From Candidatus Omnitrophota bacterium (GTDB lineage Bacteria > Omnitrophota > Gorgyraeia > 2-02-FULL-51-18): a stretch of DNA of 64,000 nucleotides. Position 1 is the first letter of the stretch; every line of letters begins with the position of its first letter. The stretch covers positions 3,743-67,742 of the forward strand of contig JACQQX010000054.1 in assembly GCA_016206805.1 (NCBI GenBank). The letters are read 5' to 3'. Shown piece by piece: positions 1 to 64,000 of this stretch. The notes under the pieces were generated by a model that saw nothing but the letters and a program-made list of their open reading frames with translations, did no database searches and was not told where the DNA came from. The translations under genes and the position numbers were made by a program.

Positions 1-378
1 CACCGAAAAACCGACGCGCGTCAAAACCGGCAGATCGATCAAATCATCGGCCATGTAGCATACTTCTTCGGGGCCAACCTTAAATTTCTTGAGAATCTTC
101 TCAAACACCTTCAGCTTATCATGCGCGTTCTGATACAGCTTCACAACCTGAATCTCTTTGGCGCGGCGCACATTGACGCGGGATTTCCGGCCGCTCAAAA
201 GAACCGTCCTGATTCCCGCCCGGCGCAGCATCACCATGCCATGACCATCCTGCGCATCAAAAAACTTGAGCTCATCGCCATGATCCCCGAGAACGATGCG
301 CCCATCGGTCATAACGCCGTCGATATCGACGATGACCAGCTTAACTTTATTAATCCGCTCTTTTAAATCCAATTCCAT
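1..378 (-). CDS. kdsC: 3-deoxy-D-manno-octulosonate 8-phosphate phosphatase KdsC, C-terminus cut by window edge
   Basis: Hand translation of the minus strand from ATG at 378..376 gives MELDLKERINKVKLVIVDIDGVMTDGRIVLGDHGDELKFFDAQDGHGMVMLRRAGIRTVLLSGRKS... It has the HAD DxDGV motif and a KdsC-like sequence, and lies directly downstream of kdsD/kdsA. It is absent from the ORF track because it runs off the window. Confidence 0.8.
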   Translation of the reverse strand, partial: MELDLKERINKVKLVIVDIDGVMTDGRIVLGDHGDELKFFDAQDGHGMVMLRRAGIRTVLLSGRKSRVNVRRAKEIQVVKLYQNAHDKLKVFEKILKKFKVGPEEVCYMADDLIDLPVLTRVGFSV

Positions 379-387
379 GTTGACCCT

Positions 388-455
388 GTCGTGAGTCGTG
401 GGTCGTGAGTGGTGGGCAAGCGTTTGCTCACGACCCACGACTCACCCCTCACGAC
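388..455. repeat. Family R1 GC-rich long hairpin (copy a), built from GTCGTGAG-type units
   Basis: GTCGTGAGTCGTGGGTCGTGAG (388..409) pairs with CTCACGACCCACGACTCAC (428..446). It fills the kdsD-kdsC spacer. A related copy lies at 24050..24117. Confidence 0.8.
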
Positions 456-459
456 TGTT

Positions 460-1422
460 CTAAACAATACCCGCCTTTAAAAGGTCCTGCACGTCCAAAA
501 GGCCGATGGGCTTATGCCGGGAATCCACCACCGGCACTTCGTCGATCTTTTTTAAACGTAAAATCTCAAGCGCTTCGGCCGCCAAGCGCGACGGACCGAT
601 GGTCACGGGCCTGGGCGTCATCACGCGCGAAACCGCGCATTCCAAAAGCACGTCCTCTTTGCCTTTCAAATGCCGCCGCAAATCACCATCCGTAAAGATT
701 CCTTTGAGTTTTCCTTTGGCGTCCACCACCGTCGCCGATCCGGCGCGGGCCCTGGTGATGCGAAAAAGCACTTCCTTCACTTTCATGGTTTCGGGAACCA
801 CGGGGTTATCCCTGCCTTTTCGCATGATGTCGGAAACGCGCAGCAACAGTTTTTTGCCTAACTGGCCGCCGGGGTGATAAAAAGCAAAATCTTCGGCCTT
901 GAAGCCTTTCCGCTCCAAAAGCTCCAGCGCCAGCGCGTCACCCATCGCCAACATCACGGTGGTTGAGGCCGTCGGCGCAAGATTGAGCGGACAGGCTTCT
1001 TTTTTAACGCTCACATCCAGCGCCACGTCACTGGCCTTGGCCAGCGGCGACTTGGCGGCCCCGGTAAAAGAAATGAGTTTGGCGCCGATGCGGCGCACGA
1101 TGGGAAGAATTTTCAGAATCTCTTCGGTTTGACCGCTGCTGGAAAAAGCCAGCACCACGTCGTCTTTGGTGACGCGGCCCAGATCCCCGTGGAGCGCTTC
1201 GGCCGGATGAAGAAAAAGTGAAGGCGTTCCGGTGGAAGAAAGTGTCGCGGATATTTTTTGGGCGATGAAGCTGGGCTTGCCCATGCCGGTCACGACCACG
1301 CGGCCTTTGGATTTTAAAATCAGCGCGCAGGCTTTTTCAAAATGACCGTCGATGCGGTTTATGACATTGGATAGCGCGTCGCGCTCAATCCGAATCACAT
1401 CCTTGGCCACCCTGATCGTCAT
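460..1422 (-). CDS. kdsD: arabinose-5-phosphate isomerase (SIS + tandem CBS domains)
   Basis: 320 aa. SIS motif [41 protein letters not shown] and C-terminal CBS pair. ATG start; 4-nt overlap with kdsA. Confidence 0.9.
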
Positions 1423-2231
1423 TTTTCGACAACCTCTTTCAATTTCAAAAGACGCGCCAGAAGCCGCTCGAGGTCTTTCAATCGCACCATATTCGGTCCA
1501 TCGCTGGGGGCGTGGTCAGGATCTTCATGCACTTCCATGAAAACACCGTCCGCGCCCGCCACCACCGCCGCCTGCGCCAAAACCGGCACGAAACGCCGCT
1601 CCCCGCCGGTGCTTTCTCCGCGCCCGCCCGGCTGTTGCACCGAATGCGTGGCGTCAAACACCACCGGATAGCCCAATTCCTTCATAATCGGAATGGCTCT
1701 GAAATCACTTACAAGCGTATTATAACCGAAAGAAGTCCCGCGTTCGGTAAGAAGAATGCGGTCATTGCCCGCCGAGGCGATCTTTTTGGCGACATTCCCC
1801 ATATCCCAAGGCGCCAGAAACTGGCCCTTCTTTACATTAACTACCTTCCCTGTCTGGGCCGCGGCCAAAAGCAGATCCGTCTGGCGGCATAAAAACGCGG
1901 GGATTTGAAGCACATCCACCGTGAGGGCCGCCTGACGCGCTTCTTCAGCGGTATGCGCATCGGTTAAAAGCGGTAATCCCGTTTCTTCTTTAACGCGGCG
2001 GAGAATATTTAAACCTGCTTCCATGCCCAGGCCGCGATACGATTTCACCGAAGTCCGGTTGGCTTTGTCATAACTGGATTTGTAAATCACGGGCATGTGA
2101 AGGCGTTTGGCGATCTTTTGAATGGCCTTGGCGTGCTTCAAAGCGCTGGGAAGATTCTCGATCGCGCAGGGACCCGCGATCAAAAATAAGGGGCAGCCTT
2201 CCCCCATTTTAATGGAATCGAGGCGGACCAT
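1419..2231 (-). CDS. kdsA: 3-deoxy-8-phosphooctulonate synthase
   Basis: 270 aa. Typical KdsA sequence ([34 protein letters not shown]). Confidence 0.92.
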
Positions 2232-2235
2232 GATT

Positions 2236-4584
<2,349 letters not shown>

Positions 4585-4585
<1 letters not shown>

Positions 4586-5583
4586 TAGCCTTTTACCTCT
4601 TTCTTGATCCGCTTTAAAAGTTCTTCCTGAGAAGTGACGGCCACACCCACCTTGCCAACCACAATGCCGGCGGCGCAGTTGGAAATATGCGCGGCCTCGG
4701 AGGCGGTGGCCTTGGAAGCGCGGGCCAGGGTGTAAGCGCTGATCACCGTATCTCCCGCGCCGGAAACGTCAAAAACTTCCTGGGCAACCGTGGGAATTTT
4801 TTCCATTTTCCTGCCTTGCTGGAAAAGCGCCATTCCGTCTTCGCCGAGAGTGATCAATATCGACTCGCCTTTTAATTTTTCCAAAAGTTTCTGGCCGGCT
4901 TTTTCCAGCGTGTAATCGTCTTTAATCGTAAAACCCACCATGCTGGCCGCTTCATGGTGATTGGGGGTGATCGTCGTGACGCCCTTGTAATAAGAAAAAT
5001 GGGATTCTTTGGGATCAACGGTGATCACGCGGTTATGGCTCTTGGCCATTTTGACGCTCTCCCGCACGAGCCGCTCCACGATAACGCCCTTGCCGTAGTC
5101 TTCAATGATGAGCGCGTCGACTTCTGTTATTTTCTTGCGAATAAAATCAAGGATTTGATCCAGCACCGAATCCGGCACCGGCTGAAGTTCTTCGCGGTCG
5201 ATACGGACAACTTGCTGATGGTGAGCGATGACACGCGTTTTCTGCGTCGTGGGCCTTTTGTGGTCGGTGAATACGCCTTCGCAGTTCACGCCTTTTTTGT
5301 GAAGCTGGCTTCTCAAAATCTCGCCACGAGAATCGTCTCCCACCACACCCGCCAGGTGCGCTTCGCCGCCCAAACACCGGATATTATTGGCCACGTTGGA
5401 AGCCCCGCCCGGCATAAAGTTTTCCGAGTCCACCCACACCACAGGCACCGGCGCTTCCGGAGAAATCCGGGAAACTTTTCCCCAGATAAACTCATCCAAA
5501 ATGAGATCGCCGACAACAAGGACTTTGGCTTTATTAAAGCGGGAAATAACCTGACTTAAGCGAGCAAAATTAAGAAATTTCAT
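4585..5583 (-). CDS. hldA: D-glycero-beta-D-manno-heptose-7-phosphate kinase (RfaE domain I type, PfkB family)
   Basis: PfkB kinase with VLVVGDLILDEFIWG...SPEAPVPV and GAGDTV motifs. I prefer the ATG at 5583 (MKFLNF...). The ORF track extends to a GTG at 5601. Confidence 0.85.
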
Positions 5584-5621
5584 GACGCACCAGTCTATCA
5601 CCCGCCATTCGGCAGTGTCAA
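5584..5621 (-). promoter_or_regulatory. candidate sigma70-type promoter for the heptose kinase operon, very short leader
   Basis: Minus strand reads TTGACA (5621..5616), 18 nt, TAGACT (5597..5592), 8 nt, ATG (5583). Confidence 0.3.
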
Positions 5622-5680
5622 CGACCGGCGGTTTTACGAATTGCCTTGCGGACGAATCCTCCGATGATTTGTGGCTGAAA

Positions 5681-6106
5681 TTAGGCTGAAAGCTGCGCCG
5701 TCATTGTGATAGTGGCTTTGAGAAGTTTGGAGACCGGACACCCCTCTTTAGCCTCTTGAGCCGCCTTTTCAAAGACCGCTTCATCGGCTCCCGGGATTTT
5801 GGCGGACACGGTCAAATGGACTTTGGTAATCGTCCATCCGCTATCCAGCTTTTCCAGAGTGAGATCCGCCGCCGTCTCAACGCGTTCCGGCTTGATATTA
5901 GCGGAACCCAATTGAGCCGACAGAGCCATCGAAAAACAGGCCGCGTGCGCCGCGGCGATCAATTCCTCGGGATTGGTCCCTTTTTCATTTTCAAAACGCC
6001 TCCCAAATGAATACGGCGTTTGCGACAACACTCCGCTTTCCATGGAAACCGTGCCTTTTCCGTCTTTGAGCCCACCCGTCCAAACCGCTGAAGCTTTACG
6101 AATCAT
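5681..6106 (-). CDS. osmC: OsmC family peroxiredoxin
   Basis: 141 aa. OsmC pattern with the two conserved Cys (AAHAACFSMALS and EGCPVSKLL). Confidence 0.85.
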   Translation of the reverse strand: MIRKASAVWTGGLKDGKGTVSMESGVLSQTPYSFGRRFENEKGTNPEELIAAAHAACFSMALSAQLGSANIKPERVETAADLTLEKLDSGWTITKVHLTVSAKIPGADEAVFEKAAQEAKEGCPVSKLLKATITMTAQLSA

Positions 6107-6121
6107 GGCTTTTCCCTTTCT

Positions 6122-6544
6122 CTATCGTTGAATGCGTCCCAAGCGCGTCACTTCCCTAAAATGCATTTTATCCACCGGCTGAACCGACAACCGCGTCCCC
6201 CGCTTCGTCACCAACATCCCCTGGAGTTTTTTATCGGCTTTGAGCTCTTCCAACGCCACAAAGCGTTTGAATTTTTCCACAAACTCCACATCCACCATCA
6301 CCCACCCCGCCTCTTTGATAGTGGAATCAGGATACCCCTCTCTAACAACCCGACAAACCCCCGCTACCCCCGAAGGATCCGCATTCGAATGATAAAAAAG
6401 AACCAGATCGCTTTTACGCATCTGATCCCGCATAAAATTCCGAGCCTGATAATTCCGAACCCCCTCCCAAGAAGTAACCCCATCCCTCTCAAGATCATCA
6501 ATAGAATAAGTAGCAGGCTCGCTTTTCATTAACCAGTATTTCAT
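6122..6544 (-). CDS. EVE (PUA-like) domain protein
   Basis: 140 aa. MKYWLMKSEPATYSIDDL...WEGVRNYQARNFMR...VLFYHS is typical of the EVE/DUF55 family. Confidence 0.8.
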   Translation of the reverse strand: MKYWLMKSEPATYSIDDLERDGVTSWEGVRNYQARNFMRDQMRKSDLVLFYHSNADPSGVAGVCRVVREGYPDSTIKEAGWVMVDVEFVEKFKRFVALEELKADKKLQGMLVTKRGTRLSVQPVDKMHFREVTRLGRIQR

Positions 6545-6640
6545 CTAACATGTCCCTTTTTTCCCCAGTCCAGATAGGGTCTAGTATGCGGTATAAAACA
6601 GAGAGGGTGTGTCAATTGTCAACAACTGACACATAAAGTG

Positions 6641-6895
6641 TCATGCGGCTACCGCCACGCGGTGAATGATTTCTGAAAGATACGATTGGTAGGGGATCCC
6701 CTTGGACCCGGCCAATCGCTTGATCCGACTGATGTCATTGCTGTTGACGCGAATCGTGAGCGTCCTGTCCTTTTTCCTAGCGGCGATGGAGTCGGCGACT
6801 TCACGCAGTTCCCTGCCGGTCACGGGCATGAACTCATCGCGCTCAATCGCGGCCATGATCCTTTTTTCTTCGGCGTTCAATCTGATTTTTTTCAT
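6641..6895 (-). CDS. brnA: BrnA-type antitoxin (RHH/CopG-like), pair 1
   Basis: 84 aa. C-terminal LTIRVNSNDISRIKRLAGSKGIPYQSYLSEIIHR matches the BrnA (COG3514-like) pattern. 4-nt overlap with the upstream toxin gene. Confidence 0.75.
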   Translation of the reverse strand: MKKIRLNAEEKRIMAAIERDEFMPVTGRELREVADSIAARKKDRTLTIRVNSNDISRIKRLAGSKGIPYQSYLSEIIHRVAVAA

Positions 6896-7152
6896 CCTAA
6901 GCCTCCTTTTAAATGTTTTTTCGTGTGTTTGCGGCTCGGAAAAGCCGTCTTGAGAAAATAAACGTTCTTTTCCTCCACGTACGGAACGACCCAGACGTAA
7001 CGCCGAAATTCAAATAGCATAAGCCGCTGGTGCGGTTTCGAGGGATGCTTCTCAATGCCAACGAATCTTGAACCAACCAGTCGCTCAAAAGAAACGCCCC
7101 TTTCTTTTCTCAATTGTTCGTTCTTTTCGAGGCTCCATCGAAACTCCTTCAC
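6892..7152 (-). CDS. brnT: BrnT-type (DUF497-like) toxin, pair 1
   Basis: 86 aa. FRWSLEKNEQLRKERGVSFE...VWVVPYVEEKNVYFLKTAFPSRKHTKKHL. GTG start. Toxin-first order as in BrnTA. Paralog at 48167..48454. Confidence 0.7.
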   Translation of the reverse strand: MKEFRWSLEKNEQLRKERGVSFERLVGSRFVGIEKHPSKPHQRLMLFEFRRYVWVVPYVEEKNVYFLKTAFPSRKHTKKHLKGGLG

Positions 7153-7188
7153 GGATTCAAATATATCATATTACATATGTAAATACAA
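7153..7188 (-). promoter_or_regulatory. candidate brnTA-1 promoter/operator in an AT-rich palindromic region
   Basis: Minus strand reads TTGTAT, 17 nt, TATATT, 7 nt, GTG start. The region contains the palindrome TTACATATGTAA and the related ATTACATTTGTA. Confidence 0.3.
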
Positions 7189-7221
7189 ATGTAATCATAT
7201 TCAGTCAGATCCCGCATTCCT

Positions 7222-7288
7222 TATCGCCTGAAGGTTAATAACCGTCATCTGTCAGCGATCTCCACTATCTTACGCTTGGCCTTATGCC
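7222..7288 (-). pseudogene. displaced remnant of the DUF167 3' end plus the first 9 codons of a cupin-like gene (direct repeat copy A)
   Basis: 59/67 nt identical to 8332..8398. Encodes ...SGHKAKRKIVEIADR* followed by MTVINLQAI..., compared with SGHRAKRKIVEIATR* and MTAINLQAI in the intact genes. Confidence 0.75.
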
Positions 7289-7295
7289 CTGAAAA

Positions 7296-7384
7296 ATGGG
7301 GGAAATGGGGGTCTGAAATGGGGGTCATCTGAAATGAAATGGGGGTCAAAATGGGGGTCAAATCTTTTTCTGACTGCATGTTTG
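7296..7384. repeat. cluster of five ATGGGGG(TC) short repeats followed by a 27-nt motif GGGGTCAAATCTTTTTCTGACTGCATG
   Basis: ATGGGGG starts at 7296, 7305, 7318, 7339 and 7351. The motif at 7354..7380 recurs twice in tandem at 32815..32873. Confidence 0.8.
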
Positions 7385-7396
7385 CATTTTTTGATT

Positions 7397-7732
7397 TCAG
7401 AAAAAACAAGTTTCTAAAATACCCAGCGCCTCGTTCAGGAATTCCGAGGACGCGCGCTCGACATATTTGATCTTGCGGCTGCGATAATCGATGGACTTGA
7501 CCTGGTCCACCATGACCCATCCGGTCAAAGAGGATTGGGGCGGGATCGGGACATGAAAGGGAATTTTCCGATCCGTGTTGGTGATAGGGCAGGCTACAGC
7601 GAATCCCGTGTGCTTATTGAATAAATCATTGCTGACGATCAGTGCCGGCCTTCTTCCTTTTTGCTCATGACCGGCCTGAGGGTCAAACGTCAAAATAACC
7701 AGGTCCCCCTTTTTGGGGATATAGCCGGGCAC
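7397..7732 (-). CDS. mazF: MazF/PemK family endoribonuclease toxin
   Basis: 111 aa. PKKGDLVILTFDPQAGHEQKGRRPALIVS...CPITN is the typical PemK/MazF fold signature. GTG start directly after the mazE stop. Confidence 0.88.
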   Translation of the reverse strand: MPGYIPKKGDLVILTFDPQAGHEQKGRRPALIVSNDLFNKHTGFAVACPITNTDRKIPFHVPIPPQSSLTGWVMVDQVKSIDYRSRKIKYVERASSEFLNEALGILETCFF

Positions 7733-7978
7733 TTACCAGGCTTCCTTTCCCACCGCTTTTCCCCACTCCTCCCGGCTAGGCCTATAGTTTTTCGGCATTT
7801 GGGCGACCAGTTGACGGAGACTGTATTTTCCGCGCACTCTGACCGGCTGAACAAGAATGGCCCCTTTTTGGACACTCACCTCCACCGCGTCACCGACAGC
7901 GACATGGGCCTTTTCCAGCACGTCTCTACTCACCCGTAACCCCTGACTGTTTCCCCATTTCTGAATTTTAGTCACCAT
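7733..7978 (-). CDS. mazE: MazE antitoxin (AbrB/SpoVT domain)
   Basis: 81 aa. TKIQKWGNSQGLRVSRDVLEKAHVAVGDAVEV is a swapped-hairpin AbrB/MazE motif. AGGAGG lies upstream of the ATG. Confidence 0.88.
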   Translation of the reverse strand: MVTKIQKWGNSQGLRVSRDVLEKAHVAVGDAVEVSVQKGAILVQPVRVRGKYSLRQLVAQMPKNYRPSREEWGKAVGKEAW

Positions 7979-7994
7979 GCTTATTCCTCCTAAT

Positions 7995-8034
7995 GGCTAT
8001 ACCAAGTATAGCCTATTCAAGATCTTCTTGTCAA
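7995..8034 (-). promoter_or_regulatory. mazEF promoter with overlapping palindromic operator
   Basis: Minus strand reads TTGACA (8034..8029), 18 nt, TATACT (8010..8005). The palindrome GGCTATAC-N3-GTATAGCC (7995..8013) overlaps the -10. The SD AGGAGG follows. Confidence 0.55.
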
Positions 8035-8076
8035 GCCGCTACCGCGGCCATAGCGATTTTAAATGTAGCCCCCTCT

Positions 8077-8358
8077 CTATCTCCCAAAATACCCGTAAAG
8101 CCAGCGGGAGGTGGAGTCGCTGAGGTTGCGGACAGAGTGGACGGTTTTTGCCGGAATCAAAACTTCTTTGCCGCGTGGCGGGCAGGATTTCTTGCCTTGC
8201 ATTTCTAGTTCTACATTCCCTTCCAAGACCAGGAAGAGCTCATCGGTGTCGTGAACATAGTTTTCCCAGACCTGCCCCGGCGGGTCGGTCCAGACAGCGA
8301 AGCTAAAGCCGCGCGCTTTCCAGTCTTTTTGTATCGCCTGAAGGTTAATAGCCGTCAT
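8077..8358 (-). CDS. small cupin domain protein
   Basis: 93 aa. Cupin_2-like core HDTDELFLVLEGNVELEM...IPAKTVHSVRN. Confidence 0.7.
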   Translation of the reverse strand: MTAINLQAIQKDWKARGFSFAVWTDPPGQVWENYVHDTDELFLVLEGNVELEMQGKKSCPPRGKEVLIPAKTVHSVRNLSDSTSRWLYGYFGR

Positions 8359-8398
8359 CGTGTAGCGATCTCCACTATCTTGCGCTTGGCCCTATGGC
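8332..8398. repeat. direct repeat copy B (DUF167 3' end / cupin 5' end junction)
   Basis: Pairs with 7222..7288, exactly 1110 bp away (59/67 identity). Confidence 0.8.
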
Positions 8399-8579
8399 CA
8401 GAGACGATGGTGACGAGCGACTTGGGCACGCCAAAGCGCTCTTTAAGCGCCCGAATAACCGCCTCATTGGCCAACCCCTCCCGGGGCGGCGCCTTCACGG
8501 TGACGCGATAATGCTTCTCATCGATTTTCTCAACCGACTCCCTCTTAGAGCCCGCCTTCACCTGGACGGATATTTTCAT
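8355..8579 (-). CDS. DUF167 (YggU) family protein
   Basis: MKISVQVKAGSKRESVEKI...VKAPPREGLANEAVIRALKERFGVPKSLVTIVSGHRAKRKIVEI. I prefer the ATG at 8579, which forms an ATGA overlap with the upstream gene stop. The ORF track extends to 8639. Confidence 0.8.
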   Translation of the reverse strand: MKISVQVKAGSKRESVEKIDEKHYRVTVKAPPREGLANEAVIRALKERFGVPKSLVTIVSGHRAKRKIVEIATR

Positions 8580-9346
8580 GAAGTCTCTTGAGCTAGGACG
8601 CCGGTAACAGGACCGAAAGGGGTGCTTAAGGTGATCCAAACGGGGGTTCTTTGCGGGTCTGTGGAGAAATAAACCCAGGCTCGGCCGCGGACGTAGAGTA
8701 TGCCTTTTAGGCGCGTTTTGGGTTCTACTTTGAAGGTGTTGAAGGATTGGCCGTTTCGGAGTTCGCGGGGTTCTTGGGTTTGGACTTCTAGTTCAAGGTC
8801 CCAGTTTTTTTCTTCGCTGTTCACTATCGTGTGAATCTTGTCCCCTACTTTGGCCGGTTGCAACCGAAACCAATAGAAAGCGCTCAAGAGATCATGCGTG
8901 GGGCGTTCCAACGGAAACTCTTTTTTACTTTTATTCCACAGGGACTCGTAAAAACCCTTCTTCTCTTTCCAATCGTAAATGATTCGCTCGTCAGCGCGGT
9001 ATTTGCCCTCGCTGAGTGTTTTGTTGAACTCCAGCGAATGAAAAGTCTCAGCGTCCATGAAGCTATGGATTTCATCGTGAACCGGATAGAGTTTGGATAA
9101 GAAAGCGTTTGTGCCGGCTGTGGCTACCAAGTGATAGGCTTGTCGGCCCTGGCGCTCAACTTTTTCTTGAACTTCAAGCGTTCCGATGCCGATATGCGCG
9201 CCCATCCAGTAAACGTTATAAATAAGCTTTTCCCCCACCTGCGGCGCGGAAAGCGGTGGGGCTATTTCAAACTGAGTTGCTTTATTCGGGGAAAAATTGG
9301 CGATGAGGGCAAAAAGCGCGAGGGCGCAGAAGGTATTTTTTTTCAC
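8576..9346 (-). CDS. DUF3108 domain protein, secreted
   Basis: 256 aa. N-terminal signal peptide (MKKNTFCALALFALIANF) and a GEKLIYNVYWMGAHIGIGTLEV pattern typical of DUF3108. Confidence 0.65.
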   Translation of the reverse strand: MKKNTFCALALFALIANFSPNKATQFEIAPPLSAPQVGEKLIYNVYWMGAHIGIGTLEVQEKVERQGRQAYHLVATAGTNAFLSKLYPVHDEIHSFMDAETFHSLEFNKTLSEGKYRADERIIYDWKEKKGFYESLWNKSKKEFPLERPTHDLLSAFYWFRLQPAKVGDKIHTIVNSEEKNWDLELEVQTQEPRELRNGQSFNTFKVEPKTRLKGILYVRGRAWVYFSTDPQRTPVWITLSTPFGPVTGVLAQETS

Positions 9347-9350
9347 GCCT

Positions 9351-11294
9351 TCACTGGGGTTTCATTAACATATCGACGGCAGTGGCCGACACTTCTTCGG
9401 TTGAAATCGCTTTCAGACACTCGAAGTTGATCGTGCAGCGATGCGCTAGACACGTCACGCAGCCGACATCCTTTTGAATAATTCGGTGTCCGGCGCCCAG
9501 CGGTTTCCATCGCGCGGCGCTTAAACCCGCCGCATTGCGCCCAAAAAGAGTCAGAACCGGCGTACCCACCGCCGCCGCCACATGCACGGGACCGGAGTCA
9601 TTGGAGATCAGGAGCCGGCAGCTTTTAAGAAAAATAGTCAGCTCTCGTAAGCTCAAACGACCCGTCAAATCCACCACGCCGTCACCGAGCCGGCTAGACA
9701 AAGCCTTCCCCAACTCCATTTCTTCTTTTCCGCCGATAAGTGCGATTGGTAGACCAAGCTTTTCTTTTAATTGGCGCGCCAACTCCGCGTACCGCTCCTG
9801 GGGCCAGCGCTTGGAAGGACAGCTCGCCCCCGGATGCAAAGCGATCATGCCACCGGATTTTGGTTTTTGAATGTCATAGGCCGTCAGCGGGATCTCAAAT
9901 TTCTTATCGGGTGAGGACTGGACTCCAAATGCCCGGACAACATCGAGGGTGTATTCGGATTCATGGCGCTTTCCCTCATGCCGCCTATCCGCCGCCCGAT
10001 GCGTCAATAAAAACGGCAAACGAGAATCAAACCCTACGCGGTACGGGATTCCGGCCAAGGCCGGTAAAAGATGAGAGCGCGTGCTGGGATGCAGAATAAA
10101 AACCACGTCAAAATTCCGCCGGCGGATTTCCTTGAGAAATCGCCAGTAGCCCAAAAGCGACCGATGCCTGCCCCCTTTTTCGTAACGATAAGGGATGACT
10201 TCATCCAAAAGCGGGTGCCCCTGCAACAAGTCCTGAGTGTAAGAACGAGTCATCAGCGACAGGTGCGCGTTAGGAAATTGTTCTTTCACGGCCTCCACCG
10301 CCGGAAGCGACAACGCCAAGTCCCCGATCCGGTCCAGCCGGATAAAAAGAACTCGGAGACCACCTGAACTTTTCCATTCATGGCCCAGGAGACGCCTGGC
10401 CTGCTCATAAACTTCCAGCGGCAAAAGCTCGATCATGCATTCGTGATGATAACGGCACTGGGCCTTTTCGCAAGGCGCGCAAAAAAGCGGCTTTCTCAAA
10501 GCAATGCTATGACCGGACCGCGGACCATACTTGCGGGGATCCGTCGGACCAAATAATGCCAACGTCGGAATATCCATCGCGTCGGCAATATGAAGCGGCG
10601 CGCTGTCATTGGTCACCACCAAAGAAGCGGCGCGAATCACGGATTTTAATTCCTCAAAACTTGTCTTGCCGCATAGATCCAGCGCCGCGTGCTTCATAAG
10701 GCTTTTTACTTTTTCCGCGTCTGGGGCGTCCTGTTTGTCGCCGACAAGCGCGATATCACAATCCTCATTCACAGCCAGGCGGTCGAGAAGCTCAGCATAA
10801 TATTCCGCCGGCCATTTTTTGATGTCACTTTTAGAGCCGATGGCCGCGACAACCAAACGCTTTTCTCCGTCAAAAAGTTTGGAGGGCGCCACAGAAAGAA
10901 GCGGTCCATCCGGTAATGAAGTATCCGCGATGCCCTCTAGCGCCGCCAGATGCCGCCGCGCCCGGTGCATCGACTGTTTGCGGAATAAAAAATAATTGTT
11001 CCGGCGTTTTGCCCCACCCAAAAGTCCGATCAGCGAATGACGCAAGTCGATAATGGTGTCATAGCGCTCCTCGCGAATCTTCGCCAGAAAACCAATCTTG
11101 CCGATCAACGAAATTTTTTTATTGTAGGGAATGAGTTTTTGCACGCGCGGGTCGGACTCCAGAACCACAGCAGCGGAGGGACTAGCCACCGCATGGATCT
11201 GAACTTCAGGGGATTGACGCTTAAGCGCCTCAAAAACCGGCAGCGTCAGAACAACATCGCCTAAGTTGGAAAGTGTAACAACAAGGATTTTCAT
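9351..11294 (-). CDS. tandem double GT9 glycosyltransferase (two heptosyltransferase-like domains in one polypeptide)
   Basis: 647 aa. Two GT9 N-termini: MKILVVTLSNLGDVVLTLPVFEALK... and LRVLFIRLDRIGDLALSLPAVEAVK... Two NDSxPxH(I/V)A motifs. Each half ends in a Cys-rich motif. Confidence 0.85.
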   Translation of the reverse strand: MKILVVTLSNLGDVVLTLPVFEALKRQSPEVQIHAVASPSAAVVLESDPRVQKLIPYNKKISLIGKIGFLAKIREERYDTIIDLRHSLIGLLGGAKRRNNYFLFRKQSMHRARRHLAALEGIADTSLPDGPLLSVAPSKLFDGEKRLVVAAIGSKSDIKKWPAEYYAELLDRLAVNEDCDIALVGDKQDAPDAEKVKSLMKHAALDLCGKTSFEELKSVIRAASLVVTNDSAPLHIADAMDIPTLALFGPTDPRKYGPRSGHSIALRKPLFCAPCEKAQCRYHHECMIELLPLEVYEQARRLLGHEWKSSGGLRVLFIRLDRIGDLALSLPAVEAVKEQFPNAHLSLMTRSYTQDLLQGHPLLDEVIPYRYEKGGRHRSLLGYWRFLKEIRRRNFDVVFILHPSTRSHLLPALAGIPYRVGFDSRLPFLLTHRAADRRHEGKRHESEYTLDVVRAFGVQSSPDKKFEIPLTAYDIQKPKSGGMIALHPGASCPSKRWPQERYAELARQLKEKLGLPIALIGGKEEMELGKALSSRLGDGVVDLTGRLSLRELTIFLKSCRLLISNDSGPVHVAAAVGTPVLTLFGRNAAGLSAARWKPLGAGHRIIQKDVGCVTCLAHRCTINFECLKAISTEEVSATAVDMLMKPQ

Positions 11295-12307
11295 TTCACC
11301 GGCCTATTCAATAACTCCCTTGCGGCCCGCATCGCTTCTTCGGGCTTGATCCAGTCCATGCACACCCGATAATTGCAGGAGCGAAAATAGCAGGGAATTT
11401 CACAGCCTACGTCTTTTCTTAAAACAACAATAGGCCCGTTTCCAACCGGGCCGGTTTCCTCGTGGGAGGTTGGTCCGTACAAACCCACAATCGGTGTGGA
11501 CTGACTGGCCGCCAGATGAATGGGGCCTGAGTCGTTGGAAAGAATGAGTTTTACTTTTTTAAGGAGCGCTCCCAGCGTGTCCAAAGACGTTTCGCCGCAT
11601 AGTGACACGACGCGCGGATTCTCAAAATGAGAAACGATCGAGTCCACAAGCTTCGTCTCCCCTTTTGTGCCGCAGAGAATCACAGGACCCGGAAACTCCT
11701 GGAGAAATGATTCAATCCACTTTTTGAAATACTCCACCGGCCAGCGCTTGAGATCCCAATTCCCGCCCGCGTGCACAACAACGGCATTCTCCATACTCAT
11801 GACGCCATGTTCTGTCAGAAGTCCGGTCAGCTCATCAAAAGCCGCTGGGGCCGGATAAAAATCAAGCGCTCGGCCATCAGCCGGAATACCCAGCGCTTCC
11901 ACTAAATGCAGAAAATAATCAACCTTGTGCAACCGTTGCCGTGGAACCGGAACGGCCGTCGTCAACCACCTCGACGACACCGAATAACCGGCCCGATCGG
12001 GGATCCCGGCAAAGGCCGCCCACAATACTTTTGTTTTGGAACGGTGAAAAAAAATAGCTTTATCAAAATGCCTGGCTTTCAAAAGACCGATGAGCTTGAG
12101 CGATCCCCATGAAATAAAAGGGGCGCGATCATCATAAGGAAGGATTTCATCCAGATGCGGATTGTGACGCAAAACCGGCATCACGCGCTCCGGCGCCAGA
12201 CAAGCGATGTGCGCTTTGGGATGGGCTTTACGGATCGCGCGGATGGTCGGAGTCGAACAAAGGACATCCCCAACCCAGTTTTGGTTGACGATAAGAATCC
12301 GTGTCAT
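11291..12307 (-). CDS. GT9 glycosyltransferase (ADP-heptose:LPS heptosyltransferase-like)
   Basis: 338 aa. RILIVNQNWVGDVLCSTPTIRAIRK and SNDSGPIHLAA motifs. Confidence 0.85.
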   Translation of the reverse strand: MTRILIVNQNWVGDVLCSTPTIRAIRKAHPKAHIACLAPERVMPVLRHNPHLDEILPYDDRAPFISWGSLKLIGLLKARHFDKAIFFHRSKTKVLWAAFAGIPDRAGYSVSSRWLTTAVPVPRQRLHKVDYFLHLVEALGIPADGRALDFYPAPAAFDELTGLLTEHGVMSMENAVVVHAGGNWDLKRWPVEYFKKWIESFLQEFPGPVILCGTKGETKLVDSIVSHFENPRVVSLCGETSLDTLGALLKKVKLILSNDSGPIHLAASQSTPIVGLYGPTSHEETGPVGNGPIVVLRKDVGCEIPCYFRSCNYRVCMDWIKPEEAMRAARELLNRPVK

Positions 12308-13074
12308 GCGGTAGAGATTGGGTGGCGTTTTTTACCCAAATGATAAAGGCCTGTGGTTTTGGCCCAAAAACGGAAGAGATTGCCATCCCGGTCAGAAACT
12401 TTGATGCGATGCAGCGCGTAAAGATGATGACGCGTCTTGCCGTGATTGGTGGTGACCGCTCCCGCATAACCCGCTTTTTGAGCCACCTCCATCGCCTTTT
12501 GCGTCACGCCTCCCGCCGGATAACTCAAAAGCGTTATGGGATGTCCTAAAACGTCTTCCAGCCTCTTTTTGGAATCCATCATTTCTACGGCCGCTTGGGC
12601 CTCACTCACCTTCGGAAGAAAAGCGTGCGTCACCGTATGGCTTCCCACTTCCATGCCCGAATCATCCAATATTTTTAAATCTTCCTCGGAAAGCCATTGG
12701 TCTTTATTGATATTTTCGGTGATCATAAAAAACGCGGCCGGAAAACCCATTTTCTTCAGCACCGGAAAAGCGTTGGTAAAATTATCCAGATTGCCGTCAT
12801 CAAACGTGATGGCCACGGTTTTAGGATCTATCCGCTTGCCGGAACGCAAGCGCTCCACAATGTTCTCGACTCGCGTCACGCGATACCCATGGGTTTTTAA
12901 AAATTCCATTTGGCGGCGAAAATTTTCAGGCCTCACATTCAGCGAGGAAACCAGCGGCGCGTCGCTCACCTGGTGATACATCAAAATGGGGACTTCGTAA
13001 TTGGCCCGAAAAAAAAGATAAAACGCGGCCAATACCGCCGCCAGGACGAGAAATCTTTTTTTGATCCCCTTCAT
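12304..13074 (-). CDS. polysaccharide deacetylase (NodB homology domain), membrane-anchored
   Basis: 256 aa. N-terminal TM segment, ILMYHQV and TFDDGNLDNFTNAFPVLKKMGFPAAFF motifs. Confidence 0.85.
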   Translation of the reverse strand: MKGIKKRFLVLAAVLAAFYLFFRANYEVPILMYHQVSDAPLVSSLNVRPENFRRQMEFLKTHGYRVTRVENIVERLRSGKRIDPKTVAITFDDGNLDNFTNAFPVLKKMGFPAAFFMITENINKDQWLSEEDLKILDDSGMEVGSHTVTHAFLPKVSEAQAAVEMMDSKKRLEDVLGHPITLLSYPAGGVTQKAMEVAQKAGYAGAVTTNHGKTRHHLYALHRIKVSDRDGNLFRFWAKTTGLYHLGKKRHPISTA

Positions 13075-15158
13075 GCGGGTACCGGTTCTTTCTTCAGAGA
13101 ATGCAGCACCGCGTCCAATATTTCCTGGACTTCAATCCGCTTCATGCACACCAGCCCTATCGGGCAGCTTCTCAGGTAGCAAGGGCTGCACTGCACCTCC
13201 TTCCAAAAAACCTGGTAGCGTGAGGGCGGCACAAGATGCCGCCGCGGGTCTGTGGGCCCAAAAATTGCAATGAGCGGCACATTTACGCCCGAGGCGATAT
13301 GCATGGGAGCTGAGTCCGAACTGATGAATACCTGGCAACGCCGGACAAGCGAAATAAGCTCGGTAATCGTGGTCTTGCCCACGGCATTGATGGGTTTATT
13401 GCGGGTTTGACGCAATAATTCTTCGGCTAGCGCGGCATCTTCCCGGGAACCCGTGATGACCACACGAATATTGTGTTTGGCCAGTTCGTCGCAGAGTTTG
13501 GCGAAGTTTTCAATCGGCCATTGTTTGGTCGGCCAGCGCGGCGAAGAGCCGGGATTGATCCCTACCAAAGTTTGGCTGGGCGCCACCCATTGCGAGCGCA
13601 TGAAATCGCTGACACTGGCTTCTTCATCCTTTTCCGTCCAAAGCTCAAGCTTCTTGTCCACCGTTTCGATGCCCAAAAGCTTCAACACCATAAACTGGTG
13701 TTCCAGCGGAGGCATGGCGCCGCTGGATCCCCTTGCTCTGCGATTCAAAAGAAAAGACCATTTGCCATTGTCATGTCCGGCGCGCGTCCGGGCCCCGCAA
13801 AGAAAAGCGATCAGATGACTCAAACGATTATTTTGAAGGTCCAATACGATATCAAAATCCTCTTTGGCCAAAAGCATCGCCATTTTGAGCGCCGACCATA
13901 GACGCGGCCCTTCCTCTTCATAGACAATGGCGTCATTCACGTAAGGACAGTTCCGAATGATTTTGCGAGACTTGCGTCCCACCAGCACCGAAATCCACGC
14001 GTCGGGAAAGCGCTCACGAACCGCGCGGATCGATGGAACGCTCAAGATGACATCCCCTAGCGCGCTGAGTTTCACGATGAGAATTCTTTTCTTGGCCGCG
14101 GCTTCTTGATACACTTCGAGTGTTTTTTGAAACATCAGTTCCAGCCCAAACTGGCTTTCGACTTTGCCGCGAAGTGACGCGGCCAATCGCCTGCCCAGCT
14201 CCGGCTCTTTTAAAATCCGCAGCGCCGCATCCGCCAAAAGACGCGGGTCATTGGGCGGCACGAGCAGTCCATCTTTTTCGTTTTCGATGATATCGATCAA
14301 GCCCCCCACGCGAGTCGCGACGACGGGCACGCGGCAAGCTCCCGCCTCGATCGCCACGCGCCCAAAAGCTTCCTCGCCCACCGACGGCACCACCAAAAGC
14401 GACATGCGGGAAATAAGGTCGGGGATGTCATAGCGCGTGCCCAAGAACTCAACGTTGGAAGCAAGCCCCAAGCGCTTGGTCAGCGCCAAAAGCTCTTCTT
14501 TGTACTGCGGCTTGGGCGCGTCTCCGATGATTTGAATTTTAACTTGAGGAAACACGCGCGCCACGCGCGCCATGGCCTTCAAAAAAAGCGGATGTCCCTT
14601 GATCGGCGTCAGGCGGCCCACAAGCCCTATCACCATTTCCTTGGGGGTTTCTGTCGCGGGTTTAAATTCACCCAGATTCACTCCGCGATGAATCAACCGG
14701 ATCTTGGAATGCGGGACACCGAAGTCATCGCGCATGCGCTTACCGATGATGCGGCTGGCGACAATGACAAGCTTCCCCCATCCCATGATACGGCTCATTA
14801 AATGATCGCTGTAAAAACCATGACAAGTGGTGATAAAAGGCACTTGTGCGCGGCGGCTGACCCAATAAGCGATGATGGCCGGCACGCGACTGCGCGCATG
14901 GATCACCTCAATCCCCTCATCTTTGACAATGCGCGTCAAAGCCCGGACCGAAGTGAAAATGGAAAAGGGTGATTTTTTATGCACCGGCAATGCGTAATGA
15001 AGGACGCCGGCTGAAACCAAATCCCCGACCAGCGGGCCGCCGGCTGAAGCCACAAAAGCCTTATGGCCTTTCTGCGCCAAATATTTGGCCAAGTCCACGG
15101 TTCCGCGCTCCACGCCGCCGGATTTGAGCTCTGGAAGAATCTGCAGGATGCGCATCAA
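13071..15158 (-). CDS. GT4-GT9 fusion glycosyltransferase
   Basis: 695 aa. N-terminal GT4 (RILQILPELKSGGVERGTVDL...EAFGRVAIEAGACRVPVVATRVGG). C-terminal GT9 (RILIVKLSALGDVILSVPSIRAVR...SSDSAPMHIA). Confidence 0.85.
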   Translation of the reverse strand: MMRILQILPELKSGGVERGTVDLAKYLAQKGHKAFVASAGGPLVGDLVSAGVLHYALPVHKKSPFSIFTSVRALTRIVKDEGIEVIHARSRVPAIIAYWVSRRAQVPFITTCHGFYSDHLMSRIMGWGKLVIVASRIIGKRMRDDFGVPHSKIRLIHRGVNLGEFKPATETPKEMVIGLVGRLTPIKGHPLFLKAMARVARVFPQVKIQIIGDAPKPQYKEELLALTKRLGLASNVEFLGTRYDIPDLISRMSLLVVPSVGEEAFGRVAIEAGACRVPVVATRVGGLIDIIENEKDGLLVPPNDPRLLADAALRILKEPELGRRLAASLRGKVESQFGLELMFQKTLEVYQEAAAKKRILIVKLSALGDVILSVPSIRAVRERFPDAWISVLVGRKSRKIIRNCPYVNDAIVYEEEGPRLWSALKMAMLLAKEDFDIVLDLQNNRLSHLIAFLCGARTRAGHDNGKWSFLLNRRARGSSGAMPPLEHQFMVLKLLGIETVDKKLELWTEKDEEASVSDFMRSQWVAPSQTLVGINPGSSPRWPTKQWPIENFAKLCDELAKHNIRVVITGSREDAALAEELLRQTRNKPINAVGKTTITELISLVRRCQVFISSDSAPMHIASGVNVPLIAIFGPTDPRRHLVPPSRYQVFWKEVQCSPCYLRSCPIGLVCMKRIEVQEILDAVLHSLKKEPVPA

Positions 15159-17026
15159 CTAATCCTTCGCACGGCTTGTTTTATTGCATCTTCATCTCCT
15201 GAAGGCTGGCGATGCCCATTGCCGGAAGATTCGCTTAAAGCCCGGCTGGCCGCTTGCGGCAGGGTTTCCGGCGTAACGATTGTAATTTTTCCTTGATCCG
15301 ATAAATGACTCAAAAAATCCATGACTTTGGCCTTGGGCGGCGTTCCTGACGGCAGAAACACCAACACCGGCTTTCCCCCCGCAACGGCTTCAGAAACCAT
15401 GGACACCGACTCTCCGGAAACGATAAAAAGATCGGACTGTATCAAAATCGCTTCCATCGTCCCGGCCGGATTGGACTGGTTGGCAATCACTAAAAGCGGG
15501 CAACGTTGGGTATCGGCAAATGTTTTTTTGAGCAAGGCTTCCGCCGCTGCCGGCGTTCTTCGTGAAGAGGTGATCAGTAACAGCGCTTGGGTTTCTTCGC
15601 CGGCCCGGCCGACCGCCTGAGCCAATCCCTCAGTCAAGGCATTGCCCACCAAAAAACCGATGTGTTTTTTGCCCTGGGCTAGCGGCGCGCCTGTGGACTG
15701 GGGCTTTGAAGAAAGCGCCATGGATGTCACAAAAACATTCTCCGCGGCCGTCAAATGGTCATGCAGCGGCACGATCACCGCGTTAAACCGTTTCACGGGG
15801 ACTGACGGCTTATGAATCACCAGCGATTTGGCGCTATTTTCCTTTTTCACAAAAAGATTCACTCCCACCAGCGACGAGCCGCAGGAAATCACCGCGTCCG
15901 CGTAATTGGCGATAATCGACTGATAGGTGCTAGGCTCCAAAACCCATTGATAAAAAACCCCCGGAAACGGAACATGCCCGCGGCAGAGAATACAAAGCGC
16001 TTCCGCTGATCGCCGTAAAAATGGGTTTTTATACCGAACATCGATGATGGTGACGCGCGTGCGTTCATCGGCTATGCCGCACCTGGCGCGCTGCTCGCGG
16101 AAAACCTCCGCGGCGGCCATGGACTGACGATAATGGCCTGCCTTGCCATCGCTCAACACCACGACAAAACGGTCCGGGGAAGATTTCCAGCGCCGATGAG
16201 CCCACAACCACTGACTGGGATAGGCGCGGATTTTTTCTTCAAGACGGTTGGCAAACTTTTGCAAGACGTCGCCTTCCAGCGGCTCCTCGATTTCCAAAAG
16301 ATGGCCTCTGCCCTGACGGGAAACAAAAATAGGAAAGATCAGCGCGTGGGTCCGCTCCGCGAAAACCTCGGCGCCGGTCGGGCTGGACGACAACCTTCCA
16401 AAAAACCGGACAAAGGTTCCGGTTTTTCCGGCGTCCTGGTCTCCCAGGATTCCAATAATCCGCCCGCTTTTAAGCGCGCGCAGGATTTCACGAACCGGCA
16501 TGCCCTTGCCTATCATTTGCGCGCCTTGCGAACTGCGAAGCCCATTGAGAAACGCGTCGGAACGGGGATGTTTTTGCGCGCGCGCCAGCGCCAAAAGCGG
16601 GTAGCCTTTAAGGCCCGCCACCACATTTAAAATCTCCCAATTGCCAAAGTGCGCCGATAAAAAAATGATCCCCCGTCCGCTAGCCAGCGCCCGCTCAAAT
16701 TTTTCAAGACCGGTGATTTTGATCCGTTCTTCCAAGTACCGCTTGTCCATCTCGGGAAAACGGAGCATCTCCACCGCCGTCATCGCCACATGCCCAAAAG
16801 ACTGCCGCGCAATGCGCTTCATTTGGCGCCGGTCGAGCTCTCCCGCAAAAACAGATCGGACGTTTTTCATCGCGATCGGGCGCCTTTTGGACATCAAATA
16901 CACGAGAAAACCGATACCGCGCGCCACCGCCAAAGCCGCAGCAGGCGGAAGAAAACGGAAAATAAACCGCGCCGAACGGGCGGTGTTAAGGATTAAGGCA
17001 TCTTCGAAGGAAATCTTCTTCATCAT
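15155..17026 (-). CDS. LpxL/HtrB-type lipid A late acyltransferase fused to an ELM1/DUF1022-type domain
   Basis: 623 aa. N-terminal lysophospholipid acyltransferase family (AHFGNWE...GILGDQD). C-terminal ELM1-like motifs (LSDGKAGH, VIVPLHD, ITSSRRTP, SGESVSMVSEAVAGGKPV). Confidence 0.8.
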   Translation of the reverse strand: MMKKISFEDALILNTARSARFIFRFLPPAAALAVARGIGFLVYLMSKRRPIAMKNVRSVFAGELDRRQMKRIARQSFGHVAMTAVEMLRFPEMDKRYLEERIKITGLEKFERALASGRGIIFLSAHFGNWEILNVVAGLKGYPLLALARAQKHPRSDAFLNGLRSSQGAQMIGKGMPVREILRALKSGRIIGILGDQDAGKTGTFVRFFGRLSSSPTGAEVFAERTHALIFPIFVSRQGRGHLLEIEEPLEGDVLQKFANRLEEKIRAYPSQWLWAHRRWKSSPDRFVVVLSDGKAGHYRQSMAAAEVFREQRARCGIADERTRVTIIDVRYKNPFLRRSAEALCILCRGHVPFPGVFYQWVLEPSTYQSIIANYADAVISCGSSLVGVNLFVKKENSAKSLVIHKPSVPVKRFNAVIVPLHDHLTAAENVFVTSMALSSKPQSTGAPLAQGKKHIGFLVGNALTEGLAQAVGRAGEETQALLLITSSRRTPAAAEALLKKTFADTQRCPLLVIANQSNPAGTMEAILIQSDLFIVSGESVSMVSEAVAGGKPVLVFLPSGTPPKAKVMDFLSHLSDQGKITIVTPETLPQAASRALSESSGNGHRQPSGDEDAIKQAVRRIS

Positions 17027-17966
17027 GGATCTGAAATTCGATTTGAAGCGTTAAAAGATTGCTGCCGTCAAGTTCCGGCCATGCTCCCTTGGAGATCACG
17101 GGTTCGATTCGAATATAATCCTTTTCCGTTGTCACAACATCGGTCACGGAAAGCCTGCGGCATTCCTGCAAGAAGTTTGTCAAATCTTTGCGGGTATACG
17201 GATGGTGATCATCGAAACGCGCGGCAAACGCGATTTCAATCCCGAGATTTTCAACTGTTTTTTCAAAAGAATAAGGATCGCCGATCGCGCACAATGTCGA
17301 GGCTTTCCTGCCGCGCATCTCTCCCAGCGTTACCGTACGGGAGCGTCGCGCGTCCCAAAAACGCATGGGTTTGTGCGAAGCCTCAAAAATCAGCGCATTG
17401 GGCTTGAGCTCCTGAAGCTTTTGCCGCACTCCCTGCACATTCTTGGCGCCGATATTGCTTTTGGTGAGCACAAAAAGATGGGCGCGTTTCAGATTTTCCA
17501 GCGGCTCGCGCAAAATCCCTGCGGGGATGAGCTTGCCATTGCCAAAAGGCAGCGTCGTGTTGATATTCACAATGTCCAGATCCCGATGAAGCCGACGATG
17601 CTGAAAACCGTCGTCCAGCACCAGAATTTCAGCGCCGTATTTTTGAACGGCCGTTTTGGCCGAACGCACCCGGTCCCGACCGACGATAACGGGAATATTG
17701 GGAAGGCTGCGGCGCAGCTCCTCCACCTCATCCCTGCCGTAACCGCGGATCAATACCGCCACTTTTTTTCCATAATAAGCCAAGTCACGCGCGAGCTTTG
17801 TCACCAGCGGCGTTTTTCCAGTGCCGCCCCAAGTGATATTGCCAACGCTGATCACCTTGGCTTGACTTTTACGAATCCGTCCCGGAAAAAGACGGTAAAG
17901 CGTCTCATCCAACCATAAACCAAAATGGTAAAAAGACGTCAGGGTGGAACTCAAAAATTTTTTCAT
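16986..17966 (-). CDS. lpxK: tetraacyldisaccharide 4'-kinase
   Basis: VISVGNITWGGTGKTPLV P-loop typical of LpxK. I prefer the ATG at 17966 (ATGA overlap with the waaA stop). The ORF track extends to 18038. Confidence 0.88.
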   Translation of the reverse strand: MKKFLSSTLTSFYHFGLWLDETLYRLFPGRIRKSQAKVISVGNITWGGTGKTPLVTKLARDLAYYGKKVAVLIRGYGRDEVEELRRSLPNIPVIVGRDRVRSAKTAVQKYGAEILVLDDGFQHRRLHRDLDIVNINTTLPFGNGKLIPAGILREPLENLKRAHLFVLTKSNIGAKNVQGVRQKLQELKPNALIFEASHKPMRFWDARRSRTVTLGEMRGRKASTLCAIGDPYSFEKTVENLGIEIAFAARFDDHHPYTRKDLTNFLQECRRLSVTDVVTTEKDYIRIEPVISKGAWPELDGSNLLTLQIEFQIHDEEDFLRRCLNP

Positions 17967-19231
17967 AAGCGACCGGCTCCCGTCTCCCTCAGCAGTTCGA
18001 TACTTTTCCGCAAAGCGCCCGAGTGGCGCGACACGCAATCTTTTGCCTTTAAACCCATTGCCTCAGCTTCTCCCGTACGGGTCAGAAGCGCTTCGATCGT
18101 TGATCCCAGATTATCTTGAGTCACTTCCAAAGCGGCGCCGCACCGTTTAAACTCATCCGCCATTTCACGAAAATTACGCATATTCGGCCCAAAAAGAACC
18201 GGTTTAGCGAAAAACGCCGGCTCAACAGGGTTGTGGCCGCCGATGGGCACCAGCGACCCGCCGACAAACACAATCCGGGCGGACGCGTACAAACCGGAAA
18301 GAACGCCCATCTTTCCTAACACCCACACATCCGGCTGGGCGTCATCAACGCTCAAATCGCCGGAGTCCCGCGCGACTTTGACCCGCAATCCTTTTTGCTG
18401 AACCTGGGTCACCACGGCTTCAAGCCGCTCCAAATGACGCGGCGCCAAAAAAAGTTTTAGTAGCGGCTGGCGGCCTTTTAGCGCAACGAACGTTTCCAGT
18501 AGTACGCGCTCTTCCCCTTCATGCGTGCTTCCCGCCATGAAAAGGGTCCATCCGCCGCTTTGGATGGTTTTTTTAAAACCATCCGACCAGTCCTCATTTT
18601 TTTGCGGCGGCTGCCAATCCCATTTGATATTGCCAGTCACCCGCACGCGCGCGGGGTCAGCTCCCAACGCCAGAAAACGCCCGCGCATGGCCTCACTCTG
18701 AACCCCGATCCGGCTGACCGCGCGCAGTACCGGCTTCAAAAACGGCCGAATCAGCCGGTATCGGCTAAAGGCTTTGTCAGAAATTCTACCATTGATAAGA
18801 ACAATGGGGACACTTTTATTCGCACATTCGAAAAAGAGATTGGGCCAAATTTCTGTCTCGAGCACCACCAGCCGCGCCGGGCGGACTTTCAGGATAAATG
18901 ACCGCACGGAAAACCGGAAATCCAATGGAAAATAGAGCGCGACATCGCCAGACCGCTTGAGCCGCTGGGCCACTTCAAAACCAGCGGGGGTAGTGGCCGT
19001 CAACACGCAAGCCCCCGGCAGAACTCGCGCGAACTGCAGCGCCTGCGTGACCTCTCCCACCGACACCGCGTGAATCCAAGTCACCGGCTGGCCCTTTAAC
19101 CGCTCCAGCGTTTCGCCAGACGGAAATCCCAAGCGACACGCAAATCCCTTTTTGTGCCGGCCTCTTAGTATAAAAATGGGTAAATAACAGATGGCGAATA
19201 TAAAAAATAAGATATCGTAAAGTAACCTCAT
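17963..19231 (-). CDS. waaA: 3-deoxy-D-manno-octulosonic acid transferase
   Basis: KdtA/WaaA pattern (WIHAVSVGE, GGSLVPIGGHNPVEPA). I prefer the ATG at 19231 (MRLLYDILFF...). The longer ORF to 19309 reads through repeat R2a. Confidence 0.88.
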   Translation of the reverse strand: MRLLYDILFFIFAICYLPIFILRGRHKKGFACRLGFPSGETLERLKGQPVTWIHAVSVGEVTQALQFARVLPGACVLTATTPAGFEVAQRLKRSGDVALYFPLDFRFSVRSFILKVRPARLVVLETEIWPNLFFECANKSVPIVLINGRISDKAFSRYRLIRPFLKPVLRAVSRIGVQSEAMRGRFLALGADPARVRVTGNIKWDWQPPQKNEDWSDGFKKTIQSGGWTLFMAGSTHEGEERVLLETFVALKGRQPLLKLFLAPRHLERLEAVVTQVQQKGLRVKVARDSGDLSVDDAQPDVWVLGKMGVLSGLYASARIVFVGGSLVPIGGHNPVEPAFFAKPVLFGPNMRNFREMADEFKRCGAALEVTQDNLGSTIEALLTRTGEAEAMGLKAKDCVSRHSGALRKSIELLRETGAGRL

Positions 19232-19258
19232 AGGATCAAATCCGAAACACGGAAAGAT

Positions 19259-19372
19259 AATGCAAAATGTAAAATGAGAAATGTAAAAAATGGTGTCCCT
19301 TCGGGACATTTCATTAGTCTAAGTCGCGGCGGCGACTCCTTATTTTTCATTTTGCATTCTTCATTTTTCATT
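19259..19372 (+). repeat. Family R2 palindromic element, copy a (A-rich AATGnAAA arms plus two GC hairpins)
   Basis: AATGCAAAATGTAAAATGAGAAATGTAAAAAATGG-TGTCCCTTCGGGACA-...-AGTCGCGGCGGCGACT-CCTTATTTTTCATTTTGCATT. Fills the xerC-waaA spacer. Confidence 0.85.
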
Positions 19373-19397
19373 AGCTGATTTCGTGCTTGCCTTTAAT

Positions 19398-20288
19398 TTA
19401 TGCTCTCGGGTGCGCCTTGGCGTAAGCTTCTTTCAATCGAGTTGTCGACACATGCGTGTAAATCTGCGTCGTGGATAAATTCTCATGTCCTAAAAGCTCC
19501 TGCACCGAACGCAAATCAGCGCCGCGGTTTAAAAGATGCGTCGCGAAGGAGTGCCGAAGCGTGTGCGGAGAAACATTCTCGCGCCGGCAGGTTTTCTCAA
19601 TGTATTCATCGACCACTCTCCTGACACTCCGAGTCGTCAGACGCGAACCTCGATTGTGGCGCGAATGATTTAAAAAAAGCGGTTTGGCGTCGGCATCCTT
19701 GCTCTGACGGCGCGCCTCCAAATACCGGCGAATCGCGCGCAGCGCCTGGCCGCCGATCGGGCAGAGCCGCTCTTTTTTTCCCTTGCCCAGCACCCGGCAA
19801 ACCCCGCCGATAAAATCAATCCCGTGAACGTCTAGCCCAACCAATTCCGACACGCGCATCCCGGTAGAATAAATGGTTTCCAATAGCGCGCGATCCCGGC
19901 GGCCGCTCAAATCATCCTCCGGAGACTCCAAAAGCCGCTGAATCTCCCCCTCATCCAGCACCATTGGAAGTTTTTTCTGGAGTTTTGGCGTGGACAACAA
20001 CATCAGCGGATTTTTCTTCACAAAACCCTCCCTCACCAGAAAGCGATAATAAGTGCGGAGGGTCGCCACATGACGGGCGACCGTGCGTTTGGAAAAACCT
20101 TTTTCATTCAAATGCGCCAGATAGCGCCTGAAAAAAACGAGATCCGCTTCCTCCAAAGACACGTTTTCCAGGAAACGCCGGAATCGCCGCAAATCCGAGG
20201 CGTAGCTGGAAAGCGTCAGCGGAGAATAATTCTTCTCGATCTTCAGATAATAGAAAAATTTTTCGAGCGATTTACTCGTCTGATCCAT
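19398..20288 (-). CDS. xerC: tyrosine site-specific recombinase XerC/XerD family
   Basis: Catalytic signature ...HTLRHSFATHLL...LGHENLSTTQIYTHV. I prefer the ATG at 20288 (MDQTSKSLEKFF...). The track ORF to 20432 overlaps the topA 3' end. Confidence 0.88.
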   Translation of the reverse strand: MDQTSKSLEKFFYYLKIEKNYSPLTLSSYASDLRRFRRFLENVSLEEADLVFFRRYLAHLNEKGFSKRTVARHVATLRTYYRFLVREGFVKKNPLMLLSTPKLQKKLPMVLDEGEIQRLLESPEDDLSGRRDRALLETIYSTGMRVSELVGLDVHGIDFIGGVCRVLGKGKKERLCPIGGQALRAIRRYLEARRQSKDADAKPLFLNHSRHNRGSRLTTRSVRRVVDEYIEKTCRRENVSPHTLRHSFATHLLNRGADLRSVQELLGHENLSTTQIYTHVSTTRLKEAYAKAHPRA

Positions 20289-22512
20289 CCGCGCCGTCCT
20301 TTGCTTCGTTTTTGGAAGTTTCGGAGGGCAAGCGGTTGGCGATGAAGGTGCATTCGGGGTATTGGCTGCAGCCATAAAAAGAGCGGCCTTTGCCGGAACG
20401 GGCGCGGCGCCGAACAAGTTGGCCATTGCCACATTGAGGGCATGCCACGCCGGTCGGCAGGGATTTCGCGTTTTTACAATCCGGCCAACCGGAGCAGCTC
20501 ATAAACCGTCCATGACGGCCCCATTTGATAACCATGGGTTTTCCGCATTTGTCGCAAAGCTCATCCGTCGGTTCCGCTTCCCGTTTCACGGTCTGCATTT
20601 GATCTTTGGCTACATTCACTTCCCCGCTGAAGTGGCCATAAAAGTTGCGCACCACCTCCACCCACTGAGCCTTCCCTTCCTCAATCCTGTCCAAGTCCTC
20701 TTCCATGGTCGCTGTGAAATCAAATTCCAACAGCTTCGAAAAAGATTTAACGAGTAAATCCGTGATTAGCATCCCAAGCTCCGTCGGCAAGAGAGCGCCG
20801 CCTTCGCGCCGGATATAGTCGCGGCTGGTCAGTGTTTGAATAATCGGCGCATACGTCGAAGGCCGACCGATCCCCTGCTCTTCAAGCGCCTTCACAAGCG
20901 AAGCGTCCGTGAAACGTCCGGGCGGCTTTGTAAAATGTTGATTGGGTTCGATTTTGACCAGCTGCAATGCTTCGGCGACGGCCAGTGGCGGAAGAATCTT
21001 GTCCGCATCTTCGGTCGTGCGGCCCGACACCGCCAAAAACCCCGGAAACTCAATACGGCTGCCGGTGGACCGGAAAATACAAATGTCTGCGGTGATATCC
21101 ACCGTGACCTGCTCCACAATGGCCGGCGTCATTTGGCTGGAAACATGCTGCTCCCAGATCAGCGAATATAATTTAAACTGGTCCGGCGCTAAATACCGCT
21201 CAATATCCTGAGGGCGCCTGAGAACAGACGTGGCGCGAATAGCTTCATGCGCTTCCTGCGCTTGTTTTTTGGATTTATAAACATTCGGTTTGGCGGGCAA
21301 ATAATCTTTTCCATACGTTTTGGAAATAAACTCACGAACCTCTGTCATCGCCCCGTCAGAAATCCGCACGGAATCAGTGCGCATGTACGTGATAAGACCC
21401 ACGCTTCCCTCGCTGCCGATATCAACGCCCTCGTAAAGGGATTGGGCAATGCGCATGGTTTTGGCCGCCGGGAAACGTAAAGCGTTATAGGCGGACTGCT
21501 GGAGCTTGCTGGTCGTAAAAGGGGCCGAAGGATTGCGTTTTTTATTTTGTTTCTTTAAATCTTTGACGACAAATGCGGCAGACTCGATCTTTTTAAGAAT
21601 GCCCGCGGCTTCTTCTTGTTTTTTCAAATCGGCTTTTTCTTCTCCGATTTTTTCAAGCTTGGCCGTAAAAGACGGGTATTCGCCTTTTTCCTTTTTAAGT
21701 TCGGCTTCTATCGTCCAGTATTCTTCGGGCTTAAACGCCTGGATTTCCCGCTCGCGATCCACGATGAGACGAAGCGCCACCGACTGCACGCGGCCGGCTG
21801 AAAGACCTTTGCCTACCTTCTGCCACAAAAGCGGACTGAGGGAATAACCGACGAGCCTATCCAGTACGCGGCGGGCCTGCTGGGCATCCACCAAGTCCAT
21901 ATTGATCTCGGTGGGATGTTCAAACGCCTTGGTGACGGCTTCTTTAGTGATTTCATTGAACACGACGCGGGTGACTTTCTTGCCTTCACCCAACTCGTTC
22001 TTCAAATGCCAGCTGATCGCCTCGCCCTCACGGTCCGGATCGCAGGCCAGGTAAATCTCGCTTTTATTTTTGGCTTTGGCTTTCAATTCCTTCAGCATTT
22101 TCTTCTTGTCGCGCACCACAATGTACTGCGGCTTAAAGTCGTGCTCGATGTCGATGCCCATCTTGCTTTTGGGCAGATCGACGAGGTGCCCCATGGAAGC
22201 GGCCACTTCGAAGCCGGGGCCCAAATATTTATGAATGGTTTTGCATTTGGCCGGAGATTCGACGATCACCAGAGCCCCTGAATGGTGAGCCTGTCGAACC
22301 ATCTTTTTGCGGGCCCCTCCTCCGACAAATTGAACGATTTCCACCACATCTCCTTCCTTCAAAAGGGTTTCGGCAAGCTGGTCCTTGGGCAAAATTTCAT
22401 AATTAAGCTCCACCACCACCCGCTCTTTGGGGAGCGAAAGCCGCGCCAGAAGCCCGGACAAGGAAAGCGGCTTATCAAAAACCTTTTTTTCACCGTTCAG
22501 CTGAATATTCAT
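20272..22512 (-). CDS. topA: DNA topoisomerase I with an in-frame N-terminal ThiS-like ubiquitin-fold domain
   Basis: 746 aa. Residues 1-66 are ThiS-like and end VEIVQFVGGG. There is no stop, and the frame continues ARKKMVRQAHHSGALVIVESPAKCK (Toprim), then the topoisomerase IA core and C-terminal Zn-ribbon Cys4 motifs. An internal ATG lies at 22302. Confidence 0.9.
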   Translation of the reverse strand: MNIQLNGEKKVFDKPLSLSGLLARLSLPKERVVVELNYEILPKDQLAETLLKEGDVVEIVQFVGGGARKKMVRQAHHSGALVIVESPAKCKTIHKYLGPGFEVAASMGHLVDLPKSKMGIDIEHDFKPQYIVVRDKKKMLKELKAKAKNKSEIYLACDPDREGEAISWHLKNELGEGKKVTRVVFNEITKEAVTKAFEHPTEINMDLVDAQQARRVLDRLVGYSLSPLLWQKVGKGLSAGRVQSVALRLIVDREREIQAFKPEEYWTIEAELKKEKGEYPSFTAKLEKIGEEKADLKKQEEAAGILKKIESAAFVVKDLKKQNKKRNPSAPFTTSKLQQSAYNALRFPAAKTMRIAQSLYEGVDIGSEGSVGLITYMRTDSVRISDGAMTEVREFISKTYGKDYLPAKPNVYKSKKQAQEAHEAIRATSVLRRPQDIERYLAPDQFKLYSLIWEQHVSSQMTPAIVEQVTVDITADICIFRSTGSRIEFPGFLAVSGRTTEDADKILPPLAVAEALQLVKIEPNQHFTKPPGRFTDASLVKALEEQGIGRPSTYAPIIQTLTSRDYIRREGGALLPTELGMLITDLLVKSFSKLLEFDFTATMEEDLDRIEEGKAQWVEVVRNFYGHFSGEVNVAKDQMQTVKREAEPTDELCDKCGKPMVIKWGRHGRFMSCSGWPDCKNAKSLPTGVACPQCGNGQLVRRRARSGKGRSFYGCSQYPECTFIANRLPSETSKNEAKDGADGSDE

Positions 22513-23543
22513 ATCTTGGAAAATCTCTTTCCCGGAAGTTCCTTGACCAGCCCCTTAAGCTCCAGTAGAGCCAGAAACGAAGCCGTCTCGCTCACGGTAA
22601 AGCCTGTTTCCGAAATAATGCCGTCCATCTGCAAAGCCTCGGCGTCTAAAAGATCGAGAATCTTATTTTCTTCCTTGCCCAGTGCCAGATTTTTCAGACG
22701 GTTTTCTCCGTTTTGGGTTTTTGCTTCCAATCCCAGATCGCTCAAAATATCGGCGACGGAAGTCACCATCTTGGCGCCTTGTTTTAAAAGCGCGTTGGTT
22801 CCGAGCGACCGGGACGAATCAATATTGCCGGGCACCGCGAAAACTTCACGGCCCTCTTCCAGCGCGCAGTCCGCGGTGATCAAAGCCCCGCTTTTTGCTT
22901 TGGCCTCGACCACCAGCACGGCATTTGAAAGGCCGCTGATGATGCGGTTTCGCATGGGAAAATAAGCGGCTAGCGGCGCCATGCCCATCGGGTATTCGGA
23001 AATCAAAGCCCCTCTTTTTAAAATAGCTTCGGCCAATTTTTTGTGCTGACGGGGATAAATCGTCGAAAGACCGCAGCCAAAAACAGCCAGTGTCACGCCA
23101 TCCGCCTCCAGCGCTCCCTCATGCGCGGCGGCGTCAATGCCCTCCGCCAAACCACTGACAATCGTCACTCCGGCGGCGGCCATCTGGCGGGAAAAACGTT
23201 TGGCGGTTTCCCGTCCGTAAGTCGAGGCCAGCCGCGAACCCACCACGGCAATCTTCTGTCCGCCGGCGGGCAAGCTGCCCTTCACATACAAAAGAATAGG
23301 GGGATCGTAAATGGCTTTGAGCTCGGCAGGATAGCGCTCGTCAAAAATCCCAATCATGTCGACGCCGGCATCTTCGGCTTTTTTTATTTCAACATCCGCT
23401 TTTTTGAGAAGACCAGGATCGTTGAGGCCGGCCAGGACCGCATCCAAACTTCCGGAGGACTCATAAAGCCGTTTAAAAGTAACGGCGCCCATACCCTCCG
23501 CCAGTGTGATGGCCATCAGTTTTTTCAACGCTTCGGGTTTCAT
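22509..23543 (-). CDS. dprA: DNA processing protein DprA (Smf)
   Basis: 344 aa. VVGSRLASTYG...SGLAEGIDAAAHEGAL...VVEAKAKSGALITA is a typical DprA Rossmann core. Confidence 0.9.
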   Translation of the reverse strand: MKPEALKKLMAITLAEGMGAVTFKRLYESSGSLDAVLAGLNDPGLLKKADVEIKKAEDAGVDMIGIFDERYPAELKAIYDPPILLYVKGSLPAGGQKIAVVGSRLASTYGRETAKRFSRQMAAAGVTIVSGLAEGIDAAAHEGALEADGVTLAVFGCGLSTIYPRQHKKLAEAILKRGALISEYPMGMAPLAAYFPMRNRIISGLSNAVLVVEAKAKSGALITADCALEEGREVFAVPGNIDSSRSLGTNALLKQGAKMVTSVADILSDLGLEAKTQNGENRLKNLALGKEENKILDLLDAEALQMDGIISETGFTVSETASFLALLELKGLVKELPGKRFSKI

Positions 23544-24049
23544 CGGGAAAGTTCCTTCAAAATCCGAACGGCCACCTGATGGGGTGTCTGCCCATCCGTA
23601 TCCATCTTTAGGTCCGCTTGGGCATACTGGGCTTTGCGTTTTTCCAGCAAATCATTCACGCGGCCCGGTAAATCTTCCCCTTTCAAAAGAGGCCGATGCG
23701 CCGAGTCCTTCACGCGCTGAACGATCGTCTCCGGCGTGGCCATGAGCGCGATTACCGTGCCGTTTTTTTTAAGCGCGGCCATGTTGTCAGGATCCAAAAC
23801 CACGCCGCCGCCGGTGGTAATGACGATGCCTTCGCGCGCGGCGGCCTCCGTCACGGCTTTTTTTTCGATCGCTCGGAAGTAAGCCTCGCCCTCTTTTTCA
23901 AAAATAGCCGCGATTTTTCTTTTTTCGGTTTCTTCAATGCGGTGATCGATGTCGATAAGCGGGCGCTTGAGTTCCCGCGCCAGGATCTTCCCAACGCTGG
24001 TTTTGCCGGTGCCCATGAAACCGATGAGAACGATATTTTTCTTAACCAT
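23540..24049 (-). CDS. aroK: shikimate kinase
   Basis: MVKKNIVLIGFMGTGKTSVGKILA P-loop. I prefer the ATG at 24049. The track ORF starts at a GTG (24100) inside the hairpin repeat R1b. Confidence 0.88.
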   Translation of the reverse strand: MVKKNIVLIGFMGTGKTSVGKILARELKRPLIDIDHRIEETEKRKIAAIFEKEGEAYFRAIEKKAVTEAAAREGIVITTGGGVVLDPDNMAALKKNGTVIALMATPETIVQRVKDSAHRPLLKGEDLPGRVNDLLEKRKAQYAQADLKMDTDGQTPHQVAVRILKELSR

Positions 24050-24117
24050 GTCGTGGGTCGTGAGTCGTCGGTCGTGAGAAAGCGGTTGCCCACGGCTCAC
24101 GACCGACGACTCACGAC
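24050..24117. repeat. Family R1 GC-rich long hairpin (copy b)
   Basis: GTCGTGAGTCGTCGGTCGTGAG (24057..24078) forms a perfect 22-bp stem with CTCACGACCGACGACTCACGAC (24096..24117), with a 17-nt loop. It abuts the aroK ATG. Confidence 0.85.
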
Positions 24118-24122
24118 AGGCC

Positions 24123-25247
24123 TCAGAATTCTCTTATTTGTTTTAAATATCCCGTGTAATTGCGCTTGGTTTCGACCAAACTATCCCCGCCAAATTTCTC
24201 CAGCATGCTTTGCGCAAGCTCAAACGCCACCATGGCTTCACCCACAATGCCGCAGGCCGGGACCGCCGTCACATCGGAGCGCTCAACCGTCGCGACTTCT
24301 TTTTCTTTGGTATCGATATGGACCGACTGGAGCGGGCTCATCAGCGTGGCATAGGGCTTGGTGGCGGCTCTCAAAACAAGCGCTTCCCCGTTGGTCACGC
24401 CCCCCTCAAGGCCTCCGGCGCGATTGGTGAAGCGATGAAACCCTTTGCCCTTCTCGTGAAAAATCTCATCATGCACTTCACGGCCAAGCGCCTCGGAAAC
24501 TTTGAAACCCATGCCGATCTCAACGCCTTTGACGGCCTGGATGGACATCAATGCCGCCGCGAGTTTTGCCGTCAAGCGCCTGTCGTAATGCACAAAACTC
24601 CCCAGGCCCGCCGGTACGCCGCTGGCAATCACTTCGAAAATCCCGCCGATAGTGTCTTTTTTGGTTTTGGCTTCGTCAATACGCGCCATCATTTTTTTCT
24701 CGGCGGATTTATCGGCCGAACGCACGGGCGACACTTCCGCCGCGTCGCGGATTTTTTCAAAACTCAGCCCTTCGGTGTTGGCGATAACGCCGCCGATGGA
24801 AACCACGTGGCTAGTGATTTCTATTCCGAATTCTTTCAGGAAAACTTTGCACACGGCTCCGACAGCCACACGCGCCGCTGTTTCGCGCGCGCTGGCCCGC
24901 TCTAAAATATCGCGCACATCTTCGCGGCCATATTTCAAAACGCCGACCAGATCCGCGTGTCCGGGTCGCGGCCGTTTCACGATAGGCAGTTCATTGATTT
25001 TAAAATCTTTATTGGGAATCAACAGCGCGATCGGCCCGCCGATAGTGGTCGTGCCACGAACACCGGACATGATCTCAGCCTGATCTTTTTCAATCGTCAT
25101 GCGTCCGCCGCGACCGTATCCCTGTTGACGACGCACTAAATCCTGGTTAATGTCATCAAGCTTCAACTCAAGCCCCGCCACCATGCCTTCGAGGATGGCC
25201 ACAAGACATTTGCCGTGTGATTCTCCACTGGTTAGAAAACGCAGCAT
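24123..25247 (-). CDS. aroC: chorismate synthase
   Basis: 374 aa. MLRFLTSGESHGK... and RSDVTAVPA motifs. Confidence 0.93.
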   Translation of the reverse strand: MLRFLTSGESHGKCLVAILEGMVAGLELKLDDINQDLVRRQQGYGRGGRMTIEKDQAEIMSGVRGTTTIGGPIALLIPNKDFKINELPIVKRPRPGHADLVGVLKYGREDVRDILERASARETAARVAVGAVCKVFLKEFGIEITSHVVSIGGVIANTEGLSFEKIRDAAEVSPVRSADKSAEKKMMARIDEAKTKKDTIGGIFEVIASGVPAGLGSFVHYDRRLTAKLAAALMSIQAVKGVEIGMGFKVSEALGREVHDEIFHEKGKGFHRFTNRAGGLEGGVTNGEALVLRAATKPYATLMSPLQSVHIDTKEKEVATVERSDVTAVPACGIVGEAMVAFELAQSMLEKFGGDSLVETKRNYTGYLKQIREF

Positions 25248-25288
25248 TTGAACTCCTATTTAATCGTCGTGTTACGTTGCGCGGTTGC

Positions 25289-25382
25289 GGTGTCGAAGCC
25301 CGTATCGTCCAGCGGTTGCGTCGGCGTCACGTTACCGCTAAACGCCCAACGATACGGGTTTCGTTACCGCCAACGCTACCGC
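25289..25382. repeat. Family R4 palindromic element, copy a
   Basis: GGTGTCGAAGCCCGTATCG (25289..25307) pairs imperfectly with CGATACGGGTTTCGTTACC (25350..25368). Shared inner box TC(C/A)AGCGGTTGCGT. Overlaps the prepilin peptidase stop codon. Confidence 0.8.
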
Positions 25383-26152
25383 AAACATCCCAAATACCAT
25401 GCCATAAGTGCCTGCCCGAAGAAAAGATAAAAAAATGCCGCCCCGGCTAGATACGGCCCAAAGGGGATTCTTTCCTGCCCTTCCTTAATGCGCAGATACA
25501 GACCCACGATAGACCCTAAAAATGAGGCTATGAAAATGATCCAGAAAACGCCCTGCCAGCCCAATAAAGCCCCAAGCCCCGCCATAAGCTTCACGTCCCC
25601 TCCACCCATGGCCTCTTTTTTTAAAATACGCTCGGTGATCGCCCCGGCCCCATAAAGCAGCCCTCCACCCACCAATAAACCAATGACCGATTGCAAAAAT
25701 CCCCAAAGCCGGCTTGACTCACCATGAAATTCGGGCCACATCGCGGAGACGGCCAAACCCAAAACAATAGTCGGAAGAGTAATTTCATCCGGAATAATCT
25801 GATAACGCCAGTCGATAACGCTTTCCACCAAAAGCGCCAACGCCAATACCAAATACACGACCCCTTTGGGCGTAAAACCAAAAATAACGTAAAAAAGAAT
25901 AAAAAGGAGTCCTGTCAGTATTTCCACGGCCGGATATTGAGCTGAAATTTTCACGTGGCAGTGACGGCACCGTCCGCCCAATACAAAATAGCTCACGCAG
26001 GGAATATTGTCGTGCCAGGCAACGGCTTTGGAGCAGGCCACACAATGCGATCCGGGATGGACCAGGGACTCATTTCGAGGCAGTCTTAAAATACAGACGT
26101 TGAGAAAGCTCCCCACAATAGCGCCGAAAATAAATGCGGCAATAAACGTCAT
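25376..26152 (-). CDS. prepilin peptidase (A24 family, PilD-like)
   Basis: 258 aa. N-terminal CVAC...CRHC zinc motif, polytopic membrane protein, GGGDVKL active-site region. Confidence 0.85.
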   Translation of the reverse strand: MTFIAAFIFGAIVGSFLNVCILRLPRNESLVHPGSHCVACSKAVAWHDNIPCVSYFVLGGRCRHCHVKISAQYPAVEILTGLLFILFYVIFGFTPKGVVYLVLALALLVESVIDWRYQIIPDEITLPTIVLGLAVSAMWPEFHGESSRLWGFLQSVIGLLVGGGLLYGAGAITERILKKEAMGGGDVKLMAGLGALLGWQGVFWIIFIASFLGSIVGLYLRIKEGQERIPFGPYLAGAAFFYLFFGQALMAWYLGCLR

Positions 26153-26988
26153 TGCCTCAAAGCTTCCAGCATGATTTGACGGACACCCTCCTTCTGACCG
26201 GTCCAGAGTCCGAAGGAAATAGCCGCTTGCCCGGCCAGCATTCCTAAACCATTGGCATGCCGGCGGCCCTGCTCGCGCGCTTTTTTGAGTAAAAGTGTTT
26301 CGGTTGGAGAATAAACCAAATCATAAACGGCCGCTTCTTTTTTGAGAAATTGTAAATCAAACGCCGCCGGATCCTCGGCGCGCATCCCACAGGAAGTCGC
26401 GTTCACCAAAAGATGGATCTTCTCGTCCTTGGCGTGTTCGGGCGAATGGAGGATTTTAACCTCCGTCTCGGGGAAATGGGTTTTGAGATAACCCTGAAGG
26501 CCATGAGCCCGCTCGATCGTACGATTAAAAATATAAATTTTATCGGCGCCGGCATGCGCGAGCGCGAACACCACGCCGCGCGCGGCTCCTCCCGCTCCCA
26601 AAACTAAAATGCTTTTGGTTTCCGGATTGAATTGCAGTTCTTCGCGAAGCGCTCCCAAAAATCCGGGAACGTCCGTGTTGTAACCCAGCAGTCTCCCGTC
26701 GCGGTTCACCACTGTGTTGATGGCGCCAATGCAGCGGTCCAGGTCCGTCGGCACCTCATCGACAAAATTGATGGCGTCTTCTTTGTGGGGCAGCGTGATG
26801 TTAAGGCCTTTAATTTGAAGCGCGCGCATGGCCTCAAAAGCCAGACCCAAAAATTCTTTGTCGACCTGAAAAGCCAGATAAGCGGCGTTAATGCTGAGTT
26901 TTTGAAACGCGGCGTTATGGATCTTTGGGGAAAGCGAGTGGCGGATGGGATTACCGATCACGCCGTAAAGCGCGGTGCGGCTGTCCAC
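26149..26988 (-). CDS. aroE: shikimate dehydrogenase
   Basis: 279 aa. GVIGNPIRHSLSPKIHN, NITLPHK and GAGGAARG motifs. Confidence 0.92.
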   Translation of the reverse strand: MDSRTALYGVIGNPIRHSLSPKIHNAAFQKLSINAAYLAFQVDKEFLGLAFEAMRALQIKGLNITLPHKEDAINFVDEVPTDLDRCIGAINTVVNRDGRLLGYNTDVPGFLGALREELQFNPETKSILVLGAGGAARGVVFALAHAGADKIYIFNRTIERAHGLQGYLKTHFPETEVKILHSPEHAKDEKIHLLVNATSCGMRAEDPAAFDLQFLKKEAAVYDLVYSPTETLLLKKAREQGRRHANGLGMLAGQAAISFGLWTGQKEGVRQIMLEALRQ

Positions 26989-28538
26989 TAGACGCCGTGC
27001 GCGGTTGGCGACTTCTTGGAGATTTTGTGCGCGAGTTTATTGAGGGCGTCAAGATAGGCTTTGACGCTGGCCTCAATCACATCGGTGCTCAGCCCCTGAC
27101 CGATGATGACCTCGTCCTTTTCGCCCGCGACCTTCACCGTGACTTCGCCTTGCGCGTCTTCGCCGACGGTGACGGAGCGGATTTGATAATCCAAAAGACG
27201 GGTCTTGGCGCCCAATAGTTTATCAATAGTCTGATAAGACGCGTGGACCGGGCCATTGCCCGTGCCTTCGGCCTCGATGGTTTTATTTTTATGCTTGATC
27301 TTGATCGACACCCACGGAGCCTTGCCGCTTTCGGTGCGCATACCCAAATGGATCAATTCATAGGTCTTGGGAGCCGCCGTGACCTCTTTGTCGACAAGTG
27401 CCGTCAAATCTTCATCAAACACTTCTTTTTTGCGGTCAGCCAGCGTTTTAAAGTTGTCAAAAACAAGCGCGAGTTCTTTTTCGCTCAGTTTGTACCCCAA
27501 TTTTTGCAGGCGATTTTCAAGCGCATGCCGGCCGGAATGCTTGCCCAGCACCAGGCGCGTTTCACCGAAACCCACGTCCTGGGGACGCATGATTTCATAA
27601 GTCTTGCGGAGTTTCAAAAGCCCGTCCTGATGGATGCCCGACTCATGCGTGAACGCGTTGCGGCCCACAACGGCCTTATTGGGCTGGACAATCATGCCCG
27701 TGAGCGAGCTGACCAAGCGACTGGACTTACAAATCTGATCGCGGCGAACGTTAGTGAATTTACCGGCAAAAATATCCTTACGGGTATCCAGCGCCATGAC
27801 GATTTCTTCCATCGCGGCGTTTCCGGCGCGCTCACCGATGCCGTTCACCGTGCACTCCACCTGACGCGCGCCGAACTTCACCGCCGCCAATGAATTGGCC
27901 ACCGCTAAACCCAAATCATTATGGCAATGCACGCTAATGATGGCTTTATGGATATTGGGAACATTTTCAAAAATACCTTTGATGAGGCTGCCAAACTCGA
28001 AAGGCGTCGTATAGCCCACGGTATCGGGAATATTCACAACCGTGGCGCCGGCATCGATCACTTGGCGTATCACTTCATACAAAAATGGCGGCTCGGTGCG
28101 CGAGGCGTCCTCGGGCGAAAATTCGACTTCGCCGATATGCTGGCGAGCGTGCTTCACGGCCCAGGTGGCGATGCGAACAATCTCATCCTTGGCTTTGTTG
28201 AGCTTGTGCTTGCGATGGATTTCCGAGGTCGCGATAAAAATATGCAAGCGTGAGCGCTTGGCCGGTTTCAAACAGTCCAGCGCGATATCGATATCTTTTT
28301 GCAAAGCCCTCGCCAGCGCGCAAATCGTGGGGCCCTTGATCTCTTTGGCGATTCTTTTGACGGCTTCGGCGTCTCCGGGAGAGGTCACTGGAAAACCGGC
28401 TTCGATAACGTCAACACGGAGCTCCGCCAACTGACGAGCGATCTCGAGTTTCGATTTCTCGTCAAGCGAAGCGCCGGGAGACTGCTCGCCGTCCCGAAGC
28501 GTCGTATCAAATATGTAAATGCGTTTAGAATCAGTCAT
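26988..28538 (-). CDS. leuA: 2-isopropylmalate synthase
   Basis: IYIFDTTLRDGEQSPG, HCHNDLGLAVANSLAA and a C-terminal LeuA dimerisation/regulatory domain. I prefer the ATG at 28538 (MTDSKR...). The track ORF to 28643 reads through repeat R2b. Confidence 0.88.
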   Translation of the reverse strand: MTDSKRIYIFDTTLRDGEQSPGASLDEKSKLEIARQLAELRVDVIEAGFPVTSPGDAEAVKRIAKEIKGPTICALARALQKDIDIALDCLKPAKRSRLHIFIATSEIHRKHKLNKAKDEIVRIATWAVKHARQHIGEVEFSPEDASRTEPPFLYEVIRQVIDAGATVVNIPDTVGYTTPFEFGSLIKGIFENVPNIHKAIISVHCHNDLGLAVANSLAAVKFGARQVECTVNGIGERAGNAAMEEIVMALDTRKDIFAGKFTNVRRDQICKSSRLVSSLTGMIVQPNKAVVGRNAFTHESGIHQDGLLKLRKTYEIMRPQDVGFGETRLVLGKHSGRHALENRLQKLGYKLSEKELALVFDNFKTLADRKKEVFDEDLTALVDKEVTAAPKTYELIHLGMRTESGKAPWVSIKIKHKNKTIEAEGTGNGPVHASYQTIDKLLGAKTRLLDYQIRSVTVGEDAQGEVTVKVAGEKDEVIIGQGLSTDVIEASVKAYLDALNKLAHKISKKSPTAHGV

Positions 28539-28550
28539 AATTAATATAAT

Positions 28551-28653
28551 TAATGAAAAATTTTGAATGTAAAATGTAAAATATTGTGTCGCAAATGCGA
28601 CTTCTATAAGTCCCGCAGGGACTCCATTTTTTACATTTTTCATTTTTCATTTT
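28551..28653 (-). repeat. Family R2 palindromic element, copy b (inverted orientation relative to a, c, d)
   Basis: Contains GTCGCAAATGCGAC and AGTCCCGCAGGGACT hairpins and a CCATTTTTTACATTTTTCATTTTTCATTTT arm. Fills the ilvC-leuA spacer. Confidence 0.85.
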
Positions 28654-28659
28654 ACGTTA

Positions 28660-29643
28660 CTACATCCATTTCATCATGCCGCGGAGCTTAGCGCCCACCA
28701 CTTCCACGGGATGCTTGTCATCCGCGCGGCGGAGCTTCTCGAATTTATTTTTGTCCTTATAAGTCGCCAGAAATTCCTTGGCGAACTTGCCGGACTGCAC
28801 TTCTTTCAAAATCTTCTTCATTTCTTTTTGCGTTTGCTTGTTGATCACGCGGGGGCCGCGGGAAAGATCCCCGTATTCGGCCGTATCGGAAACGCGCTTG
28901 CGCATCCCCTGCACGCCGCCGGCATAAATCAAGTCCGTGATCAGCTTGAGCTCGTGCAAGCATTCAAAATAAGCGACTTCCGGCTGATAGCCGGCGTTCA
29001 CCAGCGTTTCAAAACCCGCTTTGATCAGAGCGCTCGTGCCGCCGCACAAAACAGCCTGCTCACCGAAAAGATCGGTTTCCGTTTCTTCTTTAAAAGTAGT
29101 TTCGATAACGCCCGCACGGGTGCCGCCCAGCGCCTTGGCATAAGCCAACGCTACTTTCTTGGCGTTTTTAGTCGCGTCCTGATGCACGGCGATCAAACAA
29201 GGAACGCCTTTCCCCTCCTCGTAAAGACGGCGAACCAGGCTTCCCGGACCTTTAGGCGCGATCATGAACACGTCGACAAATTTGGGCGGAACGATTTGTT
29301 TGAAATGAATATTGAAGCCGTGCGAAAAAACCAGCGCCTTTCCTTTGGTCAAATAAGGCTCAACGGAATTCTTATAAATATCCGCCTGCAAAGGATCCTG
29401 CGCGAGAATAATAATCATGTCCGAGTTTTTTGCCGCTGTCGCCGCGTCCACCGGATCAAACCCGTCTTTTTTGGCCTGATCGTAGTTTGGTCCACCGGGC
29501 CTCTGGGAAACAATAACCTTCACACCGCTATCGCGAAGATTGAGCGCCTGGCCACGGCCTTGAATGCCGTAACCGATAACCGCCACCGTTTTATCCTTGA
29601 TGAATGAAAGATCCGCGTCGTTGTCGTAATAAATCCTGGCCAT
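28660..29643 (-). CDS. ilvC: ketol-acid reductoisomerase
   Basis: 327 aa. [21 protein letters not shown] and typical class I KARI sequence. Confidence 0.95.
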
Positions 29644-29672
29644 GTCAATTCTCCCTTAAACGTAACAAACAT

Positions 29673-29777
29673 AATGAAAAATACAAAATGAGAAATTTAA
29701 AAAATGGAGTCCCTTTGGGACTTTCATCAAAAGTCGCGCAGCGACACATTATTTTACATTTTGCATTTTTAATTTTA
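29673..29777 (+). repeat. Family R2 palindromic element, copy c
   Basis: AATGAAAAATACAAAATGAGAAATTTAAAAAATGG-AGTCCCTTTGGGACT-...-GTCGCGCAGCGAC-...ATTTTACATTTTGCATTTTTAATTTT. Fills the ilvN-ilvC spacer. Confidence 0.85.
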
Positions 29778-29780
29778 CTT

Positions 29781-30290
29781 TCATTTCGGTTCCTTTTTCG
29801 ACAGCGCGACCGCGCCTGTCTGCGCGATTTCGAGAATGTCGTGTCCTTTTAAAGTTTCAAAAAGTTTCTTTCGATTCTCCCGGGCCTCGGTGCACTCGAT
29901 CGTGGTGATCTTGGCGTTTTCTTCGACGACATGCACCTTGTATGTTTTCATGATCGATTCGAGCGCCTTCTTCAGCTCGGGGGTAGTCCTGAACTTAACA
30001 AGCATCAGCTCGCGGTCGATGTAACCTTCATCGCCCAGGTCCTGCACCTTGATCACGTCGATGAGTTTATTGAGCTGCTTTTTAAGCTGCTCCAGCGTTT
30101 TCTCGTCAACCCTGGCGACAAGCGTAATGCGCGACATGGTCGGGTCTTCGGTTTCTCCCACGGCCAGCGAATCGATATTGAAACCGCGCGCCGCAAAAAG
30201 CCCGATCACATGCGACAAAACGCCCGCCCTATTCTCAACCAACACAGACAATATTCTTTCTTTTATCGGGGTGGTTTCATGAACTGCCAT
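29781..30290 (-). CDS. ilvN: acetolactate synthase small (regulatory) subunit
   Basis: 169 aa. ACT domain LSVLVENRAGVLSHVIGLFAARGFNIDSLAVGETED. Confidence 0.92.
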   Translation of the reverse strand: MAVHETTPIKERILSVLVENRAGVLSHVIGLFAARGFNIDSLAVGETEDPTMSRITLVARVDEKTLEQLKKQLNKLIDVIKVQDLGDEGYIDRELMLVKFRTTPELKKALESIMKTYKVHVVEENAKITTIECTEARENRKKLFETLKGHDILEIAQTGAVALSKKEPK

Positions 30291-30300
30291 ATGAATTTCC

Positions 30301-30341
30301 TATCTCCTATCTCCTGAATCCTGTCTCCTGAATCCTGTCTC
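30301..30341. repeat. short tandem repeats (TATCTCC x2, TGAATCCTGTCTC x2) in the ilvB-ilvN spacer
   Basis: Minus strand reads GAGACAGGATTCA-GGAGACAGGATTCA-GGAGATA-GGAGATA-GGAAATTCAT-ATG. That gives four reiterated GGAGA Shine-Dalgarno-like units upstream of ilvN. Confidence 0.8.
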
Positions 30342-32015
30342 TTACGCCATATCCATAATTTCTTCGAACGATTTGCCGGACGGAATCATCGGGAACACAT
30401 TCTCCTCCGCTTCAACGATAAAATCCAACACACAAGGCCTGTCTTTGATAGTCAGCGACCAACGGATCGCCTCCTCCGCCTCTTGCTTGGTCTTCGCGTG
30501 ACGGCCCACGCCACCGTAGGCCTCAACAAGTTTCACAAAATCAGGATTGCCCTGCATGTCGGAGCTGGAATAGCGGTGGTTGTAAAACGCTTCCTGCCAC
30601 TGACGCACCATGCCCAGATAATTGTTGTTGATGATGGCGATTTTCACCGGCAGCTTGTGCACCACGGCCGTGGCCAGCTCTTGAATATTCATCTGGATCG
30701 AACCGTCGCCGGTGATGCACACCACGATTTTATCGGGAAACGCGAATTGCGCTCCAATGGCCGCGGGGAAACCGTAACCCATGGTTCCCAAACCGCCGCT
30801 GGTTAAAAACTGGTTGGGGCCGCTGACTTTATAATACTGCGCCGCCCACATCTGGTGCTGACCCACGTCGGTCGAAACGATGGCGTCACTGCCGTAAATC
30901 TCACAAAGCTTTTGGATGGCGTATTGGGGCCTCAACTGGCCGTCGTCGCGGTAACGCAGCGGGCTTTCCTTTTTCCATTTTTCGATTTCCGAAAGCCATT
31001 CTTTGGTGTCCGCGGGCTCAACGATTTTATTGAGCTCATGCAGGATCTGACGCACGTCCCCCACGATCGGCACGTCCACTTTCACGTTTTTGGAAATGGC
31101 CGAAGGGTCGACGTCCATGTGAATGATTTTCGCTTTCGGGGCAAATTTCTTCAAGTCCCCGGTCACGCGATCATCAAAGCGCGCGCCCACCGCGATCAAA
31201 AGATCGCATTCATGAACCGCGCGATTGGCGTAAACCGTCCCATGCATGCCCAGCATCCCCATAAACTGCGGATGCGTTCCCGAAACGCCGCCCAAACCCA
31301 TCAGCGTATTGGTGCAGGGCGCTTTGATTTTCTCGACAAACTTAATCAATTCCTTGGCGGCGCCTGAAATAATAACGCCACCGCCCGTGTACACTACCGG
31401 ACGTTTGGACTCGGCGATCATCTTGGCGGCTTTTTTAATCTGTCCCGGATGGCCTTCCAATACGGGTTTGAAACCACGGATATTCACCGTTTCCGGGTAC
31501 TGAAAATCAAATTGCGCAAGGCTGATGTCAGACGGGAAATCAATCAAAACCGGCCCGGGCCGGCCATGTGTGGCCAGCCAAAACGCTTCTTTCAAAACGC
31601 GCGGCAAGTCGTTGACGTCCTTCACGAGAAAATTATGCTTGGTGATCGGGCGGGTAATGCCCGTCACATCAGCTTCCTGAAAAGCATCATTGCCAATCAA
31701 AAAAGATTTGACCTGGCCGGTAACCACCACCAGCGGAATAGAATCCATATAGGCGTCGGCAATCCCGGTCACGGTATTGGTTGCGCCCGGTCCCGACGTC
31801 ACGACCACGACCCCCGGCTTGCCGGTAGAGCGCGCATAACCCTCGGCCATATGCACCGCACCCTGCTCGTGCCGAACCAAAATCACCTTAAACTTCGCGT
31901 CGTAAAGCGCGTCAAAAAGCGGCAAACACGCCCCACCCGGGAGCCCAAAAACATACTCCACGCCCTCTTTGGAAAACGCCTCCACCACCGCCTGAGCACC
32001 CGTTATTTTTGGCAT
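30342..32015 (-). CDS. ilvB: acetolactate synthase large (catalytic) subunit
   Basis: 557 aa. ThDP enzyme with GLGTMGYGFPAAIGA...GDGSIQMNIQEL. Confidence 0.95.
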   Translation of the reverse strand: MPKITGAQAVVEAFSKEGVEYVFGLPGGACLPLFDALYDAKFKVILVRHEQGAVHMAEGYARSTGKPGVVVVTSGPGATNTVTGIADAYMDSIPLVVVTGQVKSFLIGNDAFQEADVTGITRPITKHNFLVKDVNDLPRVLKEAFWLATHGRPGPVLIDFPSDISLAQFDFQYPETVNIRGFKPVLEGHPGQIKKAAKMIAESKRPVVYTGGGVIISGAAKELIKFVEKIKAPCTNTLMGLGGVSGTHPQFMGMLGMHGTVYANRAVHECDLLIAVGARFDDRVTGDLKKFAPKAKIIHMDVDPSAISKNVKVDVPIVGDVRQILHELNKIVEPADTKEWLSEIEKWKKESPLRYRDDGQLRPQYAIQKLCEIYGSDAIVSTDVGQHQMWAAQYYKVSGPNQFLTSGGLGTMGYGFPAAIGAQFAFPDKIVVCITGDGSIQMNIQELATAVVHKLPVKIAIINNNYLGMVRQWQEAFYNHRYSSSDMQGNPDFVKLVEAYGGVGRHAKTKQEAEEAIRWSLTIKDRPCVLDFIVEAEENVFPMIPSGKSFEEIMDMA

Positions 32016-32066
32016 AAAAACCCTTTCAATGATAAGTTTTGCATTGTAACACGAACAGGGGATCTA

Positions 32067-32342
32067 TCACAAATTCTTCAAAAACCTGCGGATTTCATCG
32101 TGAGAACCTATAAGAAGAAACTCCACAACGTCCTCATTCTTGCGAAAAAGGATGCGTTCGTTCAATCCCGCGCGAATCTCCCAAATCTGGCGCCCCAACG
32201 GCGTTAGCCCAAGACCATGCGGAAGATGACCGGTCTCAAAAAAGGCTGTCGTCAAACGAATCGCTTTTTTAACCTGTTTTTTCTTGGCATCCGGGAGGGA
32301 GGCCAAACCTCGATCAAAGACAGAGGCTGAAAAATACCGCAT
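32067..32342 (-). CDS. RelE/ParE-superfamily-like toxin
   Basis: 91 aa, directly downstream (4-nt gap) of an AbrB-type antitoxin. Pattern ...LGRQIWEIRAGLNERILFRKNEDVVEFLLIGSHDE resembles RelE/ParE-fold toxins. Family assignment is tentative. Confidence 0.55.
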   Translation of the reverse strand: MRYFSASVFDRGLASLPDAKKKQVKKAIRLTTAFFETGHLPHGLGLTPLGRQIWEIRAGLNERILFRKNEDVVEFLLIGSHDEIRRFLKNL

Positions 32343-32346
32343 TTGT

Positions 32347-32619
32347 CTAGAGGCTGTCTAAATGACGAAGAAAACCCTCCGCCGAGGCAAACAGCTTTCC
32401 GTTTTTCTGATGAGCGATTTTCAGAAGCTTTTGCAGTTCTTCTTCGGTATAGGCTTCCGTCGGGCGAACTTCCATCTTCGCCAATCGAACCGACTCCGAT
32501 TTCTCATCCACCATAAATCCTACCGTATCCCCTTTTTCCAGTGCGCCAATGGTCATTCGCACCTTCTTGGGAAGGGTGATCTGGCCCTTTGGGCCCAGCG
32601 TTGCCGTGAACCAAGTCAT
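32347..32619 (-). CDS. AbrB/SpoVT-domain antitoxin
   Basis: MTWFTATLGPKGQITLPKKVRMTIGALEKGDTVGFMV is a swapped-hairpin motif. The start could be 32619 (ATGA overlap with the upstream small ORF) or 32637. Confidence 0.7.
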   Translation of the reverse strand: MTWFTATLGPKGQITLPKKVRMTIGALEKGDTVGFMVDEKSESVRLAKMEVRPTEAYTEEELQKLLKIAHQKNGKLFASAEGFLRHLDSL

Positions 32620-32840
32620 GGTTTTCCTCCTTTCCATGATTCCTTACTTAAAGGATACACGAAGCGATTCGGAATGTCAAATTCTAGATCAATAAACCAT
32701 TCCAGAGCGGGCTCTTTGACTTCCCGGATCCTGGGATTCCAAAGCATCCATTTTCCATTGACTTGCCGAACATCCCAATAGCCCTCAACCGAAGGGGTCA
32801 CCGAAGGGGCCGAAGGGGTCAAGTCTTTTCCTGACTGCAT
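32616..32840 (-). CDS. possible small ORF (74 aa) upstream of the AbrB/RelE-like pair; uncertain
   Basis: The stop overlaps the antitoxin ATG as ATGA. The N-terminal codons (MQSGKDLTP...) lie inside the 27-nt repeat motif, so the true start is unclear. No recognisable family. Confidence 0.25.
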   Translation of the reverse strand: MQSGKDLTPSAPSVTPSVEGYWDVRQVNGKWMLWNPRIREVKEPALEWFIDLEFDIPNRFVYPLSKESWKGGKP

Positions 32841-32877
32841 GCCGAAGGGGTCAAGTCTTTTCCTGACTGCATGTTTG
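32790..32877. repeat. CGAAGGGG(T/C) short repeats plus two tandem copies of the 27-nt motif GGGGTCAAGTCTTTTCCTGACTGCATG
   Basis: Motif copies at 32815..32841 and 32847..32873. CGAAGGGG units at about 32790, 32802, 32811 and 32843. Related to 7296..7384. Confidence 0.8.
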
Positions 32878-32963
32878 GTGAATCTTTGAATTTACCGGAC
32901 CAGGTCCGGTTTAATTCATGCCGTTGACAACACGTACGCTATGTGGTACGCCTTCTGTGTGTG

Positions 32964-32983
32964 TTTAGGTGTCAGTCCTCGAC
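32964..32983. repeat. left terminal inverted repeat of the RayT unit
   Basis: TTTAGGTGTCAGTCCTCGAC is the perfect reverse complement of 33912..33931. It overlaps the transposase stop codon. Confidence 0.9.
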
Positions 32984-33874
32984 TTTCGACATTTGGATAG
33001 CCTGCTCTAGCTTTGTCAGTCTATTTCTCAGATCTTTGTCGCGGAGAAGTCTCGGCTCCAGTCTTCTGACTGAGGCACTTACGGCCGAATGGGAAATATT
33101 GAAGCGCTCCCCTATTTGCCTTTGTGTCGCACGCGAGAACTTCCACATCGCATAAATGGCTGTTTTTTTATCATGGCCCTCAAGATGTTTGATCACGTCT
33201 TCGGGCGGTTTCCTAAACAACGCCTTTTTGCCTGCAAAGTCTTTGTTTTTCTTCGGTGAGATCTTGGCTTTCAACCGGTCCAGGAATGCTTCCGATCCGA
33301 TCATAAACCCTCCGATAGCTTCCTTGACGGGGTCTCGACCGGCTTCAAGGCCCTCCATCACAAACCGCCGATAAGCCGCCTTTGATTCAAAGCTTTCAAG
33401 CGTAAACTCCCTGTGAAGGTAGTCGGGCGCTTTTTCCTTAAGGTAGTGCTTCATGCTGGACCAGGGGTGATCTTCCGGTTTCTGGACCATCTTGGCTCTG
33501 ACAGGGTTTAAGTGGACATAGCGCGACAGCTCTAGAAAATAGTGGTCTTTGTCCACCAAGAGCGCCTTGTAGCGGCCCTGAAAGAGATGACCGTAGCGCT
33601 TGTGCCTGCGGTTAAAGCGAACGGTGTAAAGCCCGATAAGCCGTTTCATGGCATGAGAGAGATTGGAATCTTTTGTTTCAAGAAGCAAATGAAAGTGATT
33701 GGGCATCAAGCTGTAGGCATGAACAAGGAAATCAAATCGAGCGGCACAGTCGGCCAAGATCCCAAGGAACAGCTCATAGTCTACGTCGCTTCTGTAAATC
33801 TCCTTTCTCTCATTGCCGCGAGAGTAAACGTGATAAACGGCGTTTGGGAATTCCATTCTTAAGGGCCTTGCCAT
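32972..33874 (-). mobile_element. REP-associated tyrosine transposase-like (RayT / IS200-like Y1 HUH) gene with a C-terminal DnaA-C-like HTH
   Basis: 300 aa. AVYHVYSRGNERKEIY, HUH motif MPNHFHLLLE, catalytic Tyr region LSRYVHLNPVRAKM, and C-terminal AIYAMWKFSRATQRQIGERFNISHSAVSASVRRLE. Confidence 0.8.
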
Positions 33875-33911
33875 GCCGTGATGGTATCAAACGGGAAGAG
33901 GGTTGTCAAAT

Positions 33912-33931
33912 GTCGAGGACTGACACCTAAA
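33912..33931. repeat. right terminal inverted repeat of the RayT unit
   Basis: GTCGAGGACTGACACCTAAA. With CAAAT at 33907..33911 the repeat extends to 25 bp, allowing a 7-nt indel on the left side. Confidence 0.9.
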
Positions 33932-33971
33932 CTTTTCGGTAATTGCTCGATCAAGGTGTCTCCTAATCATG

Positions 33972-34008
33972 GTTACATTTTAACCACGCAATGGTTAAAA
34001 TGTAACCT
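33972..34008. repeat. perfect 16-bp stem / 5-nt loop hairpin
   Basis: GGTTACATTTTAACCA-CGCAA-TGGTTAAAATGTAACC, located between the RayT unit and the alr 3' remnant. Confidence 0.85.
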
Positions 34009-34030
34009 TCTATTTCCCTTCAGCTGCCTT

Positions 34031-34092
34031 TGTAAACCCTGAGATACGGCTACTGAGTCCGCACACGATTTCGTACGGAATGGCCCCCATCT
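34031..34092 (-). pseudogene. displaced remnant of an alanine racemase 3' end (direct repeat copy C)
   Basis: The core 34043..34090 is 44/48 identical to 37708..37755 inside alr. It encodes ..GAIPYEIVCGLSSRI.., compared with ..GTIPYEIVCGLSSRI.. in intact alr. Confidence 0.75.
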
Positions 34093-34234
34093 TTACAATG
34101 TGTCAATTTGAACTTTTAACTACTGATACTTTTACAAGTTCCGATCAAGAAACCGCTTGTAATTGATAAAATTGATGAGTATATTGTAATTCTGATTTAA
34201 ATTACAAATTTTTAAGTATTCAAAAATTCAAAAT

Positions 34235-36817
34235 ATGATGAAACCAACTGCCCATCTCAGAACTGTCGTTTCTTTTCTGGTGGGAGCCATGATCTTAGTG
34301 AGAGTGGCTTCCGTGCACGCGGCCGTACAGACGACCGCGGGCAATGAGACCATTAACGCAAGCGGCATCGCCGAGGGCGTGGTCTTCGGGGGCAATCACA
34401 CTCTGACCGTGTCTGCGTCCACCAACGTCGGAGCGACCAGCGGGTTGAGTTTCAATACCAATAATGTGGTTCGGGGTACCGTCACGTTCGAAGGCAGCTC
34501 GACTTTAAGCGGCGCCATCGGGCAGAACAGCGCCGCCAACGTCGTGAATACGGTCAATGTCGACGGGGCCAACGGCACAACCGTGACCATTGGAGGAACG
34601 GGGACCATTGAGGCGTTGGCGATCGATTTCGGAGGCGACGGCACGCTCGTGATAGGCGATGGTGGCGCTATCGATAATGGCAATTCGCTCGCCGGCGGCT
34701 CGGCGGTCAATGCCGACACGGCCGGACAAGGAGAGCTGCAGTTTGCCGGGAGCGCAGATGTTTACGGCGCCATAGGAACTACACGCGGTCTGCGATTGAT
34801 CACCATTAAAGCGGAGCAGGTTGTTATCCAGGAAGGCAATTCAGTCGTCGCCACCACGGTCAACTTTGCCGCTGACGGCGGCGAGCTCAGATTGGCCGCT
34901 ACCAATTCCAATGTCACCGCGAATTTTACCGCCACAACTTCAGGACAAGGAACGCTGATCCACAGTAACGGCGATCACACGATTACGGGAGAAATAGGGA
35001 CTTCCTCGGCGGCCATTAAACAGGTACAAGTTGGGACCGGCACCAGCGCTTTTAGCGGCAATATCTATGCGGGTGATCTCAATTTCAACGCGGACGGTAC
35101 CGCGACGATCGCCGCCTCAAATGTCGTCAGTGGAACGATCACGACGGATACCGACGGAACTGGCACGGTGACTTATGCCGGATCCACGACCGTCGGCGCG
35201 GCTATCGGTACCGCGGTCACTGCCGCTTTAAAGGCCATCAATGTCAACGGAGGAACGTTCAGTTCCGGTTTCAATATCTCCGCCGACACGATCACCATAT
35301 CCAATGACTCCACGCTTATGAAAATGACGGCTGCCACGACGATCACCGCGGCGACCGATTTTACTTTTGAGAACAGCACGACGGCGGGACTTGACCTCGG
35401 AAGTTATCTGCTGACCCTGACGGGCAAGATCGATCTTAACGACAGCAACGCGCTCGCGACGACCATCAACAGCGCCTCGGATTTCGGACGGATCACCGCT
35501 TCGGGAAACTCCACGTCGAACGCGGCCACGACCGTCAGTGTTACCGTGAACGGGTATGTCGCCAATGGCAGCACCTACAAGATCATCGACGGCGCCGCCG
35601 GTGGGACTGTCGCCGCTCCAACGACGGTGACTGACGACAGCGTCTTGACCTCTTTCACGGGCTCGGGATCCGCGGGTGATCTGACATTAACGGCCACGAC
35701 GACGGCATTACCGACCATCTCTACCGACACAAAGGGTGATAGGGCCGGAACCGCGCTTGACGCTGACGCGTTGTCAGGTACGATGAACTCGACCTATCTA
35801 GCCATTGGGCGCTTGGGTTCCGCGACCGCGGTAACCGAGGCATTGAAGCAGCTCAATCCCCAAAGTTCCGATGCCCCTGTACGCACGACCTTGCAGGTTG
35901 CAAGCGATATCGGCCGTATCGTTTTTGAAAGGCTCGCTTCGGATGGAGGTCTCTCAGGCATTTCATCGGGGGATGCATTTTCAGCGAAGTCGATCTGGGC
36001 AAAACTTGTGGGCGGTTATGCCGACCAGAACGCTAGAAAGGGCGAGGAAGGGTATTCCGCAATTTATGGAGGCGCAACCCTAGGTGTAGATGCCGAGATC
36101 GATGACGCGGACACACTCGGCCTGGCTTTCACCTACGCTCAAAGCGGGATCAATTATGACACGTCTGTCTTCGGAAATACTTTGATTGACGGCTATCAAT
36201 GGACCCTTTATCACGAACATGACTTCAGTGACCGCTGGCGTCTGTACAGTCTCATGGCGTTCGGCCTGAACCACTACGACGGAAGCCGCACAGCCAATAT
36301 CGGCTCGGACACCTATCGGGCGACGTTCGATCATTGGGGCCAGCAGTACACGGCTCAAACGGAGCTTGGGTATGATCTGAGCAGCGGGCCTGTGACCGTG
36401 ACTCCTCTGGCCTCGATCGGGTACACACACCTGACGCTTGGCGGCTATCGGGAGATCGGAGCGGGAGAGATCAGCCTTCAGGTAGACAGGCAACAGTACG
36501 ATACGGTCGAATCCGGATTGGGTCTGAAACTAACGCATCCGGCGAAAGCGGGAAGCAATCAGCCCTCCACCGATCTTCACGGGATGTGGTACTGGGACAT
36601 GGTTGGAGACAGGACCGATATCAGCTCAAATTTTTCGGGCGGCGCCACGTCATTCAAAACGCTGGGAGTCGAACCGGATCGACACCGATTTGTTGTCGGA
36701 GGACTGCTTAATTTTAGCTGCGGAAGCCATACCGATGTTTCCGTAGGATACGATGTGGAGTTTAAAGACAGATTCATCAGTCATAATGGGATGCTGAAAG
36801 TGCGGCATCAGTTCTGA
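34235..36817 (+). CDS. autotransporter (type Va) outer-membrane protein
   Basis: 860 aa and the only plus-strand gene. Signal peptide MMKPTAHLRTVVSFLVGAMILVRVASVHA. Cys-free T/G/A/N/S-rich passenger. C-terminal beta-barrel domain from about 35990 (SIWAKLVGGYADQN...) ending in the OMP-type terminal ...LKVRHQF. Confidence 0.8.
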   Translation: MMKPTAHLRTVVSFLVGAMILVRVASVHAAVQTTAGNETINASGIAEGVVFGGNHTLTVSASTNVGATSGLSFNTNNVVRGTVTFEGSSTLSGAIGQNSAANVVNTVNVDGANGTTVTIGGTGTIEALAIDFGGDGTLVIGDGGAIDNGNSLAGGSAVNADTAGQGELQFAGSADVYGAIGTTRGLRLITIKAEQVVIQEGNSVVATTVNFAADGGELRLAATNSNVTANFTATTSGQGTLIHSNGDHTITGEIGTSSAAIKQVQVGTGTSAFSGNIYAGDLNFNADGTATIAASNVVSGTITTDTDGTGTVTYAGSTTVGAAIGTAVTAALKAINVNGGTFSSGFNISADTITISNDSTLMKMTAATTITAATDFTFENSTTAGLDLGSYLLTLTGKIDLNDSNALATTINSASDFGRITASGNSTSNAATTVSVTVNGYVANGSTYKIIDGAAGGTVAAPTTVTDDSVLTSFTGSGSAGDLTLTATTTALPTISTDTKGDRAGTALDADALSGTMNSTYLAIGRLGSATAVTEALKQLNPQSSDAPVRTTLQVASDIGRIVFERLASDGGLSGISSGDAFSAKSIWAKLVGGYADQNARKGEEGYSAIYGGATLGVDAEIDDADTLGLAFTYAQSGINYDTSVFGNTLIDGYQWTLYHEHDFSDRWRLYSLMAFGLNHYDGSRTANIGSDTYRATFDHWGQQYTAQTELGYDLSSGPVTVTPLASIGYTHLTLGGYREIGAGEISLQVDRQQYDTVESGLGLKLTHPAKAGSNQPSTDLHGMWYWDMVGDRTDISSNFSGGATSFKTLGVEPDRHRFVVGGLLNFSCGSHTDVSVGYDVEFKDRFISHNGMLKVRHQF

Positions 36818-37620
36818 TCCACCCAGCCGGACCAATGATCGGCGTTGATCTCTATGATCTTCGCGGTCGGAGGACTGCCCTCCTTCTGAACGAAATTTCG
36901 AGCGATGAAAGGCGGGACAATCTTATCTTTTCGGCCTACCAGGTGTTCTTGGGGGATCGCGGCGACTTTGGCCGCGACGTCCATGGGATCCAAAGAACCG
37001 CTCAAAGGACTCACGCGATGATGGCGGTTCACGGCCTCCGGATCAAGATTTCCGGCAATCGTCCTTAAAAAAACCGCGTCGTGCCGTCTGGCGGCCAAAA
37101 GGACCACCACCGCTCCTCCTCCCGAGTAGCCCGTAAGGCGCACTTTTTGAGCGCCGGCCTGTTGTTTCAACTCATTCACCGCGCGGTCCATCGCCGCGAT
37201 CACTTCTTCGGAGAATCGTTTTTCCGCCCAATAGACCGAGTCGCAAGGAGGTTCGACCGGCGCATACTGGCCGGGCCGCGCCAAATAAGCTACGTTGTCG
37301 GACGGATCTTTGGAAGCCAGCTCTAGGACGAGCGCGTGCCTGGGCGTCGGGTCATCCGAGAGCCTGTTTCGCGAACGCCAGGCCAGTCCGTCCCCTTCTA
37401 TATAGACATGAAGCGTCTCTCCGGGTCTTTTGAAGCGTGTGTATGAGGTGAGGACGAACGGATCCGCGGAGATCAGCGCTTTTTGAAAACCGCCGTTTCT
37501 GGCGAGGCTGTCCGCATCCAAGCGCGCGTTCAAAGAGGAAGAGAAAGTGGCGCATCCAGAGGAGATGCCCAGGAGAAGAATCACGGTCGCGCAGAGAGTC
37601 GGTTTTTTTAAGAGCATCAC
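36808..37620 (-). CDS. alpha/beta-hydrolase-fold lipoprotein (serine hydrolase)
   Basis: 270 aa. Lipobox LLLGISSGC, nucleophile elbow GYSGGG. Its 3' end overlaps the autotransporter 3' end by 10 nt (convergent). Confidence 0.65.
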   Translation of the reverse strand: MMLLKKPTLCATVILLLGISSGCATFSSSLNARLDADSLARNGGFQKALISADPFVLTSYTRFKRPGETLHVYIEGDGLAWRSRNRLSDDPTPRHALVLELASKDPSDNVAYLARPGQYAPVEPPCDSVYWAEKRFSEEVIAAMDRAVNELKQQAGAQKVRLTGYSGGGAVVVLLAARRHDAVFLRTIAGNLDPEAVNRHHRVSPLSGSLDPMDVAAKVAAIPQEHLVGRKDKIVPPFIARNFVQKEGSPPTAKIIEINADHWSGWVDQN

Positions 37621-37623
37621 GGA

Positions 37624-38847
37624 TTACTCTAAGCTATTGTAAACCCGATGGCAACCTGCGCGTGAGCGCTTGGACTCATTACGAGTAAACCGCTTGTAGA
37701 TTCTGGGGATACGGCTACTGAGTCCGCATACGATTTCGTAAGGAATGGTCCCTATCCAGCGGGCGAGGTCTTCGGCGAGGACCCTGATTGCGCCGTCCTG
37801 ACCGATGAGCGTCACCTCATCCCAGCGTTTCGCCGATGGGAGTGCCCCCACGTCCACCAGCGTCTGGTCCATGGTGACGCGGCCCACGACGGGACAGGCC
37901 CTCCCGCGCACGATGACGTGGCTTTTATTTGAAAGCGCCCACCGGTAGCCGTGGCTGTAACCCACGGGCAGGGTGGCGATGCGCGTCGGGCGCGACACGC
38001 GATGGGTGGCGCCATAACTTAAGACCCGCCCCTTCCCCGCGTCCTTCAAAAAAGCGATTCGCGTCTTGAGACTCAAAATGGGGCGAATGCCACGCGGCAG
38101 TTTTTCATCCGACGGCCTCAGGCCGTACAAAATAATGCCTGGTCTCACGAGATTGAGGTGCGATTTTTTGAAACGAATCACCCCGAGGCTGTTGGCCGCG
38201 TGCCGGTAGCGGGCCCTGACACCCCGGGCTTCCAGGCGCGCGATCACCTTTTCGAAACAATCCAGCTGATCGAGTGTGTGAATTTTTTCCGAGTGATCGG
38301 CGCGGGAAAAGTGCGTGTAAAGCCCTTCCACGGTGATGTTTTCCATCCGGGCGATTTCCAAAACAAAGTCCTCGGCATGCTCATGCCACACGCCGAGCCG
38401 GCCCATGCCGGTGTCGATTTTGACATGCACGGGGAATCGGCCGTTTTCGGGCGCGGCCTCCTCAAAAAACCGGGCGTCTTCCGCTGACGACACCGTGGGC
38501 GTGATCCGGTGGCGGATAAAAAGGCGGACCTGACTCCGGTGACAACTGCCCAGAACCAGAATCCGCGCCGCAGGAAGGGCTTTTCGGAGAGCCATCGCCT
38601 CATCGAGTGTCGCCACACCAAAAAAATTCACTCCACCCTTCTGCAAGGCCTTGGCCACGGGAACCATTCCGTGGCCGTAAGCGTCCGCTTTCACGATGGC
38701 CAGCACTTCTGTTTTTTGATTTTTTAAAATACGGCGGACGACTTTTAAATTGTTGATCAGAGCATCTAGGTGCACTTCGGCCCATAGGAGCGGAGTTGGG
38801 GTCGACGTTGGGGTCTGACCCCCGACCAATGGCCTCTTGGCGCTCAT
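37624..38847 (-). CDS. alr: alanine racemase
   Basis: AIVKADAYGHG PLP-lysine motif and the Alr C-terminal domain. I prefer the ATG at 38847 (ATGA overlap with the tsaB stop). It has an unusual N-terminal PLVGGQTPTSTPTP extension and a roughly 23-aa C-terminal extension after RIYK. Confidence 0.88.
   Translation of the reverse strand: MSAKRPLVGGQTPTSTPTPLLWAEVHLDALINNLKVVRRILKNQKTEVLAIVKADAYGHGMVPVAKALQKGGVNFFGVATLDEAMALRKALPAARILVLGSCHRSQVRLFIRHRITPTVSSAEDARFFEEAAPENGRFPVHVKIDTGMGRLGVWHEHAEDFVLEIARMENITVEGLYTHFSRADHSEKIHTLDQLDCFEKVIARLEARGVRARYRHAANSLGVIRFKKSHLNLVRPGIILYGLRPSDEKLPRGIRPILSLKTRIAFLKDAGKGRVLSYGATHRVSRPTRIATLPVGYSHGYRWALSNKSHVIVRGRACPVVGRVTMDQTLVDVGALPSAKRWDEVTLIGQDGAIRVLAEDLARWIGTIPYEIVCGLSSRIPRIYKRFTRNESKRSRAGCHRVYNSLE
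37695..37756. repeat. direct repeat copy D (inside the alr 3' region)
   Basis: Pairs with 34031..34092. The two copies bracket the hydrolase and autotransporter genes. Confidence 0.8.
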
Positions 38848-38875
38848 CGCTGTTTCCCCAGGGGGGTCAGACCCC
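38798..38875. repeat. GGGGTC cluster with the inverted pair GGGGTCTGACCCC / GGGGTCAGACCCC across the tsaB-alr junction
   Basis: GGGGTC at 38798. GGGGTCTGACCCC at 38810..38822. GGGGTCAGACCCC at 38863..38875. The last two are reverse complements of each other and each is itself palindromic. Confidence 0.8.
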
Positions 38876-39467
38876 GGGTCACATTGCAATCGCGGGGATG
38901 AAGATAAAGGGGCTCAAGCTTTTCGGGAGGGATGAATTTTTTATTCCGGATAAGGTCTAGCGCGATTTTACCGATGCTGGCGGCGCTGGGAAACGTGTCT
39001 TCAGGAACCCATTCCACGGAGCCGACCTGTTTTAAAAAATCTTCCCGGGAAAATAAACCGGGCTTTATGATTTCCTTAAATTTTTCTCCAATGTCGTAAC
39101 TGGCGCCATACACCATCCCCTTGCGCGCGTCGCGCATGACGGCAACCCGTCCCTTGAGACCGCTGGCATGGGCCAATGCGGCGAGGCTGGAAATGCCCAC
39201 CACTTTGGCGCCCAGCGTCACAGCCAGCATCTTGGCAGTCATCACACCCACCCGCAAACCCGTAAACGATCCGGGCCCCAACCCCACGGCCACAAAATGG
39301 ATATCCGCGGGTTTTATTTTATGTTTACGACACAACCCGTCGATGGTCACGATTAGCATTTCGGAGGGCGAGTCACCGGACTCCGACTCTCGCCAGGCCG
39401 CCGCTGGTCCTGCCAGAAGCGCTACACTCAACCTTCGCGAAGAGGTATCAAAAGCGAGCAGTGTCAT
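38844..39467 (-). CDS. tsaB: tRNA t6A37 biosynthesis protein TsaB
   Basis: 207 aa. LLAFDTSS...GPGSFTGLRVG is the typical YeaZ/TsaB pattern. Confidence 0.88.
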   Translation of the reverse strand: MTLLAFDTSSRRLSVALLAGPAAAWRESESGDSPSEMLIVTIDGLCRKHKIKPADIHFVAVGLGPGSFTGLRVGVMTAKMLAVTLGAKVVGISSLAALAHASGLKGRVAVMRDARKGMVYGASYDIGEKFKEIIKPGLFSREDFLKQVGSVEWVPEDTFPSAASIGKIALDLIRNKKFIPPEKLEPLYLHPRDCNVTRGLTPLGKQR

Positions 39468-39916
39468 TTGACTTCAATCTGACGCGAAGAAGGTCCGGCG
39501 TGCTTCATGGTTATTTTCAAATGTTTCGCTGGCAAAAGATTTCTTCCACGCTCGGCCCACTCGATTAGACAAACACCACCCGAGCGCATGCATTCCTCCG
39601 CCAAAAAAGCGTCTTCGCCCTCCACCCGCGCCAAACGATACCAGTCCAGATGATACACTTTTTCACGCCCGGCGTATTCATGAATCAATGTAAAAGTGGG
39701 ACTGGAAACCGTTTCATCGGCCTTTTTGACACCCAGTCCATGGGCTATCCCTTTGACCAGCGTCGTTTTGCCCGCGCCCAGCTCACCGGTCAAAGCAACC
39801 ACGTCCCCCGCTTTGAGCTGCTGGCCTATCGCTTGGCCTATCTTTCTGGTTTGGGCCAGTGAAATGGTTTTAAAAATGCTCAAAACCTTTTCCTTCCAGC
39901 AAAGAATAAGTCCCAT
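39464..39916 (-). CDS. tsaE: tRNA t6A37 biosynthesis ATPase TsaE
   Basis: 150 aa. GELGAGKTTLVKGI P-loop and SPTFTLIHEY motif. The start is uncertain, because the annotated start overlaps thiL by 47 nt. Confidence 0.85.
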   Translation of the reverse strand: MGLILCWKEKVLSIFKTISLAQTRKIGQAIGQQLKAGDVVALTGELGAGKTTLVKGIAHGLGVKKADETVSSPTFTLIHEYAGREKVYHLDWYRLARVEGEDAFLAEECMRSGGVCLIEWAERGRNLLPAKHLKITMKHAGPSSRQIEVK

Positions 39917-40787
39917 CCTTTTTTAAAATACGAAGGCCGTATTTTTTTTCAACGACTTTTCCGATCGGGTGGATGGGCGCCATTTTTTTTCTGTCATAAG
40001 TCAACGTGAGCTTTGCCGCGTCGCGGGGCGCAAGCGTAAAAAGAAGCTCGAAGTCCTCGCCATCCGTCAAAGCTTTTTGCAGATTTTCATATTTGGAAAC
40101 AGGGATAGCGTCTTCGCTGAGAATAAACCCCACCCGACTAGCCTGCGACATGCGCGTCAAATCCGATGCCAGACCGTCCGAAAGGTCCATCATCGCGTGG
40201 ATTTTAAAATGCTCTGTCAGATAGCGCGCTTCTTTGATTCTCGGCGTGAAATTTAAATGTTTTTTTGAGGAATAACTGCCGCCAAGTTCCCCAGTGACAA
40301 ACACGACATCCCCCGCTTTGGCTCCCGAACGCAGCGCCGCTTTCCCGCGGCCGACCTCTCCCAAAAGAGCCACGCTGATGATTATTTTATCCGAATGATT
40401 GGTATCCCCTCCCACCAGCTTCACGCCAAAGGCGCGCGCCAAATCATTCATCCCCTTGTACAAATCTTTCACAAAATCTACCCGCAAGTCGGACGGCACT
40501 CCCAAAGCCACCACCGCGCATTGAGGCGCGCCACCCATGGCCGCGATATCGCTCACGTTCACGGCAAGCGCTTTTCGGCCGATCTCATACGCGGTGGCTT
40601 CCCCACGCCGGAAATGCCGGTCTTCGATCAGCATGTCCGTTGTAAAAAGAAGGTCTTTGGCGCCGCCCAAACGCAGCACCGCGGCGTCATCGCCAATCCC
40701 CATCACAACGGACTTATCCGCTTTCTTCACCCATCCACGGATTTGTTCAATCAAACCAAACTCACCGATGGCGTTGAGTGTTTTCAT
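39870..40787 (-). CDS. thiL: thiamine-monophosphate kinase
   Basis: 305 aa. IGDDAAV...TTDMLIEDRHF and AIR synthase-like fold motifs. Confidence 0.9.
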   Translation of the reverse strand: MKTLNAIGEFGLIEQIRGWVKKADKSVVMGIGDDAAVLRLGGAKDLLFTTDMLIEDRHFRRGEATAYEIGRKALAVNVSDIAAMGGAPQCAVVALGVPSDLRVDFVKDLYKGMNDLARAFGVKLVGGDTNHSDKIIISVALLGEVGRGKAALRSGAKAGDVVFVTGELGGSYSSKKHLNFTPRIKEARYLTEHFKIHAMMDLSDGLASDLTRMSQASRVGFILSEDAIPVSKYENLQKALTDGEDFELLFTLAPRDAAKLTLTYDRKKMAPIHPIGKVVEKKYGLRILKKDGTYSLLEGKGFEHF

Positions 40788-41557
40788 TTTAATTCCTTCA
40801 GCCCAAAAAAATGAGCGGCGGTTTGAGTGGTCGTGTTTTCAAGCTCTTCGACGCTAATTTTACGGGACTGGGCCAGAAAACGCGCCACGTCCACCAAGTG
40901 CGCCGGCTCATTGCGCTTTCCACGATGGGGCTGAGGCGCCAAATAAGGAGAATCGGTTTCCAGCATGATGCGGTCCAAGGGTATTTGGGTAGCCACTTCA
41001 AGAAGCGCTCCGGCATTTTTAAAAGTAATATTCCCCGTGAAAGACGCATGAAATCCCAAATCCAAAAGCTTGAAAAGGGCCGTTTCATCGTAAGAAAAGC
41101 AATGCATGACCCCCTTAAGGCGTCCCTTGTGTCGGGCGAGCATCTCAAAGGTATCCTCAAACGCGTTGCGGGAGTGAACGATAACCGGAAGCTCGGCGTC
41201 CATGGCGATGCCCAGCATGCGCTCAAATACTTTCTTTTGAACGGCAGGAGCCGCCTCGCTTTTAAAATAATCCAAACCGATCTCGCCAATTGCCGAGGGT
41301 TTTTTCTCTTTTACAAAACGTTCTAGAGTTTTCCAGTCCTCATCCCCTATTTCATGCGCGGAATGCGGATGAAGTCCGGCTGTAAATCGCATAAAAGAAT
41401 GCTGGCTGGCCAGCTTCCAAGCCGCTTCATTGTTTTGAGGATCAGTGCCGACGTTGATCAGTCCCTTCACCCCAGCCGCGCGGGCCCGATCAATCACCGC
41501 GTCACGGTCAGCGTCAAAAGCATCAAAATGAAGATGGCAATGAGTATCTACCAACAT
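40784..41557 (-). CDS. tatD: TatD family metal-dependent hydrolase
   Basis: 257 aa. MLVDTHCHLHF...IGEIGLDY...HSR...ETDSPYL. Confidence 0.9.
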   Translation of the reverse strand: MLVDTHCHLHFDAFDADRDAVIDRARAAGVKGLINVGTDPQNNEAAWKLASQHSFMRFTAGLHPHSAHEIGDEDWKTLERFVKEKKPSAIGEIGLDYFKSEAAPAVQKKVFERMLGIAMDAELPVIVHSRNAFEDTFEMLARHKGRLKGVMHCFSYDETALFKLLDLGFHASFTGNITFKNAGALLEVATQIPLDRIMLETDSPYLAPQPHRGKRNEPAHLVDVARFLAQSRKISVEELENTTTQTAAHFFGLKELK

Positions 41558-41693
41558 AAATTCGAAGCACGAAGCACGAAATTCGAAACAAACTCCAATT
41601 TTTCAAATTTCAATTTTCCAAACCTCTTGTTTGATATTTTGGTCATTTTAATTTTGAATTTGTTTCGTGCTTCGTGCTTCGGATTTCGTGCTT
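41558..41693. repeat. Family R3 136-bp element, copy a (GC-rich CGAAGCACGAA terminal inverted repeats, AT-rich core)
   Basis: AAATTCGAAGCACGAAGCACGAAATTCGAAACAAAC...GAATTTGTTTCGTGCTTCGTGCTTCGGATTTCGTGCTT. It abuts the tatD ATG and contains the last 17 codons and the stop of the cysteine desulfurase ORF. Confidence 0.85.
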
Positions 41694-42842
41694 ATTTTCT
41701 GTGGATGCTTTTCTCAATCTCTCCACAATCCCCGGTATTTCTTTCAGCACAAAATCGATCTCTTCCTCGGTAGTAAATCGCCCCAGCGAAAACCGGATCG
41801 CCGCGCGGGCCAGTTTCTCCGGCAGTCCCATGGCGATCAACACATGCGACGGCTCCACCGAACCCGCCGTGCAGGCCGAACCCGTGGAAACATAGATTTT
41901 TTTGAGGTCCAGGTTCATGAGAAGAGTTTCGCCGTCCAGGCCCTCGAAAGACATGTTGAGCGTATTGGCCACACGCCTTTGGGGATCGCCATTCACCTGC
42001 ACATTCCCGACGGCGGACTTAAAACCATTTTCCAGTTTATCTCTCAACACGCCGACTCTTTTCATATCGCCGGCATATTCGGCGGCAACCAGCTCCACCG
42101 CTTTTCCGAATCCCACAATGCCGGCCACATTCTCAGTGCCCGGACGCATATTTTTTTCCTGATGGCCTCCATGCGTAACGGCCTTGAGCTTCACGCCTTT
42201 GCGGACATAAAGCGCGCCGATGCCCTTGGGGCCGTAAATTTTATGCGCGGAAACTGACAACAGATCTATTCCCATCCCCTCAATGTCGATAGGAATTTTC
42301 CCGAAAGACTGGACGGCGTCCGTGTGAAACCAGGCCCCATGGCGATGCGCGAGAGCCGCGATTTCACCAATAGGCTGAATGGTGCCGACTTCATTATTGG
42401 CGTGCATGATGCTGACAAGCGCCGTTCGATCCGTTATCGCCTTTTCCAGCTCATCCGCCCGCACGATGCCTTGAGCGTCCACGGGAACAACGGTGACCTT
42501 AACGCCTTTTTTAGATAAATATTGCGCGGCATGCAAAATGGCTTGGTGTTCAATGGCCGAAACCACCAGATGATCCCTGCCCGGCGCGCGTTCTTCCATG
42601 GCGCCTTTCAAAGCAAGATTGTCCGCCTCGGTGCCGCCCGAGGTAAAAACAATATCCCCCGGCTCCACATCGAGAAAATCAGCCAGCCTCTCACGCGACT
42701 GATCAATCGCGTGTCGCGTAGCCTGGCCTTTTTGATGAAAACTGGAAGCATTGCCAAACTGTTCGAAAAAAAAGGGTTTCATAGCTTCAAAAACCCGCGC
42801 ATCCACCGGAGTAGTGGAATTATAGTCGAGGTAAGCTTCCAT
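41643..42842 (-). CDS. cysteine desulfurase (NifS/IscS-like, class V aminotransferase)
   Basis: 399 aa. PLP-lysine SAHKIYGPKG and catalytic loop STGSACTAGS. The C-terminal tail ...ENKHEIRSTKHETNSKLK is encoded by repeat R3a. Confidence 0.9.
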   Translation of the reverse strand: MEAYLDYNSTTPVDARVFEAMKPFFFEQFGNASSFHQKGQATRHAIDQSRERLADFLDVEPGDIVFTSGGTEADNLALKGAMEERAPGRDHLVVSAIEHQAILHAAQYLSKKGVKVTVVPVDAQGIVRADELEKAITDRTALVSIMHANNEVGTIQPIGEIAALAHRHGAWFHTDAVQSFGKIPIDIEGMGIDLLSVSAHKIYGPKGIGALYVRKGVKLKAVTHGGHQEKNMRPGTENVAGIVGFGKAVELVAAEYAGDMKRVGVLRDKLENGFKSAVGNVQVNGDPQRRVANTLNMSFEGLDGETLLMNLDLKKIYVSTGSACTAGSVEPSHVLIAMGLPEKLARAAIRFSLGRFTTEEEIDFVLKEIPGIVERLRKASTENKHEIRSTKHETNSKLK

Positions 42843-43109
42843 CTAAAATCCTTTATAGGTCTTCTCGTTACGCCGCACAACGCGCAAAATAACTACACGA
42901 GCTTCTTTATCCAATATAGCGTAAACAATCCGCCAATCACGGAACCGAACCCGATGCAATGTTTGATCTAGCTTTTTTACTCCAAATGGCCTTGGGTTCC
43001 GAGCCAAAGAGAAAATGGTTTTATCTATTTTAGAAAATATTTCTTTGGGCAGCTTGTCCAGATCCCTTTCAGCATGGGGTTCTAGAGCAATGTCATAGAG
43101 CTTGTTCAC
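42843..43109 (-). CDS. relE: RelE/ParE family toxin
   Basis: 88 aa. ...LHRVRFRDWRIVYAILDKEARVVILRVVRRNEKTY is the typical RelE/StbE pattern. Its TAG stop is immediately followed by the desulfurase ATG. Confidence 0.8.
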   Translation of the reverse strand: MNKLYDIALEPHAERDLDKLPKEIFSKIDKTIFSLARNPRPFGVKKLDQTLHRVRFRDWRIVYAILDKEARVVILRVVRRNEKTYKGF

Positions 43110-43339
43110 TATCGCTTCAGCCGTTTGGTCCGATAAGAAGCGTAGGAAGTGCTTTTGGCGGGTTGGGCTTGATAGCTTTGAAGACGCTCATGCCCGACGC
43201 GTAAATCTTCAATATCCTCTTGGTATAAGGTTTCCAGTGCCTCTGTCACAAGCTTGGCAATGGAGGTTCCCCTCTCAACAGCCAAATGTTTAATCGACTT
43301 ATGTAGCGCCTCTGGCAAATACACCATTGTTCGAATCAT
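43109..43339 (-). CDS. ribbon-helix-helix (CopG/RelB-like) antitoxin
   Basis: 76 aa. TMVYLPEALHKSIKHLAVERGTSIAKLVTEALETLY is an RHH motif. 1-nt overlap with the toxin start. Confidence 0.75.
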   Translation of the reverse strand: MIRTMVYLPEALHKSIKHLAVERGTSIAKLVTEALETLYQEDIEDLRVGHERLQSYQAQPAKSTSYASYRTKRLKR

Positions 43340-43382
43340 CTCTCTCTCCTTGATTTAACCCAATTATGGCATAATGGCATAA

Positions 43383-45032
43383 TTATGTCAAATCACCCTT
43401 CTTAGATTCTATTCTAGGGAAAAGTGGGGCAGCTTTAGAAACAACTCCTCCGGTTAAGAAATATTCGTCAACACTACCTTTGATAAAAATGTTTTTTTCT
43501 ATTGATTCTTTCATTCCTAATTGAGTCCAAATTTCTTTACCAATCGTAGGCATAAAAGGCCACACAGCCCTTGCCGTCACTTTCAAGACCCCTGCCAAAG
43601 TATTAATTACACATCTAAGTTCCTCGAACTTACCCTGCTTGGCAAGAGCCCATGGCGCCGATCGTTCAATATATTTGTTAGCTTCGCTTACAATAGCCCA
43701 AACTTCCGCCAAAACTTCTGAGAATGCCAGTCGGCGCATCAATTCTAAAATTTTATCAGGCAAGTTACTGGCCATTGCCTCCAACGTAGCTCTATTTTTA
43801 AAGATTAATTTGGCAATTTCATCAGGATTAGCTTCATCATAAGAGAGCTTTTGCATTTTTTCAGGATTGAATGCAGGGATCTCACCTTCAAAATACTTCT
43901 CGCACATGGTTAACGTCCGGTTCAGCAAGTTTCCCAGATCATTGGCCAGGTCCGTGTTGTAGCGCAGAATAAAAGCTTCCTCGCTGAACGTGCCGTCTTG
44001 GCCGAACGACGCTTCGCGCAGCAGAAAATAGCGATAGGCGTCCACTCCGAAACGATCGACGATTTCCAGCGGATCCACGACATTGCCGCGAGACTTGGAC
44101 ATTTTCTCACCACCCTGCACCCACCAGCCGTGAGCGAAAATCATCTTGGGAGTCGGAAGCCCCAGCGCTTCCAGTAAAATAGGCCAATAAACCGCGTGAT
44201 GCCTCAAAATATCTTTGCCGATGATATGCACATCCGCCGGCCACCATTTTTTCTGCAATTTCTCATCAACACCATAACCCACGGCGCTGATGTAATTGAT
44301 CAGCGCGTCAAACCAGACATAGGTGACATGCGCATCGCTTAGAGGAGACGGGATGCCCCAAAGCAGGCGATTTTTGGGCCGGGAAATGCACAAATCCTGC
44401 AGCACATTATTTTCCAGAAACCCCAACACTTCATTGCGCCTTGTTTCGGGCAGGATCACCAGATCCTTGGCCTCGCGAATGGTGCGGATCAACCACTCCT
44501 GCTTGTCCGACATCTTCAGAAAATAGTTTTCTTCTTCAATGCGCTCCACCGGGCGCTTGCACTCGGGGCAAAGATTTTTTCCATTCTCTTGAAAAACTTG
44601 CCCTTCAGTCCAAAACGTTTCATCCGGCGTACAATACCAACCGGAATAACCGGCCTTATACACCCGCCCACGCTTCTCAAGTTCTTTCCATACCGCCTGA
44701 ACGGCTTTGACATGCCGCGGCTCAGTCGTACGAATAAAATCGTCATAAGAAATATCGAGCTTCGTCCAGAGATCCTTAAAAGTAGCGGAAATCTTATCGA
44801 CAAATTCCTGCGGCGCCATGCCGGCCGCCTGCGCCGCCTTATCAATTTTCTGTCCGTGCTCGTCGGTGCCGGTCAGAAAATGAACATGGTCTTTCCCGTA
44901 GCGTAGCCGCATAAACCGCGCGAGCGTATCGGCGGCGATATTGGTGTAGGAGTGGCCGATATGCGGCCGCGAATTCACATAATAAAGCGGTGTGGTCAGA
45001 TAAAATCGTTTGGTGATTGTCTTATTGGTCAT
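43383..45032 (-). CDS. metG: methionine--tRNA ligase
   Basis: 549 aa. YYVNSRPHIGH (HIGH) and KMSKSRGN (KMSKS) motifs, plus a Cys knuckle CPECKRP. Confidence 0.95.
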   Translation of the reverse strand: MTNKTITKRFYLTTPLYYVNSRPHIGHSYTNIAADTLARFMRLRYGKDHVHFLTGTDEHGQKIDKAAQAAGMAPQEFVDKISATFKDLWTKLDISYDDFIRTTEPRHVKAVQAVWKELEKRGRVYKAGYSGWYCTPDETFWTEGQVFQENGKNLCPECKRPVERIEEENYFLKMSDKQEWLIRTIREAKDLVILPETRRNEVLGFLENNVLQDLCISRPKNRLLWGIPSPLSDAHVTYVWFDALINYISAVGYGVDEKLQKKWWPADVHIIGKDILRHHAVYWPILLEALGLPTPKMIFAHGWWVQGGEKMSKSRGNVVDPLEIVDRFGVDAYRYFLLREASFGQDGTFSEEAFILRYNTDLANDLGNLLNRTLTMCEKYFEGEIPAFNPEKMQKLSYDEANPDEIAKLIFKNRATLEAMASNLPDKILELMRRLAFSEVLAEVWAIVSEANKYIERSAPWALAKQGKFEELRCVINTLAGVLKVTARAVWPFMPTIGKEIWTQLGMKESIEKNIFIKGSVDEYFLTGGVVSKAAPLFPRIESKKGDLT

Positions 45033-45880
45033 TGGTTATTCTCATTTAATCGGTCCCACAATACCGAAAGCGCCAGTTTCGTGTGAATCGTTCCTGAAAG
45101 ATTTTCCCGGAACTCACCCAAAAGCTCAATGCGCCGCTCAAGCTCGGACGAGCGGAAGCGCCGGGCGGCCTTGCGCCACTGGCTGCGCCGCGCTGAATCG
45201 GTCAGGTCCTCAGCGCCCGCTTTCATCAAAAACGCCCCACGATAAAACTCGATCAGCGTGTCCAGCATCACGGCGATGCGGTCACGGGAAAGTTTTGTCA
45301 AATCCGGCGGCGTTGTCGAGAAACCCTCCGCATAGTTTAAAAGCTCCCTGTTTAAAACTGCCTCCTCTTCATCCAGCGCCGTCTCGACGGCGCGCGGCAG
45401 AAAAGGATGCGTTTGAACCCGCGAACGTATCGTGACCAGGATTTTTTCCAAAGCCGAGGCGATCAAAACAAAATAAGCGTGTCCGGGCGGCTCTTCCAAA
45501 GTCTTCAAAAGGGCGTTCTGCGCTATTTCATTCATCCGGTCGGCTTCTTCAATAATAAACACCTTGCAAGGCGCCCGCAGCGGCTTAAAACCGGCGCGCG
45601 TGATGAGCGAACGGACTTCTTCCACTTTGATGCCTTGCGCGTCCTTTTCGGGAGCCAGGATAAAAAGATCCGCGTGAGAACCTTTTAAAGCCTGACGGCA
45701 ATCGATGCACGCGCCACACGCTTCGCCGCGCGCGCCCTCGCGGCAAAAAAGAGTTTGAGCCAGCCACAGCGCCGCTTCTTTTTGGCCCGAATCCCGGGCG
45801 CCTGTAAACAAAAGCGCGTGCGCGAGCTGACTGCGCCCAATCGCCCGCTTCAAAGCGTCGGTTTCTTTAGAGGATGTCAC
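45029..45880 (-). CDS. holB: DNA polymerase III subunit delta'
   Basis: 283 aa. AHALLFTGARDSG..., a CGACIDC zinc module, VFIIEEADRMN, TIRSR. Confidence 0.85.
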   Translation of the reverse strand: MTSSKETDALKRAIGRSQLAHALLFTGARDSGQKEAALWLAQTLFCREGARGEACGACIDCRQALKGSHADLFILAPEKDAQGIKVEEVRSLITRAGFKPLRAPCKVFIIEEADRMNEIAQNALLKTLEEPPGHAYFVLIASALEKILVTIRSRVQTHPFLPRAVETALDEEEAVLNRELLNYAEGFSTTPPDLTKLSRDRIAVMLDTLIEFYRGAFLMKAGAEDLTDSARRSQWRKAARRFRSSELERRIELLGEFRENLSGTIHTKLALSVLWDRLNENNQ

Positions 45881-46514
45881 GGAGAATATTCATCACTTTC
45901 GCGTGCACTTGGTCAATCGTATCGGATTCCTGCAGCGGAATGCGCCTAAAACGACCGGGCTCACGGCGGGCAATGGCCAGAAACCCGTTCCGAACTTTCT
46001 GATGGAAGTAAACGCTCTTTTTTTCCATGCGGTCCAGCGCCCTTTTGCCCCGCAGACGGCCCAAGCCATCGGCGACCGGCAGATCAAAAAAAAGACTCAT
46101 GGTGGGCCGCACGAAACCGGTCGTCATTTTCCCCACTTGCTCAATCCATTTTACGTTCACGCCGGCGCCATACCCCTGATAAGCCACCGTCGCGTCCAGC
46201 CACCGGTCACAAAGAACGATTTTTCCCTTCTCAAGCTCGGGGCGGATGATTTCTTCCACAATCTGCGCGCGGCTGGCCATGTAGAGCAGCGTTTCGCAAA
46301 GCGGGGTGATAGACGCGTTCTTGCGATCCAAGAGCACATCCCGGATCTTTTCGCCAAGCTTTGTGCCGCCCGGCTCCCGCGTCAAAAACACGGACCGGCC
46401 CTCTCTCTTCAAAGCATCATAAAGAATCTGGATCTGAGTCGACTTCCCGCTTCCTTCTCCGCCTTCAAACGTAATCAACATCCCTTTTTTCTTGGGATTC
46501 AAAGTTTTCTCCAT
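45867..46514 (-). CDS. tmk: thymidylate kinase
   Basis: ITFEGGEGSGKSTQ P-loop and DRW/LID motifs. The start may be the internal ATG at 46481 (MLITFEG...). Confidence 0.9.
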   Translation of the reverse strand: MEKTLNPKKKGMLITFEGGEGSGKSTQIQILYDALKREGRSVFLTREPGGTKLGEKIRDVLLDRKNASITPLCETLLYMASRAQIVEEIIRPELEKGKIVLCDRWLDATVAYQGYGAGVNVKWIEQVGKMTTGFVRPTMSLFFDLPVADGLGRLRGKRALDRMEKKSVYFHQKVRNGFLAIARREPGRFRRIPLQESDTIDQVHAKVMNILRDIL

Positions 46515-47908
46515 TCAGTTTTACCACCAGGCAAGTCCGTCAATAGGATGCCTTTTGCCAGTAACTTTTGACGAATTTTATCTGCCAGTTTAAAATTTTT
46601 ATTCCTTTTCGCTTCATCTCGTTGATAAATACCCTCTTCAATTTCTTGTTTAAGCTCCTTATCCACCACTCTCAGCTTTGCCGGATCCATATCCAAGCAA
46701 AGAACTTTCTCAAAAAATAAACGAATTTTTCTGGCCGTGTCCAGAAAGAGATCCGCCTGTTTATGCTGGATAAGTCTGGCATATGCCAAATCAATCATGT
46801 TATGAAAAACAGCTAAAACCTGCGGGGTATTAAAATCATTGTCCATTGCTCTTTCAATATCTGAGCCAAATGAAACCAACTCCGTTTTTGTTTTACTGGT
46901 CAATTGGGAGGCTTTATCAAAAAAATTCAAAAAACGCTCTCTAATGGCCCGCGCCATTTGCATCTTCTCTTCCGAGTAATCTAACGGCATAGAATAATGA
47001 GTGAGCAAGAAAAGCATCTTTAGATCTTCAATTGCATGAGGGTTTTTATCTTCAAGCGTTTTTAGCGTTATAAAGTTTTTTAATGATTTGGACATTTTCT
47101 GGCCATTGACGGTAATCAGTCCGTGATGGACCCAGTAGCTGACCGGATTTGTACCCGTTAACCCTTCAAATTGCGCTATCTCATTTTCATGATGCGGGAA
47201 GATTAAATCCAAACCGCCGCCGTGAATATCAAAAACGTCCCCAAGATATTTTTGGCTCATCGCTGAACATTCAATATGCCAGCCAGGCCGTCCTTTACTC
47301 CAAGGACTTTCCCAAAAGGGCTCTCCCTCTTTGGATTTTTTCCAAAGAGCGAAATCCAGAGGATTCCGTTTCTTTTCATTCTTTTCAATACGGACATTTT
47401 TTAGGATGGCATCCGTATCCTGATGGGACAATTTACCGTACCCGGGAAATTTTTTGACATCATAATAGACATCGCCATCGCTGAGATAAGCGATATTCCT
47501 GTCAATCAGTCCTGATATAAACTTTATCATATCGGGAATGTGCTTGGTTGCCCAGGGCTCATGATCAGGGTCTCTAATACCAAATTTGATTAAATTCTCG
47601 TGATAAAGACTATAAAATCTGGTGGAAACATTTTTTGTTTCTAGGCTGAGATCTCCGTTGGACGATCGTGCTTTCTCAATAATTTTGTCATCAATATCAG
47701 TCACATTTCGAACAAATGTAACTTCATATTTATGACTGCTCTTCGCCAGATAGTTGCGCATTACTTCAAAAACATAGACGGATCGAAGATGACCAATATG
47801 AGGTTCGTCATAAACGGTAGGCCCGCAAACATACATCCGAACCTGCCCTTTTTTTAGAGGCTCAAATACTTCCTTTTGACGTTTAAGAGAATTATAGATT
47901 TCAAGCAT
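46499..47908 (-). CDS. cysS: cysteine--tRNA ligase
   Basis: 469 aa. CGPTVYDEPHIGH and KMSKSLKN motifs. The start ATG shares one base with the brnA-2 TAA stop (TAATG). Confidence 0.95.
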   Translation of the reverse strand: MLEIYNSLKRQKEVFEPLKKGQVRMYVCGPTVYDEPHIGHLRSVYVFEVMRNYLAKSSHKYEVTFVRNVTDIDDKIIEKARSSNGDLSLETKNVSTRFYSLYHENLIKFGIRDPDHEPWATKHIPDMIKFISGLIDRNIAYLSDGDVYYDVKKFPGYGKLSHQDTDAILKNVRIEKNEKKRNPLDFALWKKSKEGEPFWESPWSKGRPGWHIECSAMSQKYLGDVFDIHGGGLDLIFPHHENEIAQFEGLTGTNPVSYWVHHGLITVNGQKMSKSLKNFITLKTLEDKNPHAIEDLKMLFLLTHYSMPLDYSEEKMQMARAIRERFLNFFDKASQLTSKTKTELVSFGSDIERAMDNDFNTPQVLAVFHNMIDLAYARLIQHKQADLFLDTARKIRLFFEKVLCLDMDPAKLRVVDKELKQEIEEGIYQRDEAKRNKNFKLADKIRQKLLAKGILLTDLPGGKTEWRKL

Positions 47909-48180
47909 TATGCGGCAATAGCGTGTGAGACATATTTATGAATAATGCTGGCCACAAGCGTCTGATAGGGAATACCCTCTTCAGCGGCCCTGACTTTGAT
48001 TCGATTCAAATCGGCTTTTGAAATACGGATGTTCATTCTCTGATCCTTTTTAAGCGTGTTTCTGGCAATAACAGCGTAATGTGCCAATTCCCGCTTAGTT
48101 GGCTTAACCGCTTTCCATTCCCCCTGCTCAATAGAGTCAAGAATATCCTGCTCTTCTTTATCCAGTTTATACTTCTTCAT
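47908..48180 (-). CDS. brnA: BrnA-type antitoxin, pair 2
   Basis: 90 aa. MNIRISKADLNRIKVRAAEEGIPYQTLVASIIHKYV. Paralog of 6641..6895. Confidence 0.75.
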   Translation of the reverse strand: MKKYKLDKEEQDILDSIEQGEWKAVKPTKRELAHYAVIARNTLKKDQRMNIRISKADLNRIKVRAAEEGIPYQTLVASIIHKYVSHAIAA

Positions 48181-48454
48181 CGTTTCCTCCCAATAAATAC
48201 TGTTTTGTCAGTTTGCGGCTCGGTATAATTGTTTTCAAAAAAATCTTTTGCTCATTTTCCACAAAAGGGACGACATAAACGTACTCGTTGATAACAAGAA
48301 TGAACTGTTTTTGATGCTGGTAACGCCCCTTTCCCGGAACTATCTTTAAAATTGACCCTTCTCCCAAAGCTGTTACAACAGCCTCAAAAGAGATTCCTCT
48401 TTCCAAAATGAGCTTCTGATTTTTTGCCTGATCCCACTCGTAGAGTTTATCCAC
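48167..48454 (-). CDS. brnT: BrnT-type (DUF497-like) toxin, pair 2
   Basis: 95 aa. YEWDQAKNQKLILERGISFE...VYVVPFVENEQKIFLKTIIPSRKLTKQYL. GTG start. Paralog of 6892..7152. Confidence 0.7.
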   Translation of the reverse strand: MDKLYEWDQAKNQKLILERGISFEAVVTALGEGSILKIVPGKGRYQHQKQFILVINEYVYVVPFVENEQKIFLKTIIPSRKLTKQYLLGGNDEEV

Positions 48455-48489
48455 TAGTCAAGATTACCTTAATGTGTGCCTTTTGTCAA
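48455..48489 (-). promoter_or_regulatory. candidate sigma70-type promoter of brnTA-2 (near-leaderless geometry)
   Basis: Minus strand reads TTGACA (48489..48484), 17 nt, TAATCT (48466..48461), 6 nt, GTG start (48454). Confidence 0.45.
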
Positions 48490-48590
48490 TACATCTAGGC
48501 GGATAAGAATAGGGGGGCGATTCCCGCGCGGGGGGAATCGTGCGTCCGCCAGGCGGATACCCCACCGGAGCTCACTTGCGCCAGGATGTC

Positions 48591-49316
48591 TTAGTGGGAT
48601 TTCTTGTGAGGAGGGTTTCCATCGAAATCTTTGAGTTCGTTTTCGATTTTGTCGATTTCGTGCTGGAGTTTTTCAAGCGCTTGAGTGAGGGGGTCCGGCA
48701 GCGTCGTGTAGTCGAGATTGATGCCATGCGGCAGCTTGCGGCCTTGCCGGCTGGCGATACGACCCGGCACGCCCACCACCGTCGAGTTGGCGGGAACATC
48801 ACGCAAAACAACAGCATTGGCGCCCACACTGACATTGTCACCGATATGGATATTGCCTAAAATCTTGGCGCCGGTGCCGATAACAACATTGTCGCCGAGC
48901 GTAGGATGCCGCTTACCCTTTTCTTTACCGGTGCCGCCCAACGTTACCCCTTGAAAAAGCGTCACATTGTCGCCGATAACGCTTGTTTCGCCGATCACCA
49001 CTCCCATGCCATGATCGATAAAAAAACGCTTGCCGATGACAGCGCCCGGGTGGATTTCAATGCCGGTGATCCAGCGGGCCGACTGGGAAATAAAGCGCGC
49101 CAGAAAAAAGAAACGGGCCTTATGCACCGCGTGGGCGATGCGGTAATAAAAAAGCGCGTGTAGTCCCGGATAGGTGAGAATCACGCTGATCTCTCCGGCC
49201 GCCGCCGGATCACGCTCCATCACCGCTTTGACATCATCATTGAAAAAAATCTTATAAATTACGACTTTTGCCGCGATTAGCGAAACAATGACAAGTATCA
49301 GGATAAGAAAAATCAA
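48591..49316 (-). CDS. cysE: serine O-acetyltransferase
   Basis: ERDPAA...[14 protein letters not shown] plus hexapeptide repeats ([25 protein letters not shown]). The only upstream start is a TTG at 49316, giving a hydrophobic N-terminal 19 aa. The start is uncertain. Confidence 0.88.
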
Positions 49317-49333
49317 GTCAGATTCCTCCGGTT

Positions 49334-49469
49334 AAATCCGAAGCGCGAATATCGAAATCCGAAACAAATTCAAATTTTTCAAATTTCAATTTTATAAACA
49401 TCTTGTTTGATTTTTTGGTCATTCTAATTTCTAATTTGTTTCGTGCTTCGCGCTTCGGATTTCGTGCTT
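49334..49469. repeat. Family R3 136-bp element, copy b
   Basis: AAATCCGAAGCGCGAATATCGAAATCCGAAACAAATTC...TAATTTGTTTCGTGCTTCGCGCTTCGGATTTCGTGCTT. It contains the last 15 codons and the stop of ispF. Confidence 0.85.
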
Positions 49470-49936
49470 TTTTCTATAAGCGCTGTCGCCCAGCAGGCGA
49501 TCGCGTCGCCTTTGCCGATAGCGCCAAAGCCTTCGTTGGTTTTTGCCTTGATCCCGATCCGATCCAAAGCGATGCCGAAGTCCCGCGCGATATTTTTTTT
49601 CATCGCTTCCCGGTAAGGCCCCATCTTGGGCAATTCCGCCAAAATAACCGCGTCCACATTGGCGACCGACCAGCCCTTTCTCTTCAAAAGCGCTTTTGTT
49701 TTAGAGGCAAAAAGCGCGCTGCCGGCGTTCTTGAAAGCGGGGTCCGTGTCAGAAAAGTGCGCGCCGATATCCCCCTCACCCATGGCGCCCAAAAGCGCGT
49801 CCACCAACGCGTGATAAAGCGCGTCCGCGTCCGAATGCCCGGCAAGCCCCTTGTTGAAAGGGATGGCGACACCTCCCAGCACCAGCTTACGCCCTTTTTT
49901 CAGGGCGTGAATGTCATACCCGATTCCGGTGCGCAT
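49424..49936 (-). CDS. ispF: 2-C-methyl-D-erythritol 2,4-cyclodiphosphate synthase
   Basis: MRTGIGYDIHAL...GHSDADALYHAL...GDIG. I prefer the ATG at 49936 (the track ORF starts at 49960). The C-terminal tail ...STKSEARSTKQIRN is encoded by repeat R3b. Confidence 0.9.
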   Translation of the reverse strand: MRTGIGYDIHALKKGRKLVLGGVAIPFNKGLAGHSDADALYHALVDALLGAMGEGDIGAHFSDTDPAFKNAGSALFASKTKALLKRKGWSVANVDAVILAELPKMGPYREAMKKNIARDFGIALDRIGIKAKTNEGFGAIGKGDAIACWATALIEKSTKSEARSTKQIRN

Positions 49937-50603
49937 AAAATTGATAAAGGTCGACGTCATCGGGTGTTGTGATTTTCAAATTTTGTTTTTCCCCTTCCAC
50001 CAGCTTCACGCGAACACCGGATCCTTCAAAAAGCCCGGCTTCATCGGTGGCCAAAAACGCTTTCTTGCCCAAACGGCGATAAGCCTGACGCAAAAGATCT
50101 TTCCGGAATACCTGCGGCGTTTGGGCCAAAAAAAGCCGCTCCCGCTTAACGGTTCTCCGGACGTACTCATTTTTGGCGTCGGCTTCTTTTACCGTCGCCG
50201 CGACAGGCTCCACGGGAATAGCCGCGCCCGTTTCGCGAACGCCATCCAAAAGTCTTTTACAAAGAGCGGGACTCACCAGCGGCCGCGCCGCGTCGTGCAC
50301 CAGCACCCATTCGGAAGAGGGCGCTGTTTCCAAAAAAGCGTTTCGGACCGATTCGGCGCGGGTCTTGCCCCCCGCCACAACTTTTACTTTGGCGATTTTT
50401 TCGCCATCCACCAGCTGAATGATTTCCCGCAAATGACGCGCGGGCGCGGCGATAACAATGTCCAAAAACGCGTGGCAGCGCTTTAACCGCGCCAGGGTGT
50501 GCAATAAAAGCGGCTTGCCGTCGATCTCGAATAAAGCTTTTGATCCTTTGGCCTTCAAACGCCGTCCCAGCCCCGCTGCCGGAACAATGGCCGACACCTT
50601 CAT
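49914..50603 (-). CDS. ispD: 2-C-methyl-D-erythritol 4-phosphate cytidylyltransferase
   Basis: MKVSAIVPAAGLGRRL...HDAARP. I prefer the ATG at 50603, 1 nt after the upstream stop. The track ORF starts at 50630. Confidence 0.9.
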   Translation of the reverse strand: MKVSAIVPAAGLGRRLKAKGSKALFEIDGKPLLLHTLARLKRCHAFLDIVIAAPARHLREIIQLVDGEKIAKVKVVAGGKTRAESVRNAFLETAPSSEWVLVHDAARPLVSPALCKRLLDGVRETGAAIPVEPVAATVKEADAKNEYVRRTVKRERLFLAQTPQVFRKDLLRQAYRRLGKKAFLATDEAGLFEGSGVRVKLVEGEKQNLKITTPDDVDLYQFYAHRNRV

Positions 50604-50604
50604 T

Positions 50605-51609
50605 TCAACGAGAACTCGGTAACTTTCCAAAAATCATCCGCCCGGCCGCGGTTTGCAAGACAGATGTCACTACAATTCTCTGAAGCGTTCCAAGCGATCT
50701 GCGGCCATTTTCCACCACCACCATCGTGCCGTCATCCAGATACCCGATGGCCTGATTGGGCTCTTTGCCCTCTTTAACCAGTTTCACATCCAGTGTTTCA
50801 TTGGGAAGAATAATGGGTTTCAGCGCGTTGGCCAGATCATTGATGTTGAGAATAGTCACGCCTTGAAACTCGGCCACTTTATTCAAATTAAAGTCATTGG
50901 TCAAAACCTTAGCGCCCACCACTTTCGCGAGTTTAACGAGCTTTTCGTCCACCGTCAGCGACTCCGCAAAATCTTTTTCATCGATTTTCAAATTCACATG
51001 CGATAGCTTCTTCAGCTTATTCAAAATATCCAGGCCCCGTCGTCCGCGCGCGCGCTTCAGGGCATCCTGGGAATCCGCCACCTGCTGAAGCTCCTTCAAA
51101 ATGAAACGCGGAATCATGAACCGGCCTTCAACGAACTTCGTCTGGCAAATATCCAGAATCCGGCCGTCGATGATGACGCTGGTGTCCAAAAGAAAAATCT
51201 CATCGCGCTGGTCCTGCCGCTCAAATTTGACATAGGGGATGATGACATTGAATTCATCGCGGCCGCGCATGGAAAAAATCACGCCAAAATAGCAGAGAAT
51301 AAGAACCAAAACCAATTTGAGCGCCGAACCGAAAGTTTGATCCAGGTCCGGGATCAAATCGATGGCCTGAATCAAAAAACGGGAGACAATCAGCGCGAGG
51401 ATCAAGCCAAACACAGCGGCTGAAAGGCCGCGCAAGGAAAGCTTTCCCGCGCCCCGCTCAATCAAGACGATGATCAGCGCCACAACTGCGCCGGCGCCAA
51501 TACCAAAAAGCCCCCAGCCGCTGCCAAAACCCTCATATGCAGAACCCAGCTGGAACCCGACCACCATACTAATTAAAACAAATAGAATCCTGATGAAACC
51601 AAATGTCAT
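50605..51609 (-). CDS. yacL: membrane-anchored PIN/TRAM domain protein (YacL-like)
   Basis: 334 aa. Four N-terminal TM helices, a PIN domain (LLDTSVIIDGRI), and a C-terminal TRAM-like beta domain. Sits upstream of ispD-ispF, as B. subtilis yacL does. Confidence 0.8.
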   Translation of the reverse strand: MTFGFIRILFVLISMVVGFQLGSAYEGFGSGWGLFGIGAGAVVALIIVLIERGAGKLSLRGLSAAVFGLILALIVSRFLIQAIDLIPDLDQTFGSALKLVLVLILCYFGVIFSMRGRDEFNVIIPYVKFERQDQRDEIFLLDTSVIIDGRILDICQTKFVEGRFMIPRFILKELQQVADSQDALKRARGRRGLDILNKLKKLSHVNLKIDEKDFAESLTVDEKLVKLAKVVGAKVLTNDFNLNKVAEFQGVTILNINDLANALKPIILPNETLDVKLVKEGKEPNQAIGYLDDGTMVVVENGRRSLGTLQRIVVTSVLQTAAGRMIFGKLPSSR

Positions 51610-51613
51610 TATC

Positions 51614-52348
51614 CTATCCCTTCTTCAGCAGCTTCCAGGGGTTGGCCTTGATGTCCTCGGTGAACGCTTCCAAATTCTCGGCGATTTTTTTGTTCTTCAA
51701 CAAATGGCCGATCGTGCCTTCCCCCTCCCGCAGGCGGGCTAAAATGACGCGCGCCGAAGCGGCGGCTTCCTTTAAGTCCGCCATCATTTCAGAAAACTGA
51801 AGCGCGGCCTTATCGGCATGAGTGAACGTGCCCTTTAAAGAGGCTTTAAACTCAGGGTCCGACACCACCTCACCGATATTGTCGACGGCAAATTCGATTT
51901 TACTGATCAATCGCGTGCCGCTCGTCGTCAAGTCATCCAGCGCGATGGATTCCTTCCCAAAAAGCGTTCCGCCCACCGGAATGGTTTTGGCGCCGCCGAC
52001 ACCTGGGATGATTTCAATATATTTTTCTCCCAATAAACCCAGGCTATTGATCCGCACTTCCGAATCTTCCTCGATGTACATGCCTTCGACGATCCGCGCA
52101 TAAACCTCCGCCTGGGTCTTTCCCTCAGCCCCACGAACCACACGGATCTCCTTCACCTCGCCAATGTCCACGCCGGCCAACCGGATCGGAGAACCTTTGG
52201 TGACGCCGCTGATCGTGCTGAAAATAAAACGCACCGTGTATCCCGGCTTCAGGTAAAAATCACCGGCTTTGAAAATAAGGAACAATAAAACACCGATAGC
52301 CGTGACCACAAAAATGCCTACTTTCAGTTCGAGCCCGGCCTTCCTCAT
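51614..52348 (-). CDS. mlaD: MCE-domain protein MlaD-like
   Basis: 244 aa. N-terminal TM segment and an MCE domain (GSPIRLAGVDIGEVKEI). Confidence 0.8.
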   Translation of the reverse strand: MRKAGLELKVGIFVVTAIGVLLFLIFKAGDFYLKPGYTVRFIFSTISGVTKGSPIRLAGVDIGEVKEIRVVRGAEGKTQAEVYARIVEGMYIEEDSEVRINSLGLLGEKYIEIIPGVGGAKTIPVGGTLFGKESIALDDLTTSGTRLISKIEFAVDNIGEVVSDPEFKASLKGTFTHADKAALQFSEMMADLKEAAASARVILARLREGEGTIGHLLKNKKIAENLEAFTEDIKANPWKLLKKG

Positions 52349-53124
52349 TCGCTGGAACCTCCTTTTAGTGATTTAAAATTAACATCCGTGATCGGTCCCG
52401 CCGCGGACCCCGTGATGAACTGCCTGACGACGGGGTCTTGTGAATGCCGGATCTGGTCCGGCGTCCCCACCTGTATGATCTGTCCCTGATACATCATCGC
52501 GATGCGCGTGGCGATTTTATAAGCGCTCACCATGTCATGCGTCACCACCACCGAAGTCACCTTCAGCTTATCATGCATTTCAATAATCAGGTCATTGATC
52601 GCGTCCGCCATAATGGGGTCCAGTCCCGTCGTGGGCTCATCATACAACAAAATCTCGGGCCTCATGCAAATAGCCCGCGCCAGCGCTACCCGCTTTTTCA
52701 TGCCGCCGGAAAGCTCGGACGGCTTCAAATCCTGGATGCCTTTGAGTCCCACCAGCTCCAGCGCCTCCTCCACACGGTCATGGATCGCCCCTTCACTCAA
52801 ATCCGTATGCTCAATCAAATTGAAACCGACATTCTCTCCCACCGTCATCGAATCAAAAAGAGCCGCCGCCTGAAAAAGCATCCCGAAGCGCATGCGCAAC
52901 CGGTTGATTTCTTTAATCGAAAGCCCCGCCACATTCACGCCATCGACGACGATCTGTCCCTCATCCGGACGCATCAAACCGATCATGTGTTTCAAAAACA
53001 CGCTCTTCCCGCATCCGGACCGTCCGATGATGACCAGCGTCTCACCCTTACTGATCCGCAAGCTCAAACGATTCAGCACCCGCCGGCCGTTAAATGTTTT
53101 GGTGACTTGAATCGCTTCGATCAT
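52345..53124 (-). CDS. mlaF: ABC transporter ATP-binding protein MlaF-like
   Basis: 259 aa. Walker A GRSGCGKS, signature LSGGMKKR, Walker B LLYDEPT. Confidence 0.88.
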   Translation of the reverse strand: MIEAIQVTKTFNGRRVLNRLSLRISKGETLVIIGRSGCGKSVFLKHMIGLMRPDEGQIVVDGVNVAGLSIKEINRLRMRFGMLFQAAALFDSMTVGENVGFNLIEHTDLSEGAIHDRVEEALELVGLKGIQDLKPSELSGGMKKRVALARAICMRPEILLYDEPTTGLDPIMADAINDLIIEMHDKLKVTSVVVTHDMVSAYKIATRIAMMYQGQIIQVGTPDQIRHSQDPVVRQFITGSAAGPITDVNFKSLKGGSSE

Positions 53125-53137
53125 CCGACACTTCTTT

Positions 53138-53974
53138 TCATGAAATAAAATAAAAAATCATCGTAAAGATGGCGTCCGACACGATGATCAGGATGAACGA
53201 CAGCACCACGGCCTGAGTGGTCGCTTTGCCAACCCCCTCAGCGCCGCCTTCCACGCGCATTCCCTCAAAACAGGAAATAATGCAAATCACGCAAGCGAAG
53301 ACCAGGGACTTGAAAAGCCCGGTAAAGATATCCTTGAGAACCAGCGGGTCAAAAGACATTTTGAAATACATCGCATGGGTGAGACCCAGCTTATAAACAG
53401 AAACGAGATATCCCCCCATGATGCCGACAAAATCGGCGTAAATGGTCAAAAGCGGCAGCATGGTGAAAAGCGCGATAAAACGCGGCGTGACAAGGTATTT
53501 GACGGGATTGGCGGCCAGCGTTTCCAAGGCGTCGATCTGCTCGGTAACTTTCATGCTGCCCAGTTCCGCGGCGATCGAAGCCCCGACGCGGCCGGCAACC
53601 ACCAGCGCCGTCAACACCGGACCGATTTCGCGGGTCATGGAGATGGAAACAAGGCTTGGGATGTACATTTCGGCGTTTACTTTTTGCATCTGATAAGCGC
53701 TTTGAAACGCCAGCACGATACCGATGAAAAAGCTGGTCAGTGTGGCGATTGGGAGAGAATCAACGCCGATTCTGACCATCTGTTCGTAAATCTGTTTGGG
53801 CCGGAAAGGCGGCACGGCGATCCAAAAAAGAGTTTGAAAAAAGAGGCAAAAAGCGCCGCCGGAAAACTCGACAAAACCCACCGCGGATTGCCCCAGCTTT
53901 TCAATGAAAAGCCTCAATCGCCCCTCCTTTGTTGAAATGAGCTCAAAACTGAAGCTTACGTTCCACTCCCACAA
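53138..53974 (-). CDS. mlaE: ABC transporter permease MlaE-like
   Basis: 278 aa polytopic permease with an MlaE-type sequence (REIGPVLTALVVAGRVGASIAAELGSMKVTEQIDAL). Confidence 0.88.
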   Translation of the reverse strand: MWEWNVSFSFELISTKEGRLRLFIEKLGQSAVGFVEFSGGAFCLFFQTLFWIAVPPFRPKQIYEQMVRIGVDSLPIATLTSFFIGIVLAFQSAYQMQKVNAEMYIPSLVSISMTREIGPVLTALVVAGRVGASIAAELGSMKVTEQIDALETLAANPVKYLVTPRFIALFTMLPLLTIYADFVGIMGGYLVSVYKLGLTHAMYFKMSFDPLVLKDIFTGLFKSLVFACVICIISCFEGMRVEGGAEGVGKATTQAVVLSFILIIVSDAIFTMIFYFIS

Positions 53975-55316
53975 AACGTTCTTCTTCTCTCAGCCCCAAC
54001 TTGACCGAATCTTTGGAGCGAAGACGGAACTCAAAACCCACTTCCATCTTTTCGGCGTCCGGCTCAACCACTTCTTCTTCAACGTTGAAACGCCGGAACT
54101 GCAGCTTGGCTTTTTCTCCCAGTGACCGCTCCATGAGAAACTCAGGGTTCTCACGGATATCCGCGGGACGACGAAATTCCCAATTTCCCCAAACCACCGT
54201 GTCCTGCTCCGCCTGGCTGATCAAGGACTCCAAAACACCCGACTGAAAAAGAGTCGAGAGCTCAACCGGCTTATTGGCCAGCCGCATCACTGAACCGTCT
54301 TCCAGCAAAATCCTCGAGTCCGTCACCATCAGCGTCGGGTAAATTCCGATAAGATTGACGCTAATCGCTTTAAAATTTTTGGCCTTCAGCCAGCCGTCTA
54401 TCATGTGAAAGCGAATTTCGGTGTTCGGCGTATCGGGGTTTCCATGAATGTCGATAAAAATATCCACCCGGCCCGGCGCCGCGCCCTCACCTATGGCGCC
54501 CCCCATCAGAAAATCAAAATCCGACAAGGGAATATCTTTGCCGTTTAACTTCAGCCGGATTTGATTCCCGGCTTGAAAATCCACAACTCCCTCCAGATCC
54601 AGATGATTCATCAGCCGAGCGGTGATCTGGCCGGCATCATGCGACAACTCAAACTGCGCGCTGGATTCATAAACAGCCGGCTTCCAGTTGATCACCGTGC
54701 CTTCGGTCGCCATCCGGCCGGTGATCACCTCTTCCTGGGTCAGCGGCATAAACTCAAAACGGCCTTCCAGCTTCACGGTCGTGGATAAATCCATGCCCAA
54801 CAGCTCCACATGGCGCACGGGAACTTCGATTTCAAAAGCGCTGTCCTGGTACATCATCGCCACGCCGGTGATCTTGTCACCACCCGGCAAATGCACGGTC
54901 ATATTGTCCACCCGCACCGAAATTTGTTCTTTCTGAGACAGCGCCCACTCCCGTACCCAGCCAAAAATAGGAAAACGACTGCGCCGGTTAAGCCCTGTCG
55001 GCGGGCTCCAATAAACTTCCGGATCCTGGATGACAACGCTGAATTGGGAAGCGAAGGATTTGGATAAGAAATCAAGAAATCGGTACTGGAAACGCACACT
55101 CTTCGCCGAGAACAACCCTTCCACCCGGACGTCCTCAAACTCCACATGGCCAAAAAGATGGCCATGGGCACTGCCGATCTGGACGTCCAACCCCGTCTGG
55201 GCGCTCAAAAAAGACTCCAGAAAATCCGTCGCGCGAAAAATCAGCGATTCTTTTTTAGCGTTAAGAAAGAGCGATGCCGCCGCTGCCAGCGCAACGATTA
55301 AAAAGAAACGTCTCAC
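53943..55316 (-). CDS. hypothetical secreted beta-rich protein (possibly AsmA/TamB-like)
   Basis: 457 aa. GTG start directly after the clpC stop. Signal/anchor MRRFFLIVALAAAASLFL and a C-terminus ...VGVERKLQF. No motif that I can assign with confidence. Confidence 0.6.
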   Translation of the reverse strand: MRRFFLIVALAAAASLFLNAKKESLIFRATDFLESFLSAQTGLDVQIGSAHGHLFGHVEFEDVRVEGLFSAKSVRFQYRFLDFLSKSFASQFSVVIQDPEVYWSPPTGLNRRSRFPIFGWVREWALSQKEQISVRVDNMTVHLPGGDKITGVAMMYQDSAFEIEVPVRHVELLGMDLSTTVKLEGRFEFMPLTQEEVITGRMATEGTVINWKPAVYESSAQFELSHDAGQITARLMNHLDLEGVVDFQAGNQIRLKLNGKDIPLSDFDFLMGGAIGEGAAPGRVDIFIDIHGNPDTPNTEIRFHMIDGWLKAKNFKAISVNLIGIYPTLMVTDSRILLEDGSVMRLANKPVELSTLFQSGVLESLISQAEQDTVVWGNWEFRRPADIRENPEFLMERSLGEKAKLQFRRFNVEEEVVEPDAEKMEVGFEFRLRSKDSVKLGLREEERFVGVERKLQF

Positions 55317-57809
55317 TTACTTGGCGCCGGCGGCGCTTTTGGCTCCCTGTTCAAAGACGAGCTTGTCCTCACCCTCCCGAACCGTGACGTGAATGATTTC
55401 ATTCGGCCGGATCTTGCGGGCAAGCAGTTCCTCGGCAATCGGATCTTCGAGGTATTTTTGCAATGTCCGGCGAAGCGGCCGCGCGCCGTACATGACGTCA
55501 AACCCCTTGGAAATAAGGAATTCCTTGGCTTTTGAATCCAGAGCCAACTCGATGCCGCGCTCGCTCAGACGCTTGGAAAACTGGCTGATCTCGATATCGA
55601 CTATCTTCAGAAGCTCTTCGCGGGACAGTCTTTGGAAAACAATGATGTCATCCACGCGGTTGAGAAACTCCGGCTTGAATGTCTTTTTCATTTCTTCCAA
55701 CAACCGGCCCTTCATGTCCTTATAGTCGCCCGAAAGCTCCTGCGCTTTGAAACCGATGCTCCCCTGCTTGCGCAAAAGATCGGCGCCCACATTGGATGTC
55801 ATGATCAAAAGCACGTTGCGGAAGTCCACCTTGCGGCCCAGCGAATCGGTGAGGCGGCCTTCTTCCATCACCTGGAGCAGCATATTGAACACATCCGGAT
55901 GCGCTTTTTCGATTTCATCCAAAAGCACGATGCAGTACGGTCGGCGGCGGACCCGCTCAGTGAGCTGACCCCCCTCTTCATAACCCACATAGCCGGGAGG
56001 CGCGCCCACCAAACGCGAGACGTTGAATTTTTCCATGTATTCGGACATGTCAAAACTGATCAGCGCGTTCTCGTCGTTGAAGAGAAACTCCGCCAGCGCG
56101 CGGGCCAAAAGCGTTTTACCCACACCCGTGGGCCCCAGGAAAATAAAAGATCCGATCGGCCGGCGGGGATCTTTGAGTCCCGCACGGGATCGGCGCACCG
56201 CGTGCGCGATGGATGAAATGGCTTCCTCCTGCCCGACCACCCGCTTGCGCAGCTCGTCTTCGACGCGCAGGAGCCTGGCGGTTTCCTTTTCTTCCAGACG
56301 CGAAACCGGAATGCCGGTCGACTTGGAAATAATGCGGGCAATTTCCTCTTCGCCGATCTCCAGCTCAATCTTGGAGCGCGACTCCATCCATTCTTTTTTG
56401 GATTTTTCCGCGAGGCGCTTGGCTTCACGCTCCTGGTCTCTCAAAGCGGCCGCTTTTTCAAAATCCTGCTCTTTGATGGTGTCTTCTTTTTCCTTTTTGA
56501 GCATTTCAAGCTTCTTCTCAAGCTCTTTGATCTCGGGGGGCGCCGTATGCGTGGAAAGCCGCGCGTGCGCTCCCGCCTCATCAATCAAATCGATGGCTTT
56601 ATCGGGTAAAAACCGGCCGGCGATGTACCGGTCGGAGAGCTTGGCCGCCGCTTCCAAAGCCGCGTCGAGAATTCTGACCTTATGATGAGCTTCATATTTG
56701 TCGCGAAGTCCGCGGAGAATTTGAATGGTTTCCTCAACCGATGGCGGATCCACCATGATGGTTTGAAAGCGCCGTTCAAGGGCCGTGTCTTTTTCGATGT
56801 ATTTGCGGTATTCATCGAGTGTGGTCGCGCCGATGCACTGGATCTCGCCGCGCGCCAGCGCCGGTTTCAGGATATTGGAGGCGTCGATAGCGCCCTCCGC
56901 GCCGCCGGCCCCGACCAATGTGTGCAATTCATCGATGAACAGAATAATATTTTCCGAGCGCTTGATTTCATCCATCACGGCCTTGATGCGTTCTTCAAAC
57001 TGGCCGCGGTATTTGGTTCCGGCCACCATCAGCGCCAGATCCAGCGTAATCACTCTCTTGTTTCTTAAGATTTCGGGCACGTCGCCGCTAAATACTTTTT
57101 GGGCCAGTCCTTCGACAATAGCGGACTTTCCGACACCGGCCTCCCCCAGTAAAACAGGATTATTTTTACGCCGACGCGAAAGCGTTTGCATCACACGCTC
57201 GATTTCATCCTCACGGCCAATCACCGGATCCAGTTTTCCTTCCCGCGCAAGCTTGGTCAGGTCCCGCCCAAAAGCGTCCAACGCGGGCGTTTTTGTTTTT
57301 CCCGTGGAAGTCGGTCCGCCGCCGCTGGGAGGCGCTTGCGGCGTGGAAGGCCCAAATTGAGAACCGGGAGTAGTGGAACCCAAAAGCTTGATGACTTCTT
57401 CGCGGACCTTCTCAAGATCGAGGCCCATATTCATAAAAACCTGGCTGGCGACGCCTTCGCCTTCGCGAATCAAGCCCAGCAGCAAATGTTCGGTGCCGAT
57501 ATAATTATGACCCAGCGTTCTGGCCTCTTCCATGGCCAATTCCATCACTTTTTTGGCTTTGGGGGTAAACGGCAGGTCGCCCGAAACAACGGTAGCGGGT
57601 CCGACCTGAACAAGCTTCTCGACTTCCAGGCGGATGTTATTGAGATTCATTCCAAGGCTTTGCAGAACCGCGGCGGCCACCCCTTCCCCTTCCCTCAAAA
57701 GCCCCAGGAGGATGTGCTCGGTTCCGATATAATCATGATTAAAACGCTTGGCCTCTTGCTTGGCCAGAAGAATGACTTTCCGCGCGCGCTCAGTAAATTT
57801 ATTGAACAT
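55317..57809 (-). CDS. clpC: ATP-dependent Clp protease ATP-binding subunit ClpC
   Basis: 830 aa. Double Clp_N repeat, two AAA+ modules ([16 protein letters not shown]) and a middle UVR motif ([11 protein letters not shown]). Confidence 0.93.
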
Positions 57810-57939
57810 GAATCTTCTCCTTCACCACTATATTACAACAAAACTGTCATCTCGAGGAGCGCTTTTTGCGACGAGAGATCTTGTTCTTGTGTTCTTTAAA
57901 GAAGATTTCTCGGCCTTTGGCCTCGAAATGACAATGTGG

Positions 57940-58995
57940 CTAACGGCCTTCGAGACGGCGGCGGATCAGATTGGCCCGCTTCACGTCCCGCTGGGCCGAA
58001 CTCAAAACCTTGCCTTCGATTTTTTGCAGATGGGCCGGCTGCGTCAGGATAAAAAGCTCGTTCACCGCGCGGCGGTCAATGTCATTGATCAACCCCATAT
58101 CCACGCCCAAGCGCACCATGGACAGCAAACTCATGGTTTCTTTGGTGTTGATGATGTAGGCGCTGCGCAAAGCCCCGTTGGCGCGCCAAATCTTATCCTG
58201 CAGCGTCTCGCGGTTTTGCTTCATCAATGTCTTTCGCGCGTTTTCTTCATGACCGATGACCTGGCGGATGATGCGCTCCAGATTATCGATGATGTCTTCC
58301 TCGGCGGAGCCTAGCGTCACTTGATTGGAGATCTGAAAAAAATTGCCTTCGGCCTCGGTGCCCTCTCCGTACAGTCCCCGCGCCGTCATGCCGAGTTTCG
58401 TGATGGCCTGCAGCACGCGGCTGATTTGCTTGGTCATCACCAGCGCCGGCAAATGCAGCATCACCGAAGCGCGCAGTCCTGTGCCGGCATTGGTCGGGCA
58501 GGCGGTCAAGTACCCCCAGTCGTCCTGATACGCGAACTTCACTTTTTTATGCAGCGAGTCGTCCAACCGGCTGGCGATGCGCCAACATTCCTGGAGATTG
58601 AATCCCGACTGCATGACCTGAATCCGCAAATGATCTTCTTCGTTGATCATAATGCTGATGATTTCCTTGTCGCCGACGACAACGGCTTTGTAATCGGGGT
58701 GCAGAATCTGTTCGCGGCTGATCAGATGGCGTTCCAGGAGAAATTGCTTGTCCACATCGTCCACTTCGGACATCCGGATGGCCAGCGCCGAGCGCGTCAG
58801 TTCCGTGCCCGCCAAAGCGGTTTCCAGGATTTCGAGCGCTTCCTTTTCCAGCTTCTTGCTGGCCCAATGCGAAAAAGGCATTTTCTCAAGATTGCGCGCC
58901 AGGCGGATGCGCGAACTCATCACGATGTCGGAGTTGGGGCCGGTCCCCCGCAGCCATTCGCAGGTGTGCTTCAGAAGATGATCGATATTGGTCAT
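57940..58995 (-). CDS. mcsB: protein arginine kinase McsB
   Basis: 351 aa. Phosphagen-kinase fold motifs (SSRIRLARNL, EEDHLRIQ, CPTNAGTGLRASVMLHLP). ATGA overlap with mcsA. Confidence 0.88.
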   Translation of the reverse strand: MTNIDHLLKHTCEWLRGTGPNSDIVMSSRIRLARNLEKMPFSHWASKKLEKEALEILETALAGTELTRSALAIRMSEVDDVDKQFLLERHLISREQILHPDYKAVVVGDKEIISIMINEEDHLRIQVMQSGFNLQECWRIASRLDDSLHKKVKFAYQDDWGYLTACPTNAGTGLRASVMLHLPALVMTKQISRVLQAITKLGMTARGLYGEGTEAEGNFFQISNQVTLGSAEEDIIDNLERIIRQVIGHEENARKTLMKQNRETLQDKIWRANGALRSAYIINTKETMSLLSMVRLGVDMGLINDIDRRAVNELFILTQPAHLQKIEGKVLSSAQRDVKRANLIRRRLEGR

Positions 58996-59540
58996 ACTTT
59001 GGTATGCTCTTTCAATTTCTTTTCGAGAAATTTGATCTTGTCCCGCAGCGCCGCCGCCTCTTCAAACTCCTCATTCTTGATCGCCCGGGTCAGATCTATT
59101 TTGGCCTGGTCCAGATCCCCGCGCAGCTTGTCGGATACTTTCAAGTCCTTGATCACCGTGGGACTGGGCGATTTGCCCACATGCTGATTGGCGCCGTGGA
59201 TTCTTTTTAAAAGCGGCGTGAGGCTGGCCTTGAAAGAAACGTAGCAATCACTGCACCCCAAGCGCCCCACTTTTTTAAAATCTTCGTAAGAAAGCCCGCA
59301 ATTGGGACATTTGTTTTTAGGGAGCGGCCCGGCCTGGACACCTGAAACGCTGGGAGTTGCGGGCTGGGTTTCCACATCCGATAACGCCGACAGGAGGTCC
59401 GCTATTCCAAAATGCTGCTCGGCTTCAGAGCCTTTGGTTTTGGCGCATCCCTCACAAAGGTTGAGCTTGGTGATTTGCTCGTTGATGATTTCGGTCAGAT
59501 GAACCGTCGCTTTATTTTTGCCGCATTCGTCACACAGCAT
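58992..59540 (-). CDS. mcsA: McsA-like activator (Cys-rich zinc fingers plus UVR motif)
   Basis: 182 aa. CDECGKNKA...CEGC, CPNCG...CSDC and a C-terminal UVR EEFEEAAALRDKIKFLE. Confidence 0.8.
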   Translation of the reverse strand: MLCDECGKNKATVHLTEIINEQITKLNLCEGCAKTKGSEAEQHFGIADLLSALSDVETQPATPSVSGVQAGPLPKNKCPNCGLSYEDFKKVGRLGCSDCYVSFKASLTPLLKRIHGANQHVGKSPSPTVIKDLKVSDKLRGDLDQAKIDLTRAIKNEEFEEAAALRDKIKFLEKKLKEHTKV

Positions 59541-60414
59541 GCGTGATTCGCACTCCCTCTTTGGACGTGAGCTTGTGGAATTCCCTGCTCAAGCGCAGCG
59601 TCGTCTTGCCGGGCTTGCCGGCGCCAATCATGCGGTTGTCAATGTTGGCCACGGGCACGATTTCAGCGGCAGTGCCGGTCAGGAAAACCTCGTCGGCGGT
59701 GTACAAATCATGACGGGTAAAAATGTCCTCGCGCACGGCGAACTCCAGTCTGCGCGCCAAACGCATTACCGTGTCACGCGTGATTCCTTTTAAAATACCC
59801 ACATAAGGCGGCGGGGTGACAATCTCTTTTCCCTTCACGTAAAAAATATTCTCCCCCGTGCATTCGGTGACATAGCCTTGGGCGTTCAAAAGAATGCCCT
59901 CATCCACGCCGGCATTGGTCGCTTCAATCTTGGCCAGAATATTGTTCAGATAATTCAGCGTCTTAAGCTGCGGGTTGAGCGCTTCCGGATGGTTGCGCAC
60001 CGTCGGCACGGTGACCAGCGTCAAACCCTTGTCGTAATAGGCCTTGGGATACAGCGCGATTTTATCCGTGATGATGAAAATGCCGGCCTTGGGACACTTC
60101 CTCGGGTCAAGGCCCAGATCGCCCACGCCGCGCGTCACGACAAGGCGAATATAAGCGTCTTTCAAACCATTGGCCTTCAAAGTCTCGATCACCGCTCGCG
60201 CCATTTCGTCCCGGGAGAGCGGGATCTCAAGCATCAGCGTGTGGGCCGACTCATAAAGACGATCGATATGCTCGCGCAATTTAAACACAAGGCCATCATA
60301 AGAACGGATCCCTTCAAAAACACCGTCGCCGTACAAAAGTCCGTGATCAAAAACGCTGACACGCGCCTCGCTTTTGTCGACCAATTTCCCATCCATATAA
60401 ATTTTAAGGCTCAT
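59530..60414 (-). CDS. ilvE: branched-chain amino acid aminotransferase (class IV)
   Basis: 294 aa. FDHGLLYGDGVFEGIR...GITR...TGTAAEIVPV. Confidence 0.9.
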   Translation of the reverse strand: MSLKIYMDGKLVDKSEARVSVFDHGLLYGDGVFEGIRSYDGLVFKLREHIDRLYESAHTLMLEIPLSRDEMARAVIETLKANGLKDAYIRLVVTRGVGDLGLDPRKCPKAGIFIITDKIALYPKAYYDKGLTLVTVPTVRNHPEALNPQLKTLNYLNNILAKIEATNAGVDEGILLNAQGYVTECTGENIFYVKGKEIVTPPPYVGILKGITRDTVMRLARRLEFAVREDIFTRHDLYTADEVFLTGTAAEIVPVANIDNRMIGAGKPGKTTLRLSREFHKLTSKEGVRITHAV

Positions 60415-60435
60415 AAAACTCCTTACGAAGACGTT

Positions 60436-60545
60436 AATGCAAAATTTGAAATGAAAAATGTAAAAAATGGAGTCCCTTCGGGACTTATAATGAAAGCCGC
60501 GCCAGCGGCTCCTTATTTTTCATTTCGCATTTTTCACTTTGCATT
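60436..60545 (+). repeat. Family R2 palindromic element, copy d
   Basis: AATGCAAAATTTGAAATGAAAAATGTAAAAAATGG-AGTCCCTTCGGGACT-...-AGCCGCGCCAGCGGCT-CCTTATTTTTCATTTCGCATTTTTCACTTTGCATT. Lies in the lolD-ilvE spacer. Confidence 0.85.
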
Positions 60546-60586
60546 GTCTGTTCCAAATTTTGCATGCATTGTCTGTTCCAAATTTT
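60541..60586. repeat. tandem duplication of the 21-nt unit GCATTGTCTGTTCCAAATTTT
   Basis: Units at 60541..60561 and 60566..60586, separated by GCAT. They directly follow R2d. Confidence 0.85.
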
Positions 60587-60596
60587 ACACTTGATT

Positions 60597-61274
60597 CTAC
60601 TTCCATTTTCCCGTAACGATGTCCCATACGCGATGGGCCATTCTAGCAATTCTTTCATCATGAGTCACTATCAATACTGTCTTTGCCTCTTTGACGAAAA
60701 AATCCCGCAATAGCTCGGCGACGCCTGTCCCGGAAACAGGGTCCAGGTTGCCGGTAGGCTCGTCGCAAAAAAGAATGTCGGGGTCGTTCATCAGCGCGCG
60801 CGCGATTGCCGTCCGCTGCTGTTCTCCCCCGGAAAGTTCCGTCGGAAAATGCGTCAGGCGATGGCCCAGCCCCACACGTTCCAAAAGCGATGAAGCCTTT
60901 TGCCGCGCGGCCCTGCGGACTTGGCGATCGCCATGAATCAAGGCCGGAAACATCACATTCTCGAGCGCTGAAAACTCCGATAGCAGATGATAAAATTGGA
61001 AGACAAAGCCGATTTTTTTCGCGCGTAACTCGGCGCGGCAGGATTCCGGCAGCCGGTGAATGTCCGATCCCAATAAATGAACTTTTCCCGACGTCGGCCG
61101 GTCAAGACCGGAGACAATATTTAAAAGCGTGGTCTTCCCGGATCCCGAAGGGCCTAAAATCGCCACGCCCTCCCCCTTGCGGACGGAAAACGTAATGTCT
61201 TTTAAAATTTCAAGACGTTTCCGCCCGTCGGGGTAAGCCTTGCCCACGCCCCGAACTTCAAGAACGTCACTCAT
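60597..61274 (-). CDS. lolD: lipoprotein-releasing ABC transporter ATP-binding protein LolD-like
   Basis: 225 aa. GPSGSGKTT, LSGGEQQR and ILFCDEPTGNLD motifs. Confidence 0.85.
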   Translation of the reverse strand: MSDVLEVRGVGKAYPDGRKRLEILKDITFSVRKGEGVAILGPSGSGKTTLLNIVSGLDRPTSGKVHLLGSDIHRLPESCRAELRAKKIGFVFQFYHLLSEFSALENVMFPALIHGDRQVRRAARQKASSLLERVGLGHRLTHFPTELSGGEQQRTAIARALMNDPDILFCDEPTGNLDPVSGTGVAELLRDFFVKEAKTVLIVTHDERIARMAHRVWDIVTGKWK

Positions 61275-62448
61275 AACGAAGCGCTTTCACCGGATCCAGC
61301 CGCGCGGCCATCACCGCTGGGTAAAGTGCCGACAAAAAACTCAAGGCCAGCGCCACCGCGATCACCCACGCGGTATCCGCGGGATCCATGCTCACTGGCA
61401 GCTTATCCATGTAATAAATCTCTCGCGGCAGGTCGATAAACGAATATTTCTTGAGCAGCGCGCAAAGCCCGATCCCCACACCGCAGCCGGTCAAGGCGCC
61501 GATGCCGCCGATGAGAAACCCGTCGATGGCAAATATGGCCATGAGGCTGAAAGGCTTGGCTCCCAACGCCTTTAAAACGCCTATGTCTTTAGTCTTGTCC
61601 ATCACTAAAATCGTGAGGCTTCCGGCGATATTGAGGCAAGCCACAAAAATAATCAGCGCCAGAATCAAAAACATCACCATTTTTTCAAGCTGCAGCGCTC
61701 CGAAAAGCGTTTTATTGGTTTCCATCCAGGTGCGGACGATATAGGGAAAGCCCAGGAGATCCTGGATCTGGCCTTTGACACTTTTGGCGTCTTCCGGATT
61801 TTTTAAAGCGATGGAAAGGCCCCGCGTGCTATTTTTGAAATCGAATAACGCCGAAGCGCTTTCCCAGTTGAGAAAAATAAGATTGGCGTCAAACTCATAC
61901 ATGCCGGAAGAGAAAACGCCCTCCACCACAAAAGGGGCCGGTTTTTTCTTCATTTGCGTCACCAGCCCGACTTGAGATCCCATCTTGATGCCCATGCGCT
62001 TTTTAAGCTCCGAGCCGATCACCACCCCTCCCGGAACGTCGCTCAATGTTCCATCCACCAGATAATCGTAGAACTTGGAAACGTTTTTTTCCTTTGGAGG
62101 GTCAATGCCGCGAACGAGGACTCCGCTGCTCCACTGCTGGTTTTGAATCAGCGCCTGTCCTTCGATAAAAGGCGCCATCTGCGCGATGCCGCCAATAGCC
62201 GCCAGCCGCTCGGCCACTTCCTCCGTTTCATCGAAAACCCCGTCTTTTTCCAGCACCAGATGCGCGCGGGTGCCGATAATGCGGGATTTGAGCTCTTCGT
62301 CGAAGCCGTTCATGACGGCAAGCACGGTGATGAGGGCGGCGACACCCACGGTAATGCCCAGGATGGAAATGGTGCTGATCACTCCGACAAAAGGATGGCG
62401 GCGCTTAGACCAGATATAGCGCCGGGCGATGAGCCACTCGTAAGTCAT
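61267..62448 (-). CDS. lolC: lipoprotein-releasing system permease LolC/E family (MacB-FtsX fold)
   Basis: 393 aa. IARRYIWSKRRHPFVGVISTISILGITVGVAALITVLAVMNGF is typical of LolC/E. C-terminal FtsX domain. Confidence 0.85.
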   Translation of the reverse strand: MTYEWLIARRYIWSKRRHPFVGVISTISILGITVGVAALITVLAVMNGFDEELKSRIIGTRAHLVLEKDGVFDETEEVAERLAAIGGIAQMAPFIEGQALIQNQQWSSGVLVRGIDPPKEKNVSKFYDYLVDGTLSDVPGGVVIGSELKKRMGIKMGSQVGLVTQMKKKPAPFVVEGVFSSGMYEFDANLIFLNWESASALFDFKNSTRGLSIALKNPEDAKSVKGQIQDLLGFPYIVRTWMETNKTLFGALQLEKMVMFLILALIIFVACLNIAGSLTILVMDKTKDIGVLKALGAKPFSLMAIFAIDGFLIGGIGALTGCGVGIGLCALLKKYSFIDLPREIYYMDKLPVSMDPADTAWVIAVALALSFLSALYPAVMAARLDPVKALRYE

Positions 62449-62483
62449 GCTGAAAATACTTCGGTGTTCGTCATGCGTCCGAC

Positions 62484-62593
62484 GGTAACGAAGCCCGTAT
62501 CGTCAAGCGGTTGCGTTTTGCGTGTTTGACTTCGACGATGCCGCGGCCGCATACCGATACGGGCTTCGTTACCGCAACCGATCAACGCTACCG
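62484..62593. repeat. Family R4 palindromic element, copy b
   Basis: A perfect 19-bp stem: GGTAACGAAGCCCGTATCG (62484..62502) pairs with CGATACGGGCTTCGTTACC (62555..62573). Shared inner box TCAAGCGGTTGCGT. It contains the lysS stop codon. Confidence 0.85.
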
Positions 62594-63996
62594 GACTTCA
62601 TCTGGGGAAAAAGAATGACTTCCCTGATGGAGGACTGCCCCGTGAGAATCATCACCAGCCGGTCAACGCCGATCCCCAGCCCTCCGGCCGGCGGCATGCC
62701 GTGTTCCAATGCGGTGAGAAAATCTTCATCCACTTCCTGGGAAGTGGCTTCCTTGCCTTTTTCGCGAAGCTCTTCCCGAAAACGCTCCCTTTGATCAATG
62801 GGATCATTGAGCTCGGAATAACCGTTGGCCACTTCCATGCCGCCGATGTAAAGCTCGAAACGCTCGCTCAAGGCGGGATTTTTTTTATTCTTCTTGGCCA
62901 GTGGACTGAGCTCCGTAAAATAGTCCGTCACAAAAACAGGGTGATTCTTTTTCTCGCCCGGATCCAAAAGCTCGCCCACGATATTGATGATTTGGGTGCG
63001 GGAAAGATCCTTGCCTTCGATTTTCACGCCTTTTTTCTTGAGCTTTTCCGCCCACAGCTCGATCGGGTCGTCCGGTTGGATGCCGAACGAATCTTTCATG
63101 AGGTCCGCGAAAGACACGCGATCCCATTGCCCCAACTCTGCGGAACTGCCGGAGTCTTTCACCGCCTGCCTGATCAACGTTTCGGTCAGCGCCATCACGT
63201 CATTCACATCATGATAGGCCGTATACACTTCAAGCATGGTGAACTCGGGATTGTGGCGGGTCGAAATGCCTTCGTTGCGGAAACTTTTATTGATTTCATA
63301 AACCTTGTCGAACCCGCCCACCAGAAGTTTTTTCAAATAAAGCTCCGGCGCCACGCGCAAATAAAGATCCCTATTGAGCGCTTCGTGATGCGTTTTAAAA
63401 GGCTTGCCGGCCGCGCCCCCCGGGATGGGATGCATCATCGGCGTTTCGACTTCGAGATAATTTTGTTCATCCAGCGTTCTACGCAGCGAGCGGACCACCA
63501 AGGCGCGTTTTTTAAAAATAGCTTTGATTTCGTCGTTGGACGCCAGGTCCAGATAACGCTGGCGGTAACGGGTTTCGACGTCCTTCAGGCCATGCCATTT
63601 TTCGGGCAAGGGTCTGAGGCTTTTGGATAAAATCGTGAGTTTTTGAACGCGGATTGAAATCTCGCCGGTTTTTGTCTTAAAAAGCTCTCCTTCAACACCG
63701 AGAATATCGCCGATGTCCAGCGCGTCAAAAAGTTTCTTCTCATTGTCGGAAAGGTTTTCGCCCTTGACAAATAGCTGAATCCGGCCGGTCTCGTCTTTCA
63801 AGTCGCAAAAAGCGGTCTTGCCCATGAGCCGCAGGGCCGTCATCCGCCCGGCCGTCCGCGCTTTTTTATTCTCTTCAAAAGAAGAAACCACGTCCGCGAT
63901 GAAAGCGTCTTTCAAAAACTTCCCGCCAAAAGGCTCCAGCCCCAAAGCCTTCACAGCCTCGAGCTTTTTGAGTCGCTCTTTCATCAAATCATTCAA
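62569..63996 (-). CDS. lysS: lysine--tRNA ligase (class II)
   Basis: 475 aa. OB-fold N-domain and class II motifs (FRNEGISTRHNPEFTMLE, GGLGIGVDRLVM). The last codons ...SGSVDRLR* lie in repeat R4b. Confidence 0.95.
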   Translation of the reverse strand: MNDLMKERLKKLEAVKALGLEPFGGKFLKDAFIADVVSSFEENKKARTAGRMTALRLMGKTAFCDLKDETGRIQLFVKGENLSDNEKKLFDALDIGDILGVEGELFKTKTGEISIRVQKLTILSKSLRPLPEKWHGLKDVETRYRQRYLDLASNDEIKAIFKKRALVVRSLRRTLDEQNYLEVETPMMHPIPGGAAGKPFKTHHEALNRDLYLRVAPELYLKKLLVGGFDKVYEINKSFRNEGISTRHNPEFTMLEVYTAYHDVNDVMALTETLIRQAVKDSGSSAELGQWDRVSFADLMKDSFGIQPDDPIELWAEKLKKKGVKIEGKDLSRTQIINIVGELLDPGEKKNHPVFVTDYFTELSPLAKKNKKNPALSERFELYIGGMEVANGYSELNDPIDQRERFREELREKGKEATSQEVDEDFLTALEHGMPPAGGLGIGVDRLVMILTGQSSIREVILFPQMKSGSVDRLR

Positions 63997-64000
63997 TGGC

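Follow-up and report, generated by a model that had tools for sequence, protein, structure and literature searches.

The 3' end of the alanine racemase gene alr in the window (the whole stretch of DNA analysed here, 64,000 nucleotides from an uncultured Omnitrophota genome) abuts a lineage-specific, multi-event block at positions 32687-37693, wedged between the last conserved alr codons and the sequence that the nearest relative, locus L081, has directly after its alr stop codon. Within this layered accessory block lies a second alr end, which looks like the scar of repeated accessory-gene insertion at one variable spot. On balance, it is probably a non-functional relic of the alr 3' end (alr') that arose through illegitimate or one-sided homologous recombination and not through an integrase. 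The features concerned, read in the direction of alr, are the following.

37624..38847, minus strand: alr, alanine racemase (start taken at MSAKRPL; Pfam Ala_racemase_N/C)
37692..37756, minus strand: proximal repeat copy, the in-frame final 21 codons of conserved Alr, GTIPYEIVCGLSSRIPRIYK
37687..37698, no strand assigned: proximal copy of the 12-nt exact direct repeat AAACCGCTTGTA; its minus strand, TACAAGCGGTTT, comprises the alr YK codons plus 6 nt
37624..37691, minus strand: alr read-through tail RFTRNESKRSRAGCHRVYNSLE and stop, 22 codons of junction sequence and hydrolase leader/promoter
36808..37620, minus strand: lipoprotein alpha/beta-hydrolase with a GYSGG nucleophile elbow
34235..36817, plus strand: type Va autotransporter, 860 aa (PF03797 beta-domain at residues 587-840, E=1.4e-44)
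34162..34234, plus strand: AT-rich region upstream of the autotransporter, with a promoter-like site at 34157-34185
34150..34161, no strand assigned: distal copy of the 12-nt direct repeat, a boundary candidate
34092..34149, minus strand: 58 nt from the 12-nt repeat to the alr relic, by direct reading
34021..34091, minus strand: alr' relic, a second, diverged copy of the last ~21 alr codons with a 1-nt frameshift
33971..34007, no strand assigned: perfect inverted repeat, 16 bp with a 5-nt loop, directly after the relic and in single copy in the window
32963..33932, minus strand: RayT-like cassette (Y1 HUH transposase plus HTH; gene 32972-33874; Pfam Y1_Tnp)
32687..32962, minus strand: repeat-rich spacer with a 31-nt tandem duplication, CCCCTTCGG repeats and a small palindrome
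32067..32686, minus strand: downstream flank common to L081, with a TTGACA promoter (32680-32652), an AbrB/MazE-like antitoxin and a ParE-like toxin
30342-32015: ilvB, after the toxin-antitoxin module

A repeat search of the 64 kb recovers 34043-34091 and 37708-37756 as a direct repeat of 49 nt with 92% identity (45/49), which is the co-oriented 44/48 core described in the initial annotation plus one base; the weaker similarity noted farther out also holds, as the repeat reaches ~64 nt once a single 1-nt indel is allowed. In codon alignment with that indel, the copies span 20 codons and are 51/59 identical (34028-34091 versus 37692-37756). The core contains an exact 21-mer, GATACGGCTACTGAGTCCGCA, found at only two sites in the 64 kb, both within the repeat copies, against an expectation of 0 from 100 shuffles. 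The proximal copy continues without a break from the remainder of alr and from the L081 alignment, whose end is at 37694. The distal copy reads directly on the minus strand as MGAIPYEIVCGLSSRI..., and with the indel corrected as ...SSRI(L)RVYKGS with a stop at 34021-34023, its ...RVYKGS terminus being a canonical, normal Alr end. Four differences separate the 49-nt cores: two synonymous third-position changes, as the initial annotation had counted (CCT/CCG and GTA/GTG), together with ACC/GCC (Thr/Ala) and ATA/ATG. Between the full copies, 5/8 substitutions fall at third codon positions, a bias that is not statistically significant, and the distal copy is frameshifted and has Ala in place of a conserved Thr. 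The distal copy matches any of 61 relatives at no more than 41/59, and neither copy exceeds 42/60 against any relative, compared with the 51/59 between them; the two therefore come from the same narrow lineage. Internal duplication of this kind is not a general trait of the alr family, as a motif scan of loci L001-L091 finds exactly one Alr C-terminal motif in 63 loci and no second alr-derived end among 80 related alr loci. An extra C-terminal motif match in L033 was rejected as a second alr end, being an unrelated minus-strand peptide.

Comparison with relatives places the insertion precisely. The order thiL-tsaE-tsaB-alr-ilvB-ilvN-ilvC-leuA is kept in L001, L002, L003 and L081, the last of which is the nearest relative (Alr 69% identical). 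In the first three, ilvB follows alr directly, while in L081 the toxin-antitoxin module intervenes and the alr stop codon directly abuts its promoter. By blastn, L081 position 4002 corresponds to window 37694 and position 4007 to window 32686, so that the sequence inserted relative to L081 amounts to 5.0 kb (32687-37693) and comprises the cassette, the alr relic, the hairpin, the RayT-like unit and the spacer. An insertion at the alr 3' end with a second, diverged alr end on its far side is thus supported, but not the discrete 3.6-kb element originally proposed, since the block is larger and composite. Apart from the window, only L081 has the toxin-antitoxin module, and L004 carries a different 1.6-kb insertion together with an altered Alr end, RIPRLVTAPGT and stop; these observations mark the alr 3' spot as variable. 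The empty site sought for comparison exists at family level (L001, L002, L003, L081), but no genome or contig of the same species turned up that shows an empty site or an intermediate state, 69% being the highest Alr identity, and for this reason we infer the order and mechanism of the events.

The Alr product, 100% identical to NCBI MBI4432832.1, has an atypical C-terminus. Its conserved family domain stops at ...RIPRIYK (about 37693), where the Pfam Ala_racemase_C and TIGR00492 models end (the latter matching residues 22-384 of 407), and 22 residues follow RIYK, close to the ~23 noted initially. These residues are a read-through into the cassette's own leader: positions 37660-37620 are homologous to the 45-nt spacer between an upstream gene and the hydrolase in L085-L088, and a promoter-like site (37654-37626) lies within the tail. 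The insertions have taken away the stop codon of alr, leaving Alr with its 22-residue tail, and the gene is not cleanly reconstituted as had been supposed, because its reading frame continues for 22 codons through the cassette junction into the promoter/leader of the hydrolase.

Between the two copies lie, as originally described, a minus-strand alpha/beta-hydrolase lipoprotein and a plus-strand 860-aa autotransporter, the only convincing plus-strand gene in the window; the two are convergent and overlap by 10 nt. The hydrolase gives only sub-threshold Pfam hydrolase matches and no NCBIfam family match; it has >3600 homologues, including 87% identical ones in another context. The autotransporter is 91% identical in L085/L086 and 59% in L089. 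In other metagenomes (L085-L088) the cassette recurs at 86-89% DNA identity, its homology beginning at window 37660, divergent from an unrelated upstream gene that has no Pfam match; L088 lacks the autotransporter, and no alr-like end is attached to the cassette in these contexts. The hydrolase-autotransporter pair recurs side by side in three orientations, namely convergent (window), head-to-head (L089, where the pair adjoins an rve_3 transposase fragment) and tandem (L173/L174), an adjacency from which a functional link is inferred. The AT-rich stretch is extreme rather than unique: 34101-34240 has the lowest GC (0.236) of all 140-nt windows in the 64 kb, but other intergenic spacers reach 0.26-0.30. 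Of the compositional shift sought, GC3 and synonymous codon usage are ordinary, and the tetranucleotide profile, although the most deviant in the window (z=3.8), is explained by the amino-acid composition of the autotransporter.

The ends of the cassette are probably marked by the 12-nt direct repeat, which would place the alr relic outside it. A match of at least 12 nt between 34092-34234 and 37620-37707 arises in 1/5000 shuffles, and positions 34162..34234 are then probably the right-hand end of the cassette; this right-hand end has no confirmation from any other context. Fusion of the distal 12-nt copy to the proximal flank would yield an Alr ending ...RIYKRFLDRNL, with a stop at 34133-34135; the predicted cassette-less 24-mer has 0 matches in JGI metagenomes. 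The segment 34092..34149 may combine a displaced native alr tail (RFLDRNL and stop) with 41 nt of old downstream sequence containing AAATTGACA; its similarity to the far junction GGTTTATTGATCTAGAATTTG is marginal only. At the presumed illegitimate junction 34091/34092, possible microhomology amounts to just ~3 nt (GAT).

These boundaries bear on an in-situ duplication, in which ~64 nt of the alr end would have been copied by slippage, template switching or a staggered break, the copy would have decayed, and the cassette would later have entered between the two. Such a course would fit copies much more alike than either is to any relative, a distal frameshift and conserved-Thr change as expected under relaxed constraint, and the spacing of just ~70 nt that the 12-nt repeat implies before cassette insertion. 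We nonetheless regard it as unlikely, since the unrelated sequences after the two copies speak against a simple tandem duplication of the alr end with its downstream region, the substitutions lean synonymous or conservative, and the distal YKGS terminus differs yet is canonical, having the look of a once-functional allele and not of a decayed ...YKRF.

An integrase-type model is disfavoured against the recombination-scar reading. Here a 3.6-kb element with a mimic of the alr 3' end would integrate within the 21-nt core and displace the native end to its far side, its integrase being lost or supplied in trans (mobilisable). The same-orientation repeat with an exact 21-nt core and imperfect flanks does resemble attL/attR, the distal copy has a canonical stop, foreign sequence follows the proximal copy, core genes lie directly after alr in relatives, and the E. 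coli element e14 in icd has the same architecture, with a pseudo-icd' of 163 bp, as does phage 21 (PMC6379469). Against this, no integrase or other recombinase lies between the repeats, as the initial annotation had itself observed; there is no integrase in the 5.0-kb block, no tRNA or Rfam match at it and no plasmid or phage match for it. The proposal of an integrative element that targets and reconstitutes alr falls short on these points and on the ordinary GC3 and codon usage. Bracketing of the element by alr copies is not supported either: the cassette occurs elsewhere at 88% DNA identity without alr-like sequence, homology stops at 37660-37690 and not at 37756, and the 12-nt repeat, which integration would leave as an unexplained nested feature, fits the cassette ends better, with the relic outside. 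Furthermore, the supposedly element-borne copy lacks its own stop and continues for 22 codons into a promoter region, a design that would not reconstitute the gene, and 0/80 alr loci show a similar insertion or second alr end. Integration of this kind is accordingly quite unlikely.

Downstream of the relic, the hairpin gives a terminator-like match on the plus strand, and the RayT-like unit is bounded by perfect 21-nt inverted repeats (32963-32983 and 33912-33932), an architecture shared by L092 (60% identical) and by most of the 71 homologue loci. Its earlier description as a recombinase-like RayT neighbour stands as regards Y1_Tnp (E=7.8e-13) but not the NCBIfam REP_Tyr_transpos model, for which it scores below the cut-off (72.7 < 80). 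The spacer forms the final part of the block missing from L081, whose homology resumes at 32686. Proximity would suggest a role for the Y1 transposase-like neighbour, namely capture or insertion of DNA at the alr end by way of the hairpin, its gene lying 96 nt from the relic with the perfect hairpin between them. This is very improbable: the unit is self-contained within its own inverted repeats, here and in most homologue loci, the L092 homologue has no alr fragment or hairpin, the hairpin and inverted-repeat sequences have no further copies in the 64 kb, the protein falls under the RAYT cut-off, and this locus bears no sign that the gene acted on alr. Y1 enzymes of the IS200/IS605 type are not known to produce or require 49-64-nt duplications.

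An assembly artefact, namely a two-strain chimera joined near the repeat, is hardly credible. The contig is metagenome-assembled, and 32838-34255 was not recovered among the per-run Logan contigs found, which stop at the 31-nt tandem repeat and at a Nextera adapter. However, the alr-hydrolase-autotransporter join is 100% identical in three independent per-run Logan assemblies, a mis-join at the common 21-mer would delete the cassette and not place it between the copies, and between the autotransporter promoter and the relic lie 128 nt of unique sequence, the join lacking any shared k-mer.

In the favoured recombination-scar reading, the block would consist of four layers: the two-gene cassette, probably delimited by the 12-nt repeat that includes the alr YK codons; the relic with its hairpin; the RayT-like gene with its usual flanking inverted repeats; and the repeat-rich spacer. 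Two closely related alr alleles would have undergone one-sided homologous plus illegitimate recombination (a displacement like that of homology-facilitated illegitimate recombination, HFIR) and so left the relic; an equivalent illegitimate event could also account for it, but an integrase acting on att sites would not be its source. The cassette would have entered separately, through a microhomology-based or target-duplication-type event.

Several known systems resemble parts of this arrangement. The autotransporter has the C-terminal beta-barrel (PF03797), signal peptide and Gly/Thr/Ala-rich passenger of type Va autotransporters, but its recurrent partner is an uncharacterised lipoprotein alpha/beta-hydrolase without Pfam or NCBIfam assignment. 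As in RAYT/REPtron units, the RayT-like gene and its homologues combine Y1_Tnp with perfect flanking inverted repeats; unlike them, the window protein falls below the curated RAYT model and has a C-terminal HTH extension, and the window's 64 kb contain no dispersed REP copies. With e14 and phage 21 in icd the locus shares a direct duplication of a gene 3' end that brackets inserted DNA, with copies differing mostly by silent or conservative changes (PMC6379469). In contrast, e14 brings an integrase of its own and a full replacement end, stop codon included, whereas the block described here has no integrase, the copy nearer the gene runs without a stop into a promoter, and the cassette is found elsewhere without an alr-like end. 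HFIR-type displacement leaving orphan 3' fragments has been described for T6SS and Rhs loci (PMC5361080). The present locus departs from such Rhs, CdiA and T6SS effector arrays in that the gene is a housekeeping racemase and not a polymorphic toxin, the relic is single, the donor arrangement and homologous crossover point are not observed, and microhomology at the illegitimate joint is minimal. On the favoured reading it resembles them in that DNA comes in beside a conserved gene and pushes the former 3' end downstream, where it persists, co-oriented, as a short homologous piece, in that an integrase plays no part, and in that repeated events at one spot build layered arrays (PMC5361080).

The 3' end of alr is present twice in the window, in the same orientation, as a direct repeat of 49 nt (34043-34091 and 37708-37756) that is 92% identical in a repeat search of the window. 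Within the window, its exact core of 21 nt occurs at these two sites only, with no occurrence in shuffled sequence. On the minus strand, the proximal copy forms the in-frame end of alr (...GTIPYEIVCGLSSRIPRIYK) and the distal copy reads MGAIPYEIVCGLSSRISGFTKAAEGK; with a 1-nt indel allowed, the latter reads on as ...SSRI(L)RVYKGS to a stop at 34021-34023. Both the repeat and the alr-encoding distal copy described in the initial annotation are thus real. The distal copy, referred to here as the relic, shares the strand of alr and follows the inserted DNA on its downstream side.

Features of the alr-ilvB junction and the site states deduced from it (window coordinates)
32067-32686: toxin-antitoxin (TA) module
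32687-37693: block extra to the nearest relative
32972-33874: RayT-like gene
32963-32983 and 33912-33932: perfect 21-nt inverted repeats bounding the RayT-like gene
33971-34007: hairpin
34021-34091, minus strand: alr relic (distal copy); relic-specific 31-mer CGTATCTCAGGGTTTACAAAGGCAGCTGAAG
34150-34161 and 37687-37698: 12-nt exact direct repeat AAACCGCTTGTA
34235-36817, plus strand: 860-aa autotransporter
36808-37620, minus strand: lipoprotein alpha/beta-hydrolase
37692-37756, minus strand: conserved end of alr (proximal copy)
State as in the nearest relative: alr YK codons fused to TAGAATTTGACA
Cassette-less site implied by the 12-nt repeat: GAATCTACAAGCGGTTTCTTGATC

The homologous stretch of the two copies covers about 64 nt, with 51/59 identical positions when codon-aligned, as against at most 42/60 for either copy to any of 61 relatives, and a lineage-specific GLSS motif is present in both. 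Given this much greater mutual similarity and the shared motif, the second copy is attributed to the same narrow lineage and not to distant foreign DNA. Five of the eight substitutions between them fall at third positions, a proportion that is not significant, and one is an Ile/Val exchange; the relic carries a frameshift in the conserved PR codons and a Thr-to-Ala change at a conserved site. This divergence pattern fits a once-functional allele now in decay, and both an allelic origin and an in-situ duplication would be compatible with it. Duplication in place with subsequent decay of the copy is considered a minority possibility, and a fairly doubtful one. Polarity against the relatives, which are at most 70% identical, does not identify the native copy, and no donor-type locus for displacement of the alr 3' end was found among Alr homologues, alr loci or JGI metagenomes. 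The sequences following the two copies are unrelated to each other, and the microhomology shared at the 34091/34092 joint is GAT only. Three further similarities were set aside: local alignments gave marginal results (p ~0.05-0.2 by shuffling) both for another alr-end remnant in the far junction (32687-32720) and for repeated target sequence (CTTGATCG.../TTGACA) behind every inserted block, and a 10-mer common to the relic and the hydrolase leader (GGGTTTACAA) is judged to be chance or promoter-like.

Comparison with relatives places the insertion precisely. The gene order thiL-tsaE-tsaB-alr-ilvB-ilvN-ilvC-leuA is kept in four of them, L001-L003 (Alr 55-60% identical to that of the window) and L081, the nearest (69%). 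In L081, the alr stop leads directly into a TTGACA promoter, an AbrB/MazE-like antitoxin, a ParE-like toxin and ilvB, and blastn aligns L081 2373-4002 with window 39326-37694 and L081 4007-6893 with window 32686-29794, so that 5.0 kb (32687-37693) is extra in the window, exactly at the last alr codons. An insertion at the alr end therefore stands as first proposed, but the block is larger than the 3.6-kb islet originally delimited, as it also holds the relic, the hairpin, the RayT-like gene and a repeat-rich spacer. Of the alr-ilvB intervals, only those of the window and L081 contain the TA module (L081 4010-4626), with 84-88% amino-acid identity; since it is absent from L001-L003, it represents an earlier insertion at the same spot. 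Independently, the Omnitrophota relative L004 shows that the junction is insertion-prone: a different insertion of 1.6 kb (10995-12455), encoding a multi-pass membrane protein of roughly 430-486 aa, separates alr from ilvB, and the Alr end is altered to RIPRLVTAPGT*.

A motif scan of loci L001-L091 detects a second alr-derived C-terminal copy in none of 80 related alr loci, the one extra match (L033) being an unrelated minus-strand peptide. With no second copy among these loci, the duplication is neither a family-wide internal repeat of alr, which would have undermined the initial reading, nor a recurrent insertion type. Relatives in which alr is followed by core genes, directly or via the TA module, provide empty sites at the family level, but a same-species empty site does not emerge: the Alr search gave no protein between 100% and 69% identity, and the 90% Alr cluster contains the same allele only, in NCBI and Logan versions.

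The insertion also changes the Alr protein itself. TIGR00492 matches Alr over its full length (355 bits, cut-off 168, residues 22-384 of 407), and both this model and the Pfam models stop at ...RIY(K), placing the next 22 residues outside the family, in agreement with the atypical tail noticed earlier. The proximal copy has no stop of its own, and Alr continues for 22 codons into the junction and the hydrolase leader. Specifically, the last dozen codons (AGCHRVYNSLE*), with a promoter-like site at 37654-37626, belong to the leader of the hydrolase, because cassette homology in four other contigs (L085-L088) begins at 37660, inside the tail; the remainder is junction sequence. In L001, L002, L003 and L081, Alr ends 1-5 residues past YK. 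NCBI holds identical proteins, MBI4432830-32, on a 73-kb MAG contig. At the other end of the gene, the palindrome GGGGTC(T/A)GACCCC occurs on either side of the alr start codon (38847), at 38810-38822 and 38863-38875. These are its sole copies in 64 kb (0.02 expected), and they encode additional residues of the TsaB C-terminus and the Alr N-terminus that are missing from relatives; they could form a REPIN-like doublet or fold into a stem-loop around the alr ribosome-binding site.

Between the repeat copies lie the alpha/beta-hydrolase lipoprotein and the 860-aa autotransporter, arranged convergently, and no other genes. The 12-nt exact direct repeat flanks 34162-37686 and reads TACAAGCGGTTT on the alr strand, where it covers the YK codons and 6 further nt; shuffling the two ~100-nt junction regions produced a match of such length in 1 of 5000 trials. 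Deleting 34162-37686 with one repeat copy yields an Alr of normal length ending ...RIYKRFLDRNL*, with the relic 41 nt later. This geometry suggests that the cassette corresponds to 34162-37686 and that the relic was already beside alr before the cassette arrived. The cassette limits stay an inference, as the predicted empty-site 24-mer has no match in JGI metagenomes. Neither a transposase nor convincing terminal inverted repeats were found in 34162-37686. The right-hand cassette end was not recovered in another context: L085 and L086 stop at window 34937, and the only further close autotransporter (P0242, 59% identical) has diverged too far and is differently arranged.

The autotransporter carries a full-length PF03797 profile match (residues 587-840, E=1.4e-44) and a hydrophobic N-terminus in translation, and with its C-terminal beta-barrel domain, signal peptide and passenger it belongs to the classical type Va. 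It is the sole convincing plus-strand gene; essentially all other genes across window positions 1-64000 lie on the minus strand. Gene content and strand thus agree with the initial annotation, as does the AT-rich upstream region, whose GC of 0.236 is the lowest of any 140-nt stretch in the window, but other spacers reach 0.26-0.30, so this region is extreme rather than unlike all of them. Close relatives of the hydrolase (86-87% amino-acid identity) are present in L085-L088, from four other samples, whose DNA is 86-89% identical to the window. Upstream of the start of homology, these contigs carry a 45-nt spacer and a divergently transcribed, unrelated gene without a Pfam match, and in none of them does the cassette bear an alr-like end. 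The convergent autotransporter is present in L085-L087 and absent from L088, as it is from L172, which holds another hydrolase homologue. Distant versions of the two genes are adjacent too, head-to-head in L089 (628-4127), beside an rve_3 transposase fragment, and in tandem in L173/L174 (L173 819-4202). Since adjacency recurs in three orientations (convergent, divergent and tandem), hydrolase and autotransporter constitute a recurrent pair that relocates, and their adjacency suggests a functional partnership. The hydrolase family is uncharacterised by Pfam and NCBIfam searches, and a PDB sequence search was uninformative.

The initial annotation interpreted this architecture as an integrative element that targets and reconstitutes a gene's 3' end. 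Such a model, of the e14/icd type (PMC6379469), accounts for the direct repeat, whose 21-nt identical core resembles an attL/attR pair, but three of its defining features are missing. As already remarked at that stage, no integrase lies inside, and Pfam detects no recombinase domain of any kind in the block between the repeats; the proximal copy reads through for 22 codons instead of supplying a replacement end with a stop; and no att-bearing element is found elsewhere, either in L085-L088 or among the 80 alr loci. This model is consequently regarded as improbable. Still more remote is a reading of the 49-nt repeat as true att sites of an islet that lacks an integrase, targets the alr 3' end specifically and is mobilised in trans, by a recombinase encoded elsewhere or by the adjacent RayT-like HUH enzyme acting on the hairpin beside the relic; if true, Omnitrophota would move surface-protein cassettes in a novel manner.

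The compositional comparison proposed in the initial annotation gives no clear foreign signal. The hydrolase has a GC3 of 0.646 and the autotransporter one of 0.643 (window mean 0.606 ± 0.055), and in amino-acid-normalised codon usage they rank 14th and 33rd, respectively, among 51 genes. No other part of the window deviates as much in tetranucleotide profile as the cassette (z=3.8); this deviation was rejected as a sign of foreign origin, given the ordinary codon usage and GC3, and is explained by a passenger domain rich in Gly, Thr and Ala. What is truly anomalous in composition is the cysteinyl-tRNA synthetase gene (46499-47908, minus strand; PF01406, E=1e-115; GC 0.395, GC3 0.383, z = -4), the top synonymous-codon-usage outlier and probably a horizontally acquired aaRS. 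The 64-kb window contains no tRNA, tmRNA or Rfam family and shows no plasmid or phage similarity. An assembly error, which would make the arrangement a chimera, is unlikely, as three per-run Logan assemblies contain the join from alr through the hydrolase to the autotransporter at 100% identity; no independent recovery was obtained for segment 32838-34255. Exact searches with the RayT-like protein (two alternative starts) and the GTG-start hydrolase returned no records. The end of Logan contig L082 (5511-5527) is CTGTCTCTTATACACAT, a Nextera adapter remnant, and is therefore technical and no strain breakpoint.

The nearest recombinase-like gene is, as first described, the RayT unit outside the repeats. 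Its product combines a Y1_Tnp domain (Pfam, 49.1 bits, above the cut-off of 23) with a C-terminal HTH, and falls short of the curated RAYT family threshold (NCBIfam NF047646, 72.7 against 80). The inverted repeats bound the gene, one overlapping its last codons, and neither they nor the hairpin have further copies in the 64-kb window. L092 (3954-4901), a homologue of 60% identity from an unrelated context, has the same repeat type without alr fragment or hairpin, and flanking inverted repeats are found in most of 71 RayT-like homologue loci. The RayT-like unit is self-contained, with no mechanistic link to the alr duplication, and its involvement in forming the second alr end is unlikely. Across the window, L092 and L093-L171, RayT-like genes are almost always bracketed by 15-31-nt inverted repeats, often with one arm over the stop codon and the other beside a promoter -35 box; arm sequence is conserved between the window and the 60%-identical homologue. 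Just downstream of the unit, 32800-32875 (minus strand) holds a 31-nt tandem duplication (CATGCAGTCAGGAAAAGACTTGACCCCTTCGG, 2 copies) followed by three to four CCCCTTCGG repeats, and the Logan contigs reached through the antitoxin look-up break at this tandem repeat.

Collectively, it is on balance probable that the alr/ilvB junction is an insertion hot-spot hit several times, in which the relic records a 3' end displaced or duplicated by illegitimate or one-sided homologous recombination and the cassette was inserted separately. Under this layered history, the hydrolase-autotransporter cassette would have entered at the YK codons with a 12-nt duplication, and its insertion would have removed the alr stop codon, giving rise to the read-through tail. 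In this uncultured Omnitrophota lineage, a core-gene junction thereby appears to have taken up accessory DNA repeatedly, namely a TA module, a RayT-like unit and a surface-protein cassette, and insertions of this kind can alter the C-terminal end of an essential enzyme. The recurrent hydrolase-autotransporter pairing is a functional lead and the most useful by-product of the analysis. No new mobile-element class is revealed, and the locus is a warning that a duplicated gene end need not be an att site. It adds a new, ordinary though nicely layered example to the known processes by which accessory genes are inserted and gene ends displaced. The closest analogue for the relic may be displacement by homology-facilitated illegitimate recombination, proposed for T6SS and Rhs orphan arrays (PMC5361080), which it resembles in that the alr fragment survives with unchanged orientation beyond the incoming DNA, on its downstream side.

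Follow-up and report, generated by a model that had tools for sequence, protein, structure and literature searches.

MITEs are non-coding sequences of less than about 500 bp with terminal inverted repeats, multiple copies, a target-site duplication and a cognate autonomous IS, and in the ERIC/IRU, Correia and MITE families the duplicated target is TA. Some ERIC, Correia and REP copies have been shown to act as RNA hairpins in polycistronic mRNA. REPINs are doublets of REPs, which are units of 20-40 nt, and are mobilised by RAYT tyrosine transposases, the RAYT gene being flanked by REPs in the same genome. The foldback (FB) elements of eukaryotes, which are much larger, have long inverted arms made of short tandem sub-repeats around a variable middle. 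RPEs (Rickettsia palindromic elements) are palindromic repeats of about 100-150 bp that are open in several reading frames, occur in frame within unrelated genes or at their ends, and add peptides to them (PMC10969869). ERIC/IRU, Correia (NEMIS) and MITE sequences are imperfectly palindromic, about 100-150 bp long and bounded by terminal inverted repeats; they are dispersed in transcribed intergenic spacers, are co-transcribed, can fold in mRNA and are sometimes fused to ORFs (PMC10969869, PMC3733652). REPINs are described as hairpin-forming doublets of about 100 nt, lineage-amplified, with no target duplication and unlinked to a mobilising gene (PMC3116915, PMC3733652), in which each REP is a short palindrome bearing the tag GTAG or CGTC (PMC3733652).

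Here we compare with these systems a 136-nt element that occurs twice in the window, that is, in the whole 64,000-nt stretch of Omnitrophota DNA that was analysed. Its behaviour is closest to that of RPEs, ERIC and Correia MITEs, and REPINs, but it cannot be assigned to any of them. Like RPEs, the element is frequently open from end to end (271 of 750 element frames, 36%), is found in frame in an NRPS adenylation domain, and forms the tails of NifS and IspF. Unlike RPEs, which belong to one genus, it occurs in many phyla, with Omnitrophota as its host here, and its arms are arrays of 7-nt units; no sequence relationship between the two was detected in a comparison made through Pfam/NCBIfam peptide models only. 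With ERIC, Correia and MITE sequences it shares being a dispersed palindrome that is able to fold in mRNA and is fused to ORFs, and both its size (136 nt with 35-nt inverted arms) and its dispersed copies at unrelated loci agree with the definition of a MITE. A target-site duplication, however, was not detectable in 57 elements, no cognate IS was seen in about 150 loci, and the arms consist of a heptad vocabulary rather than of a unique inverted-repeat sequence. As in REPINs, a hairpin can form, no target duplication was detected and copies have been amplified within a lineage, but the arm consensus, AAATCCGAAATCCGAA...CGAAACAAA, has neither an internal palindrome nor a GTAG/CGTC tag; no RAYT gene was seen near the element, in the 8-kb loci or in the 64-kb window. 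The FB elements provide an analogy only, being eukaryotic and having different repeat units. The heptad-arm design and the identity of the arms across phyla are what set this family apart from known elements.

Two other kinds of site were considered and rejected. Integron attC sites form the 3' end of promoterless cassettes and have RYYYAAC/GTTRRRY core sites at their ends, whereas the termini of the element are AAAT.../...ATTT and its flanks are a conserved housekeeping block in the gene order of its relatives. Intrinsic terminators consist of a GC-rich stem followed by a U tract, and neither copy contains a terminator-like site.

Two copies at two tight gene junctions

The first-pass annotation had described two very similar sequences of equal length, with terminal inverted repeats and an AT-rich core, and this description was borne out. 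Both copies (Table 1) are 136 nt long and align without gaps at 120 of 136 positions. A repeat search of the window recovered the pair as 41557-41697 and 49333-49473, without gaps and at 88% identity; a 24-nt arm probe matched exactly two sites in the window, namely copies a and b, with a chance expectation of 0.00; and a family HMM search found no third copy in the 64 kb. On the gene strand, which is the minus strand, each copy has a 35-nt 5' arm, a 66-nt core and a 35-nt 3' arm, for which the identities between copies are 34/35, 57/66 and 29/35, respectively. The arms are inverted repeats of CGAAGCA/CGAAATC-type units with 37-49% GC, as compared with 18-24% GC in the cores. The 5' arm is the same five-unit array in both copies, with AAGC(A/G)CG as its third unit, and the 3' arm of both begins with TTTGTTTCG and continues in NNNTTCG units; in the predicted fold of copy a the two arms pair with each other, leaving a 7-nt bulge. 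The flanks of the two copies are unrelated. A small ORF in the core (MTKISNKRF... / MTKKSNKMF...) was rejected as a gene, the differences between copies being mostly amino-acid-changing and the ORF having no Shine-Dalgarno sequence.

All four junction genes, namely nifS, tatD, ispF and cysE, lie on the minus strand. Each upstream gene takes its last 14-16 codons and its stop from the element, and the C-termini read ...ENKHEIRSTKHETNSKLK for the nifS-like ORF and ...EKSTKSEARSTKQIRN for ispF. On the downstream side, copy a touches the ATG of tatD and copy b ends 17 nt before the TTG of cysE, with a GGAGG in between; both junctions had been read in this way at first, and the sequence agrees. Judged against the syntenic relative, the true start of IspF is probably an internal MRTG.

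Table 1. Coordinates of the two element copies and of the genes at their junctions, in window positions.
Feature	Position	Strand	Evidence or remark
Copy a, 136 nt, nifS/tatD junction	41558..41693	-	Repeat family D2; family HMM matches on both arms
Copy a 5' arm, heptad array AAGCACG AAATCCG AAGCACG AAGCACG AAACAAA	41659..41693	-	
Copy a AT-rich core, 24% GC; contains nifS stop and motif ATGACCAAAA	41593..41658	-	
Copy a 3' arm, TTTGTTTCG AATTTCG TGCTTCG TGCTTCG AATTT	41558..41592	-	
Cysteine desulfurase (NifS/IscS-like) ORF, 399 aa	41643..42842	-	100% match to an Omnitrophica MAG protein with Aminotran_5
nifS stop TGA, in copy a core	41643..41645	-	
16 element-encoded NifS tail codons (KHEIRSTKHETNSKLK), arm frame 0	41646..41693	-	Absent from 59 orthologues
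TatD-like ORF (MLVDTHCHL...)	40784..41557	-	Syntenic TatD_DNase gene follows nifS in relatives
tatD start ATG, directly adjoining the copy a 3' end, at the foot of the predicted hairpin	41555..41557	-	
Copy b, 136 nt, ispF/cysE junction	49334..49469	-	Repeat search, family HMM
Copy b 5' arm, AAGCACG AAATCCG AAGCGCG AAGCACG AAACAAA	49435..49469	-	
Copy b AT-rich core, 18% GC; contains ispF stop	49369..49434	-	
Copy b 3' arm	49334..49368	-	
IspF ORF	49424..49960	-	ORF list; compared with syntenic relative
ispF stop TAG, in copy b core	49424..49426	-	
14 element-encoded IspF tail codons (STKSEARSTKQIRN), arm frame 1	49427..49468	-	Absent from the syntenic relative's IspF
17-nt spacer AACCGGAGGAATCTGAC (GGAGG at 49325-49329) and cysE TTG start (49314-49316)	49314..49333	-	
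CysE-like hexapeptide-repeat acetyltransferase ORF	48591..49316	-	ORF list; gene order of relatives

The proposal that both the tail and the stop codon come from the element is upheld by a comparison with relatives. The 59 NifS orthologues, with about 64-71% identity, end in ...ERLRKAST followed by 0-16 unconserved residues, and none of them has the window tail. IspF of L120, a syntenic Omnitrophota contig, ends in ...ASLRGK*, as against ...ALIEK+STKSEARSTKQIRN in the window. The gene order of L120 is the same as that of the window (PIN-ispD-ispF-cysE-cysS-tmk-holB-metG-nifS-tatD-...), its nifS and tatD overlap as ATGA and its ispF and cysE as TAATG, and no family member was found in L120 or in two other contigs (L121 and L122), so that neither L120 junction carries the element. 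Given these element-free overlaps, it is in the window lineage that the element occupies both junctions, with the native stops displaced.

If copy b is excised precisely, a plausible ancestor results, ...ALIEKTGGI*, whose TGA lies 1 nt ahead of the cysE TTG. The same operation on copy a fuses nifS in frame to tatD with no stop, which implies that this junction changed further or that the element boundaries are imprecise, and no clean ancestral state can be derived there. No pair of empty and filled sites was found among close relatives, where the nearest NifS is only about 71% identical, and exact-protein look-ups of TatD, CysE and NifS returned no strain variants with empty sites.

Two side observations concern the same genes. 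Some of the NifS orthologues (P0003, P0004 and P0009, also P0012 and P0040), located on different contigs, have an unconserved C-terminal extension, ...(I/M/L)PEHTKLP, which might be a different repeat or a lineage-specific tail. In addition, the conserved housekeeping block of the window holds two type II toxin-antitoxin pairs (42843-43339 and 47908-48454), namely a ParE_toxin with an RHH antitoxin and a BrnT_toxin with a CopG-like antitoxin. No genes are called at these positions in L120, and thus the block has collected four small insertions in the window lineage.

Size, spread and design of the family

Species-representative genomes were scanned with a loose pattern consisting of CGAAACAAA, 50-80 nt and TTTGTTTCGNNNTTCG. 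The scan returned at least 119 loci, labelled as belonging to about ten phyla, where a rough estimate gives about 2 by chance. Among the 80 matches listed, 24 were labelled Planctomycetota, 24 Desulfobacterota or 'delta', 11 Verrucomicrobiota/Kiritimatiellia/Victivallales, 5 Patescibacteria and 3 Omnitrophota, with one each for Ignavibacteria, Aminicenantes, Armatimonadota and Acidobacteriota; 8 more carried the label Proteobacteria, three of them being contigs from a single 'Alcaligenaceae' MAG, or just 'bacterium'. Extra family copies were found within the 8-kb loci of other genomes. In IMG/VR the pattern matched 2 viral contigs only, and the element had no BLAST match among the PLSDB plasmids or the INPHARED phages.

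All loci have a common architecture, namely AAAT(C/T), 3-5 CGAANNN units, CGAAACAAA, an AT-rich core and then the mirror image. The heptad vocabulary is narrow, with ATC in 38%, GCA in 19%, ATT in 11% and TAT in 8% of 676 units. The exact 32-nt arm of the window copies is present in 33 metagenome contigs of 42-66% GC, with 28 different cores behind it, and the similarity of cores between loci is barely above chance (median 0.59, versus 0.51 for shuffled sequences). The two window cores share 86% identity, well above the between-locus median of 59%, which marks them as siblings that were amplified in this lineage.

No part of the window matched Rfam at the gathering threshold, and a permissive search returned only generic long-hairpin miRNA-precursor matches, far below threshold; a tRNA scan found no tRNA, and no Pfam or NCBIfam model matched the element peptides. 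No description of the family was found in Rfam, Pfam, NCBIfam or the searchable literature, the latter covered by a limited check with arm strings and descriptive terms. It is conceivable, and we propose it only tentatively, that the window copies belong to an undescribed cross-phylum 'heptad-arm' class, which would be characterised by constrained CGAANNN ends, arm identity over at least 32 nt, unrelated cores, tolerance of reading frame, and the lack of any detectable target duplication or linked transposase. If such a class exists, a conserved heptad-binding recombinase or host protein should be present in many phyla.

Two further features of the arms were noticed. About 10 consecutive NNNTTCG heptads are found at L078 6825-6894, as compared with the usual 3-5, which suggests that the arrays can grow by slippage. 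A GC-rich palindromic motif, GCCCCGCGGAC / TCCGCGGGGCCGC, occurs within or beside heptad arms in several unrelated contigs (L009 at about 3290-3310, the 3' arms of L133 and L150, and the 5' flank of L146), and may be a second tiny repeat that targets heptad-arm elements.

Reading frames, tails and gene ends

The first-pass annotation held that both genes enter the element in the same frame and that the resulting tail, RSTK in both cases, implied either selection on the tail or a frame-specific target. Neither statement survives closer inspection. Position 1 of the element is codon phase 1 in nifS and phase 2 in ispF; the 5' arm is read in frame 0 by nifS and in frame 1 by ispF; and the stops differ in the register of the element, with the nifS TGA at position 53 and the ispF TAG at position 48. 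In both tails RSTK comes from CGAAGCACGAA, located in two neighbouring heptads that are read in different frames. This coincidence follows from the periodicity of the arm: because 7 = 1 mod 3, any 7-nt repeat yields a single heptapeptide whichever frame is read, with a shift of phase. For instance, (AAATCCG)n gives KSEIRNP and (AAGCACG)n gives KHEARST in all three frames, and the arm of copy a translates as KHEIRSTKHETNSK in frame 0, which is the NifS tail, and as STKSEARSTKQI in frame 1, which is the IspF tail; the 3' arm translates as GFRISDF or VLRASCF. RSTK thus recurs automatically in both tails, and it is an arithmetic by-product of the 7-nt periodicity, not a selected signal. The event in the window is ordinary in kind, and the most intriguing claim made about it is an artefact of this periodicity.

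A census of 256 non-redundant element sides, in which an incoming ORF was required to have at least 150 codons, extends this result to the family. Such an ORF enters 59 of the sides, in frames that are random (18/21/20; chi-square p = 0.89); 38 of these 59 ORFs stop in the element, whether at the terminal TAA, in an arm or, mostly, in the core, and the other 21 read through. Stop trinucleotides have a density of 0.008 in arms, against 0.040 in cores and 0.031 in flanks, and it is because the arms are stop-poor that upstream ORFs run into the element. As the heptad arms are nearly stop-free and peptide-equivalent in all frames, the element would accept any reading frame when inserted into a gene or beside one. 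Among 88 classifiable family copies, 58 lie between co-directional genes, as do both window copies; copies were also found between divergent or convergent genes and inside ORFs.

It had been anticipated that random frame and random position relative to ORF ends, over all copies, would speak against the original interpretation. Frame is indeed random, but position is not, because copies cluster at gene ends. A gene-end bias is thus real (59/256 sides), yet special targeting is not needed to explain it, since in a compact genome an insertion would be expected to persist only where it hits a short spacer or the very 3' end of a gene.

The element also contributes to genes in places other than their ends. 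In an Aminicenantes MAG (L067 3602-3751) it forms an in-frame segment of an NRPS adenylation (AMP-binding) domain, shortly before the YIIYTSGSTGKPKG motif, and in a different genome (L090 77-205) it occupies the same place in this domain, diverged in sequence and still open, which suggests an inherited and tolerated 50-aa insertion, like those of RPEs. In a Nealsonbacteria MAG of the CPR (L026; MHMH01000011.1), two copies (4625-4723 and 6131-6272) are located at the 5' ends of prepilin-like genes, whose longest ORFs start at the core ATG, the same ATG as that of the small core ORF. Here the element would supply the start codon and the leader, MPKIQSSKHGFRKLEFRISNLFRISIFEFRISKG|FTLIE, and the N_methyl / IV_pilin_GFxxxE motif follows directly after the element leader. 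The donation of a tail, a leader or an internal segment is a general, frame-independent by-product of the family, which shows how a repeat with a 7-nt period becomes frame-neutral and settles in the tight junctions of compact genomes. For annotation this means that these repeats create false C- and N-terminal extensions on unrelated proteins in MAGs of many phyla, which should be masked or flagged, and that apparent conserved peptide motifs such as RSTK, KSEIRNP and GFRISDF arise from the element.

Proposed mode of dispersal and its alternatives

We consider it likely, although by no means certain, that the window sequences are siblings within a dispersed family of palindromic repeats, non-autonomous and of MITE/RPE-like kind, served in trans by a putative recombinase or transposase, and that their tails are neutral. 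The element is probably mobile and mobilised in trans. In the proposed mechanism, the 3-5 direct CGAANNN units at each end (mostly ATC, GCA, ATT and TAT), which end in CGAAACAAA and form arrays inverted around the AT-rich core, would serve as binding arrays for a widely distributed enzyme of this putative kind. A copy would have landed in each of two tight operon junctions, where the native stop is now displaced; the upstream ORF passes through the 5' arm, nearly stop-free in every frame, and ends at the first stop in the stop-rich core, leaving a tail that would be a neutral by-product. Within the mRNA the element could form a hairpin (-38 to -46 kcal/mol), which upstream translation into the 5' arm would presumably keep open, and an open hairpin would help to preserve coupled expression of tatD, whose AUG is located at the base of the stem.

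A test of 57 elements for target-site duplications of 2-9 nt, at all offsets, gave nothing above a shuffled-pair control, which makes a non-DDE enzyme, of the HUH/Y1 or serine type, likelier than a DDE enzyme. No transposase or other recurrent neighbour gene was found in about 150 loci of 8 kb, and an all-against-all clustering of their 2,437 ORFs, run as a search for an autonomous partner, returned only common housekeeping families. The genes found between distant arm pairs, judged by eye from ORF translations, are housekeeping genes of IspA-, XseA-, transaldolase-, HolA- and aminopeptidase-like kind. A TA-target model was rejected, as no more than about 40% of copies are flanked by T...A, and these flanks may equally be an extension of the inverted repeat.

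Three other explanations deserve consideration, one of which, suggested in the first-pass annotation, is that selection acts on the RSTK-containing peptide, which might be a tag for degradation or processing. Both tails do contain RSTK and both are hydrophilic; however, they derive from different frames and different heptads, the tails of the family occur in all three phases with random frames, the C-termini of orthologues are variable and have no RSTK motif, and searches with Pfam and NCBIfam models left the element peptides unmatched, which together make selection of this kind highly implausible. Alternatively, the element may be retained for an RNA hairpin that acts within the polycistronic mRNA, be it in processing, stabilisation, attenuation or translational coupling. 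In favour of this are the strong sense-strand folds, predicted at -45.9 and -38.5 kcal/mol (z = -5.8 and -5.0), the co-directional setting of both window copies and of 58 of the 88 classifiable family copies, one compensatory change between copies (GCACG/CGTGC to GCGCG/CGCGC), and the position of the tatD AUG at the foot of the stem. Yet the tests that could have given positive support to such an intercistronic role, which had also been among the options first raised, did not do so. There is no strand asymmetry (G.U-compatible mismatches, 268 sense versus 249 antisense, p = 0.43), and the variable triplets of the arms do not covary beyond chance (36/109 versus 29 expected, 14/83 versus 11, and 21/89 versus 23). 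Moreover, copies also lie between divergent or convergent genes and inside ORFs, neither window copy has a terminator-like or promoter-like consensus, and no Rfam family matches; on this evidence we regard an RNA function as improbable.

The absence of covariation, together with the constrained 7-nt word, implies that the arms behave as independent arrays, like protein-binding sites, and not as a co-evolving stem. This would also be expected if the arrays were DNA-binding sites of a conserved host protein, such as one of the ribbon-helix-helix type, with a function at the level of the chromosome rather than as selfish DNA; the omega repressor, a ribbon-helix-helix protein, binds heptad repeats. 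The restricted vocabulary, the identical 32-nt arm in front of unrelated cores in genomes of 42-66% GC, the existence of a second window family with AATGNNN heptad arms, and the failure to find a target-site duplication or a transposase are all compatible with this proposal, and the identity of arms in such different genomes could reflect host function. On the other hand, no candidate protein was found, the copies are absent from the syntenic relative L120, some copies are located inside coding regions, their positions look opportunistic, and arrays bound by a transposase would impose the same constraint on the sequence. We thus judge a host binding array to be unlikely, and favour the non-autonomous repeat mobilised in trans. 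Should the arms bind one conserved protein, this would amount to a widespread new mobilisation system or to a new chromosome-associated factor.

The second family in the window has four copies (19249-19377, 28542-28663, 29663-29786 and 60426-60550), in which inverted arms of 7-nt units (AATGNNN / NNNCATT) surround two GC-rich stem-loops (GTCCCTTCGGGAC and GTCGCG.CAGCGAC), and it shares with the 136-nt element the principle of heptad arms. The stop of the ORF at 29781-30290(-) falls inside one of its copies, and the start of the ORF at 26988-28643(-) inside another. Other repeats in the window are a perfect 32-nt tandem duplication (32809-32872), a 49-nt pair with 92% identity (34043-34091 and 37708-37756) and a 71-nt pair with 87% identity (7222-7292 and 8332-8402).
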